In this document: piece after piece, positions 1 through 46,648 of the stretch
How the letters are laid out: every line of letters begins with the position of its first letter
Numbering within the stretch: the stretch's first letter is position 1
IMG/VR virus record: IMGVR_UViG_3300020045_005985
Location: 1 to 46,648 of that record
Length of the DNA stretch: 46,648 nt
Strand: one strand, 5' to 3'
Origin: a virus
Lineage: Duplodnaviria > Caudoviricetes
Position numbers and translations under genes: made by a program
The notes under the pieces: generated by a model
What the model saw: only the letters and a program-made list of their open reading frames with translations
Told to the model about the DNA's origin: nothing
Databases searched by the model: none

Positions 1-121
1 TAATGGTAATTTCGTATTCTGCTTTAAGCTTTACCCATGTTTCAACTATCGCAGGGTATGTTACTCCCCCTATAGTTCTTTCTGGGTGTATCTCCTTCTC
101 AAACTCACCAATTACCAAGGA
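1..121. repeat. Terminal overlap, left copy (identical to 46528-46648)
   Basis: Exact 121-bp match taatggtaat...attaccaagga lying inside a CDS, typical of an assembler circular overlap. Confidence 0.95.
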
Positions 122-277
122 GTCATGGTAGTTACCTTGTGCTAAAGGATCTTTCTTCTTTGGACATTCCATTGCTGGTTTGCCCCAAATAGAAGAAACC
201 TCATACTCTCCTGTTTCTGATTGCAAGTTAGCAATAAGCTCTTTAGTAATTGTGTTGTAAACTTTTATGTCTTTCAT
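1..277 (-). CDS. 5' part of a 193-aa protein spanning the junction (continues 46527 to 46223); possible fibre-associated protein or chaperone
   Basis: ATG at 277 (MKDIKVYNTITKELIANL...) is in frame with the 46223..46645 ORF and starts just after the fibre stop codon. Confidence 0.8.
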   Translation of the reverse strand, partial: MKDIKVYNTITKELIANLQSETGEYEVSSIWGKPAMECPKKKDPLAQGNYHDSLVIGEFEKEIHPERTIGGVTYPAIVETWVKLKAEYEITI

Positions 278-279
278 AT

Positions 280-3200
280 TTATATCCTATCTATGCTGAA
301 GTAGTGGGACGTTGTAACATTGTCTAGTGTTATTCCTGCGCTTGCCCTTAGTGAAACCGTGTCTCCTTGATTTAGTCTGAGCGTGGCTGACAACTGTCTT
401 ACTTGGCTGCTAGTCTCGGCAACACCTGCAAATACGTTTGCTACAGTATTGACATAAACCTGTACATGATAAGCACTCGACGCATTTGCTCTAACCATCC
501 CAGTAAGAAGATATCTTCCACTAGCAGGAGCAGTAAATATACTTCCACTCCAAGCACCGTGAGAGTCAGAGGTTTCTGTAAAATCTATATTGGTAACATT
601 TGCAGTACAAACAGTTGAACCATTCCCAGCACCACTAGCATATACACTCTCACTAGCCGCCATAGTCTGTGAACCTACGTTGGATTTTTTGATAGTCATG
701 TGATGTAAGCCAGCATCGTTTACCACAGTAATGGTTTGGTTAAACCTAAAATCAATATAGTCATTCTTTTGTAAAACTACAGTTCCATTAAGCTCAAAGA
801 TTACGCTAGTTGAGGAAGCTGGAGCGGTCACTGTCCTAAGGTATGAGCCATTTTTATTCATGTTTACTAATAGTGAGGAATTGGCAGCACTAACATAAAC
901 TAGCCCATTAAAATCATACGTTCCAGTCTCCGGAGCTGTAAATTTAGTACCGTCCCACCCTGACCCTGCGCTATTAGAAACTGTGATAAACGGTATCTGC
1001 CCCGAAGTAGCAGTTACAGATTGTCCTGCGTTTCCTGCTGCTATGGACAAAATCTCCTTGTTCATCATAGTCTCGCTCATGACTACACCGGAAGACCATC
1101 CAGCAACCGGTACTTTAGCGAAGAAAGAGATATAGCTATTATTAGTAAGGATATCGTTACCGTTTAGTGGGGTAAGTCCTGAGTGGCTTGCATCTTGGAA
1201 ACCTACGTTAAAGTAAGTGTCGCCACCAGTTCCTAACATCACATACTGGCTAGCAGCCGCCACAGTAGAAGATCCGAAACCTACTGTTGTAACAGAAGCG
1301 TTTTTAGTAGTATCTATAGTTAGCCCAGCAGGTAGCCCTATTTGAACCTCTGATGCTACTACCGTTCCTGCTTGAACGTATCCTTTCACTTCTACCGAGT
1401 CACCAACACGACGATAGTACATTTCACTTGATGAGATAGTACCAAGTCCAGATACAGTCGGGACATAAGCTTCCCAAGGTGTAACAGGCGCACCATTCAC
1501 AATCTTCTGATCGTTAACTTGTACGTTATCAAATTGAACAGTGTAAGCCGCTGCGTTTGTGGATTGAACATGGAATATTAAACGATATGAAGTAGAGTTG
1601 TAAGATGTCTGGAAACTAGCTGCAAACTTACCATTTGTTCCACCTATCAAGTTAACTGGTACTGAGGCAAGAAGAACAGAATTAGTCACATCGTAAACAT
1701 AAATTCCAATGTCGTTGTCTGCGTAATTTGCTGAAGTAGTCGCTTGGAAATTGATTGTCTGTACAGTCGCTTGATCGCCAGTATCTATTGAGAAATCGTA
1801 TGAGACTCCTTCTCCTTGGGCATCGTTTGCGGATTTAGTAATCAGGAAGTCGGCCAAGCCACGAAGAGGGCCAGTAGTGTTTCTTGCAAACGATAAGTCA
1901 GTAAGAGAACCACCTGTACCGTTAACAGGAGCAGCTACCGAACCATCATTGTAACCTGCCCAACCTGTAGTATCTCTCTCAGCGTTACTATTTGTAATAT
2001 AAGAGAAAACTCCTGCCTTAGCGTAAACGTCTTTCCCAATTTCTACTCTATCTGCCGTTACTATTGCACCCTTGGTGGCGTTACTAGTTGAAGATAAAGT
2101 AAGGTCGTTAGAAGCAGCCGTTCCACCGATAAGAGTTTGTCCACCTGATCGTCCTGCGAGTAGAGCGTATTGAGTAAATATATCAGAAGTGTTGTCAACA
2201 AATTCTAAAGCACTAACACCAGCGTTTACTCTTACTATATCTAAAGCAGCACCAGTATATGCCGCAGGAGTATCGGTAAGGGCCAAGAAATTGGTTGCAC
2301 CAGCACCAGCGGCAATTTGAGTCTCTACACCTGCACTAGTTAAAGTGTAAAAATATCCGTCAGCCTTTGGATAAATTTTCATATATCCAGCAGCAGGGTT
2401 GGCAGGAGTGGCAACAGTTTGCATTGTGATAGGATCGTCGAACGTCTTATTGGTGAACGTTACAGTACCAGTAAGCCAGTTGAAAAACTCTAAAGCACTC
2501 TCACCAGCGTTAACTCTTACCATGTATCCAGCAGAACTTACAAAAGTGGCAGGAGTATCGGTTAAAAGGGTAAACTCAGATACTCCTGAACCACCTGTAC
2601 TAGTACCAAACATAGGACGTATATCGATCCATTGAGAAGACGTTGAGGCAGGGAAAGCTGTCGCATTACCTCTAAGTACCAAGGCACTAGAAGGAGCAAT
2701 CTCTCTAAGACCTGGCGGTAGGGTAGGACAAGCATCCGCTATAGCGTCAGCTAACTGAACGTGACCTGTGGTCGGATAAACCCAATGAATACGACTATCG
2801 GAAGCAACATAAAAACATGACTTGTAATACTGAGCAGCTACTACCGCTGCTAGGTTTGTACCATTGTTATATTGTGTAGTATTGATTTGAGCATTTGTAT
2901 CACTATCCCAAGCACCTGCTACTTTATAGTGTCTAACCATAGCTGTCGTTCTGGATACTAATGAAGAAGTGGTTATCTCTTTATGAGCATCTAAATAATA
3001 CTCACCAGCAGAGGCCGCTACGTCCCAAACATTCGTTACGTCAGTGTCCTCAGATACGACTACCCCTTCAGCTACAGCCACCGGAAATAACTCTTCAAGA
3101 CCATGAGTTATGGCAGCTTCACGAGTGTTTAAAGCCTCTTCTTGATGTAAAAATACAATGTCACCATCTTGGCATCCAATAGTAGCTACACGCACTTGTG

Positions 3201-4197
3201 GGAAAGCAGGTTTAGTAGTGGATAAAGTAAGGGTTGCGGTAGAGTCCCAGTAAAGATAATTAACAGCGTTATTGGTACAGCTAGCACTCCCAGCGTTTAT
3301 TTCTACCGGAAGTTTTGTTGTAATGTCGTAAATAGTACCGGTACTCCAAGAGAACGCAAGACCGCCATCGTCTGTTAAAGAGATGGTACGGAAAATTCCT
3401 TGGTTATTGATACGGTTAAACACATTCGTTACAGAGTCTAAAGCATATACTTGAACGTTTGAAGCATCACTGTAGTCGCTTAATTGAATCCATTCGTTGT
3501 TTCCAAGATCGGTAGCAAATGTTCCTGAAGTGTGATTTGTTAGTGCTAAATACACCAAGTTATTATTATGAATAACATCACCTATTGCGTAAACTGTAGC
3601 TGTAAGCCATGCGGATATTCCACCACCGCCACCTACATCAACCCAACCTGTTCCATTATAAACGTTAAGTTTTGCGCTAGTTGTGTTGAAAACACAAAGC
3701 CCAGTAGCAGGAGTACCTATAACACCTCTTTGAACCTCTGTCATAGCCGGACAAGGACGAGAACCCTTGGTGGTTGAAGCTACGTTAAATATTGCAGAAG
3801 AAGGAAGAACCGCACCGATGGTTGCAGTATCAAAAATCATATCGGATCGGTTAACCCAATTAGTACCATCCCAAACTAGCATGTCATTCGCTACCGCTCC
3901 GGTAATGTCAACATCACCAAGACCGCTAACAGATGCTAAACCTGCATCAACATAAGCTTTTATGCTTTGTTGAGTAACCAAGGCAGTAGGAGAGTCAGAA
4001 GCTAAGTCATCCTCGTCCAACACATCGTCCACTGTCACCGAGCTAGAGTTAATTATGACAGGAGCAGTAATCTCAATATTACCGCCTGTGGCGTTAGGAG
4101 CTATTGCATCGGTTTTAATAGTCCGTAAAGACTGAGTAAAAACTAAAGTTGATAAGCTGATAAGTATAAAAATTACTAATAGTTTGATTTTTTTCAT
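280..4197 (-). CDS. Large mosaic fibre/adhesin, 1305 aa, with signal peptide, CBM5/12-like module and two C-terminal C1q-like domains
   Basis: MKKIKLLVIFILISLSTLVFT leader; fibre motifs DEDDLASDSPTALVTQQSIKAYVD, LGDVDIT...MLVWDGTNWVN, FxxLTDTP...VRVNAGxSALEF x2; WLTATVYAIGDVI..NNLVY; FTAPETGTYDF and FTAPASGRYLL. Confidence 0.85.
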   Translation of the reverse strand: MKKIKLLVIFILISLSTLVFTQSLRTIKTDAIAPNATGGNIEITAPVIINSSSVTVDDVLDEDDLASDSPTALVTQQSIKAYVDAGLASVSGLGDVDITGAVANDMLVWDGTNWVNRSDMIFDTATIGAVLPSSAIFNVASTTKGSRPCPAMTEVQRGVIGTPATGLCVFNTTSAKLNVYNGTGWVDVGGGGGISAWLTATVYAIGDVIHNNNLVYLALTNHTSGTFATDLGNNEWIQLSDYSDASNVQVYALDSVTNVFNRINNQGIFRTISLTDDGGLAFSWSTGTIYDITTKLPVEINAGSASCTNNAVNYLYWDSTATLTLSTTKPAFPQVRVATIGCQDGDIVFLHQEEALNTREAAITHGLEELFPVAVAEGVVVSEDTDVTNVWDVAASAGEYYLDAHKEITTSSLVSRTTAMVRHYKVAGAWDSDTNAQINTTQYNNGTNLAAVVAAQYYKSCFYVASDSRIHWVYPTTGHVQLADAIADACPTLPPGLREIAPSSALVLRGNATAFPASTSSQWIDIRPMFGTSTGGSGVSEFTLLTDTPATFVSSAGYMVRVNAGESALEFFNWLTGTVTFTNKTFDDPITMQTVATPANPAAGYMKIYPKADGYFYTLTSAGVETQIAAGAGATNFLALTDTPAAYTGAALDIVRVNAGVSALEFVDNTSDIFTQYALLAGRSGGQTLIGGTAASNDLTLSSTSNATKGAIVTADRVEIGKDVYAKAGVFSYITNSNAERDTTGWAGYNDGSVAAPVNGTGGSLTDLSFARNTTGPLRGLADFLITKSANDAQGEGVSYDFSIDTGDQATVQTINFQATTSANYADNDIGIYVYDVTNSVLLASVPVNLIGGTNGKFAASFQTSYNSTSYRLIFHVQSTNAAAYTVQFDNVQVNDQKIVNGAPVTPWEAYVPTVSGLGTISSSEMYYRRVGDSVEVKGYVQAGTVVASEVQIGLPAGLTIDTTKNASVTTVGFGSSTVAAASQYVMLGTGGDTYFNVGFQDASHSGLTPLNGNDILTNNSYISFFAKVPVAGWSSGVVMSETMMNKEILSIAAGNAGQSVTATSGQIPFITVSNSAGSGWDGTKFTAPETGTYDFNGLVYVSAANSSLLVNMNKNGSYLRTVTAPASSTSVIFELNGTVVLQKNDYIDFRFNQTITVVNDAGLHHMTIKKSNVGSQTMAASESVYASGAGNGSTVCTANVTNIDFTETSDSHGAWSGSIFTAPASGRYLLTGMVRANASSAYHVQVYVNTVANVFAGVAETSSQVRQLSATLRLNQGDTVSLRASAGITLDNVTTSHYFSIDRI

Positions 4198-4198
4198 T

Positions 4199-5128
4199 TT
4201 AATTCCTTGCTAATTCCCAATATCTTTGTTCTGCGGAGTCATAAACTAGCGTTAAAGTGTCGTTAAGCCCTAGAGTACAGTCACCATTCAACATGCAACC
4301 ACCGTTACCGTCACTATAAGGAATTGTTAAAGTATTGGTATTGCTTGTACCTCTTAGAAAAATAATTGTTCCATCACTGGGTGGAGAACTAAAAGGAGAG
4401 TTTGCAACAGTTTGCGCACCACTGTTTCCTTGGACTTTTAAGAATTGTTGTATTGCTGCGTTGATAGTAATTGTTCCACCGCTTGCAATGCTTTGAAGTG
4501 CTGAAACATACATTCCACCACCAACCAAGGAAGCAACCCAAGTAGTTCCATTCCAAACCGCTAGTTGTCCTATTACGCTTGCAGTTGGGAAAACTCTTGC
4601 AGCTAGTTCGGCAATGGTAAAACCATATTCAAACCCATCTCCACCATCTGTTACTTTTAAATACCTACCGTCAGCGTCAGTAACCCCAGGAGGGAATTGA
4701 GTATCGAATGTTTCTTCGTTGTCAGCGTCATGTATTCTTAGAGATTGTTTACCTCTATAAGCTAATCGCTGTATTGCACCTGCCAAGAAATCCATTGCTG
4801 TTTCAATTACTTTTAACGAGAAACTTCCTTTGTTTCTAAATTCGTGTGCTTGTGTTGGAGCATCGTTAGCTAGAAGCAAAATTAAGGTGTATCCAGCGGT
4901 TAAGTTACTTGTCAGATTGACAGTACCTCCACCTTCTACAGCATCATAGGTAACACTACTTAAATAAGTAGTATCAGTACCTAGCACTCTTTGAGTCTCA
5001 GCACCAGTATCGTCTATTTCAACGACTAGTAACTGCGATTTTGCCTCAATTTTAAAGTTAAAAGTATAGGCCGATAATGAGCCTGTACCAAGGTATGTTT
5101 CTTTCGGAGCGTAAGTTGTTCGTGACAT
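4199..5128 (-). CDS. Short tail fibre/adaptor with a T7 gp17-like N-terminal virion-anchoring domain
   Basis: N-terminal YLGTGSLSAYTFNFKI...GGTVNL...IETAMDFLAGAIQRL pattern; position after the ejection proteins. Confidence 0.8.
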   Translation of the reverse strand: MSRTTYAPKETYLGTGSLSAYTFNFKIEAKSQLLVVEIDDTGAETQRVLGTDTTYLSSVTYDAVEGGGTVNLTSNLTAGYTLILLLANDAPTQAHEFRNKGSFSLKVIETAMDFLAGAIQRLAYRGKQSLRIHDADNEETFDTQFPPGVTDADGRYLKVTDGGDGFEYGFTIAELAARVFPTASVIGQLAVWNGTTWVASLVGGGMYVSALQSIASGGTITINAAIQQFLKVQGNSGAQTVANSPFSSPPSDGTIIFLRGTSNTNTLTIPYSDGNGGCMLNGDCTLGLNDTLTLVYDSAEQRYWELARN

Positions 5129-5148
5129 AATAAAATCCTTTCATTAAC

Positions 5149-8100
5149 CTATTTTAATGTCAATTTATTTATCTTTTCTATTTTCTGCCTAACAAATTTT
5201 CTCACTTGTCCAACAGTTTTAAAACCCTCAAATAATTTTTTATTCTCTACTACATTGGTCAGCTTCTCGTTATCGTTAGACATCAGTATTGAAACATAGT
5301 CGTCTAATCCAAATCTATGCGCTCCATACAAGTTTGCGTTATCAACTTCAACTTGGTAATTTGCAAGCCCACGAGCATTTTGCTCTAAACTATATTTCAT
5401 TGCTTTTTCTTGTTCACCTGGATCTTTAGAAACTCTTCCATCTTCCGTCAAACCAAGGTCAGGGTTTTCTTCTGAGATTTCTTTCCATCTCTCTTCGGTG
5501 AATTGATAGACACCAGCACCACCAGTAACAGGATCTAACGCTTTCCAATCGTCTGTCTTAAGTACTTCCATGCTGTCTTCTGGAATCAAATTCTCCATAC
5601 TTGCACCAGTATTAGGAGCGTATTCTGCTTGGATTTCTTTAAGTGCAGCAATCGTTTCTTGAGCTTTTGGATCATCTTTATGTTTTTCACTAAACTTATC
5701 AATATCTTCAGATAACCCGACTATTTCCCTTTGAACATAATTCATAAAGTTTTCTGGTATTGATGTTTCTTGAATAAAAGTATTAATTTCCATTAGTCCT
5801 TTTACAGGGAATCCACCAACCAAATAACTTCCACTGAACAATAAACCTCTAATTTCTTTTTTGCTTAATTCGTTTCCGTTCATCCACTCACGAACTCCAA
5901 CTATTCCTTGAACTACGTCTGTGAAAGTTTGAGTAATCGGAAAGTTAACTCGACCATAACCACCTACCGCAAATTGAATATCTCTTACAAGAGGTACAGA
6001 ACTAGCGAAACCTTCAATTGGAGCTGTTGCAACATAAGAAGCAGTATTAGATAAAAATTTTCCAAAATCTCCCATATTTTCTACATTTGCCAAGTCTGTA
6101 ATCGGTGTTTCTTCATCTCTAAGAGTATCAATATATAACTTGGTTAAAGTGTAAGTGGTGAGTAATGCTCCGAGGTCTAAGGCAGCATTTTTAGCGTATA
6201 AAGCTGCTTTACCTGTATCGCCTGACTTGTAAGCAGATACCGCTTCTTTAGATTTTCCAAGAATTTTACGGTTTTGAGAAGTAAAAGTGTTAGCTTGCGA
6301 TCTTAAGTCAGTATAAAACCTTGTAAACATTCTCATTTGCCCTATTTTCTCAAGAGCATTTTTGTCTATGTTGGCACTTGTAGTAAGGGCCAAGTCTGCC
6401 ATTTGTTTTGCATAATTTTTACCAGCAACCTGTATTTCTTCAGGAGTCATTTTGTCTAGTTTGCTTTGAGGGAAATTCTCAACTGCACCATCTACAAACT
6501 GAGCGTATGCCGCATGTGTCGCAAGTACCTTGTTGTAAATGTCCATCTTTTTAAGACCATACATTGCTGCTTCTACGAAAAGTTCTTTACCCTTTTTGAG
6601 CATGGCCAATTTATTAGCATAAGGTGTGTTATTTGATTTAGGTATCAAGTCGTATTGTGATTTTACTAAACTGTCGTCTATGGAGTCTTGGTTAAACTTA
6701 AGATCAGGATTAATTTCAATAGCATGTTCGTATAATTTGTTAAAACTACCGTCAACCAAACTTTTCAATACTTGACCTGTTGATTTAAGAAGATATGTAG
6801 GGCCGTTTCTTCCCAGTCTTAAACTTGCAGAAAACATTGATAAAGGTTGCATTAAAACAGAACTTAGTTTAAATCCAAGAGTCCCAACACTAAAACCTTG
6901 TTCAAGGTGTTTAAACAAATTCTCTACAGCCTTTCTTTCACCAGCGTAAGGACTAAGAATATCTTCACCATGGTTTTGTCCAACAGTCTCAATTACTCCG
7001 CTTGTCATTGTATTGTATTTTTCAACCCCGACAGTAGAAATAATAGCGTTACTGTATATTGGATTTTTTAAAAGTTTTAAAACGTCTGATCCAGACTCTC
7101 GATATGCCAAGTCATGGATATGTTCTTCAAATGCTCCGATAAATGTTCTAAAATCTGTGTCTAAAGGTCTTGAAGATTTTTTTCTATCAATTAGTCGCCC
7201 TTGTTCAGTCATTTCAGCAGATCTTAGTAGACTGTAAAGTTTCCCTTCTTCTCCCTCACCAAACATTGATACAGACTTATCTCCTAGTACTTCTAAAAAT
7301 CTTGACGCTCTCTCTGTTGGGGACGTTGCTAAATAATCAAGAGGAACATAACCACCCTCGTAAACTCTCCCTCGGTGAGTAAAAGGAACTCCTTTAACCA
7401 TGTTAGGTTTTACTCCGGTTGTTCGTTCGTGTAAGTCCATGGCTTCTTGTTCAAAACTTTTAAAAATATTTATATAGTTTTGAACAAGCTGAGCATCCTT
7501 GCTTGTTAATACCCTATCTAAGACTATTTCAACAGACTCAACAGTCATTGCTTCACCTGTTGTAGCATTTTTAAAATTTTGAATTCTTTCTCTAGCGGTA
7601 GGATCACCAAGATTTGACATTAATCGCCAAAGGTCTGACTTTGCTAATTTACCGTTACCTAAATGTTCGTATCCTTTAAACTCTGGTATTTCTATAAACT
7701 CGTTAAAAGCTGCGGTAAACTCTTTTTCTCCATAAGCAGCAATGATTTTCTTTTGTTGGTTTACAACATCAAGATTTCTTTGTCTTTCAAAAGTTTCTGA
7801 ATTAATCATTGGTTGAGCTAAAATATTGTAATGTTTTTCACCTAACCGTTCTTTATCTAGAGTGGTAACAACATTTTTGAAGTTACTTATCATCGAACTA
7901 AACTTTCCAAAAAGCTCTCTTGATCTTTGTGTTACGTCTTTTGAATTTTTATTTTTAACAGCTAATAGTCTTTTTTCATCGTATGATGGATGGTTTTGAA
8001 GGTCTAAAACAGCATCTTCAACTATTGCAGCTTCCGTTTCAATTTGATTCATTTTCTCACGTTTTTCAAGTTTCTTAAGAAGTTTGTTTTTAAGTTTCGC

Positions 8101-11100
8101 TTGATGTTCGAGAGTTTGTAATCTTTCAGTTACTCTTAGATATTGTTCAACTGTTAGGTCTTTTCCTCTTTGTCTTATATCTGCTAACTCTTCTGGAACA
8201 ACAATGCTTTCTCCTTGGTCGTTTAACTTTTGTAAATACTCGAAATATGAGTCTCTACGAACAGCTTTGGAGTCAGTACCAATAAGATCAAATAGACCAA
8301 GGATTTCATTTACTTTATTCAGTAACCCGGATTTTTTAAGAGTGTTTATTCCTTCTTTACTTGAGATTCTTTTAATTACATCTCTAGCGTTATCAATGGC
8401 ATCTCTAGCTTTTAGTGACTCTCTAGTTAATTCGACATTTAACATGCCTTTTTCTTTCGCTACAAACGCCTGTTCTACTTCATTTTTTAAAATATGATTA
8501 GCTGCTTTTATTTGAAGACTTTTTTCAGCAGCGTTATATTGTCTAGGTCTTAAGTCAGCTACTCTTGTGTTAGCGATAACTTTTCTTGCTGTGTTGTTTA
8601 ATTCTGCAATTTTAGGTAGAGGTAGCATTACTTTCTTAATACCTAGTTTTTCGCCTGGCCACTCCTTGGTTCGCATAAATTCCACTTCTTTAAGGTGAGC
8701 AGCATTAAGATCATCAAATATTTTGTTTCTTCTCTCTTCCACATTAACGGATCGAGATTCTTTTACCATTTTTCTTATCTCGACAGATCTAGCTTTACGT
8801 TGAGCTATTAACTCGTTTCTACTAGGAGCGTTTGCTAGTATTTTAAGTAAAGTCTCTCCGTCCTTTACACCTGCCAAGGTTGCAGCTTCATCAGGAGTTA
8901 TTCCACCCTCTACGAATACTTTGCGCTTTATAAGCTTTGGTTCGGTTATATAAGCTTCTCTGAGGTTATCAGGAAGATACTTAGGATCAATTGCAAGTGG
9001 TGAGTATGAGGTTTTCTTGGTCGTTTTAGAAGGTGTTTCAACCTTTTCTTTTAAATTTTTAAATACCTTCTCAGCTTCTTTTTTAGCTTCTTCTAAAGTG
9101 CTAAAGCTTTTTACGTCTTCGCTTGTGTATCCGTCTGTAGTATTTACTTGGTAATTGTTTTCTCCTACTTTATTAACTTGAATTTCGTTAACTCGTCCGG
9201 GTTGATTCTTTACTCCATCTTTGTATTCTACCGTAAGGTAATTTGTGTTTTGGTTTAAATTACTAAGTTCTTGCCAGTTAATCTTCTCGGCTTTCTCACC
9301 TTTCATAGGTTTGAATTTATCAACTACTTTTAAATCTGTTTCAATTTTCTTTAGTTGAATTTCTTTTTCTATCTTCTCGTTTAACTTAACAACTTTATTT
9401 TCAATTCTCTGTTCTCTAGCGTCAAAGTCTTGTATTGATAAGTCTGCTACAGCTATTCTTGCTGCTCTTTGAGCGATGTTTAAAGCCTCTACTTGCTTGT
9501 CGGGAACGACTCCCTCTATGTTCTCTGTAAATGTAACAGCGTCATTTATATACCCCATTACACCAGCACCTCTGGTACTCTCTTCTATCTCTTTGTCTAA
9601 ATCCAACATCATCTTGGTTTGTTCTGGACTTAACTCCTCACCTTTACCAAGAGAAGAAAAGATTTCTTGACGTTTAAGTTGAGCGTTATTGAACCTTTCT
9701 AATAGGTTTTTACTTTCTAGCGGATTTGGAGCTTCAGGATGTAATCTTGCGAAGTCTGCCACTGTTGGCGCATCGTCAACAAGATCTAAAAATTGATGAG
9801 ACTCTAAACCAACAAAGGACTCTGTTTTGTTTCTTGATCCTTCCGTCATATCCATTTCTATGATTCTAGCGGCAATCTCTGGGTTTGATGTTTTTAAAGT
9901 AGCAATGTCCTCTTGACTGAACCATATTTTCTCGGTATATCCTGCCTCTGTAAAAGCTTGCTTTCTAAATTCACTCATTTGTTCAGGTGACATTCTTTTA
10001 AGATCAGTATCTAAAGAAGCTTTTGACATCTTAACGATTTCTTCTTTATTATTCAAAGCTCTTAAAGCTTCATTAATTACATTTTTTTGAGATTCTTGGT
10101 TTCTAATTTTAGCGTTACTTTTCTCATAAGTACTCTTTATTTTTGGTGAAGTTACTGCACCAGTAGCAAAGGCCGCTCCACCACCTGCGGTCGCACCTAC
10201 AGCGGCCGTCATTGTAAGACGTTTCCTAGTCTCAGGATCTTTTGCGATTTGTTCAATTGTTGTCCAAATTGCATTTAATAAACCAGCTTCGGATTTGTGT
10301 CCTTTTGCGTAATTCTCACTAACAATTGACGCAATCTCAGAAGATGTTTCTTCTATGGAACTAATTCCTCCTGTCTTTACTGTATGGCCCAGAACGTCTA
10401 ATGCCGTTTTTAACCCTGTATTTGTAACAATCTGATTCATGACCTTTTTGCTTGCAAGTTTACCTAATCCAAAAGTTAAAGCTCCTCCGGTTGCTGTTTC
10501 AAGTACTCCTGATGTTATACCCAATGCAACAGATATATTGCTCTTGGTATTTTCTGAAAGATTTAAAGGTAATCCGTCTTCACCGGTCATTCTACCTAAT
10601 TGGTCGTAACTAGAGTCTGCAATTCTCTCGTAAGCGTCTTTACCGAAAGCAGAGGTTAAACCTAATCCAAAACCTGTAGCAGCTCCTCCAAGAACAGTTA
10701 CAGGAGCAAAAGTTACTCCTGAAAGCCCAACTGCTGCACCTGCCAAGGTGGTTGAACCAATTAGTGCTTTGTTGTTTCCAACTGCGCTAACCATGTCTGC
10801 CACTACCGTAGCCGCTTGACCAGGAATTTGTTCGTATCCTTCTAACTCGAAAGAACTTATTTTTTCATCTCTTTCACTTATTAAATTTGTTAGATATTCT
10901 TCTTCATGCTCAGGAAGTTTACCTTCTTTTCTTTTTCTTTTAAATAAATCACGAATTTCTAACTCGTCACTTCTACCTGACCATAAGTTATAAGAAATAA
11001 AACCAGCGTGTTTTGCTATTTTATCTAAAATTCCAACTTCCCCTTCTACCACCTTGGCATGATTAGACGACTTACTAGCGTAAGATTTTAAAGCAGGACT

Positions 11101-11298
11101 AACGCTTGCAGGAATCCTTTCTTCTAATTGTGCTTCAGGATTTAAGACATCTTTCATTGCATCGTATTCGTCAGGATGCATGTCGTACCTTTCAGAACGA
11201 TTTATGACGTTTATTGCCTCTTGTGGAGGGTTGTTACTGCTATAACGAATTATATCTTGTGCTTCTGGATCTGTTGGTTCTTCACTAAAATTTTTCAT
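5149..11298 (-). CDS. Large internal virion (ejection) protein, gp16-like, with a C-terminal lysozyme/SLT-like domain
   Basis: 2049 aa, helical, Gly/Ala-rich hydrophobic segments near the N-terminus; C-terminal GAGVYQFTEERW...LYGAHRFG; third of three post-nozzle genes. Confidence 0.8.
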   Translation of the reverse strand: MKNFSEEPTDPEAQDIIRYSSNNPPQEAINVINRSERYDMHPDEYDAMKDVLNPEAQLEERIPASVSPALKSYASKSSNHAKVVEGEVGILDKIAKHAGFISYNLWSGRSDELEIRDLFKRKRKEGKLPEHEEEYLTNLISERDEKISSFELEGYEQIPGQAATVVADMVSAVGNNKALIGSTTLAGAAVGLSGVTFAPVTVLGGAATGFGLGLTSAFGKDAYERIADSSYDQLGRMTGEDGLPLNLSENTKSNISVALGITSGVLETATGGALTFGLGKLASKKVMNQIVTNTGLKTALDVLGHTVKTGGISSIEETSSEIASIVSENYAKGHKSEAGLLNAIWTTIEQIAKDPETRKRLTMTAAVGATAGGGAAFATGAVTSPKIKSTYEKSNAKIRNQESQKNVINEALRALNNKEEIVKMSKASLDTDLKRMSPEQMSEFRKQAFTEAGYTEKIWFSQEDIATLKTSNPEIAARIIEMDMTEGSRNKTESFVGLESHQFLDLVDDAPTVADFARLHPEAPNPLESKNLLERFNNAQLKRQEIFSSLGKGEELSPEQTKMMLDLDKEIEESTRGAGVMGYINDAVTFTENIEGVVPDKQVEALNIAQRAARIAVADLSIQDFDAREQRIENKVVKLNEKIEKEIQLKKIETDLKVVDKFKPMKGEKAEKINWQELSNLNQNTNYLTVEYKDGVKNQPGRVNEIQVNKVGENNYQVNTTDGYTSEDVKSFSTLEEAKKEAEKVFKNLKEKVETPSKTTKKTSYSPLAIDPKYLPDNLREAYITEPKLIKRKVFVEGGITPDEAATLAGVKDGETLLKILANAPSRNELIAQRKARSVEIRKMVKESRSVNVEERRNKIFDDLNAAHLKEVEFMRTKEWPGEKLGIKKVMLPLPKIAELNNTARKVIANTRVADLRPRQYNAAEKSLQIKAANHILKNEVEQAFVAKEKGMLNVELTRESLKARDAIDNARDVIKRISSKEGINTLKKSGLLNKVNEILGLFDLIGTDSKAVRRDSYFEYLQKLNDQGESIVVPEELADIRQRGKDLTVEQYLRVTERLQTLEHQAKLKNKLLKKLEKREKMNQIETEAAIVEDAVLDLQNHPSYDEKRLLAVKNKNSKDVTQRSRELFGKFSSMISNFKNVVTTLDKERLGEKHYNILAQPMINSETFERQRNLDVVNQQKKIIAAYGEKEFTAAFNEFIEIPEFKGYEHLGNGKLAKSDLWRLMSNLGDPTARERIQNFKNATTGEAMTVESVEIVLDRVLTSKDAQLVQNYINIFKSFEQEAMDLHERTTGVKPNMVKGVPFTHRGRVYEGGYVPLDYLATSPTERASRFLEVLGDKSVSMFGEGEEGKLYSLLRSAEMTEQGRLIDRKKSSRPLDTDFRTFIGAFEEHIHDLAYRESGSDVLKLLKNPIYSNAIISTVGVEKYNTMTSGVIETVGQNHGEDILSPYAGERKAVENLFKHLEQGFSVGTLGFKLSSVLMQPLSMFSASLRLGRNGPTYLLKSTGQVLKSLVDGSFNKLYEHAIEINPDLKFNQDSIDDSLVKSQYDLIPKSNNTPYANKLAMLKKGKELFVEAAMYGLKKMDIYNKVLATHAAYAQFVDGAVENFPQSKLDKMTPEEIQVAGKNYAKQMADLALTTSANIDKNALEKIGQMRMFTRFYTDLRSQANTFTSQNRKILGKSKEAVSAYKSGDTGKAALYAKNAALDLGALLTTYTLTKLYIDTLRDEETPITDLANVENMGDFGKFLSNTASYVATAPIEGFASSVPLVRDIQFAVGGYGRVNFPITQTFTDVVQGIVGVREWMNGNELSKKEIRGLLFSGSYLVGGFPVKGLMEINTFIQETSIPENFMNYVQREIVGLSEDIDKFSEKHKDDPKAQETIAALKEIQAEYAPNTGASMENLIPEDSMEVLKTDDWKALDPVTGGAGVYQFTEERWKEISEENPDLGLTEDGRVSKDPGEQEKAMKYSLEQNARGLANYQVEVDNANLYGAHRFGLDDYVSILMSNDNEKLTNVVENKKLFEGFKTVGQVRKFVRQKIEKINKLTLK

Positions 11299-13127
11299 TT
11301 ACCAAGACTCCTAACGTAATTTAAAAACGCTTTGTCACTAGGATGAGGAGTAGCTGTTGTTCTTGTTTGTTTCTTATAGTCTCTTTGAAGTTTAAAAATT
11401 TGTTTGGCATCAAGACCTTTTAAAGGATCGTCGTTAGGAGTTTGTCTTGTTGATAAAGTGGTTGCTGGTTTAGGTGTGTCGTCGTCGTTACCGAAAGGAT
11501 TTAGTCTACTTAAGAAAGAAGAACCACCGCCAAACAATTCAGTTTTCTTTTTCTCAGATATATATTTGTTCACTTGGTCACTTAAGTCTTTGTCTGAAAT
11601 ATTTGTTGGAACAGCTTCTAAGTAATCTATTAAGTCGTCGTTTGCTTTTGTTAATTTTGTATAGTTCTTTTTGTCTAACTTACCATATTCGTCGTTCTTA
11701 ATAAGTCCTGTTGCATATAGTTTGTTTTTTAACAAGTCTGCCGCTCTTTTGTTCACTCCGCTTGTTTTAGTTAAGTTATTTTTATTCTCTTTAATGTTTA
11801 AAAATCTAGTCTCATATCTTGTCTTATCTTCTTTACTCAATCCAACAAGTGACTCTTGGAATTGAGCAGAACTAGTATTATTGATATCTCCGTTAATGAA
11901 TAATTCTTGTACTTTAATTAAAGCTTTAGGATCGGTTTTCTTAGGAGCTTCAAATTCTTGCAATACCGATTGTTGCTGTTGTCTGCTTAGTTTATCAAAT
12001 GTTTCTTTGTAAACTTGAGAGTTTTCTAAATCTGCAACACCATTAAGTTGACCGTTTTTTCTTCGGTAGTCCATATCCTTAAGTAACAAGTCGAAATTTG
12101 CTTCTTGTTGATTTTTCTTCAACAATTCTCGTCTACTATCGTTTGCACTTTTGATTTTAAGTACTTCGCCTTGTAGATCAACAGGAAGCTTATCAATAGC
12201 TTCTAATTGTTTGTCTTCAGGTTTTTTCGATATGTCTGACAAAGTAACCAAGGCTTCGTCTTTAAGCCCTTGGTTTTTGAAACGATTAACTAATACTCCA
12301 TTACTTTTAGCGTCTATGAAGTCCCCATATTTCTCATGTAATGCCTTGGCCCTTTTAATCTCTCCGGCATCGATCATAGCTTTTATAGAACTAGTAACCC
12401 CTTCACTCACTTCTTTTGCCGTTCTTTGCTTCGCCATCTCACTCATTGAGACTTTAACAATTTTTCCATCATCGTCTTTATAAATATGATTCCAACTTTG
12501 AGCATCATCAGAAAGCTTAGTAACTGTTCCGTTCTCTAAGCCTCGTTGAGCTATTACTGTTTTTATGTCAGAAATATTCTCATCAAAAGGTAAAAACGAG
12601 GTAGGATCTCCTTCTCGTACGAAACCTGCGTTTGACGGTAATGTATTCTTTTTTAGACTTATGGTAGATTCAAAAAGATTATTTTTATAAACTTCTTGTT
12701 GTTTTCCTCTTTGTGCTAACGATTGGAGTTTATAAGCATTTCTGACTTTATCTAGTTTAGCTGTAACATAACCTTTCATTTCGTCATCTAAATCAGGATA
12801 GTCGCTTAATAATTCTTTAGATTTTTCTTCTTCTTCTTTCTCATAGTCAACATAGGGTTTTGTAGGATCACCGTCTATAGCTTTTAAATCAATTAGTTTT
12901 TGAGTAGTCCATGAATCATATTTTTGTTCTATTTCGTAATTTAATTGTTTTAAAGTATCGCTTCTATACTTATCGTAAACATCAATCCCTTCTTTTACCA
13001 AGGAAGTAACCGCTGACGTTGATCTTAAAATAGTATCAGCGTTATTCTGAACATTTAAGTTTAGACGATTTGTTGGTTGTGTTTGAGTAGACTCAAGTTG
13101 TTGGAGTCTTGGTATCTGAATCGGCAT
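11295..13127 (-). CDS. Internal virion protein, gp15-like
   Basis: 610 aa helical protein starting MPIQIP; synteny. Confidence 0.7.
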   Translation of the reverse strand: MPIQIPRLQQLESTQTQPTNRLNLNVQNNADTILRSTSAVTSLVKEGIDVYDKYRSDTLKQLNYEIEQKYDSWTTQKLIDLKAIDGDPTKPYVDYEKEEEEKSKELLSDYPDLDDEMKGYVTAKLDKVRNAYKLQSLAQRGKQQEVYKNNLFESTISLKKNTLPSNAGFVREGDPTSFLPFDENISDIKTVIAQRGLENGTVTKLSDDAQSWNHIYKDDDGKIVKVSMSEMAKQRTAKEVSEGVTSSIKAMIDAGEIKRAKALHEKYGDFIDAKSNGVLVNRFKNQGLKDEALVTLSDISKKPEDKQLEAIDKLPVDLQGEVLKIKSANDSRRELLKKNQQEANFDLLLKDMDYRRKNGQLNGVADLENSQVYKETFDKLSRQQQQSVLQEFEAPKKTDPKALIKVQELFINGDINNTSSAQFQESLVGLSKEDKTRYETRFLNIKENKNNLTKTSGVNKRAADLLKNKLYATGLIKNDEYGKLDKKNYTKLTKANDDLIDYLEAVPTNISDKDLSDQVNKYISEKKKTELFGGGSSFLSRLNPFGNDDDTPKPATTLSTRQTPNDDPLKGLDAKQIFKLQRDYKKQTRTTATPHPSDKAFLNYVRSLGK

Positions 13128-13632
13128 TATTTTTCCCCTTCATATAATCTCTGTAACCAGAAGATCCTAATGGCGCAAGCGTTTGGGCAGCACCTAAAAT
13201 TCCTTGAGTCATTATTGCGCTAGACTGTACTTTTGACTGAGCGTATCCTAGTTGACCGCTCATGGTGTATTGTCTCGCTTGACTCTTAAAGCCTAATGCT
13301 CTCTCTTGAGCTTGTTTATGAATCTCCATTTTATTAATATCTGCGATAAACCTTGTGTCTTGTTCTATGCTTGCAACACTACCGTAAGATAAATCAACAT
13401 CGGCAGCAGCTAAAACCGCTCTTTGTTCACCAAGAGTTTTATCAATTACAGCTTGGTATCTAGCGGTTTGACTATATCCCTCGATCTCAGCGTCATAAGC
13501 GTCCAATTCAGCGAATTGAGCGTTCATATCGGCTATATCTTTGTTTAATCTTGCGGAGTCTTTAACGTTCTGAGAAGCAAAATAACTTCCAGTTAATTGA
13601 AGACCTGCGAGAGCTATCATTGCGTAAGGCAT
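13093..13632 (-). CDS. Internal virion protein, gp14-like
   Basis: 179 aa, Ala/Gln-rich, GEQRAVLAAADVDLSYGS motif; directly after the nozzle gene. Confidence 0.7.
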   Translation of the reverse strand: MPYAMIALAGLQLTGSYFASQNVKDSARLNKDIADMNAQFAELDAYDAEIEGYSQTARYQAVIDKTLGEQRAVLAAADVDLSYGSVASIEQDTRFIADINKMEIHKQAQERALGFKSQARQYTMSGQLGYAQSKVQSSAIMTQGILGAAQTLAPLGSSGYRDYMKGKNNADSDTKTPTT

Positions 13633-16094
13633 TATACATCACTCCTTTTCTGAATTTCCACATCAGGAATGATTGACAATATTTCAAAATGAACAGGATC
13701 AACTTGTCTAAAAGACATTTGACCGTTGGTGTCCCAATCTCCCGGAAGTGTTTGTTCAATTCTTCTACTTATGGGTTGTAAATATCTGTTACCTGTAATG
13801 TCGTATCCATCAGGAACATACATTTTAAATAAATCTTCCATTCCAACTACACTATCACCGTCTTTCAATCCGTCTGCTTCTTCTGGAAATTTGTTGCTTA
13901 CAAATAGTCCTCTACTCTCATGGACTCTAACGTAAAGCTTACCGACTAACAAAGACTCAACAGTAGTTGGAGCTTCTTCAAGTGTAGTAATGTTGAGCGT
14001 CTTAATATCCGCTGTAATCGGTCGTCCTACTATGATGATTGCTCCTCTCCCTACGCTAGCAGGAAGATCGATTGCACCACTACTAACAGTAATTGCATCA
14101 TAACCTTCAACATCATTGTTTGGAGAGTTAACCACAAAGCCGTCAACTACTACGGTAACATTTTCACCCTCTAAATGGGCCAAGCCAACAATATGAGTGA
14201 AAGTCTCATAAAGTCTAAAACCTGAAGCTTGAGCGGAAGGAAACTGACAAGACGGTTTAACTACTACTTCATCGTCGCTAGTTCTGCTTACCACTTCTAA
14301 ATCAACAGTACTCTTATCGGTAGTATCAAAAAATCTAAAGATTGTTCCTACAGCACCAAGACCAGCAGCAGGGAAAAGACCAGAAGTTCCACAAGTCAAA
14401 GTTAAATCATCTTCCCAATCGTCGGTAACGGTAGGTACTAATAAAAACTCATCACCCGGATCAAGTCCTTCGTTTAACAAGTGTTCCTTAGTATAGCTAG
14501 CATCCATAAAAGTATTTTGAGCAGATTTATCAGCTTCAGGGTTTGACACAAGCTCAGAAGCAGCTATACGTCTTGGTAAACTTACTTCTATGTATCGGTT
14601 GCCATTTTTGTTTGTTACAAAAAAGGTTGTGTCAGCAACAGTTGTTCCGGCAACATCTTCAACCGGATATTTAGAGTCGTGTCTTGTCCATGCTTTCATT
14701 TCATGTTCAAAATCATAAGTAAATGTCGCAAAAGTACCGTCAGAGAATACCGCTATAATAATTGAATTTGATCCACCTTGGTAGTCCCAAGCCACTATTA
14801 CTTTTTCTTTAAATAAATGGTCACTAAAAATCGATTGGTTAACAGCTTGATAGGATCCGATTTCTTGAGAATATAAAAACTGTCTAACACTGTTTGTAGT
14901 TTTATCGACAAAGAAAACTCCACCAGGAATTGCAAGAGGAGCTATTGATTCTTCAATAACATTGTTTACTCTTTTATCTAAAACAACATTGTCGATATTT
15001 AAAAGTCCAGTATTAACAAATACTCCAACCTCAGTAAAAACAACTAGACCATCACTATCAACCATTCTTAAAATTGCTGCTTTCCCTGATGTCCCTGCTT
15101 TAAACTGTAAAGCTGAGTCAGCATCATAAGGGAAGTCTCTGTCAAAATTGTTTTGAAAGCCGGGTCGTGAAGCTAATATCCCTTCTACGTCAATGTTGAA
15201 ATTAGCAATTAAAAGTCTTTGTTGATAAACAAGACCAGTAGCAGGATACAAACTATCTGCGTATTGAGAGGATAACCCAGATTTAGTAACTAAGAGTGGT
15301 GGCCCATTTGTAAAATCAGCGTCACCACCTACGTCAATATATTTACAATATAAATTACTACCACTTAAATAAAAGCTTGTACTAGCTCCTATAAATCCAA
15401 ATGCTCCACCACCGTTTGGTCGTCTATAGACTCTAAGTTCTGTGGCGTTAGCTGGAATTGATGTAACTAATCCGGTATTTGTGAGTTTTATCACAATAGC
15501 GTTTGATTGCCCTAAAACTTCAGGTTTGTTAAATGTACCAAGGCTAGTTAGATCTAAATAATTATACTCTTCTCCATTATAAACATATGAAACAGCGTAA
15601 TCTACTTGGTATCCTGTCGGCGCACCTGTAGGAGTTATTGTTTGAGTAACATTTGGAGTATCTACATTTCTAAAAGCTGTCGAAGCTAAATCTAAGGTAT
15701 AGGTTGTTAGGTTGTATCGAACAGGTACAGCCGTTGTAAAAACATAAAGATAGTTTTTACTTGCTTGGAAATGTAAAAGAGGTAAATATGCTGCCGAAGG
15801 AGCAACAGCCTCGCCCAATAAACTGCCACTAAAATTATAAAACCTAACGTAACCGCCACCAAATTCGCATAGTATTCCTGAGTTTGGTGGAGAATAAATT
15901 CTTATTGCTTCTCCGTTATTCTTAGACTTAACGAAATGTGCCCGAGGAAAACGAGACATAATTGTACCTGTTTTCCCGACAGTAACATTTCTAGCAGTAG
16001 CTAAACCTCTCTTGAATTTTTCAAGAGTCACATAGTCGAACAATATTGGATCAATTTCTCCTGATGAGAAACTTAATAGAGTCTTTAGGGCCAT
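13632..16094 (-). CDS. Tail nozzle (tail tubular protein B-like)
   Basis: 820 aa; N-terminal SFSSGEIDP; QQRLL, AWTRH and GLAHLEGENV motifs. Confidence 0.85.
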   Translation of the reverse strand: MALKTLLSFSSGEIDPILFDYVTLEKFKRGLATARNVTVGKTGTIMSRFPRAHFVKSKNNGEAIRIYSPPNSGILCEFGGGYVRFYNFSGSLLGEAVAPSAAYLPLLHFQASKNYLYVFTTAVPVRYNLTTYTLDLASTAFRNVDTPNVTQTITPTGAPTGYQVDYAVSYVYNGEEYNYLDLTSLGTFNKPEVLGQSNAIVIKLTNTGLVTSIPANATELRVYRRPNGGGAFGFIGASTSFYLSGSNLYCKYIDVGGDADFTNGPPLLVTKSGLSSQYADSLYPATGLVYQQRLLIANFNIDVEGILASRPGFQNNFDRDFPYDADSALQFKAGTSGKAAILRMVDSDGLVVFTEVGVFVNTGLLNIDNVVLDKRVNNVIEESIAPLAIPGGVFFVDKTTNSVRQFLYSQEIGSYQAVNQSIFSDHLFKEKVIVAWDYQGGSNSIIIAVFSDGTFATFTYDFEHEMKAWTRHDSKYPVEDVAGTTVADTTFFVTNKNGNRYIEVSLPRRIAASELVSNPEADKSAQNTFMDASYTKEHLLNEGLDPGDEFLLVPTVTDDWEDDLTLTCGTSGLFPAAGLGAVGTIFRFFDTTDKSTVDLEVVSRTSDDEVVVKPSCQFPSAQASGFRLYETFTHIVGLAHLEGENVTVVVDGFVVNSPNNDVEGYDAITVSSGAIDLPASVGRGAIIIVGRPITADIKTLNITTLEEAPTTVESLLVGKLYVRVHESRGLFVSNKFPEEADGLKDGDSVVGMEDLFKMYVPDGYDITGNRYLQPISRRIEQTLPGDWDTNGQMSFRQVDPVHFEILSIIPDVEIQKRSDV

Positions 16095-16712
16095 CTATGA
16101 TAACCTCGCTTCTACAAATTCAGATCGTTGCCAGTCAGACTCATAGTTGAAGTTTTCCAAAGAGTCTTTTTCTTGTGCTTCAAATTTTGCCACGATATAT
16201 AACTCGTTTATTTCCTTTCTAAGAGCTTTTGCACCCTTGCCCACTACTAGAGGAGCAGAAAGGAAAGCGAGCTTATAAGCTACTGCTAAACCTGCCATAG
16301 GGCTTAATGCTTCCAATGGTACGTCTTTTGGAATCGCTTCAATGATTGCTTGGTACTCGTTGGTATAAATTGCGCTTTGACCGTTATAAATACCTGTACG
16401 CTTTGGGATATGGGTACTTTTGTTATCCGTTTCCACCATGGATTTAATTCTTCTCATGAAAACACAATTTGTTGGATATTTATAAACATAATTCCAAGCT
16501 TCACCTTCTAGTTGAGCTAACAGCTCTAAGGTAATCGGTTGGGATAAGGAATCTAAATCTAAGTCCGCTAAAGTGGACTCAAATGCAATATCGTAGAAAG
16601 TATTTAATATGGAAACATAATTACTCTTATCTGTTTCTACGTCTACAACCTCTTTATTCAATAACAAAGCGGACAAAGCAGTATTATAGATTTTAGTTTT
16701 CGTAAAAGACAT
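16095..16712 (-). CDS. Tail adaptor (tail tubular protein A-like)
   Basis: 205 aa; IYNTALSAL, WNYVYKYPTNC, C-terminal FVEAR; synteny. Confidence 0.8.
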   Translation of the reverse strand: MSFTKTKIYNTALSALLLNKEVVDVETDKSNYVSILNTFYDIAFESTLADLDLDSLSQPITLELLAQLEGEAWNYVYKYPTNCVFMRRIKSMVETDNKSTHIPKRTGIYNGQSAIYTNEYQAIIEAIPKDVPLEALSPMAGLAVAYKLAFLSAPLVVGKGAKALRKEINELYIVAKFEAQEKDSLENFNYESDWQRSEFVEARLS

Positions 16713-16726
16713 TTCACCCTCGCATC

Positions 16727-16758
16727 AAAAAAGGCGAAGGTTACTTTTTCGCCTTTTT
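16727..16758 (-). terminator. Rho-independent terminator after the capsid gene block
   Basis: Minus strand aaaaaggcgaa-aaagtaacc-ttcgcctttttt. Confidence 0.7.
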
Positions 16759-17097
16759 ATCTTTTAAAAATTGAATACGTTTTTTTTCCAGCTCAGAATC
16801 TTTGCACTTCATCCAGTCACCAAGACTTTCAAAAGCTTTTACAATGAATTCTTCACCTTCTTTTATTCGTTGTTGTGCAAAAAATCCTCTCCTAGTAGCA
16901 GTAACAGCAATTCCAAGCTTAGGAATCAAAGGGATTGTTACATTATTACAAGCAGCCTTTTCAGGATCGTTGTAGATAAGTTTTGGTTCAATTGGAAGTT
17001 CTTCTTCAAAACTTTCATCTTGAACGATCTCTTGTTCTCCCGGAAGAATTTCTTCTACCATGCCTAAATTAGGCATTGTTGGAATTTTCTTACTCAT
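16741..17097 (-). CDS. Hypothetical virion-module protein, 118 aa
   Basis: ORF between cement and adaptor; ATRRGF...IKEGEEF...WM motif. Confidence 0.7.
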   Translation of the reverse strand: MSKKIPTMPNLGMVEEILPGEQEIVQDESFEEELPIEPKLIYNDPEKAACNNVTIPLIPKLGIAVTATRRGFFAQQRIKEGEEFIVKAFESLGDWMKCKDSELEKKRIQFLKDKKAKK

Positions 17098-17099
17098 TA

Positions 17100-17537
17100 C
17101 TATACCTCAGCGTCATTAATTTTAGGGAAAGACTTATATTCTGCAATTTCGTCTTGTGGCACTAAGTAAACATCAAGTGTTACAGTAGTTGTTCCACCAG
17201 TAGCAGTATGTCTAAAACCTAAGTATTGCTTATTCATTACACCTTGTGGGATTGGGATTTCTATTTCTGCACCCAAAACTAAAGCAGCAGCAGCTACCGA
17301 AATTGAAGCTAAAGAAACAACGTTGCTTGTTAAAGCGTCGTCGTCAGCTTGGATGGCTTCAAGAGTATGAGTAGAGCCTGCACCTGAAGCAACAGTTGGC
17401 ATAACCAAAAGGGCCATTCTACGACCAATGCTTAGATCTTGAGCAGCAGTTTGTTTTTTGTATGAACTTGCTGAAACATCGGCAGATCCAGTAAAAGCTT
17501 GTGCTACACATAATTGATTTTGAATATCGAATCTCAT
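17100..17537 (-). CDS. Capsid cement/decoration protein (Bbp16-like)
   Basis: 145 aa beta-rich protein directly after the MCP; MRFDIQNQL, QYLGFRHT; GGAGG RBS. Confidence 0.8.
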   Translation of the reverse strand: MRFDIQNQLCVAQAFTGSADVSASSYKKQTAAQDLSIGRRMALLVMPTVASGAGSTHTLEAIQADDDALTSNVVSLASISVAAAALVLGAEIEIPIPQGVMNKQYLGFRHTATGGTTTVTLDVYLVPQDEIAEYKSFPKINDAEV

Positions 17538-17557
17538 TTTATATATCCTCCGTAATT

Positions 17558-17580
17558 AAAGGGGTCTTGCAACCCCTTTT
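17558..17580 (-). terminator. Stem-loop/terminator after the major capsid gene
   Basis: aaaggggt-cttgca-acccctttt inverted repeat. Confidence 0.6.
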
Positions 17581-17591
17581 AAAATTTAATA

Positions 17592-18617
17592 CTAGGTAGT
17601 AACCCTTGCTTCACTGTTTAATAAAGCATCCATTCTACGAACTGGACAACCTAAAAACATTAGAACTTTTTGACCTTGGTAATTGTCAAAAGTAAGTCCT
17701 GCACCAGCACCAACTTTAGTTAATGCTTGCTTATGTAAATGAGCTTCAATTGTTCTGTTTACATACCAAACACCCATGCCGTTGTCTTTGCTGTCAATTT
17801 TATAATCAGCAGAAATCATTAGGTCAATAAGGTCAGCAGCACCAGCACCAGAAACAAGATTTGATACGTCAATGTTTGCAATTCTTGCAGCTTGACGATA
17901 ATCTTTTACAACTAGTCCATGGTCAGTTAGGAATTGTTCTTCATAACCCCAGAAATCTCCAACAGCTCCATTTTCATCAAGACCAGGAATTTTTACCAAT
18001 TTTCCACCGGCCGAATGATCTATACGAGAAATTCCAGCAGTTGTTCCTTTTGGATAAATTCCGAAAATTGATCGCTCTCCCCAATGAACTTTTAATACTG
18101 AAGTATTGTCTGAACCAGTTCCACCAGCGTCAATGATTTGATTGCTAGTAGCTTCAGTTGTTGCAAGGGTTGAGAAGATATCGAAAAAACCAGCAGTTTT
18201 ACGATTTGCTGTTGCAGGAGAACCATAAATCATTAGGCTTGCAAGTTCATTTGCATGAGCTTGTAAGTGACCTTGAGCTTGATTCCATCTGTTATAAGCA
18301 ACTCGATCCATTCCACCACGTTCAGCAACAGCACGATCAATTTGAGATTTTGATTCAAAGTGACTAGCTTGGAAGCTTCTTTCTTCGGTTGTGCTTTTTC
18401 CAGCAGGAATTGGCTGATTAGCTTTACGGTAATATACTTCTGGAAGTGCAGATCGAATTTCTTCCTTATGTATTGTTCCTTCATTCATTTCTTGATAAGG
18501 AATATCGTTTAACATTCCATTGTGCTGAACAAGAACTTCTGCTACTTTTCCAATTTGTTTATTTTTACTTTTTGCAACATCTGCAAGAGTAAGAAGATAT
18601 AATCCTTTAGCCGCCAT
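17592..18617 (-). CDS. Major capsid protein (BPP-1 Bbp17/epsilon15 gp7-like)
   Basis: 341 aa; LTLADVAK, IIDAGGTGSDNTS, GLVVKDYRQAARIANID, FLGCPVRRMDALLNSEARV. Confidence 0.92.
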   Translation of the reverse strand: MAAKGLYLLTLADVAKSKNKQIGKVAEVLVQHNGMLNDIPYQEMNEGTIHKEEIRSALPEVYYRKANQPIPAGKSTTEERSFQASHFESKSQIDRAVAERGGMDRVAYNRWNQAQGHLQAHANELASLMIYGSPATANRKTAGFFDIFSTLATTEATSNQIIDAGGTGSDNTSVLKVHWGERSIFGIYPKGTTAGISRIDHSAGGKLVKIPGLDENGAVGDFWGYEEQFLTDHGLVVKDYRQAARIANIDVSNLVSGAGAADLIDLMISADYKIDSKDNGMGVWYVNRTIEAHLHKQALTKVGAGAGLTFDNYQGQKVLMFLGCPVRRMDALLNSEARVTT

Positions 18618-18632
18618 AAAAAAACCTCCATA

Positions 18633-19355
18633 TTATTTGTATAAGTCTACCAGAAAATTTGTCTCTGGTTCTTTTTCATTACTTGATTCACCGTTTACCA
18701 AAATGGTTGTTGGATTCAAAAGTTTTGAAACCCCCAATAAATCTTTCATAATATAAGGAGGCAACATTGTACCCCTATCTGTCAAGACTTTTTTCATATT
18801 TGGCATATGTTTATCTAACAATTTTTCAACTCTATCAACATTTTTATCAAAAAACTCTCCACCGAAGCTTTTATCGGTTTTTAATTCTTCCATCCATTGC
18901 TTTCTAGTGCTTAGAACTTGAGCTTCTCGCTCTTCCATTAGTCGCTTACTTTCTTCTTTTGCTAACTTAACGTAAGCTTCTGCTTGTTCCTTTGTCATCT
19001 TGTTTTCAGCAATAAACTTAGAAGTTAATTCTTTATCATAACCGTCTGGTAATTCACCAAGGATTTTACTTACGTCTGAGTCACCCTCAGTTGTTTTTTT
19101 ATCTTCTTCAACTTTTTTTGCTTCTGGTTCTTTATCGTATCCAGTCGCTTTCTTTTCAACTTCTTTTTCTTCTTCAACTTTTTTTACTTCAGGTTCTTTC
19201 TCATCTTCAGCTTTCACTTCTGGTTCAGTGTATCCGTAATCATCAAGGTTAGAGTCTTTCTCGACTTCCTTGGTAGCTTCGGGTTCTGTGTAACCAGAAT
19301 TAACTTTCTGAGTCTGTTCCGTTTTCGATTCTGTATTGTTCGTTGATGTCATCAT
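18633..19355 (-). CDS. Capsid scaffolding protein (start reassigned to 19355/19352)
   Basis: Acidic/Lys-rich N-terminus with GY(T/D)..EPE repeats; W..ELKTDKSFGG; GGAGAGG before the ATG; precedes the MCP. Confidence 0.75.
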   Translation of the reverse strand: MMTSTNNTESKTEQTQKVNSGYTEPEATKEVEKDSNLDDYGYTEPEVKAEDEKEPEVKKVEEEKEVEKKATGYDKEPEAKKVEEDKKTTEGDSDVSKILGELPDGYDKELTSKFIAENKMTKEQAEAYVKLAKEESKRLMEEREAQVLSTRKQWMEELKTDKSFGGEFFDKNVDRVEKLLDKHMPNMKKVLTDRGTMLPPYIMKDLLGVSKLLNPTTILVNGESSNEKEPETNFLVDLYK

Positions 19356-19650
19356 AACGTTCCCTCTCCAATTTAGATAATATTGAAGCAGAAATTTCAA
19401 AGTCTGCTTCGCACACAAGTTTATAAATAGAATTACCAGCTCGCAAAAAGCCTAAATACTCGTGAAGAATATTTCCTTCCATGCTTTGCTCAGGTAATTT
19501 TGCAACATCGAAACTTTTAAAGAAATATCTAAATAACTTAATTCCTTCGCTCGATTTCAAAATAGAAGCAATCGCAAGAAGCACATCTCTATGTTCTAGT
19601 GCTTCTTGACGATCCTTTTTCTCAAAATATTTTTCTAATTCTTCATTCAT
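19300..19650 (-). CDS. Small head-module protein (Bbp19-like)
   Basis: 116 aa; ILKSSEGIKLF...GFLRAG pattern; position before the scaffold. Confidence 0.6.
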   Translation of the reverse strand: MNEELEKYFEKKDRQEALEHRDVLLAIASILKSSEGIKLFRYFFKSFDVAKLPEQSMEGNILHEYLGFLRAGNSIYKLVCEADFEISASILSKLERERYDDINEQYRIENGTDSES

Positions 19651-20486
19651 TAATTAATATCTGACCATGTGCCGATAGTAGAAACTTGCGCCCACTGAGA
19701 AGCTGAAATAGCTTCGATGGTTACAGAGTTCCCAACAGTAGCGTTTCTAATTGCATCGCCAGCAGCGTTGGCCAAGAGTACAATTATGTCAGCATCGTCA
19801 GGATTAACATCAAAGTTTGCAGCGTTACCTGTAATGAAAGTTAAGCGACAACCTAATACAGCAGACGCTTCAGGAAGTTCCATTTGTACAGCACCAGTAT
19901 TGATGAATGTTGATCCACACTGAGCAGCAGTAATAGTTGTTGCAGTAGCAGCTACTTGTTTTTGTCTAAATCCAGAAAGTGCATCTCCACCGTCACCAAG
20001 TATAGCACCAGTGAATGTTCCACTAGTTCCAGCTACAGCACCAGTAAATGTTCCAGTAGTTCCACTTACTGCACCACTGAATACACCAGCAACACCTGTT
20101 ACGTTTCCAGTAACAACTAGATTTCCACCAGTTGAAAGAGTTAGTTTGTTAACAAGCGATCCTGAAGTGTTGTTAGCTACAGTAAAAGCGTTTCCACTTG
20201 CCACTGAACTAACTGCCCAAGAGTCTCCATTGTCATCGGCTTGGTCAGCATTAAGAGTTAAAACAGCGTCACCAGCTTCGATACCTGCAATAGTGATATC
20301 TCCTGCGTCTAAGGTTGGAGATGATACCACGTTGAAAACACCATTTTTTGATCTAGTACAAGTTAATCCTGCACCACAATTAAGTCGATTAAAAATCTTA
20401 AGACTTGTTCCGTCACTTAACCCCTCAAAAGCAAATGATGAAAAACTCACCATTAAAAAAACTAAACTTAACAAAAAACTTCTCAT
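19650..20486 (-). CDS. Signal-peptide-bearing fibre-like protein, 278 aa
   Basis: MRSFLLSLVFLMVSFSSFA leader; Gly/Thr repeats GVFSGAV/GTFTGAV/GTFTGAI; GGAGG RBS. Confidence 0.75.
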   Translation of the reverse strand: MRSFLLSLVFLMVSFSSFAFEGLSDGTSLKIFNRLNCGAGLTCTRSKNGVFNVVSSPTLDAGDITIAGIEAGDAVLTLNADQADDNGDSWAVSSVASGNAFTVANNTSGSLVNKLTLSTGGNLVVTGNVTGVAGVFSGAVSGTTGTFTGAVAGTSGTFTGAILGDGGDALSGFRQKQVAATATTITAAQCGSTFINTGAVQMELPEASAVLGCRLTFITGNAANFDVNPDDADIIVLLANAAGDAIRNATVGNSVTIEAISASQWAQVSTIGTWSDIN

Positions 20487-20504
20487 ATTAAATCCTCCTT
20501 GTGA

Positions 20505-22202
20505 TTATTCTACACTTGAAACATCTTTTACTGCCTTGGCCATTGCAGGTACGGTTTGTTCTAAGGCCCTTTGTCTCGCAGCTTGCTGTTGAGCTTGTTC
20601 TCTCATAGCATCTACTTTACTTTGTGGATTATTTAATCCAGCAGGTAAATATAAACGATCTTCATAAAGATCAGCAAGTTTATCTGTATTAATTTTTTGT
20701 AATACTCTTGGGTCAATCTGAGCAACATTGGCAATCATGGCAGTATATCTGTCAATTGCTGGTAAATCTGCTGCTTTTTGTGCTTGAGCAAATATTGAAA
20801 CAAATTCTGGGTTCAATGATTGACCAAAAAGTTCTTCTGGTACAGGTTTTAGATACGGATCTTCAAAAAGAACATAATCCATTACCCATTCTAAAACTGG
20901 AATATTATATGTGTCATTTAGACTTTGAAGGTTTGGCCCTACAACTCTTTGTTGTTCTTCAAGTATTGCGTCTGTCTCTCTTGCTGTTCTGGTCTTTGGA
21001 TTTTTAGACAAATACAAAAGGAAGTCAGCAAAATACAACTTATCTACTTGTTGCCTCAAGTCTCCTACATCTTGGATTAATGCTCCAATTGCCGGATTTA
21101 TTTGAAATATCGGTTCTAGTTTTTGTTTACTTGAGATGGATTTAGCATCTAGTGGAACAAAAGTATTTGGAGCATGACTTATGTAGCTTTTACGCAAAGA
21201 TGATGGCCCTTGCAAAGCTGGTCTTAAAATCTGTTCTAAAGCTTGGTCTTTTCCAATTGCTTTCTTATTTAAAGACTTTATTAAACCAAGGGCATCAAGT
21301 GTTGGCCCTTTTTCTCCGTATTCGAAATCCTCGGTTGATTTACCTACCACAAATGGTTTTCTTTTTCCGGTAAACACCTTTAGAAAAGTATTATTATCTA
21401 AGTTTGAGCTTGTGTCTCCGTATTCTTGTCCATCGGTGTAACTATGTCCACTTGCGCCACCAAGTTCATAGGTTAATTCTAACCATTGACGATTGGTTGG
21501 TTCATCGGGATTATTTATATCAAAGTTTGGATTTTCTTGAACAACATGAACAATATCAATATTTTCAGAGTAATTAGATTCTCTGTATAGTCTTTTAACT
21601 CGGTCTGAGAAGTTTGACCAATCAATTTTTCCGTTAGCGTCTTTTTTACCATAGGTATCAACGATAGATTTTACATTTAAGGTAAATTCTCTTATCAAAA
21701 TTATGGCTTTTCCATAAGAATCGTTTAATACGAAGTAAGAACCTGGTATTAAAGTATGTACAAAGAAATTGTTCTCTAATATTTCAAAATAATGCGCTCC
21801 TGTATTTACTACTCCATAGTCGTAATAAAACTTTCCAGCAGCATTATAAAAATTTGAACCATTTAAATAACTTAATGTTCTTGTGGTGAAGTGTTGTAAC
21901 CATGCCTTCACGCTTTCAGAATCCTCTCTCTCGCTGTCTCTAGTTCCGATCCGATACCAAGGACGAGAGGCAGAGGTATTACCCTCTAAAAACCCTGCTA
22001 CAAACGATCTGAGAGCAAGGATATGAGTAGGATCTACTATGTGTTGGTTCTTTCTCTCACCTTGAGTTTGACTTAAAATCCATGTTGATCTATGTGGTAA
22101 ACCCCAACGTAAAAGATCACACCAAGTTGAACGAATTTTATCAAATTTTCGTTTGGCCTGTTGTCTTAAAAATTCACATTGTTGTTTTGAATATTTTTTC
22201 AT
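20505..22202 (-). CDS. Portal (head-tail connector) protein
   Basis: 565 aa; TSASRPWYRI, SNFY, YGEKGP, RTARE, Q/A-rich C-terminus. Confidence 0.92.
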   Translation of the reverse strand: MKKYSKQQCEFLRQQAKRKFDKIRSTWCDLLRWGLPHRSTWILSQTQGERKNQHIVDPTHILALRSFVAGFLEGNTSASRPWYRIGTRDSEREDSESVKAWLQHFTTRTLSYLNGSNFYNAAGKFYYDYGVVNTGAHYFEILENNFFVHTLIPGSYFVLNDSYGKAIILIREFTLNVKSIVDTYGKKDANGKIDWSNFSDRVKRLYRESNYSENIDIVHVVQENPNFDINNPDEPTNRQWLELTYELGGASGHSYTDGQEYGDTSSNLDNNTFLKVFTGKRKPFVVGKSTEDFEYGEKGPTLDALGLIKSLNKKAIGKDQALEQILRPALQGPSSLRKSYISHAPNTFVPLDAKSISSKQKLEPIFQINPAIGALIQDVGDLRQQVDKLYFADFLLYLSKNPKTRTARETDAILEEQQRVVGPNLQSLNDTYNIPVLEWVMDYVLFEDPYLKPVPEELFGQSLNPEFVSIFAQAQKAADLPAIDRYTAMIANVAQIDPRVLQKINTDKLADLYEDRLYLPAGLNNPQSKVDAMREQAQQQAARQRALEQTVPAMAKAVKDVSSVE

Positions 22203-22594
22203 AAGCCTAAAAAGTCCTGTTCTTCTCCACCCAGTGTAGAGTAACGATTACCACCACGACTAGTGCTAAGTGATGAATTTACTTGGTTTCTGATACCACC
22301 TGCTCTATTGGACAAAGTTAATTGATTAGCAGCATCTTGTTTTTTAGCGTTCTCACGATCATTTAATGTAGTAGCTCTTTGTTCTTCCATTTGTTGTCTG
22401 GCCATATTGTTTGCTTCTTCTGCCGCCTTAGCTCCTGTAATTTCTTTAAGACCGTCAATAGAACCTTTAGTAACTACCCCTTTCTTTAAACCAAATTTAC
22501 TGTCTTTATCGAAACCAACAGTTCCGTATGTGGCGTATTGAAGTCCAACATCAATAACACTTTCTACGATGTTTGCAGGGTCACTTTTACACAT
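22199..22594 (-). CDS. Small virion-associated protein upstream of the portal
   Basis: 131 aa, low-complexity with a terminal LG(L) motif as seen in podovirus pre-portal genes. Confidence 0.6.
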   Translation of the reverse strand: MCKSDPANIVESVIDVGLQYATYGTVGFDKDSKFGLKKGVVTKGSIDGLKEITGAKAAEEANNMARQQMEEQRATTLNDRENAKKQDAANQLTLSNRAGGIRNQVNSSLSTSRGGNRYSTLGGEEQDFLGL

Positions 22595-22604
22595 AAAATG
22601 CTTC

Positions 22605-23051
22605 CTATTTATCCAATCTTTTACTATACTCTATGTTCATGATTGCATATCCTAATCTTTTAAGCAATACTCCATAATCGTTTTTTGCCTTGACATGATG
22701 ATAAACTACTTGAACATCATACGCTTTTAATTGCTCATCACACCAAGAAATGAATCTATGTCCAAACCCTCTCTCGTCTGGATGAATGAATATATTGTTC
22801 ATTGATGCTTGAAAAGAATCTTTGTATTCAATGCTATAACTCATTGTAAAGATAGCATATCCTACAATTTTTTCATCTTTTTTAGCTAAAAATAACTTTA
22901 AAAATCCACGTTCTTCTAAGGTAACTAGTATGTCCCAATTAACATTTAGAGGTATGTCATCGTATGGACAAACTTCTAAATAATGAAGTTTTGATAATTC
23001 GTTTAACTCAGCAATATTGTCGGATAATTTCTCAATCGTATAAGTTATCAT
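22605..23051 (-). CDS. GNAT-family acetyltransferase (start reassigned to 23051)
   Basis: IVGYAIF, IFIHPDERGFG, LLKRLGY motifs; GAGG RBS. Confidence 0.8.
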   Translation of the reverse strand: MITYTIEKLSDNIAELNELSKLHYLEVCPYDDIPLNVNWDILVTLEERGFLKLFLAKKDEKIVGYAIFTMSYSIEYKDSFQASMNNIFIHPDERGFGHRFISWCDEQLKAYDVQVVYHHVKAKNDYGVLLKRLGYAIMNIEYSKRLDK

Positions 23052-24612
23052 AAGTGTCCTCATAGTCTGTTTTATGCTCAACCATTCTCATTGCTCCACC
23101 ACCTACTAACAGTTGTCCATCTCCGTCTGTCTCATGCTCTGGTAATTTGTCTTGTATCTCATGAGCAAACAATAATACTGCTCCGTCAGCAATGTCAGGA
23201 GATTTCCCTACTCGAGCTTTTATGTCTGCTTTAGGTTCTGCAATTTTTTGATGAGTGATTTTGTGGCGTGTCCCTTTAGTCCAACATAATTGCTTTTTAA
23301 TGTCCTCAACCCACTCTTCCTTTCTTGAGTCAAGCACTCCACCTTGTAGCAAGTCTTTATTCAAATGATAATACATCATGGCCCTGATATTTGCGTACTC
23401 ACTCTCTTTAACGTCAACTTTGTCGGTAGGACTATTGGCAAACGATATCAGTACCCAATGATATTTCTCAGCGTTCATTGCCAAGGTATAAATTGCAGTA
23501 CCTTCTCCTTGGTCAATGTAAACCGCATCGGCAGACAGTCTGCGCTCCCAATAACATAATTTATTATAGGTTAGCTGATGAGTCTCGCCATTCTCTTTGC
23601 GTAATTTGTATCTCTCTAATAAACACTTATACGGCCCTTGCCTGTACCATATTGTTGTCTCGTCGCCGCCTGTCCATGCAGGGTCACAAGACAATACAAC
23701 CGGGAAATTCTTAACACTGGCAATATCAAACCCTTTGCGTCTTGCTAGTGCTGCTTCTACAGTCTCTAGCTTTATAATAGAGTCCTTAGCAGATTTACGA
23801 GGTAGTCCTCTGACACGTACTCTAAAGTCGTCGTGGTCGTCATCTCCACCACAGTCAATTAACCAAGACTCAATTTGTTTTGGATCAATGTGACTTAGTG
23901 TTCTGGTGTCTATTCTTCTTGAATTCCACAAAGGCGAGTTCATGTTCTGTTCAAATTTACTCTCAGGGTCGTCAGAGTTACCAAACGCCATGTGTATTTT
24001 GATTGTCCCTGTCTCGGTAAATGCTCCGGAAGCATATTGCCAGATAATAGCAGGAATACCAGGAGCTTCTTCAAACACATATACGGTAGCACCACCTTTG
24101 TTGTGAAGTCCTGAGATAGCGGCAGGAGATTGTTCAGACCATGTAACCGTATCAATTCTCCAACTCTCTGACAGCTTCTCATTCTTAGCTTTGATAGATG
24201 TTCCAAATTTCTCAAAAAAATGATCGATAAACCTAGCTCGTCTAAACCAAATGTCATACTCTGGCCATACGATTTGCTTCATTTGTGGGTCAGTGTTAGC
24301 GGTTATCCTTGCTTTCAGTCTTTGAGTGAATAACAACATTATCAGCGTCATAGCACCCCAAGCGGTCTTAGCTGATCCGTTGCCTGAAGAGATTACTAGT
24401 CGATAGGTTGTGTATCTTGTTGCAGGGTCTTGTAAGTGTTTTGATAACTTATTCCACTCTTCTATTTGCCAGTCGTAAGGATACATCTCTTCTAAGTCTG
24501 TTCCCTTCTCTCCGAAAGGAAAAGTAAGATACGCTAGTTTAGCAAAGTCATAACGATGAGTATTTATTAACTTAGTGAAAAGTTGTATGTCTTCTTTAGA
24601 TGGTTCACTCAT
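23032..24612 (-). CDS. terL: Terminase large subunit
   Basis: Walker A SGNGSAKT, Walker B YVFEEA, nuclease SCDPAWTGGDET and SPDIADG. Confidence 0.93.
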   Translation of the reverse strand: MSEPSKEDIQLFTKLINTHRYDFAKLAYLTFPFGEKGTDLEEMYPYDWQIEEWNKLSKHLQDPATRYTTYRLVISSGNGSAKTAWGAMTLIMLLFTQRLKARITANTDPQMKQIVWPEYDIWFRRARFIDHFFEKFGTSIKAKNEKLSESWRIDTVTWSEQSPAAISGLHNKGGATVYVFEEAPGIPAIIWQYASGAFTETGTIKIHMAFGNSDDPESKFEQNMNSPLWNSRRIDTRTLSHIDPKQIESWLIDCGGDDDHDDFRVRVRGLPRKSAKDSIIKLETVEAALARRKGFDIASVKNFPVVLSCDPAWTGGDETTIWYRQGPYKCLLERYKLRKENGETHQLTYNKLCYWERRLSADAVYIDQGEGTAIYTLAMNAEKYHWVLISFANSPTDKVDVKESEYANIRAMMYYHLNKDLLQGGVLDSRKEEWVEDIKKQLCWTKGTRHKITHQKIAEPKADIKARVGKSPDIADGAVLLFAHEIQDKLPEHETDGDGQLLVGGGAMRMVEHKTDYEDTYDNLYD

Positions 24613-24784
24613 TTGTTTGCTTCTCGTATTTCTCTAAGTCCCAAGGTCTATACTTCTCCTCTTTACCTTTAGCGTCTACTGCTAATAATAGCTGGGTAGT
24701 AACTGCAGTCACTCTTACAGTCTTCTCGGCCCTTTTATGAACCAAGATGTCTCCTGTCTTGTAGTGTAATTTTAAGTCGTCCAT
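24605..24784 (-). CDS. Hypothetical 59-aa protein (not in the ORF track)
   Basis: MDDLKLHYKTGDILVHKRAEK...EKQTNE*; fills the gap and overlaps the terL start. Confidence 0.65.
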   Translation of the reverse strand: MDDLKLHYKTGDILVHKRAEKTVRVTAVTTQLLLAVDAKGKEEKYRPWDLEKYEKQTNE

Positions 24785-24792
24785 AATGCCCT

Positions 24793-25035
24793 TTAAAACG
24801 GTTTAGGTAGTCCCTTCGGTACAGTTAGGGTAGAAGGTATGTCATCGAAAAACTTACTGTGGATAATCTCTAGTCCTCGTTCTATGTCTGAGATGTCAGT
24901 TGAGTCGATGTAATGTTGTTTGCCGTAGATGTCTACTACCATCAGATTATAAAACTTCTCGTTAGTTATGTACGATTGAAAGCAATAGGATATCCCTGCT
25001 CTCTCTAGTCGTTCTAACATTTTAAATAGTCTCAT
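24793..25035 (-). CDS. Hypothetical 80-aa protein
   Basis: AGGAG RBS; in the packaging operon; ends PKGLPKPF. Confidence 0.75.
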   Translation of the reverse strand: MRLFKMLERLERAGISYCFQSYITNEKFYNLMVVDIYGKQHYIDSTDISDIERGLEIIHSKFFDDIPSTLTVPKGLPKPF

Positions 25036-25043
25036 AAGTCTCC

Positions 25044-25742
25044 TTAAAACGGTCTAGGTATCTTAGGTGTTACATCTATGGTTACTTGCTTCTCACGCTC
25101 GTCTGCTCTCCTTGCGCTCTCCAAGAGTATGTTCTGCATGTCTCTTGTAACAGTATGCTCGACCTTGGTGGTGTTTTTAAACATCTCCTTCTCACGTCCT
25201 GTTAACTCAGCAGCTTTAAGTTTATCGTAAAACTCATACTCTATTATCTCACCTACTATGATTTGTTTTTTCATTCCATTGATGTCTGAGTCTTGGTTAT
25301 AGATGTTTCTAACCTTCATCTTCTTGATGTTCCGTCTTGCTTCAGGTTCTACGTCTGCCAAGTTACTCTTGAAAGATCCGTCTTTATTCTGCATCATGAT
25401 AGGATCAAACTCTACAACTTCTTTAACTCTCTCAAAAATCTCACTGTTATCGAATCCGTATTTAACTGATGATTTGTCGGTAAGTGCTTGGATAGCGTTA
25501 GCTACGTCAGCACTGTGTCTTAGTCTGTAGCCTACCTCACGATGTATCCCTGCTTCTTCTGATGCTTGTCTAATTGATTTGCATCTTACGAAAGCATCTA
25601 TGAAGCTTATTACGTGAGGTACGTGTCTATGACTTTTCTTAAGAGTGGTGTCTAGTATATAACTAAACTCGTTAATGGTTAACTGCCCTGTCTCTTCTAT
25701 CGGTTCAGGGATAGGGAAGTCAGATTTATCTAAGTCTTTCAA
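25044..25742 (-). CDS. terS: Terminase small subunit
   Basis: HTH-like SIRQASEEAGI, YDKLKAAELTGREKEMF, KVEHTV; upstream of terL. Confidence 0.8.
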   Translation of the reverse strand: MKDLDKSDFPIPEPIEETGQLTINEFSYILDTTLKKSHRHVPHVISFIDAFVRCKSIRQASEEAGIHREVGYRLRHSADVANAIQALTDKSSVKYGFDNSEIFERVKEVVEFDPIMMQNKDGSFKSNLADVEPEARRNIKKMKVRNIYNQDSDINGMKKQIIVGEIIEYEFYDKLKAAELTGREKEMFKNTTKVEHTVTRDMQNILLESARRADEREKQVTIDVTPKIPRPF

Positions 25743-26065
25743 ATCTCTGTGCCCATGATTAATGTAACTGCTCCATCTGTTCCGGAGATAGTCTTTACAT
25801 TACCTCTAACAAACTTCCATGGTGCGTCTAAATAAAAGCTATCTGAAGTAGCTACAGTACCAAGGGTAAGAGCTAGTCCATCTACTTCTATAAAATTAAC
25901 CCCATCGTTAGACACTTCTACGCCCACTGTAGAAGCTCCTGCGCCAGCGGAGGTTGTTCCAGTAAGGTGGAAGGTTTTCTTCGTTCCTAGAGGCATTACA
26001 GCCCCTCCAGCGGCTACGGTAGCAGCATTGCTTAACAATGTGTGTGTTTTGGTGATTCCCATCAT
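25739..26065 (-). CDS. Small beta-sandwich protein, probably structural; first late gene
   Basis: 108 aa, Gly/Thr/Ala-rich, VEVSNDGVNF and PWKFVR; AAGGAG RBS. Confidence 0.7.
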   Translation of the reverse strand: MMGITKTHTLLSNAATVAAGGAVMPLGTKKTFHLTGTTSAGAGASTVGVEVSNDGVNFIEVDGLALTLGTVATSDSFYLDAPWKFVRGNVKTISGTDGAVTLIMGTEI

Positions 26066-26099
26066 ATATTAACTCCTTTATGTTTACTCAATTAATTAA

Positions 26100-26129
26100 A
26101 TTCTAATCAGTGTTTATCTAGGTTGTCAA
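26100..26129 (-). promoter_or_regulatory. Sigma70-type promoter for the late operon
   Basis: Minus strand TTGACA-18-TAGAAT, 35 bp upstream of the first late ATG. Confidence 0.65.
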
Positions 26130-26155
26130 ATTAACCAAGGAGAAATACTCCTGTA

Positions 26156-26440
26156 AAAAATCCGTACATATAATTTTAACCACATAAAAATCCGTACATA
26201 TAATTTTGGGTTTATTAATTAGTGTCTGATATTTCGAATATGCTAAAAGTGATTATACAAGAATTTACATATATTTTTAGATCTGTATAAAATCGTACAT
26301 ATATTTTTAGATCTGTCACAAATTTACACATATATTTTTAGATCCATATATATCCGTACATATATTTTTAGATCGGTATAGATACGTACATATATGAAAC
26401 ATATCGAAATACTTCGTCAGAAATCGTACAAGTTTTTGAT
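26156..26440. repeat. Iteron-like direct repeats with 30-31 bp period
   Basis: aaaaatccgtacatataatttt at 26156 and 26186; (t/c)acatatatttttagatc at 26266, 26296, 26327, 26357; partial copies at 26387 and 26427. Confidence 0.9.
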
Positions 26441-26526
26441 ACGACCTTTATATATATTTTACATTCCTTAAATTTTTGATGGGGGTGTTAAATTTGAAAA
26501 ATCTTTTTTAAGAATTTAAAATTAAC

Positions 26527-27012
26527 CTTACATATCTGTATCTCCACATCTCTTTACATAACTTAATAGAACGTTAGATCTTTAAAGAGACGTAACGATT
26601 TGTGCATATCGATCTAGATCTAGATGCGTAACGATATGTAAAGATATGTAGATGTGTAGAGATATGTAGAGATATGTAGAGATATGTAGAGATATGTAAC
26701 TGGATGCAGAGATGTAGATATGTAACGAGATGTAGAGATGTAGATATGTAACGAGATGTAGAGATATGTAACGAGATGTAGAGATGTAGATATGTAACGA
26801 GATGTAGAGATATGTAACGAGATGTAGAGATAACTCGTTACATATCTTTACAACGTGAACAATGTTTACATATCTTTACGGATCGATCTATATCTCGATC
26901 TATATCTGCATCTCTCCATATCGATATATGTCTGCATCTCTCCATATCTCTATATCTCTACATCTCTATATCTCTTAATTGAGTTACATATCTCTTAATT
27001 GAGTTACATATC
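26527..27012. repeat. Satellite of GA(GA)T(AT)GTA-type units with orientation switches
   Basis: (GTAGAGATAT)x4 at 26656-26695; exact 46-bp tandem duplication 26727-26772/26773-26818; 14-bp inverted repeat 26808-26821/26834-26847; atatctcttaattgagttac x2 at 26968-27007. Confidence 0.9.
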
Positions 27013-27063
27013 GTCAAATTAAGCTATATATCTCTATTAATTCACCAAGAATAAGAAAAATGA

Positions 27064-27076
27064 TAAGTAATTGATT
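27064..27076 (-). promoter_or_regulatory. IHF-binding consensus site
   Basis: Minus strand AATCAATTACTTA matches WATCAANNNNTTR exactly. Confidence 0.55.
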
Positions 27077-27094
27077 TTATTCGGTTTTTAGCTA

Positions 27095-27124
27095 TTGACA
27101 GACTATGAAAAAAAATGGTAATAT
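27095..27124 (+). promoter_or_regulatory. Sigma70-type promoter inside the long palindrome
   Basis: TTGACA-18-TAATAT with a TGn extended -10. Confidence 0.5.
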
Positions 27125-27265
27125 AGCTTAAACTAATTGCCAGAGATTGGCGATAATGTAGGTAACTTCGTTAACTACGTTATCTCCATTCTCGCCAAAA
27201 GCAATTGTTCCTCATAGCTATATTATCACCATTTTTCAATACTTTACGTTTATATATTCTTGGTT

Positions 27266-27349
27266 ATCTCTACATCTCTACATCTCTACATCTCTACATC
27301 TCTACATCTCTACATCTCTACATCTCTACATCTCTACATCTCTACATCT
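27266..27349. repeat. Perfect simple sequence repeat (ATCTCTAC)x10.5
   Basis: Ten exact 8-mers plus ATCT, with CTTGGT on both sides. Confidence 0.95.
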
Positions 27350-27405
27350 TGGTAAATGTACAAATCTTTAAAGTATGTAAATATTACATAACGTCTATTT
27401 ATAAA

Positions 27406-27433
27406 TTGATCTTATTTTAAATTCGTGTATAAT
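27406..27433 (+). promoter_or_regulatory. Early sigma70-type promoter
   Basis: TTGATC-16-TATAAT about 50 bp upstream of the first early gene. Confidence 0.6.
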
Positions 27434-27481
27434 GGTAAGTACAAAAGCACTTATGCTTTAATAACCATTTGGAGATTATTT

Positions 27482-27769
27482 ATGAAAACCCTAGTTATCC
27501 TATCCCTATTGAGCTTATCTTTATCGTTATCTGCTGCTGACGTTGGTTGTGCTAAGATCGGCAAATACTTCAGACCTGTAACACCAGATGCAATTAAATT
27601 AGCTGTATATCACAATGTAAGTACATGCGACGGTAAAGCCTTTAAAGCAACTTTAAAAGCCAAAGGTGTTAAGATGTCAGAGGTAAAGGCCACTCCTGAT
27701 ATGATCAAGAAGTATGAAGATGCTATAGCCAATAAATCAGCTAAGAAGATCAATGGTTTTGAGTTTTAA
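27482..27769 (+). CDS. Secreted hypothetical protein, first early gene (start reassigned to 27482)
   Basis: GGAG RBS; MKTLVILSLLSLSLSLSA signal peptide; two Cys. Confidence 0.8.
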   Translation: MKTLVILSLLSLSLSLSAADVGCAKIGKYFRPVTPDAIKLAVYHNVSTCDGKAFKATLKAKGVKMSEVKATPDMIKKYEDAIANKSAKKINGFEF

Positions 27770-27783
27770 ACAGAGGTATTAAT

Positions 27784-27873
27784 ATGCATCAAATAACCTT
27801 TAAAATTTACATAATTTGCCTTAGTTCAGGATTGATTGTTGCTGCAATATTAGAAAAGATTTTCTTATCTTAG
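27784..27873 (+). CDS. 29-aa membrane peptide (not in the ORF track)
   Basis: GAGGT RBS; MHQITFKIYIICLSSGLIVAAILEKIFLS. Confidence 0.5.
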   Translation: MHQITFKIYIICLSSGLIVAAILEKIFLS

Positions 27874-27894
27874 TGACGGGGTGAAGTGGTGGAG

Positions 27895-27928
27895 ATGCTC
27901 ATATTATGACGATATGAGCATTTTTTTT
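27895..27928 (+). terminator. Rho-independent terminator
   Basis: atgctcatat-tatgacg-atatgagcat followed by a T run. Confidence 0.75.
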
Positions 27929-27957
27929 AAAACAATACAGGGGTAAAGGACAATACA

Positions 27958-28068
27958 ATGTACGAAGAAGAAATAGTTGATGTTACTTATGAGGGTAAAG
28001 ATTACATTTGCATAAGATGTAACGGTGGTGGGTGTTCGGTTTGTGACAACGTAGAAGAAGAAGAATAA
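27958..28068 (+). CDS. 36-aa acidic zinc-finger microprotein (not in the ORF track)
   Basis: AAGGA RBS; MYEEEIVDVTYEGKDYICIRCNGGGCSVCDNVEEEE. Confidence 0.65.
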   Translation: MYEEEIVDVTYEGKDYICIRCNGGGCSVCDNVEEEE

Positions 28069-28100
28069 AAACAATACAGGGGACTAAGGACTAAAGAGCA

Positions 28101-28493
28101 ATGAGAGTATTATTAGTATTAAGTTTTGTTTTGTTATCCGTTAACGTCTTGGCCAATTATAAGCAATCTACTAAATCCGTAACAGGGACATATTATAATG
28201 GTGAACTTGATGCGAGTTATGCCGAGTTGACCAAGTTATTTGGTATACCTGATAGCGCAATGATTGACGACAATAAGACTACAATACAATGGGATTTGGA
28301 AAACGCTAAAGGTGACGTTGTAACAGTATACAATTGGACAGAGGATAACAATCAATACAATTGGCATATTGGTTCTTTTGATCTTAAGACGGCAAATGAT
28401 TTTGTTAATTGGTTACAATCTAAAGGTATTAAGGCCAGAGTTTATGTCCCTAAGAGTAAATCACATAACATTAAAGTAAAGGGGTTAAAATGA
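28101..28493 (+). CDS. Secreted hypothetical protein
   Basis: MRVLLVLSFVLLSVNVLA signal peptide; SYAELTKLFGIP..KTTIQW..TVYNW..WHIG domain. Confidence 0.8.
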   Translation: MRVLLVLSFVLLSVNVLANYKQSTKSVTGTYYNGELDASYAELTKLFGIPDSAMIDDNKTTIQWDLENAKGDVVTVYNWTEDNNQYNWHIGSFDLKTANDFVNWLQSKGIKARVYVPKSKSHNIKVKGLK

Positions 28494-28741
28494 TAAATAT
28501 AGCAATTGCATTATTCTTTAACATCAATCCAAATATGGTATTGCATCACTGTAAATACAATGCCGGTAGTTACTTTTGTGAGACATTAACTACCGATAAG
28601 AGAGAACGTAAACTTGACGACGGTAAAGTTTTAAAGGGACATGAGTATATGTTATTAAGAGAGCTTGAGACTGTATTAGAGTTACAAGACGATGGATGTT
28701 TTTTGAATGTTAAGACTAATGAGTTAACTAATTGCCCATAA
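28490..28741 (+). CDS. Hypothetical Cys-containing protein
   Basis: ATGA overlap with the upstream gene. Confidence 0.7.
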   Translation: MINIAIALFFNINPNMVLHHCKYNAGSYFCETLTTDKRERKLDDGKVLKGHEYMLLRELETVLELQDDGCFLNVKTNELTNCP

Positions 28742-28755
28742 TTAAGAGGTGAATA

Positions 28756-29010
28756 ATGAGAGTATTATTAATATTAAGTCTTATCTTGGTTATCTCATGC
28801 GGTAAAGGTGATGAGGCCCCAGCGGCCCCTATAGTATTGCCTAAGATGGTATATTGCGCTCAAGCTGATGGTTACAAAATTTGTGAAGTAAGGCGTGAAA
28901 GTGAAGTAAGCATATTCGATAAGTACACTGATACAGTATTATTTGGCACAATTGAAAACGCTAATAAGATGCTGAAAGAGAAATCACATAATGTGAGACT
29001 TAAAGAATAA
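28756..29010 (+). CDS. Lipoprotein
   Basis: MRVLLILSLILVISC lipobox-type leader; GAGGTG RBS. Confidence 0.75.
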   Translation: MRVLLILSLILVISCGKGDEAPAAPIVLPKMVYCAQADGYKICEVRRESEVSIFDKYTDTVLFGTIENANKMLKEKSHNVRLKE

Positions 29011-29033
29011 GTCAAAATACAGGGGATTTTAAA

Positions 29034-29261
29034 ATGTCTAAGATCAAAATAACAGAGGATATGTATATTAATCTGCGTGAAGAGTATTCAGGTATTTGCT
29101 TATCGTGCTTATCCGTAACATTCGATGGAGTTGAACCGGATGCATGTAACTACGAATGTTTTTCATGCGGTAAACATCAAGTATACGGCATCGAAGAGTT
29201 ATTATTAATAGATAAGATCGAGTTAATTGACGATAAGAATAACATCAACATAAAATATTAA
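29034..29261 (+). CDS. Zinc-ribbon protein
   Basis: GICLSC...VEPDACNYECFSCG..VYG. Confidence 0.8.
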   Translation: MSKIKITEDMYINLREEYSGICLSCLSVTFDGVEPDACNYECFSCGKHQVYGIEELLLIDKIELIDDKNNINIKY

Positions 29262-29271
29262 AGGATAACTT

Positions 29272-29859
29272 ATGCGAGTAAACAGATTGTTGCTTACAAC
29301 GTTACTCAATTATTTCAACGTTGTAAGTAAAGACGTAACACGGCCACAACTAGAATGTGTACACTTGGTTATTAAGGACAATGTGGCCACACTTGAGGCA
29401 ACAAATGGATATGTGGCAATAACATCAAAACATATCGTAGAGGATAACGGTCAAGAATGTAACATTCTAATTAAGAGTAACTCTTTAAAAACTTTAAGCG
29501 TATTCTTATCAGAGCATAAGAGTGAAAACATGTTTTCAATTGAAATCGATCTTGAGAATAATTTTTTAAAAATATTAGTAAATCATTATTCAATTATTTT
29601 AAATCTTTTGAATAGAGATTTCCCAAATTTGCTTACCGTTATGCCTAGCCTAAGAAATGAAGAAGTAAATAACTTCATAATTATAAATCCTGACTTAATT
29701 TATATATTAAGATTGGCCGTTTACGGTAAATCAAAAGTTAATATAATAAAATTCAATTTCCAATTGCCTAAGTCTAAAGATGCGCCAATCAGGATTGACC
29801 ACGAGTATTTGGAGATTAACCATACCATGTTATTGATGCCGATAAGAGGTAACAAATGA
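29272..29859 (+). CDS. Truncated DNA polymerase III beta-clamp-like protein
   Basis: SKDVTRPQLECVHL, ATNGY, DFPNL, C-terminal LLMPIR. Confidence 0.75.
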   Translation: MRVNRLLLTTLLNYFNVVSKDVTRPQLECVHLVIKDNVATLEATNGYVAITSKHIVEDNGQECNILIKSNSLKTLSVFLSEHKSENMFSIEIDLENNFLKILVNHYSIILNLLNRDFPNLLTVMPSLRNEEVNNFIIINPDLIYILRLAVYGKSKVNIIKFNFQLPKSKDAPIRIDHEYLEINHTMLLMPIRGNK

Positions 29860-30089
29860 TTGATGCATTATTGGAAATGAAAAAATATTTGATACAATCG
29901 CATCCAACATTTATGTGTCCAGTAACCAAAGAGATATTGGATATGCATGACAGTGAGATAGTCCATTATGATCTTAACGGTACAATTAAGACGGACATAA
30001 TAAGCAATAATGGGATAAGGATTTTAAAAACCAAGTCTACATGGGCCAGTTTAAAGATGCGGATTGTAACAAATTTTGAGGATGTATAA
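29856..30089 (+). CDS. Hypothetical protein
   Basis: Coupled ORF, GAGGT RBS. Confidence 0.7.
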   Translation: MIDALLEMKKYLIQSHPTFMCPVTKEILDMHDSEIVHYDLNGTIKTDIISNNGIRILKTKSTWASLKMRIVTNFEDV

Positions 30090-30091
30090 AT

Positions 30092-30712
30092 ATGAGCGTT
30101 ATTGCATTTGATATAGAAGAGTTTAAATCCTTGGCCTATTGGTCAAGTTTACGATCGAATAAAGACTATGAGAGTTACATCTCTAAAGGTGTTTATCGGC
30201 TTTATGTTTTAAATCATCAAAACTTTAATATGCGTTATCGGCATCCAGTTAAGGATAACGGCATATTGTCTTATGATGCCTTTTTAAAATTGCCGTCAAG
30301 GGCCGCTATGTATACACCAAGTAAATTGATAAGCATGATAAGCTTATTGGAGTATAACACTTGCGATTATGTAGAGTATACGCTTGAGGACTATAAAATT
30401 CTTAATAAGGTAAATAGTAGACTTTTCCATTTTATTGACGACGAGATGCAAGACCTTAATACTTCCAATAAGACATATAAGGATAAGCTTGAAAGGGTAT
30501 TAAAGTTATTCCACGCCCCTAGTAGTAAAGAGATCAAAGATTTAATTTTAAAAAATACAGGTGTTACCGTAGACGTTATTAAATGTAAGTCAGACTTCTC
30601 TTACAATATACATTATACGAGTACACTTGACGGTGACGAGTGGAGTAAGTTAAGAGAATTCATAAATAATTATAACGGTATATTAAGGCTTGAATTAAAG
30701 CAGAGGCATTAA
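30092..30712 (+). CDS. Hypothetical protein
   Basis: 206-aa ORF in the early operon. Confidence 0.75.
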   Translation: MSVIAFDIEEFKSLAYWSSLRSNKDYESYISKGVYRLYVLNHQNFNMRYRHPVKDNGILSYDAFLKLPSRAAMYTPSKLISMISLLEYNTCDYVEYTLEDYKILNKVNSRLFHFIDDEMQDLNTSNKTYKDKLERVLKLFHAPSSKEIKDLILKNTGVTVDVIKCKSDFSYNIHYTSTLDGDEWSKLREFINNYNGILRLELKQRH

Positions 30713-30714
30713 AA

Positions 30715-31089
30715 ATGATTAATGAAAAGTTAGTTGAGCAAATTTTAGATATTAAATTAACAGATAATTATACTAGATTTAATTGTGGATATGCGCAATT
30801 AAAATCACTTTTGCTATTAGAGCAAGCTTTACCAGATGAGACGCAAAACGAGTCACCTAGTATTTCTGAATTTCTTGGTTTTTGTGAAAAACACAATACA
30901 GGCGAAAAAGAAGTTATTTTTGAGGGATATGTTATTAACAACACTCGTGATGATGCCAGGGTATCCGTAGAGGGTATTGTTTTAAATCAAGATTTATCCA
31001 GCGAAGAGGTAAAGAAAGATTTCATATTAACCTTTAGAGATGCCGATGAGTTTGATATGTCAGACACTTATAGGGCATGGTGGGATTAA
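30715..31089 (+). CDS. Hypothetical acidic protein
   Basis: QNESPS...ADEF...AWWD; GAGG RBS. Confidence 0.75.
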   Translation: MINEKLVEQILDIKLTDNYTRFNCGYAQLKSLLLLEQALPDETQNESPSISEFLGFCEKHNTGEKEVIFEGYVINNTRDDARVSVEGIVLNQDLSSEEVKKDFILTFRDADEFDMSDTYRAWWD

Positions 31090-31253
31090 TGCATACGTTT
31101 AAATATAAAGCCGGATATATTCACGATAATTTTACCGCTGGTATCATTAAAGTACAATATAAGAGGCATATCATAGAGGTCAAAAGCGTAAGGGCCGCAA
31201 AGATGTTAATAACCAAGTTAATGAGAAGAGGCAATCTTGAAAAGAACAAATAA
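31089..31253 (+). CDS. Hypothetical basic 54-aa protein (not in the ORF track)
   Basis: TAATG coupling; MHTFKYKAGYIH...SVRAAKMLITK. Confidence 0.6.
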   Translation: MHTFKYKAGYIHDNFTAGIIKVQYKRHIIEVKSVRAAKMLITKLMRRGNLEKNK

Positions 31254-31467
31254 AGAAGTATTCAAATTTTTGAAAAGGGCATTAGGTAAATATAATCCCA
31301 AGAGTGAACAAATGGCCACAACATGCCTAAAGTATTTTATTAAATATGACTTAACAGACGATCAACTTGAGATGCTTGAGAGTGTTAAACAGGGTCTTAA
31401 CGGTCAATTATGTGATAACTATTATGTCGATCAAGGGCATATCACTATATTTCTAAAGAATTCTTAA
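31237..31467 (+). CDS. Hypothetical protein
   Basis: TTG start with GAGG RBS. Confidence 0.6.
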   Translation: MKRTNKEVFKFLKRALGKYNPKSEQMATTCLKYFIKYDLTDDQLEMLESVKQGLNGQLCDNYYVDQGHITIFLKNS

Positions 31468-31481
31468 ATCTAATTATTTGC

Positions 31482-31510
31482 TTGATTTATTAATTAATTA
31501 ATAATAACCT
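31482..31510 (+). promoter_or_regulatory. Putative middle promoter with a palindromic operator
   Basis: TTGATT-17-TAACCT; 18-bp palindrome ttattaattaattaataa at 31487-31504. Confidence 0.45.
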
Positions 31511-31537
31511 TTTTGCATCAATTTATTTTACAACACT

Positions 31538-31804
31538 TTGGTAACGGTTATGGTAATCAAAAAATCACCTTTTTTCTATCTAAATCTTATAAACCGCAAT
31601 GCCGAGAGTGAAAATACCGAAAACAAAACAAATTCTAAATCATATTTCCCAGCAAAATGCTTATGCGTTAATTGTTCACATATATGGGTAGCTATAGCTC
31701 ACAAAAATAGGGCCACTAAACTGGAATGTCCCGAGTGTGGGGAATTTAAAGGGGCTGCAATTATAAATTATTATGAGATTGATAACAGTTTAAGAGAATT
31801 ATGA
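31538..31804 (+). CDS. Zinc-ribbon protein (start uncertain)
   Basis: CVNC...CPECG. Confidence 0.6.
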   Translation: MVTVMVIKKSPFFYLNLINRNAESENTENKTNSKSYFPAKCLCVNCSHIWVAIAHKNRATKLECPECGEFKGAAIINYYEIDNSLREL

Positions 31805-31901
31805 GTGTGATCGCTTGTGTTTAACTAATTTATCAATGATTGATTGTTGGTTTTTAATGCATCCTATAACGATCGCACTCACCAATAATGAGGGGGTTTT
31901 T

Positions 31902-32027
31902 ATGAATAAGGTATTTATTACAATCACGATTGCAATTCAAATAGTAACCTTGGCTTATGTCACGCAAATTGATAGAAAGTTACATGACGTTACCACTTGG
32001 AACGTCTTAGACGAGAGATTAAAGTAA
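31902..32027 (+). CDS. Small membrane protein (start reassigned to 31902)
   Basis: GAGGGGG RBS; MNKVFITITIAIQIVTLAYV. Confidence 0.6.
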   Translation: MNKVFITITIAIQIVTLAYVTQIDRKLHDVTTWNVLDERLK

Positions 32028-32122
32028 TGCATTTAGCATTTGCTCTAATTGCTTTTTGTCATTTAACTTTAGTGGTTTTTATTTGTTATCTTTATATAAC
32101 GGAGAATAAGCATGAAAACTAG
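32027..32122 (+). CDS. 31-aa membrane peptide (not in the ORF track)
   Basis: TAATG coupling; MHLAFALIAFCHLTLVVFICYLYI. Confidence 0.45.
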   Translation: MHLAFALIAFCHLTLVVFICYLYITENKHEN

Positions 32123-32303
32123 AAAAGACGCATTATTAGAAGTAACCAAGATGATTGAAGCATGTGGCGATTGGCTAACGGACTATAGAGAAGGACATGT
32201 AACTCAAAAAGGAATAATTAAAAAGTTATCTGAGGCAGTTATCGAACAGTTAGAATATAAAGGTTTTGATAAACATGGTTGGGTTGAAAAGGAAGAAGAA
32301 TGA
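32112..32303 (+). CDS. Hypothetical protein
   Basis: GGAG RBS, operon context. Confidence 0.7.
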   Translation: MKTRKDALLEVTKMIEACGDWLTDYREGHVTQKGIIKKLSEAVIEQLEYKGFDKHGWVEKEEE

Positions 32304-32473
32304 CTTGGATATTTTTGATAACGTTTTGCCTTTGGGCAGATGAAGAGAATTTTGTTATTTGTCGTACCCATGAGGGTGATATCTATATTCAGAAGTCTGA
32401 GTTTAACTATTTTCAAGAAGATCCGACAGGACGTGAGTTAGACGAGCAGAGCGATAGACATAGTGGACTTTGA
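32300..32473 (+). CDS. Hypothetical 57-aa protein (not in the ORF track)
   Basis: ATGA coupling; MTWIFLITFCLWADEENF... Confidence 0.55.
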   Translation: MTWIFLITFCLWADEENFVICRTHEGDIYIQKSEFNYFQEDPTGRELDEQSDRHSGL

Positions 32474-32489
32474 AAAAAGGAAAGATAAC

Positions 32490-32690
32490 ATGATGACCGA
32501 CACAAATGCAGATACCGATTATGTTTTAAGATTATTGACGCAAATAAAGCACTTAAAAAACGAACGAGAAGAGTTAGGTAAGGCGTTGCTTGAACTTAAT
32601 GACAGAATTGCAACACTTATGGCAGAGAGATTAAAAATGTTACATACTTTAGATAACATGCACTCAATGTTGTATGAGGATAAAAAATGA
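32490..32690 (+). CDS. Coiled-coil hypothetical protein (start uncertain)
   Basis: Heptad pattern; operon context. Confidence 0.65.
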   Translation: MMTDTNADTDYVLRLLTQIKHLKNEREELGKALLELNDRIATLMAERLKMLHTLDNMHSMLYEDKK

Positions 32691-32878
32691 AAACAATAAC
32701 AATGCCTTTTAAAGATTATCAACAAGAATTAGTCCAATCTCACGAAGACGGATATGCCGAGTGCTATAAGAAGACGCACAAGATAATTCAGGATTTATTA
32801 AACACAATAGACGATAACAAAACAGACCACGAAAGCGAGGCGATTGTCAGGGCTATGGTTTGGATAGACGACGAATGA
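32687..32878 (+). CDS. Hypothetical protein
   Basis: ATGA coupling, GAGG RBS. Confidence 0.7.
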   Translation: MKTITMPFKDYQQELVQSHEDGYAECYKKTHKIIQDLLNTIDDNKTDHESEAIVRAMVWIDDE

Positions 32879-33045
32879 AAGACCTAACTCTACTAATTAC
32901 CGAGCTATTTGAAGAAACGTCTATTATGTGGATACATATATTTATATTCTTGGTTACTCCAATAGTGCTACCGATTTATTTTGTAGCAGCAATAATACGG
33001 TTTGTTTTAACGAGTATAGGGAAGACATATAGGGACGTGTTTTGA
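32875..33045 (+). CDS. Small membrane protein
   Basis: ATGA coupling; long hydrophobic segment. Confidence 0.6.
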   Translation: MKDLTLLITELFEETSIMWIHIFIFLVTPIVLPIYFVAAIIRFVLTSIGKTYRDVF

Positions 33046-33212
33046 AAATCTACAAGCGGAACAATCGTAAGCGCAAGTATCAGTATGTTGTTTTAGATAT
33101 TTATGCCGATATGTTTTTTCTTTATGGAGATATTCCTTGGAGTGAAATACCCTTAGATGAGGATATTAAAATGTTTTATGTATTACTACATGAAGTGAGG
33201 TTACGAAAATGA
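33042..33212 (+). CDS. Hypothetical 56-aa protein (not in the ORF track)
   Basis: TTGA coupling; fills the gap exactly. Confidence 0.5.
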   Translation: MKIYKRNNRKRKYQYVVLDIYADMFFLYGDIPWSEIPLDEDIKMFYVLLHEVRLRK

Positions 33213-33406
33213 GTGATGAAATTATGTACAAACAAAGGTTACTAGCTTTTTTAGAAGATGATGACGGATATGACGATCGATGTGATGAGCGTATATCTAG
33301 GTTGTATTATACTAGTGATGAGAATACGCAATCAATTATAGATGGAATTTTTATCAATTTTTGCGGATACAGTTTAAAAACAATTATAACAGGACAAGAA
33401 GAATGA
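33209..33406 (+). CDS. Hypothetical acidic protein
   Basis: ATGA coupling, GAGG RBS. Confidence 0.7.
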   Translation: MSDEIMYKQRLLAFLEDDDGYDDRCDERISRLYYTSDENTQSIIDGIFINFCGYSLKTIITGQEE

Positions 33407-33870
33407 TTATAATAAAAAGAAATACAGAGTGTGACACAAGAACTTGTGATGTCACAAAAGTAACCAAGGATAAACTATTAGAAAATAGTAAGATCCATAT
33501 TGAGGACGTTAAACAAGGTATGGCATTTTTTGCAGAAGAAATTGTTTATGCCGGTAGCATACATGACCATAGCAAAATTTCACATATAGATCAATTTTAT
33601 GATGATTTTACAAATGGCTTTAAAGAAGGTCATCAAGCTTGGTGGAAAATGCATCAGTTAGCTGAAAAACACCATTTAAAAAACCCTGAATATGTTCAAG
33701 ATGACGTTAATCTGATCGATATACTAGAAATGATTACCGATGGAGTTATGGCAGGTTTGTCACGATCAGGGGAATACCGCAAAGAAGAAATTCCAGATTC
33801 TCTTTTAAGAAAAGCGTTTGATAATACAATTGAATTACTATTGAAAAATGTAGAGGTAAAAAATGAATAG
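33403..33870 (+). CDS. HD-like putative metal-dependent phosphohydrolase (DUF5662-like)
   Basis: HIEDV...HDHSK...HH...NLIDILEMITD. Confidence 0.65.
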   Translation: MIIIKRNTECDTRTCDVTKVTKDKLLENSKIHIEDVKQGMAFFAEEIVYAGSIHDHSKISHIDQFYDDFTNGFKEGHQAWWKMHQLAEKHHLKNPEYVQDDVNLIDILEMITDGVMAGLSRSGEYRKEEIPDSLLRKAFDNTIELLLKNVEVKNE

Positions 33871-34060
33871 AGAAGAACAGAAAGAGTTTTTACGCAAGAC
33901 GTTTAAAATATATAAAGAAAACATTTCAAGTATAACAGCAGACCAAGATAGAGAATGGTTAGCTTATTTTGCAGGCATGGCAATCGGAAAGGTAACGCCA
34001 GAGAGTCACATGACCGAAGAGGCGATTAATGAGCTATTTAGTGAAGGGCTAGCAGAGTGA
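33863..34060 (+). CDS. Hypothetical protein
   Basis: GAGGT RBS. Confidence 0.7.
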   Translation: MNREEQKEFLRKTFKIYKENISSITADQDREWLAYFAGMAIGKVTPESHMTEEAINELFSEGLAE

Positions 34061-34290
34061 AAATAGAATTTATACTGGATACAAACAATGTCATCCTGAC
34101 AGAAAACTTTAGATACATAGGGTTATTTAAGAAAGGACAAAGGGTCGTTATTAAATCGAAAGAATTTGAAGTTATTTGTTGTAATAGGATGACTAAGGAC
34201 AATTTTGAAGTATTTATAAAAGAAAGTGAGAACAAACTTAGTGGTATTGAGATGGGCGAAGTTATATACGACGAATCGGGAGAGTTATGA
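34057..34290 (+). CDS. Hypothetical protein
   Basis: GTGA coupling. Confidence 0.65.
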   Translation: MKIEFILDTNNVILTENFRYIGLFKKGQRVVIKSKEFEVICCNRMTKDNFEVFIKESENKLSGIEMGEVIYDESGEL

Positions 34291-34451
34291 AAGAAAAAAT
34301 CTACATGGTCAAACATAATGGGGATCTACTGCTCTGGACTAATCTGCGTCAGGGATTCCCATTTCCGTGTTGGCATTATATGGCAGAGGATGATTGGTTT
34401 ATCTTTACATATATCGATGAATCATTGTTAGAATACATTGGAGAGTTATAG
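34287..34451 (+). CDS. Hypothetical 54-aa protein ending YIGEL (not in the ORF track)
   Basis: ATGA coupling, GGAG RBS. Confidence 0.6.
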   Translation: MKEKIYMVKHNGDLLLWTNLRQGFPFPCWHYMAEDDWFIFTYIDESLLEYIGEL

Positions 34452-34452
34452 A

Positions 34453-34662
34453 ATGAGCGAATATGCATCATTTAATAGTGTGGTAGATGCGTTTGAAGCA
34501 GATCATAAAAAGAAAGCATTAGAAGTACGTATTATGAAAGAGAAAATGGAAGTAATCAAAGAGTATTGCATTGAACACAAGGAATGGATGTGGGCAGCGC
34601 ACATTTGGAGCATAATTGTGGAGAAAGACTTCAGGGAGATAGATAATGACAAGACCATTTGA
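34453..34662 (+). CDS. Hypothetical protein
   Basis: GGAG RBS; ATG at 34453. Confidence 0.65.
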   Translation: MSEYASFNSVVDAFEADHKKKALEVRIMKEKMEVIKEYCIEHKEWMWAAHIWSIIVEKDFREIDNDKTI

Positions 34663-35041
34663 ATCATTTACAGGCACAACAAATAATTTTATAGATTTAC
34701 TTTTTACGGATCATTACACTCCACAGGAACGTAAGCGTCTTTATCAAAGAGAGTATTTAAGACGAGGACTCTTGGTTTGTAAAGGGAACAGAGATAAAAC
34801 CGCAGAGTATTTAAATATGAGCATTAGATCATTGAGAGATCATTTAAACAAATATCCGGACTTAAAATCTGAATTTCCTATTTACTCAGGTGTACCTCAA
34901 ATGACCTATCAAAAAATGAAAGCTGATTATTTACAGGCAACACCTAATTATTGGCTACCGAGTATGAAATCTAAAGTTAAAAAAGAACTTGAAAGAATTG
35001 CTAAGTCTTGCGGTCACACGTTAGCAGAAGAGGACATATAG
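34646..35041 (+). CDS. Fis/NtrC-type helix-turn-helix protein
   Basis: EYLRRGLLVCKGNRDKTAEYLNMSIRSLRDHLNKY matches the HTH_8 pattern. Confidence 0.75.
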   Translation: MTRPFESFTGTTNNFIDLLFTDHYTPQERKRLYQREYLRRGLLVCKGNRDKTAEYLNMSIRSLRDHLNKYPDLKSEFPIYSGVPQMTYQKMKADYLQATPNYWLPSMKSKVKKELERIAKSCGHTLAEEDI

Positions 35042-35045
35042 GCTT

Positions 35046-35570
35046 ATGGACAATATTTTTCAACAAGCTTTAAAACATACTTTAGAATTTGAAGGGATAT
35101 TCTCCAATGACCAAGACGACAGAGGCGGTAAAACCAAATATGGCATAACGGAGAATGTTGCTAGGGGCTATGGTTATACAGGCGAGATGATGAATTTACC
35201 GTTAGATTTAGTAGAACAAATTTATAAAAAAGACTATTGGAATAAATTGAAATTAGACCAGATATCTATTTACTCGGTTGCTATTGCTCTAAAGGTTTTC
35301 GATATTGCTGTAAATTGTGGAGTACACAGAGCATCAAGGTGGCTACAACAAGCCGTTAACTGCTTATCACATAATACCCCCTTGGTAGTCGATGGTGTCA
35401 TAGGTGACGACACTATTGTAAAAATTAAAACTTTAAGACATCATTTAGATATAATAACGATAGTTAAAATGTTGAACATATACCAAGGACAGCATTATAT
35501 AGATATTTGCAGTAAAAACGAGACACAAAAGAAATTTATTAAAGGTTGGTTTAGACGAATTGAAATATAA
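35046..35570 (+). CDS. Endolysin, glycoside hydrolase family 108 with a PG-binding domain
   Basis: EGIFSNDQDDRGGKTKYGIT, IYKKDYW, FDIAVNCG, DGVIG, FIKGWFRR. Confidence 0.92.
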   Translation: MDNIFQQALKHTLEFEGIFSNDQDDRGGKTKYGITENVARGYGYTGEMMNLPLDLVEQIYKKDYWNKLKLDQISIYSVAIALKVFDIAVNCGVHRASRWLQQAVNCLSHNTPLVVDGVIGDDTIVKIKTLRHHLDIITIVKMLNIYQGQHYIDICSKNETQKKFIKGWFRRIEI

Positions 35571-35581
35571 AGGACAAGAGT

Positions 35582-36130
35582 ATGGAAGAAGAAACAAAAA
35601 AAAGATATGGGCTTATGAGAAGAATAAGTACTTTATTGTCACCTTACGTAGAAAAAAAGTTAAGAGAAATATCGATTAAGAGAAAAGTATCTTTATACAA
35701 ACTAATAGCTTTTGCTATTCATAATGAATTTGAAAGAGAGAATCCATTTGAATTTGATTTGACGTTAACTAACGACTTTCCTGCTTATACTTTTGCAGAA
35801 GAAAGTGAAAAGATTAAAATGTATATGGTAAACTTGACGTTAGGTATGGATCTTGAAAATTTAGTACTAATGCGTCACGAAATGGGAGTTTTTGATAAAC
35901 AAACCTTTTTAGCTGCTTTTAAAGATTGTTTAGATAAACAAGTTATCGAACCTTTTACACCACCCGACAGAAAAGACGGAACGAAAAGACCGGAAGGGAT
36001 TATTTTCTATAGAGTTAAAGGAGTTAAAAAACGATCATATAGGGCCAAAAGAACACAACAAAGCGAGTATGCACGTTATAAAAGATTAAAGAAAAAATTT
36101 GAGAATTCACAACATGAACGAGAAGAATAG
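35582..36130 (+). CDS. Putative DNA-binding protein (RHH-like N-terminus, basic tail)
   Basis: RISTLLSPYVEKKLREIS..KVSLYKLIAFAI. Confidence 0.6.
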   Translation: MEEETKKRYGLMRRISTLLSPYVEKKLREISIKRKVSLYKLIAFAIHNEFERENPFEFDLTLTNDFPAYTFAEESEKIKMYMVNLTLGMDLENLVLMRHEMGVFDKQTFLAAFKDCLDKQVIEPFTPPDRKDGTKRPEGIIFYRVKGVKKRSYRAKRTQQSEYARYKRLKKKFENSQHEREE

Positions 36131-36326
36131 CAAAATTTTATCTCCAAAAGATTTAAGAAATTTTATGAACTTTCATGGCATAAGTACTAAAGAATTAGCT
36201 GAGATATTTGGAGTAACAGAGAGAGCGATAGAATACTGGCTAACAGGTAAAAGAGAATTGTCAGTTACAAATTGTAGATTGATAAGAATATTTCATAAAT
36301 ATCCACAACTTTTAGAAGAGTTTTAA
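36114..36326 (+). CDS. XRE-family HTH regulator
   Basis: ISTKELAEIFGVTERAIEYWLTGKR. Confidence 0.85.
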   Translation: MNEKNSKILSPKDLRNFMNFHGISTKELAEIFGVTERAIEYWLTGKRELSVTNCRLIRIFHKYPQLLEEF

Positions 36327-38257
36327 ACCTCTTTACCTTCCATGTTGGTAATTACAAAAACTTTACCGCCTGCCTCGATGTCTGGATTTTCAATTGGTTT
36401 AAGTTTTTCTCCCATGTGTCCGTTATATGAGAGTACCGACATGGCCCTAATAACTCTATCTTTACTTATCTTCTCCGTACCTACCATAAACCTTGCTATG
36501 ATAACATCTTTGCTTGGGTATCTTCCGTCATTACGTTCTTTTTTCACAAACGTAAAAATCCTTTCGGTGTCGCTCATTTCGTCTTGTTTCTCTTTTGCTT
36601 TTTGTTCAATTAGAGCTATACGAGAGAATAAGTAACCTTCCCGGAGAATGACGAAAGGGTTGTTATAGAGAGGAGAGTTATCTGTGAATTTGTTCACATT
36701 ACAGATCATAGCACTTTGATTCTCTTTTAACTCTGCTCCGGTTAGCTCCGTAAACTCTTGCTCAAAAATTGGACGCAATACCCTAGATACTCTTGCATGT
36801 GAAGGAAGACCAGTACCGCCACGACCTGCAAATTGTGTCATATCTTTAGCACTTGAGGACGCTTTACCCATGTGATTTATTACCTCAACACAAGCATTAC
36901 TCTTCTCAACTAACTCCCCCATAAAGGTTGCTACCGCTTTACTCATGTCGTTTAAAGCTGCCTCAGACCCCCAAAAACTACTTATAGGATCGAAAACAAT
37001 CATCTTAGGACGAATATCCTCAATCGCCTCTAAAACCTTGTCTAATGATTCCCTATTAATTACAATGAATCCCTGCTTAGTCTTGGTTATTAAACACAAA
37101 TCATTAGTCTTTTTGACAAAAATTGAGTTTAACACTTTCTTGATCTTTAACTCATTCTCAGGTGTACCGTTTAATAAACCCATTTGTTTTAGAATTGCTC
37201 CAAGCATTGCACCTAACTTCTCTTTAGTATCCTCACCAGTAATAAACAAGGTACGGCCCTCTTTAATACATTCAAAACCAAGGAATGACTCCCCTAACGC
37301 TAGCGATATAGCTTCACAAAGCTTTAAAGTAGTTTTACCTGTACCGCCATCGGCAGTAGTGATATGAATATCCTCAGTTGACCAGTCTTTGAATATTTGT
37401 GGCTTTTTTAATTTACTGATATTTGTTAAGTCGTATCTGGTAAAAAACGAGGGTGTCCAACGAGGGTTTTCTTTCTCTTCAGCTTTAGGGATATGAAGGG
37501 TAGGTTGTATATTCCCAAAGGGACTTGTAAAAGGGACTTTAAAGCCACTAGAAGTGCCTGACGCTATCGTGGCCCTACATTCATACTCAGGTCGTCCACA
37601 TTCTCTAGCAGCTTTAAAAAGCTCATTAAAAGCCTTCTCACGATCAATACTATTAGAAGGAAAAAGTTGACCCACTCTATACGACTCAACGTTTAACGTA
37701 TTGTTCCCTTCTCCTTCTGAGGCATTGCGTATATTTTCGCAGGCACTATCGAGAATTTGTTGAACTATTTCAGGAGCTATTTTAACAATATCGTCAGGAT
37801 TTATTATTATATCTTCCTTGGTGTTTATACAAGCTTCAAGTAACCAGTCCGGAGCATTAGCGATAGGTGTACCATCTGCACCGTACCATATAATATAACC
37901 CCCTTCCGCTCGTGTATCTAAACCTTTATCAAAACCAACACGATTACCGTATTTTTTACCATCATCAGGATAATTGAAAATATAATGTGTACCACCAGAT
38001 AACGTGCGTTGGCTCATTGTAAGTGGAACGTGATATTTTTTTATAGTTTCAAGACCGTCAGTTTTTACGTCTACATCTAACACTATGATACCGTTAATTT
38101 TTCCTGTAGGTATTCCATAAAATTTCATTTGAGGATACTTAGCTGACCAAGAATTAATTGTGTCAATATTGTCAGTACAATCTTCCTGCCACTTAAAGCC
38201 CTTGACAGGAACTTTACGTCCGTCTTGAGTTAAGGTTGCAGGGAATATTTTAAACAT
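36323..38257 (-). CDS. Bifunctional primase-polymerase fused to an AAA_25 (RepA-like) helicase
   Basis: GIPTG..IIVLDVD, TLSGGTHYIF, DTRAEGGYI; Walker A GGTGKT, ITGED, IVFDP. Confidence 0.9.
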   Translation of the reverse strand: MFKIFPATLTQDGRKVPVKGFKWQEDCTDNIDTINSWSAKYPQMKFYGIPTGKINGIIVLDVDVKTDGLETIKKYHVPLTMSQRTLSGGTHYIFNYPDDGKKYGNRVGFDKGLDTRAEGGYIIWYGADGTPIANAPDWLLEACINTKEDIIINPDDIVKIAPEIVQQILDSACENIRNASEGEGNNTLNVESYRVGQLFPSNSIDREKAFNELFKAARECGRPEYECRATIASGTSSGFKVPFTSPFGNIQPTLHIPKAEEKENPRWTPSFFTRYDLTNISKLKKPQIFKDWSTEDIHITTADGGTGKTTLKLCEAISLALGESFLGFECIKEGRTLFITGEDTKEKLGAMLGAILKQMGLLNGTPENELKIKKVLNSIFVKKTNDLCLITKTKQGFIVINRESLDKVLEAIEDIRPKMIVFDPISSFWGSEAALNDMSKAVATFMGELVEKSNACVEVINHMGKASSSAKDMTQFAGRGGTGLPSHARVSRVLRPIFEQEFTELTGAELKENQSAMICNVNKFTDNSPLYNNPFVILREGYLFSRIALIEQKAKEKQDEMSDTERIFTFVKKERNDGRYPSKDVIIARFMVGTEKISKDRVIRAMSVLSYNGHMGEKLKPIENPDIEAGGKVFVITNMEGKEV

Positions 38258-38261
38258 TTGA

Positions 38262-38660
38262 TTACCTTATGGACAATATTTCTTTTACTTGTTCCGCATC
38301 GTTACAGAATCCTGCAAGACCACCGTTATTCGTTACCCAATTTATAAAATTATATTGTGCATTTTCTCGGTTAGAAAAGTTGTTTTTATTATATTTCCAA
38401 TCTTCTTTTTTTACTTCTATTGCTGTAAAAACTGCTAAAGTTTTCCCTACCATATCTTGTGTTACAATAACTTTTGTAAAACCTATTAAGTCGCTGGATT
38501 TTATGCTATCGTTATGTTTTTTAGAGATATTACCAAGACCGTAGCGCACAAGACGACCTGTGTTATCCGTAAACGCTCCCGAATTGTTTCTCATAAGCAT
38601 ACATTCAAAGAAACGTGCTTTTATCTGAATCTCTTGCTGAATAATTGACTCTTCTTTCAC
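38262..38660 (-). CDS. VRR-NUC domain nuclease
   Basis: ESIIQ, RNNSG, SSDLIG, FTAIEVK, Q..F. Confidence 0.85.
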   Translation of the reverse strand: MKEESIIQQEIQIKARFFECMLMRNNSGAFTDNTGRLVRYGLGNISKKHNDSIKSSDLIGFTKVIVTQDMVGKTLAVFTAIEVKKEDWKYNKNNFSNRENAQYNFINWVTNNGGLAGFCNDAEQVKEILSIR

Positions 38661-40315
38661 TAGTACCCTCCATGTTTCAATGCTTCTAGCATATTCTCCA
38701 TTTCTGCTCTAGTCTGACCTAAAGCTTCTGTGATAGTCATTTCGTGGTGTATATAAAACTTTTTATGAATCATTCTATCATTGTATTTATAGTTTTGTTT
38801 TATAACTCCGGCCCATTTAGCTATTTCTTCAGCTAATACTTTTTGCATCTCAATTCTTTTAACTTGGTCTTTCATTGCTTTTATTCCTGCCATAGAATTA
38901 ACTGCATGAGTAACTCTATTTGCAACACGTCCCGGATCTTCAAGGATTGATTTTTCTTCTAATTCTCTAAGTGTTTCTGGATCAATTAAACTTAAGTCAC
39001 CGTCAACCATTCTCGGTGGTATTCTGCTTGAACCGCTAGAAGCAGAAACTTTTATAGCTTCCTCACCACACCAAGGGCATGAAGTTAGTATTCTGTCATA
39101 CGGAGAATTACACTCAAAGTTTGAACAAATTCTAAGGAAGTTTAATTTTCTTCCATTCTTTTGAATTCTGTCTAAAGTCCATTTTCTTATTTGACAAGGA
39201 AGACCATGTTCTATTATGTTTCCTACATGATCGATGATAATAGCGTACTGTTTACCTTCTGCTATTCTTAATCCTCTCCCGATCATTTGAAGGAATTTTC
39301 CTAAACTTTTTGTTGGTCTTGCCATGATGACACATTCGATTCCAGGAACATCTAAACCTTCATCGAAGAGATCAACGTTTATTAAAACTTGTATTTTCTT
39401 TTCTCTGAATTTAATTAAAGCATCTAATCTTTTTGCGTCAGGAGTATTTCCATTTAAACTTTTTGCTTTTACCGCTTTATCTATAAAAATCTTTTCCATT
39501 TTCTCAGCGGTAACAACGTCTGTAGCAAAGAGGATAGCTTGCTTACCCTTGGCAAATTTAAGATAATTTGTTAGAACATCTCCAACGATTTGCGATTGGT
39601 TAGAAGCTTGAGTCATTGCTTGTTTCGAGTAATCTGTTGAACTTGACCCTTTCTCTAAGTATCTTAAATAATCACTATCAGGTATTGCAATTTTATATTT
39701 AGATAAGTATTTATTATCAATCATCCATCTTGTTGGTGGCCCTTCAACCATAATATCAAATACGCCATCAGCATGAGAACCAAGACCCTTACGATCAAGC
39801 CTTTCAGGAGTCGCAGTAACGCCAAGACCACGAGCGTTTTCAAAGAACGAAACCGCACGACCCCATTTGTTTTCTTTAAGTAAGTGTGCTGCTTCATCGG
39901 TTATCCATTGTTTAATTTGTTGACACCATATTTTATAAACGTCATAACGTGCAATTAAAGTATCAACTGAAATTACTGTTACGATGCTGTTACTATTATA
40001 AAATTGCTTACCAAAAACTCTACGTTCTGCTGCAATTATTCCTTTTATAGTTGGTCTTGAAGCTATAATATTGTGTTGGATTTGTTGTTCTGCTAGCGTT
40101 AAGCAAATTTGTTGCACAAGTTCTTTCCTATGCACCATAATTGCCGTAGGTAAATGAATATCTTGGTCATTTAACGTATCTATAACTATTGAACAAAAAC
40201 AAACGGTCTTCCCTGTACCTGTTCCAGATATCATTAAGACGTTTTTAAACCCTGACGACCATGCGTCAAATACTTGTTTTTTTAGATCTAATTGGTATGG
40301 TCTTAAAGTAATCAT
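38660..40315 (-). CDS. SF2 DNA helicase with a C-terminal Zn finger
   Basis: LRPYQ, TGTGKT, DEAAH, TATP, EGLDVP, QMIGRGLR, DHVGN. Confidence 0.92.
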   Translation of the reverse strand: MITLRPYQLDLKKQVFDAWSSGFKNVLMISGTGTGKTVCFCSIVIDTLNDQDIHLPTAIMVHRKELVQQICLTLAEQQIQHNIIASRPTIKGIIAAERRVFGKQFYNSNSIVTVISVDTLIARYDVYKIWCQQIKQWITDEAAHLLKENKWGRAVSFFENARGLGVTATPERLDRKGLGSHADGVFDIMVEGPPTRWMIDNKYLSKYKIAIPDSDYLRYLEKGSSSTDYSKQAMTQASNQSQIVGDVLTNYLKFAKGKQAILFATDVVTAEKMEKIFIDKAVKAKSLNGNTPDAKRLDALIKFREKKIQVLINVDLFDEGLDVPGIECVIMARPTKSLGKFLQMIGRGLRIAEGKQYAIIIDHVGNIIEHGLPCQIRKWTLDRIQKNGRKLNFLRICSNFECNSPYDRILTSCPWCGEEAIKVSASSGSSRIPPRMVDGDLSLIDPETLRELEEKSILEDPGRVANRVTHAVNSMAGIKAMKDQVKRIEMQKVLAEEIAKWAGVIKQNYKYNDRMIHKKFYIHHEMTITEALGQTRAEMENMLEALKHGGY

Positions 40316-40340
40316 CAGAACTCATATTTAAAATTATATG

Positions 40341-40385
40341 TTGACATAAGTAAAGGATTTATTTATTAATTAATTAATTAATTTA
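40341..40385 (+). promoter_or_regulatory. Promoter in the divergent replication intergenic region, with a (TTAA)n tract
   Basis: TTGACA at 40341 followed by an AT-rich -10 region; TATAAT on the minus strand at 40333-40338. Confidence 0.55.
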
Positions 40386-40405
40386 TTAACCGAGGGAGGC
40401 AATAA

Positions 40406-41113
40406 ATGTACCAAGTAATAATCAAAGGAAAGACACTTCAAGAACTTAGAAAAGCTATATCTGATATAGATAAAGAATTAAGTTTAGATGTAGTAGAAAA
40501 GTCTAAAAGCGAAAAAGATGTAAGTCAAGACGATTTAGATAAAGAAATAATGGCAATGATCGATGTACCGCCAGTAATAGTTGAAGAACCACTTAAAATT
40601 ATACCAAGTGAACCAAGCATTTCTAGTGAGGTTATATTTAATTCTCCTGACGTTGAATTAGATTCCGAGGGTTTACCTTGGGTGAAAAGTATTCATGCGT
40701 CTAGTCGTGCAAAAATAGCAGACGGAACATGGAGAATTAAAAGAGGCGTAGATGATGCAACCGCTAATGCAATTAAACAACTACTACGTGAGAAAATTAA
40801 CACTATTAAACCGGAACAGGTTGTCCCGAACATGGAAACTAGAGTACCCGAAGTTGTTGAAAATGTAACTCCTATTGTTCAACCTGTAATGATACCACCT
40901 ACTTTGTCTAACGGTCATACACTGGATACGTTCAAACAAAACTTCCCTATGGTTTTAGCGGATCTAATAAATAGAAAAATTATAAGCCAAGAATACATAG
41001 AGACATTAAAGAATTACTTTGGTGTACTTGAAATTTGGCAAGCGACAGATATACAAAAAGAAGAACTTTTTAACAGTTTCGTATCATATAACTTTATACA
41101 AAAGGTAGGTTAG
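40406..41113 (+). CDS. Conserved replication-module hypothetical protein
   Basis: DSEGLPW..IHASS..DGTWR.KRGVD motif; precedes DUF2800. Confidence 0.75.
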   Translation: MYQVIIKGKTLQELRKAISDIDKELSLDVVEKSKSEKDVSQDDLDKEIMAMIDVPPVIVEEPLKIIPSEPSISSEVIFNSPDVELDSEGLPWVKSIHASSRAKIADGTWRIKRGVDDATANAIKQLLREKINTIKPEQVVPNMETRVPEVVENVTPIVQPVMIPPTLSNGHTLDTFKQNFPMVLADLINRKIISQEYIETLKNYFGVLEIWQATDIQKEELFNSFVSYNFIQKVG

Positions 41114-41115
41114 AT

Positions 41116-42228
41116 ATGTACATAACCGCTTCAAACCTAGCAAGACCAATGATTTGTGCAGGATACGTTTTGTTGGATCTTCCTAAACCAGCGCAAAAAC
41201 AAGGCGCAGACGAAGGAGAAGCTGCAAGCGAGTATTTAGAAAGATTGCTTACAAATAAGCCTGTAGGTGAAACGTCTTCTAAAGGACATTATTTTGATGA
41301 CGATATAAAATTTTATATTACACCTTTATTTGAAGACATTAAAGAACGAGCAGCATCAGAAATTCTATGTGAACAAAAAATTGATTGGCAAACACAATCA
41401 GAGATCTGGATAAAAGGAAGATATGACGTTGCGTTTGTAGATAAAAAAAATAGACTATGTGTTGAAGATTTAAAATATGGTTGGGGTTTAGTTGAAGTTA
41501 AAGATAACTGGCAATTAATCGCTTACGCTATAGGTGAAGTTGTAAGAAGAGGTAGAGCGTTTAGCGAAATCTCACTCAAGATTCATCAACCAAGACCTCA
41601 CCATGAAGACGGATCAACAAGGGAATGGGTTTTAAGTTACTCTGAACTCCTTGGTTATAAAGAGAAGATTGAAAATAGGATGCAACAAATTAGAGACGGT
41701 AAGAAGGATTTACAAACATCTAAAGAATGTAAATACTGTATGGGAGCAGGTGAAGCGTGTCCAGCTTTCAATCGTTTGTTTTACAGGACGTTAGAAATTA
41801 CAACTGAGTTTTTCCAAGATAGCATCGACAATGATGAATTGTCTTTACAGTTAGATCAACTACAAAGAGCGGAAGAAGTTATAAAAATTAAAAAGGATTC
41901 TTTAACTGAGCTTGGTTCTTTAAGAATCAAACAAGGTCAGATAATCCCTTCATATGCTCAAACAGAACGATACAGTAACAGAGTTTGGAAAAATGGAATT
42001 AATCCAGAAGTTTTAAAATTAATGACAGGAAAGAATTTAATTGAAAATGTTTTTATGACTCCTGCAAAAGCGGAGAAAATGGGAGTATCTAAGGACTTAG
42101 TGAAACAATTAACAGAAACAAAGTTTTTAGGTGTAACTTTAAAAAAGACAGACACCAAGCAGATCGGAAATAAAATATTTGGGACAAACAACCCTAATGG
42201 AGGAGAAAATTATGTCGCAACAAAGTAA
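41116..42228 (+). CDS. DUF2800 (Cas4-like PD-(D/E)XK) exonuclease
   Basis: GRYD, DLKYG, NWQL..YA, IHQPR, CKYC...CP. Confidence 0.85.
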   Translation: MYITASNLARPMICAGYVLLDLPKPAQKQGADEGEAASEYLERLLTNKPVGETSSKGHYFDDDIKFYITPLFEDIKERAASEILCEQKIDWQTQSEIWIKGRYDVAFVDKKNRLCVEDLKYGWGLVEVKDNWQLIAYAIGEVVRRGRAFSEISLKIHQPRPHHEDGSTREWVLSYSELLGYKEKIENRMQQIRDGKKDLQTSKECKYCMGAGEACPAFNRLFYRTLEITTEFFQDSIDNDELSLQLDQLQRAEEVIKIKKDSLTELGSLRIKQGQIIPSYAQTERYSNRVWKNGINPEVLKLMTGKNLIENVFMTPAKAEKMGVSKDLVKQLTETKFLGVTLKKTDTKQIGNKIFGTNNPNGGENYVATK

Positions 42229-43168
42229 TGGTCAGAATTTAGTAGTTCAAGGAAGAATAGTTTGGGTTTCAGGAACAAACTTATTTGAAGGCAAAAGAAA
42301 AACAGATTTTAACACTGGTCAAGTTTTAGTAGGAGTAGACGGAAGTCCGGTAGTTGAATACGGTTTCGGTTTAGCTGTTCCTAAGTTTAATCCAGCCACA
42401 GGACAACCTACAGAGGAATTTACAAAAATATGGAACGCTTTATATCAAGAAGCTTTTACGCTTTATCCAAGTGGTAACATACCACCGGGTTTCGCTATGA
42501 AATTTAAAGACGGTGACACTATTGACGACAAAGGCATACCTTTTGCAAAAAGAGAAGGATATGCAGGTCACATAGTTCTTTCTTGTACAACACAAATTCC
42601 TATTAAATTCTTTATTTTTGAAGGTGGAAATAACATCTTGGTAAATACTGGAATTAAAAATGGTGATTACGTTAACGTACAATTAAACGTTAAATCTCAT
42701 GCAGCTAAAGGACAAGGGAGAGCTGGACTTTATCTCAACCCTTCTGCTGTTCAATTGATTCAATCTGGTAAAGAGATTATTAATACACCAAGTGGAGATC
42801 AGATTTTTGGACAAGCTGCACCTGCTTATGCTGGTCAAGTTGTTGCAGGTCAAGCACCTGTAATGCCTAACGTTGCTACAGGTATGACTCCAAGCCTTAA
42901 TGGGTATGCTGTGAACGCACCGATGATGCCTCAACAAGCTGCTCCTCATTATCCTGTGTTACCACAACAAATGCAACCTGCACCAACGATGCCTCAGCAA
43001 ACTCAGCCACCAATGGGAAACGTACCTGTCCCACCTGTGGGAGCTATACCGACTCCTACTATGCAAATGCCTGTTACACCGACCCCTTTACCTTGGGCAA
43101 ATGGATCTGTTCCAACTGCGTACCCTTCTAATGCAATGATGGCCCCAGTACCACCAAGACCAAACTAA
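42212..43168 (+). CDS. DUF2815-like ssDNA-binding protein with a Pro/Gln/Met-rich tail (start reassigned to 42212)
   Basis: KDGD, REGYAGH, IKNGDYV, GLYLNP; GGAGG RBS. Confidence 0.8.
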   Translation: MSQQSNGQNLVVQGRIVWVSGTNLFEGKRKTDFNTGQVLVGVDGSPVVEYGFGLAVPKFNPATGQPTEEFTKIWNALYQEAFTLYPSGNIPPGFAMKFKDGDTIDDKGIPFAKREGYAGHIVLSCTTQIPIKFFIFEGGNNILVNTGIKNGDYVNVQLNVKSHAAKGQGRAGLYLNPSAVQLIQSGKEIINTPSGDQIFGQAAPAYAGQVVAGQAPVMPNVATGMTPSLNGYAVNAPMMPQQAAPHYPVLPQQMQPAPTMPQQTQPPMGNVPVPPVGAIPTPTMQMPVTPTPLPWANGSVPTAYPSNAMMAPVPPRPN

Positions 43169-43175
43169 GGAGTGT

Positions 43176-45113
43176 ATGACGTTTTTTACTTATGACCTCG
43201 AAACTATGCCTAACATCTTCACATTTTGTGGGAAGTTTAACGATAGATCTGACATCTATATGTATGAGTTATCGGATCGTATTAATGAGCGAGATCAATT
43301 GTTAAACTTCCTTGGTTATTTGAGAAATGTAAAAATGGAAATGGTAGGATTTAATAATTTAGATTTCGATTATCCAATTCTTCACGAATTGTTAATCAAT
43401 CCTTACACTTTTGACTATAATAAAGCTTATCAAATGGCACAAACTATAATCAAAAGTGCAGGTTATAATCAAGTTAAAGTTTACGATCGATTGATACCTC
43501 AGATAGATATCTATAGAGTTTGCCATTTTGATAATGTTTCTAAGAAAACAAGTTTGAAAGCTTTACAGTTTGCTATGAGATCTAACTCAATCGAAGACTT
43601 GCCTTTTGATATCAGAGATTTAAACGACCAAGAGAAAGATAAGTTGAGGAGTTATAACCTTCACGATGTTCTGGAAACAGAGCGTTTCTATTTAAAGAAC
43701 AAACATCTTGTAGATATGCGCAGAGAATATTTAGCAAATGGGGTTTTACGAGGAGATGTTTTAAATTACAATGATGTTAAAATTGGTACAGAGTATTTGA
43801 TTACCCGATTAGGAAGAACAAAATGTTTCTCAGGAAACAAACCTCGTCAAACTTTGAGAGATGTAATTGAATTTAAAAACATAATACTACCTAAAATCTG
43901 GTTTAGAACCGAACCCTTTAATGAAGTGCTATCTTGGTTTACTGGACAAACTATTTATTTGTCAGGCAACGATCGACCTAGTTTAGAGACATCTTTAGCA
44001 GGGCTTAATTTTCATTTTGGAGTAGGTGGTGTTCATGCCTCTGCGGAGAATAAGATATACAAAACAAGCGATACTCATCAAATAATTGATATTGACGTTG
44101 CTGGTATGTATGTTGCGGTTGCTATCGCTAATCGTTTCGCTCCTGAGCATTTAGGACAATCCTATGTAGACGCTTACAGGCAAATTAAAGAAGATCGTGC
44201 TAGATATCCCAAGGGTAGTAGTCAAAACGCTGCTTTAAAGCTTGCTGGAAACGGAGCGTATGGTAACAGCAATAATCCTTTTTCTCCTTTCTATGACCCC
44301 AAATACACCTTTACGGTGACAGTTAACGGACAACTTCAGATCCTTCAGCTTATTGAGATGATGGACTTGCTCCCGGACTGTGAGGTTATCCAAGCAAATA
44401 CAGACGGTATAACAGTTTATATAAATAAAAAATACGAGTATCTGTTTGAGTTTTGGTGTAGGCAATGGGAGTCAATGACTGACTTGGTTCTTGAAGAGGT
44501 TAAGTATAATAGAATGTGGATACGAGATGTAAATAATTACCTCAGTGAGACAATGGAAGGGAAGCTTAAGCGCAAAGGAGCTTATTGGTTTCCAACCTCA
44601 GAGAAAGACTATGAAGGAGTATGGAACAAAGACTTCTCAAACTTAGCTTCAAAAATTGCAGCCGAAAAGGTAATGACTCATTCTTGGCCAATTGAGTGTG
44701 CCATTAAACTTGTGACAAATCCTTTCGACTTTATGCTTAGATATAAGGCAACCTCAGATAGCAAAATCTTTATAGGTGACGTTAAACAGCTAAAAACAGT
44801 GAGATATTATGTATCCATAAGCGGTCAACCTATGAAAAAAGTATCCAATCCCAAGGGAGAGATTGGACAATATAAGCGTAAAAATAGTTTAAAGGATGAT
44901 TATTTTAAAGAAATAATGAAAGAAATAGGTAAAGATGTTTGGGATGAAAGAATCCATAACAAGAAGAAAAGTAAATATGAGATTGTTGAGACTTCTATAC
45001 AATCTGGATGGTTAGTAAAAGAGTGTAATGTTGCAACCAACTTTAACTGGGATGACGTTGATTGGACATATTACGTCGAAGAAGCTAAAAAAACAATAAT
45101 AGGGAGCAAGTAA
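43176..45113 (+). CDS. Family-B DNA polymerase
   Basis: Exonuclease YDLET, GFNNLDFD, YNLHDV; polymerase DIDVAGMY, KLAGNGAYG, NTDG. Confidence 0.92.
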   Translation: MTFFTYDLETMPNIFTFCGKFNDRSDIYMYELSDRINERDQLLNFLGYLRNVKMEMVGFNNLDFDYPILHELLINPYTFDYNKAYQMAQTIIKSAGYNQVKVYDRLIPQIDIYRVCHFDNVSKKTSLKALQFAMRSNSIEDLPFDIRDLNDQEKDKLRSYNLHDVLETERFYLKNKHLVDMRREYLANGVLRGDVLNYNDVKIGTEYLITRLGRTKCFSGNKPRQTLRDVIEFKNIILPKIWFRTEPFNEVLSWFTGQTIYLSGNDRPSLETSLAGLNFHFGVGGVHASAENKIYKTSDTHQIIDIDVAGMYVAVAIANRFAPEHLGQSYVDAYRQIKEDRARYPKGSSQNAALKLAGNGAYGNSNNPFSPFYDPKYTFTVTVNGQLQILQLIEMMDLLPDCEVIQANTDGITVYINKKYEYLFEFWCRQWESMTDLVLEEVKYNRMWIRDVNNYLSETMEGKLKRKGAYWFPTSEKDYEGVWNKDFSNLASKIAAEKVMTHSWPIECAIKLVTNPFDFMLRYKATSDSKIFIGDVKQLKTVRYYVSISGQPMKKVSNPKGEIGQYKRKNSLKDDYFKEIMKEIGKDVWDERIHNKKKSKYEIVETSIQSGWLVKECNVATNFNWDDVDWTYYVEEAKKTIIGSK

Positions 45114-45374
45114 ATGAAATCAATAAGTGGTGGTTTTAGTGACAGGGAAGAGAGGATCATTAAAATTTTAGGTAGAAAACAAATGACGTTTGAAGAAATA
45201 AGTAAGGAGTTATTTAAAGGAGAAGCTGCACCTTTTGACACTTCTATCAGTGTAGCAAATTCTATAAGACGGATAGTAATGAAATGTTGCTTTCGTAATT
45301 TAGATTGGACGATCGAAAAGAGTAGACAGAATAGAGTACTGTTGATTAAGAAAGTAAAATATAATAACAGGTAA
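45114..45374 (+). CDS. Small winged-helix-like DNA-binding protein
   Basis: FSDREERIIKILG...MTFEEISKELF. Confidence 0.6.
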   Translation: MKSISGGFSDREERIIKILGRKQMTFEEISKELFKGEAAPFDTSISVANSIRRIVMKCCFRNLDWTIEKSRQNRVLLIKKVKYNNR

Positions 45375-45488
45375 TTATTTCAATAGTGCAGATATCTTTT
45401 CTTTTACCAATTCTTTTTGATCTTCTTGGCCCAACATATACTTTAAAATCATTTCTACTATTTTTAAGATTATAACTGTCCAATTCAT
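45375..45488 (-). CDS. 37-aa amphipathic peptide, last late gene (not in the ORF track)
   Basis: AAGGA RBS; MNWTVIILKIVEMILKYMLG... Confidence 0.55.
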   Translation of the reverse strand: MNWTVIILKIVEMILKYMLGQEDQKELVKEKISALLK

Positions 45489-45491
45489 ATT

Positions 45492-45692
45492 TTATCCTTT
45501 GCTAAGTAAAACAAATAATACTGCACCAATTGTCGGTATTAAAGATCCAGCTAAACCCCATATTCCTGATTTAACTTTCAGTGTTGCTATCTCTACTAGA
45601 ATGTTTGTTTGTGTAGTTTTTATACATTCTTGAGTAATCTTTATACCTTTTATGTCGTCTATTAAGAAACCAAGTAACTCCTCATTGCTCAT
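45492..45692 (-). CDS. Holin-like protein (coiled coil plus C-terminal transmembrane helix)
   Basis: IATLKVKSGIWGLAGSLIPTIGAVLFVLL; end of the late operon. Confidence 0.55.
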   Translation of the reverse strand: MSNEELLGFLIDDIKGIKITQECIKTTQTNILVEIATLKVKSGIWGLAGSLIPTIGAVLFVLLSKG

Positions 45693-45694
45693 TT

Positions 45695-46186
45695 TTAAAA
45701 TCCTTTTAGTTTTCGCAAAAGATCAGAGGTATTTCCGTATAACTCTTTTACTCTTAGGTACAGATCTTTAGGAGTTATTTTATCAAAATTTGTATCTTCC
45801 GGATACCCTAATTCTTTTGCGAAAATCCTGGCATCAAACTCAGAACAAATTAATTGTCTCCAACTATTATTAATACTTAAATTTAACAGAATGACAACAT
45901 ATTGGAAATAACCATATTTTGTCCCAAGTTTACCTTGAGCTATGGTTCGTATCTCATTTACTCGCTCAGGACTTAAATCTAGTATAAATTCTTTTATAAT
46001 TACATGGGTTTTTAACCATTCTTCTCTTTTACTAAATTTTACACCAGTAGTAAGAGATTCCCACATTTCGTCATAAAAATCTAAATAAAAAGAAGTGTGA
46101 TAGTACTGAGTACCTAAATATCTTTTAATCGCCCATGCCCAAGGAGTCCAACTCTTGGTATCTGAAAATACTATTCTTACTCTCAT
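45695..46186 (-). CDS. Permuted papain-like (NlpC/P60, YaeF/YiiX-type) amidase/peptidase
   Basis: His first (YYHTSF), then LGTKYG, catalytic ICSE and ITPKDL. Confidence 0.8.
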   Translation of the reverse strand: MRVRIVFSDTKSWTPWAWAIKRYLGTQYYHTSFYLDFYDEMWESLTTGVKFSKREEWLKTHVIIKEFILDLSPERVNEIRTIAQGKLGTKYGYFQYVVILLNLSINNSWRQLICSEFDARIFAKELGYPEDTNFDKITPKDLYLRVKELYGNTSDLLRKLKGF

Positions 46187-46222
46187 AACATAGCCTCCAT
46201 GCTATCTTAGTTATGTGTTAAA

Positions 46223-46648
46223 CTATTTCAAAACGCTGCTTAGTAGTGCCAGTAAATCTTCTTGTAGTTCTTTATAAGAAGGATACTTTGTAATATCCAT
46301 TTCAGCAATTAACTTATATGCTTCTTTAATATTACGCTCAGCAATTCTAAGCTGGATTGCTTCAAAGTCTTTCTTCATTTTATCACGTTCTTTTAAGTCA
46401 CGTTTAATTAGCACGTTATCGCCAATAATTAAATTCTGAGCAGCTACACCAATTGCGTCTACTTGCGCACCAATGTTGATTTTAGATTCTAGCTTTTTCT
46501 TTAATTCATGTTCCTTGGTAATGTCGGTAATGGTAATTTCGTATTCTGCTTTAAGCTTTACCCATGTTTCAACTATCGCAGGGTATGTTACTCCCCCTAT
46601 AGTTCTTTCTGGGTGTATCTCCTTCTCAAACTCACCAATTACCAAGGA
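46223..46648 (-). CDS. 3' part of the 193-aa junction-spanning protein (starts at 277)
   Basis: Frame is continuous across the 121-bp overlap. Confidence 0.8.
   Translation of the reverse strand, partial: SLVIGEFEKEIHPERTIGGVTYPAIVETWVKLKAEYEITITDITKEHELKKKLESKINIGAQVDAIGVAAQNLIIGDNVLIKRDLKERDKMKKDFEAIQLRIAERNIKEAYKLIAEMDITKYPSYKELQEDLLALLSSVLK
46528..46648. repeat. Terminal overlap, right copy
   Basis: Identical to 1-121. Confidence 0.95.

What the first reader, a model, noticed from the sequence alone, without database searches (positions are those of the whole stretch)
280..5128. The largest fibre has a Sec-type signal peptide instead of a virion anchor: a phage-encoded exported adhesin or a periplasm-matured fibre
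Seen: the 1305-aa fibre begins MKKIK-LLVIFILISLSTLVFT-QS (basic, hydrophobic, then polar), while the T7-gp17-like anchoring domain is on the separate 309-aa upstream gene. Established: podovirus virions assemble in the cytoplasm and their fibres normally lack signal peptides, whereas predatory Bdellovibrio display signal-peptide-bearing, phage-fibre-like mosaic trimeric adhesins for prey recognition. From memory, GGTAASNDLTLSSTSNATKG and STTKG..P.MT..QR..I..PATGL.VFNT resemble motifs in such secreted bacterial fibres. Inference: either the phage exports a fibre that changes what the infected host sticks to (for a predator, which prey it catches), or the fibre folds in the periplasm and docks on the 309-aa adaptor at lysis. 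Either would be an unusual system.
Basis: partly seen in the sequence, partly recalled or inferred. Interest (0 to 1): 0.82.

Follow-up and report, generated by a model that had tools for sequence, protein, structure and literature searches.

The report
Exported phage fibre docking at lysis
This lake-water short-tailed phage, like most of its relatives, splits its tail fibre into a leaderless tail anchor and a long fibre that begins with a secretion-type leader; the fibre is likely exported, trimmed and disulfide-folded outside the cytoplasm and is predicted to plug into the anchor, which would happen only at lysis, a two-compartment assembly route I did not find described for tailed phages.

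Summary
Observation confirmed. The 1305-aa protein (280-4197, minus) has a Sec/SPase I-type leader (SignalP could not be run; a hydrophobicity heuristic was used). The 309-aa upstream gene holds a T7 gp17-like anchor plus a T4 gp10-like (XD) docking domain. The gene after the anchor has a leader in 38 of 41 readable related loci; 0 of 115 anchor homologues do. A cysteine pair tracks the leader. The protein is a virion fibre: its distal half is fused straight to the same anchor in six other phage proteins, and its stalk matches the solved LME-1 fibre. The fibre's first ~60 mature residues co-vary with the anchor's C-terminal domain. A 3:3 complex model places Q22-T37 on that domain (0.93, best control 0.00). 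Leaderless relatives start exactly at the predicted cleavage site. Best reading (0.68): periplasm-matured fibre docking at lysis. The Bdellovibrio-adhesin reading has no support: no host was found and no cell anchor is seen. Export, cleavage and timing are untested. The scan noted the same phenomenon on other genomes (e.g. e1-10010484, e1-5900807).

The parts
280..4197 (-). 1305-aa mosaic receptor-binding fibre with an N-terminal secretion leader
4135..4197 (-). Predicted Sec/SPase I signal peptide, residues 1-21 (cleavage predicted before Q22)
   Evidence: sequence; heuristic only, not SignalP
4087..4134 (-). Predicted docking peptide, residues 22-37 (Q22, D30, N35 invariant in 11 type-A fibres)
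3928..4053 (-). Stalk segment (residues 49-90) homologous to residues 459-500 of LME-1 virion fibre orf22
   Evidence: 9efk_AE, E 1.5e-6
3628..3789 (-). Small fibre module (residues 137-190) with C149/C168 pair, a likely disulfide
3526..3612 (-). CBM5/12-like module (weak, under the Pfam cut-off)
1504..2010 (-). CBM4/22-like beta-sandwich (residues ~730-898)
   Evidence: 4bj0 Z 15.5; CBA120 TSP4 5w6h Z 15.3; Kp7 fibre 7xyc Z 13.5
673..1065 (-). First C1q/TNF-like domain (residues ~1045-1175)
   Evidence: Z 16.0 to C1q
283..654 (-). Second, terminal C1q/TNF-like domain (residues ~1182-1305)
4199..5128 (-). 309-aa leaderless anchor/adaptor
4742..5128 (-). T7 gp17-like tail anchor domain (residues 1-129)
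4202..4516 (-). T4 gp10/XD-like sandwich (residues 205-309), predicted docking site for the fibre (residues 270-271, 280-285, 290, 308)
   Evidence: (TSP4 7rej Z 7.3; 9f4a Z 6.5; 6o38 Z 10.9)
19650..20486 (-). Second leader-bearing late protein, 278 aa, next to the portal gene; possible head spike (weak evidence)
2..277 (-). 5' part of the 193-aa leaderless gene after the fibre (continues across the terminal repeat into 46223-46526); role unknown
45492..45692 (-). 66-aa protein with one C-terminal hydrophobic segment; holin candidate (inference)
35046..35570 (+). GH108 endolysin with peptidoglycan-binding domain

Best explanation
The 1305-aa protein is a phage receptor-binding fibre with a secretion-type leader that is likely exported by Sec, cut before Gln22 and folded with disulfides in the periplasm, and whose newly exposed N-terminus is predicted to dock on the C-terminal domain of the leaderless 309-aa tail anchor, which would happen only when lysis lets periplasm and cytoplasm mix. 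Shown by sequence and comparison: the split into anchor and fibre, the conserved leader, the domain content, and the absence of leaders on portal, scaffold, capsid, nozzle, ejection proteins and anchor. Predicted: the 3:3 docking interface. Inferred: Sec export, the cleavage site, disulfides and trimerisation in the periplasm, and docking at lysis. The CBM and C1q/TNF tips likely bind a host surface glycan or protein. Why export is used is not shown; disulfide stabilisation is the most likely gain.
For: (1) Leader conserved: 38 of 41 loci with a called downstream gene, 23 of 25 after dereplication, from 48 loci examined (listing). Leaders diverge while the mature start is kept: 41% against 77% identity in five type-B fibres. 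Small residues at -1 in 12 of 12 type-A fibres. (2) Controls: 0 of 115 anchors and 2 of 151 other conserved proteins are flagged. (3) Cys pair in the 137-190 module: 33 of 41 leader-bearing against 3 of 25 unflagged proteins; in a second set, 54 of 61 against 9 of 32, with exactly one Cys in 1 of 230 copies. Clade fibres: 0.96% Cys in 19 with leader, 0.30% in 5 without. (4) Virion part: 6 of 120 homologues of residues 720-1305 carry the same anchor fused at their N-terminus; residues 49-90 match LME-1 orf22; those 120 hits list longest contigs of at most 118.5 kb. (5) Docking: similarity of the first 60 fibre residues tracks the adaptor's C-terminal 105 residues (Spearman 0.57; partial 0.57; 0 of 5000 permutations) and not the anchor domain (0.05), 26 pairs; it falls to 0.06-0.20 for windows beyond residue 60 (23 pairs). 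Complex model: 0.93, best of 3 controls 0.00, runs agree in at least 96% of contacts, partner pLDDT at least 95; the mark was reached by 116 of 157 solved and 2 of 215 mismatched pairs, counts that hold only roughly for this job. (6) Leaderless relatives L012 and L043 begin Met-Gly at the site where leader-bearing type-B fibres would be cut, and chain anchor, intermediate and fibre through the same domain-peptide pair.
Against: No experiment, no RNA data and no host. SignalP was not run. Thr at -1 is atypical. The mature fibre has 7 Cys, an odd number. Among the 120 distal-half homologues Cys density is the same with and without a leader (0.38% each; 18 and 102 proteins). The Cys and co-variation counts are not independent of ancestry, and short-range linkage could give the same decay. 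L007 and L038 have window-type adaptors but little similarity in the fibre's first 60 residues. The model may echo solved branched complexes, and it was run without the leader, so it does not show that cleavage is needed. Export is dispensable in close relatives (L012, L043; fused form L047). The 193-aa gene after the fibre, a possible chaperone by position, has no leader. No spanin pair was recognised in the window.
Confidence: 0.68

Rival explanations
1. The fibre is exported and docks on the adaptor, but much of it works before or apart from the virion: surplus periplasmic or released fibre masks receptor (superinfection exclusion, or keeping progeny off cell debris), and only a fraction is built in.
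For: Export and receptor-binding tips are both supported. This is compatible with all docking evidence.
Against: The gene sits in the late operon one base after the anchor gene, which suggests matched amounts (inference). A promoter scan of 1-6000 gave no more sites than shuffles (10 against 13.1).
Confidence: 0.1
2. One reading: the phage exports a MAT-like fibre that is displayed on the infected host (a Bdellovibrio-type predator) and changes what it binds.
For: Leader plus mosaic fibre plus TNF/C1q tip resembles Bd2439 and Bd2734 in layout (PMC10769870). Low GC and Shine-Dalgarno use do not exclude such a host.
Against: No cell anchor. The post-leader region fits the virion adaptor. Leaderless and anchor-fused versions of the same parts exist. 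No cellular homologue with a name linking to Bdellovibrionota among 30 proteins looked up. No integrase among the 30 proteins scanned, so no sign of a lysogen that would profit.
Confidence: 0.06
3. The leader is not a Sec signal used for export but a membrane tether or a pro-peptide cut by a phage protease, so the fibre stays on the cytoplasmic side and docks normally.
For: Thr at -1 here. PMC10367356 (passage) suggests leader-like peptides on Porphyromonas phage capsid proteins are cut by prohead proteases. The window has a scaffold-region protein labelled protease by PHROG.
Against: Basic n-region, hydrophobic core and small -3/-1 residues in divergent leaders; Cys pairs that follow the leader; a basic N-terminus favours translocation of the rest (established positive-inside rule, recalled).
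Confidence: 0.09
4. Particles or sub-assemblies leave the cytoplasm without classical lysis and mature in the periplasm or in vesicles.
For: Two exported late proteins; no spanin pair recognised.
Against: Endolysin and a holin candidate are present; relatives carry lipoprotein genes after the fibre; no core virion protein has a leader.
Confidence: 0.04

Closest known systems
Branched receptor-binding systems of Klebsiella podophage KP32 (gp37 anchor + T4 gp10-like branching domain; gp38 N-terminal conserved peptide; PMC13352976, abstract and passages read)
   Same: T7-type anchor followed by a gp10-like domain on one gene; anchorless second protein whose N-terminal peptide docks on that domain.
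   Different: The first protein here has no receptor-binding domain of its own; the docking peptide lies behind a secretion leader. The word 'signal' does not occur in that paper's main text.
CBA120 TSP4-N (XD1-3) complex (PMC8825819, abstract and outline read; PDB 7rej)
   Same: Fold of the adaptor's C-terminal domain (Foldseek E 4.9e-5; Z 7.3, rmsd 6.2, 135 aligned, a middling match).
   Different: Myovirus baseplate anchor, several XD domains, enzymatic tailspikes; the abstract mentions no export.
T7 gp17 / Carin-1 / LME-1 orf22 podovirus fibres (PDB 7boz, 8ck1, 9efk)
   Same: Anchor fold (Z 11.3-14.8); a stalk segment shared with LME-1 orf22.
   Different: LME-1 orf22 (658 aa) carries anchor and stalk in one chain; here they are on two genes, one with a leader.
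Bdellovibrio bacteriovorus MAT fibres (PMC10769870, parts 2-4 of 8 and passages read)
   Same: Signal peptide, about 1000 aa, mosaic, TNF/C1q-like tips as in Bd2439 and Bd2734, disulfides.
   Different: MATs are chromosomal, cell-displayed and share a ~130-aa domain after the leader; here that place holds a peptide that fits a virion adaptor, and no S74 motif is present.
epsilon15/BPP-1-like podoviruses
   Same: GP7 capsid, Bbp16, portal, nozzle and T7 gp14-like ejection gene order; capsid 37.6% identical to epsilon15.
   Different: Best cultured capsid match is only 40% identical; lytic-type replication module; split, leader-bearing fibre.
Filamentous phage pIII/pVIII (recalled, not from a call)
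   Same: Virion proteins that pass through Sec/YidC and signal peptidase.
   Different: They stay in the membrane and assemble during extrusion; no tail, no lysis.

Membership tests
Sec/SPase I substrate | Basic n-region, hydrophobic h-region, small residues at -3/-1 | tested here: met
   (heuristic; -1 Thr atypical, A/G/S in 11 of 12 type-A fibres)
Sec/SPase I substrate | SignalP call, and export and cleavage in vivo | not testable with these tools
   no SignalP, no proteomics
Branched RBP system (KP32/G7C/CBA120 type) | First protein has a virion anchor | tested here: met
Branched RBP system (KP32/G7C/CBA120 type) | First protein has a T4 gp10-like branching domain | tested here: met
   (TSP4, KP1 baseplate chain, Pa223 spike; Z 6.5-7.3, middling; best Z 10.9 to 6o38)
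Branched RBP system (KP32/G7C/CBA120 type) | Second protein lacks an anchor and docks by its N-terminal peptide | tested here: met
   prediction only:
Branched RBP system (KP32/G7C/CBA120 type) | First protein carries its own receptor-binding domain | tested here: not met
   309 aa end with the XD-like domain: it is a pure adaptor
Bdellovibrio MAT | Signal peptide | tested here: met
Bdellovibrio MAT | Conserved ~130-aa beta-rich domain right after the signal peptide | tested here: inconclusive
   No MAT sequence or profile was available; the paper says the domain has no PDB homologue. Residues 22-250 hit only LME-1 orf22 in the PDB.
Bdellovibrio MAT | S74 chaperone or a non-S74 adhesive trimeric tip | tested here: met
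   No S74 motif or Pfam hit; C1q/TNF-like tips, a fold class also used by non-S74 MATs
Bdellovibrio MAT | Encoded by a Bdellovibrio chromosome and displayed on the cell surface | tested here: not met
   Encoded in the late operon of a complete virus record; display not testable
epsilon15/BPP-1-like podovirus virion module | GP7 capsid, Bbp16, T7-type portal, adaptor, nozzle, three ejection proteins | tested here: met
Bacteroidota-type exported protein (Q-rule) | Gln at +1 in most SPase I substrates (mean 71%, PMC5837995 passages) | tested here: not met
   Gln at +1 in about 7 of 24 leader-bearing fibres, read by eye; Gln22 looks tied to one docking type

The most novel reading that the evidence does not exclude
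The phage infects a predatory bacterium and uses one exported fibre twice: during infection the host's own surface machinery displays it and shifts prey or surface binding, and at lysis the same fibre docks on the virion; head spikes (the 278-aa protein) follow the same export route.
Probability: 0.05. Interest if true: 0.95.

Novelty: new variant of a known kind. Interest (0 to 1): 0.78.

Why it matters
Tailed phages are taken to be built in the cytoplasm (established knowledge). If this reading holds, a widespread freshwater podovirus clade finishes its virion across two compartments, with receptor-binding fibres matured by the host's export and disulfide machinery and added at lysis. The system is unusually testable: two small domains with a predicted interface, and natural leaderless and fused versions as controls. 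It would show that gain or loss of a 17-23 residue leader can move a virion part between compartments. It would also mean that 'secreted' phage proteins are often mis-annotated virion parts, and it would offer a way to put disulfide-bonded binding domains on phage tails in laboratory strains.

Tried and rejected
Host assignment failed. The genome scan gave one locus, a 312-nt adaptor fragment at the end of a 3.4-kb contig in a Zixiibacteriota bin beside housekeeping genes; the capsid query found nothing in that bin, which shows little because the bin may be incomplete; rejected as host evidence. One distal-half homologue is named from a Thermoanaerobaculaceae bin; not followed. NCBIfam on 100 accessory proteins of six relatives gave no host-specific family. 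No plasmid match. Cultured phages match at about 40% only. Shine-Dalgarno sites before 36 of 40 ATG genes against 12% background argue against a Bacteroidota host (that Bacteroidota avoid these sites is recalled). No RNA holder listed. The D-[ST]-[AILVMT] glycosylation motif (recalled) is not enriched: 7 against 7.1 in shuffles. No Bdellovibrio chain appeared in sequence searches of the PDB or among the listed fold matches; this does not exclude likeness. The anchor tree (32 rows, 6 of 29 branches well supported) cannot order gain and loss of the leader; it places the split, leader-bearing L002 inside a supported clade with four fused fibres. The single-protein locus scan found nothing. The atlas search of residues 22-260 gave only scores under 0.9. 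The 278-aa protein shows no profile match to the adaptor (probability 0.6%). The 193-aa, 163-aa, 66-aa, endolysin and three early proteins had no tblastn match in the fetched loci. Interface residues of the adaptor are only slightly more conserved than the rest (0.70 against 0.53, p 0.04). Literature: six searches for exported tail fibres (listings only, 3, 30 of 43, 0, 24, 1 and 0 papers listed) showed no title or abstract start describing this; passages of PMC10792529 and PMC12309495 were not relevant. The library lacks most subscription papers. In the MAT paper's supplements one file is a scan that could not be searched; MAT sequences were not seen, which leaves the N-terminal-domain test open.
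Full report
Context. The window is a complete 46,648-nt virus record with direct terminal repeats (122-nt overlap). Its late module is of the epsilon15/BPP-1 podovirus type: terminase, portal, scaffold, GP7 capsid, Bbp16, adaptor, nozzle and three ejection proteins. The nearest cultured capsids are about 40% identical. Close variants occur in lake-water metagenomes.

Observation. The 309-aa gene (4199-5128) is followed one base later by the 1305-aa gene (280-4197), both on the minus strand. The long protein starts with a basic stretch, a hydrophobic core and V-F-T|Q22. No other in-frame ATG, GTG or TTG occurs before codon 54. The leader is intact in four public runs. I could not run SignalP. 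I used a heuristic: best 10-residue hydropathy of at least 2.3 near the start, with net positive charge before it. It flags 0 of 115 anchor homologues and 2 of 151 other conserved proteins of six relatives. It misses some visible leaders (7 of the 9 unflagged Cys-pair proteins listed show one by eye).

Conservation. Of 120 listed homologues of residues 1-260, 48 are flagged; the unflagged ones mostly share only a short stalk repeat. I then looked at the gene after the anchor in 48 related loci. A downstream gene was called in 41, and 38 of them have a leader; after dereplication 23 of 25. Seven were dropped: four end inside the anchor, one is a fragment, one is a fused single gene (L047), and one (L021) shows a leader by eye but overlaps the anchor too far for the script. 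The three leaderless loci are two phages (L012/L039 and L043). Their fibres begin Met-Gly at the very position where leader-bearing relatives of the same type would be cut. In both, an intermediate protein repeats the adaptor's C-terminal domain and is followed by a third gene with the same N-terminus, a chain of domain-peptide pairs.

Signs of an oxidising compartment. The module at residues 137-190 has C149 and C168. Among homologues the pair occurs in 33 of 41 flagged and 3 of 25 unflagged proteins, and in a second set in 54 of 61 and 9 of 32; 1 of 230 copies has a single Cys. These counts are not corrected for ancestry. Against this reading, Cys density in the 120 distal-half homologues does not differ with the leader (0.38% each), and this fibre has seven Cys.

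It is a virion fibre. The adaptor model has a T7 gp17-type anchor at 1-129 and an XD/T4 gp10-like sandwich at 205-309. The fibre's distal half folds as a CBM4/22-like domain, a middle domain and two C1q/TNF-like domains; C1q/TNF domains are trimeric (established). Of 120 listed homologues of that half, 102 are unflagged and 6 carry the same anchor fused at their N-terminus. Residues 49-90 match the solved LME-1 fibre, whose N-terminus also matches the anchor.

Docking. Across 26 dereplicated pairs, similarity of the fibre's first 60 residues follows the adaptor's C-terminal domain (0.57) and not its anchor (0.05). The signal drops beyond residue 60. Linkage could contribute, and two pairs (L007, L038) fit poorly. 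A 3:3 model of adaptor 170-309 with fibre 22-91 scored 0.93, best of three controls 0.00, with at least 96% agreement of contacts and partner pLDDT of at least 95; this mark was reached by 116 of 157 solved and 2 of 215 mismatched pairs, counts that hold only roughly here. The interface uses Q22-K28, D30 and N35-T37, which include three of the four positions invariant in the first 35 mature residues of 11 type-A fibres. The model supports binding and does not show it; likeness to solved branched complexes may have helped. The arrangement matches the KP32 system, where a gp10-like branching domain binds the N-terminal peptide of an anchorless second protein (PMC13352976, abstract and passages).

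Mechanism. The anchor has no leader and must join the tail in the cytoplasm; the fibre has a leader. If the leader works, the two can meet only after the inner membrane is breached. I infer: Sec export, SPase I cleavage, disulfide formation and trimerisation in the periplasm, then docking when holin action mixes the compartments. That finished heads can accept tailspikes added later is recalled for P22 and comes from no call. A second late protein (278 aa, 19650-20486) has a clear leader and four Cys. A homologue is present in 16 of 25 capsid loci where the region is readable, with leaders in those displayed (output partly cut). It may be a head spike; the evidence is weak.

Host and the adhesin idea. 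No host was found (see Tried and rejected). The layout resembles Bdellovibrio MAT fibres, two of which end in TNF-like tips (PMC10769870). But MATs are defined by a shared ~130-aa domain after the leader, a test I could not run, and this protein has no cell anchor. I do not file it as a MAT; it works like a branched-system second fibre with an export step.

Novelty. All parts are known; the export step in a tailed-phage fibre was not found in six literature searches (listings only, open-access library). PMC10367356 notes signal peptides on Porphyromonas phage capsid and unknown proteins but reads them otherwise (passage). This scan has noted the same phenomenon on at least nine other genomes; those notes are unchecked and were used as leads only. 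Verdict: real feature, new variant of a known docking system, best explanation 0.68, interest 0.78.

Noticed in passing
window 19650-20486 (-): 278-aa protein between portal and scaffold region with a strong leader and four Cys; homologue in 16 of 25 readable capsid loci, absent in the rest; weak likeness to the Pa223 capsid spike (E 0.71) and to PF26209 clusters.
   Followed up: partly
window 27482-27769, 28101-28493, 28756-29010 (+): Three small early genes with export leaders, the last with a lipobox; candidates for superinfection exclusion or envelope change.
   Followed up: no
window 45695-46186 (-): 163-aa late gene matching phrog_1128 (E 1.3e-9); its His...Cys-Ser-Glu pattern recalls permuted papain-like enzymes (recalled, untested).
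   Followed up: no
window 35046-35570 (+): The GH108 endolysin lies among plus-strand early-region genes, far from the holin candidate; no spanin pair was recognised.
   Followed up: partly
window 29272-29859 (+): Protein with a DNA polymerase III beta-clamp-like domain (PF02767, E 4.9e-5); a longer homologue-type gene is in G008 (L080:16813-17706).
   Followed up: no
window 25739-26065 (-): 108-aa leaderless gene before the small terminase, weak match to a head-spike fibre domain (NF048003, E 0.017); a possible partner for the 278-aa protein.
   Followed up: no
L012:10001-14531 and L043:2156-6735: Leaderless chain of anchor, intermediate and fibre that repeats one domain-peptide pair: a natural cytoplasmic control.
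   Followed up: yes
L022:5281-10232: Two anchor-fibre pairs in tandem, both fibres with leaders.
   Followed up: partly
L085:16612-17148 (-): CarF-like plasmanylethanolamine desaturase match (E 6e-12, far under the cut-off) in relative G017.
   Followed up: no
L088:11321-12571 (+): Collagen-like repeat protein after the fibre in relative G020.
   Followed up: no
window 660-1057: In two lake runs about 380 bases covering the first C1q-like domain are replaced by other sequence of similar length: tip swapping among close strains.
   Followed up: no
L029:1-312: Adaptor fragment at the end of a short contig in a Zixiibacteriota bin, next to housekeeping genes; may be chimeric.
   Followed up: partly
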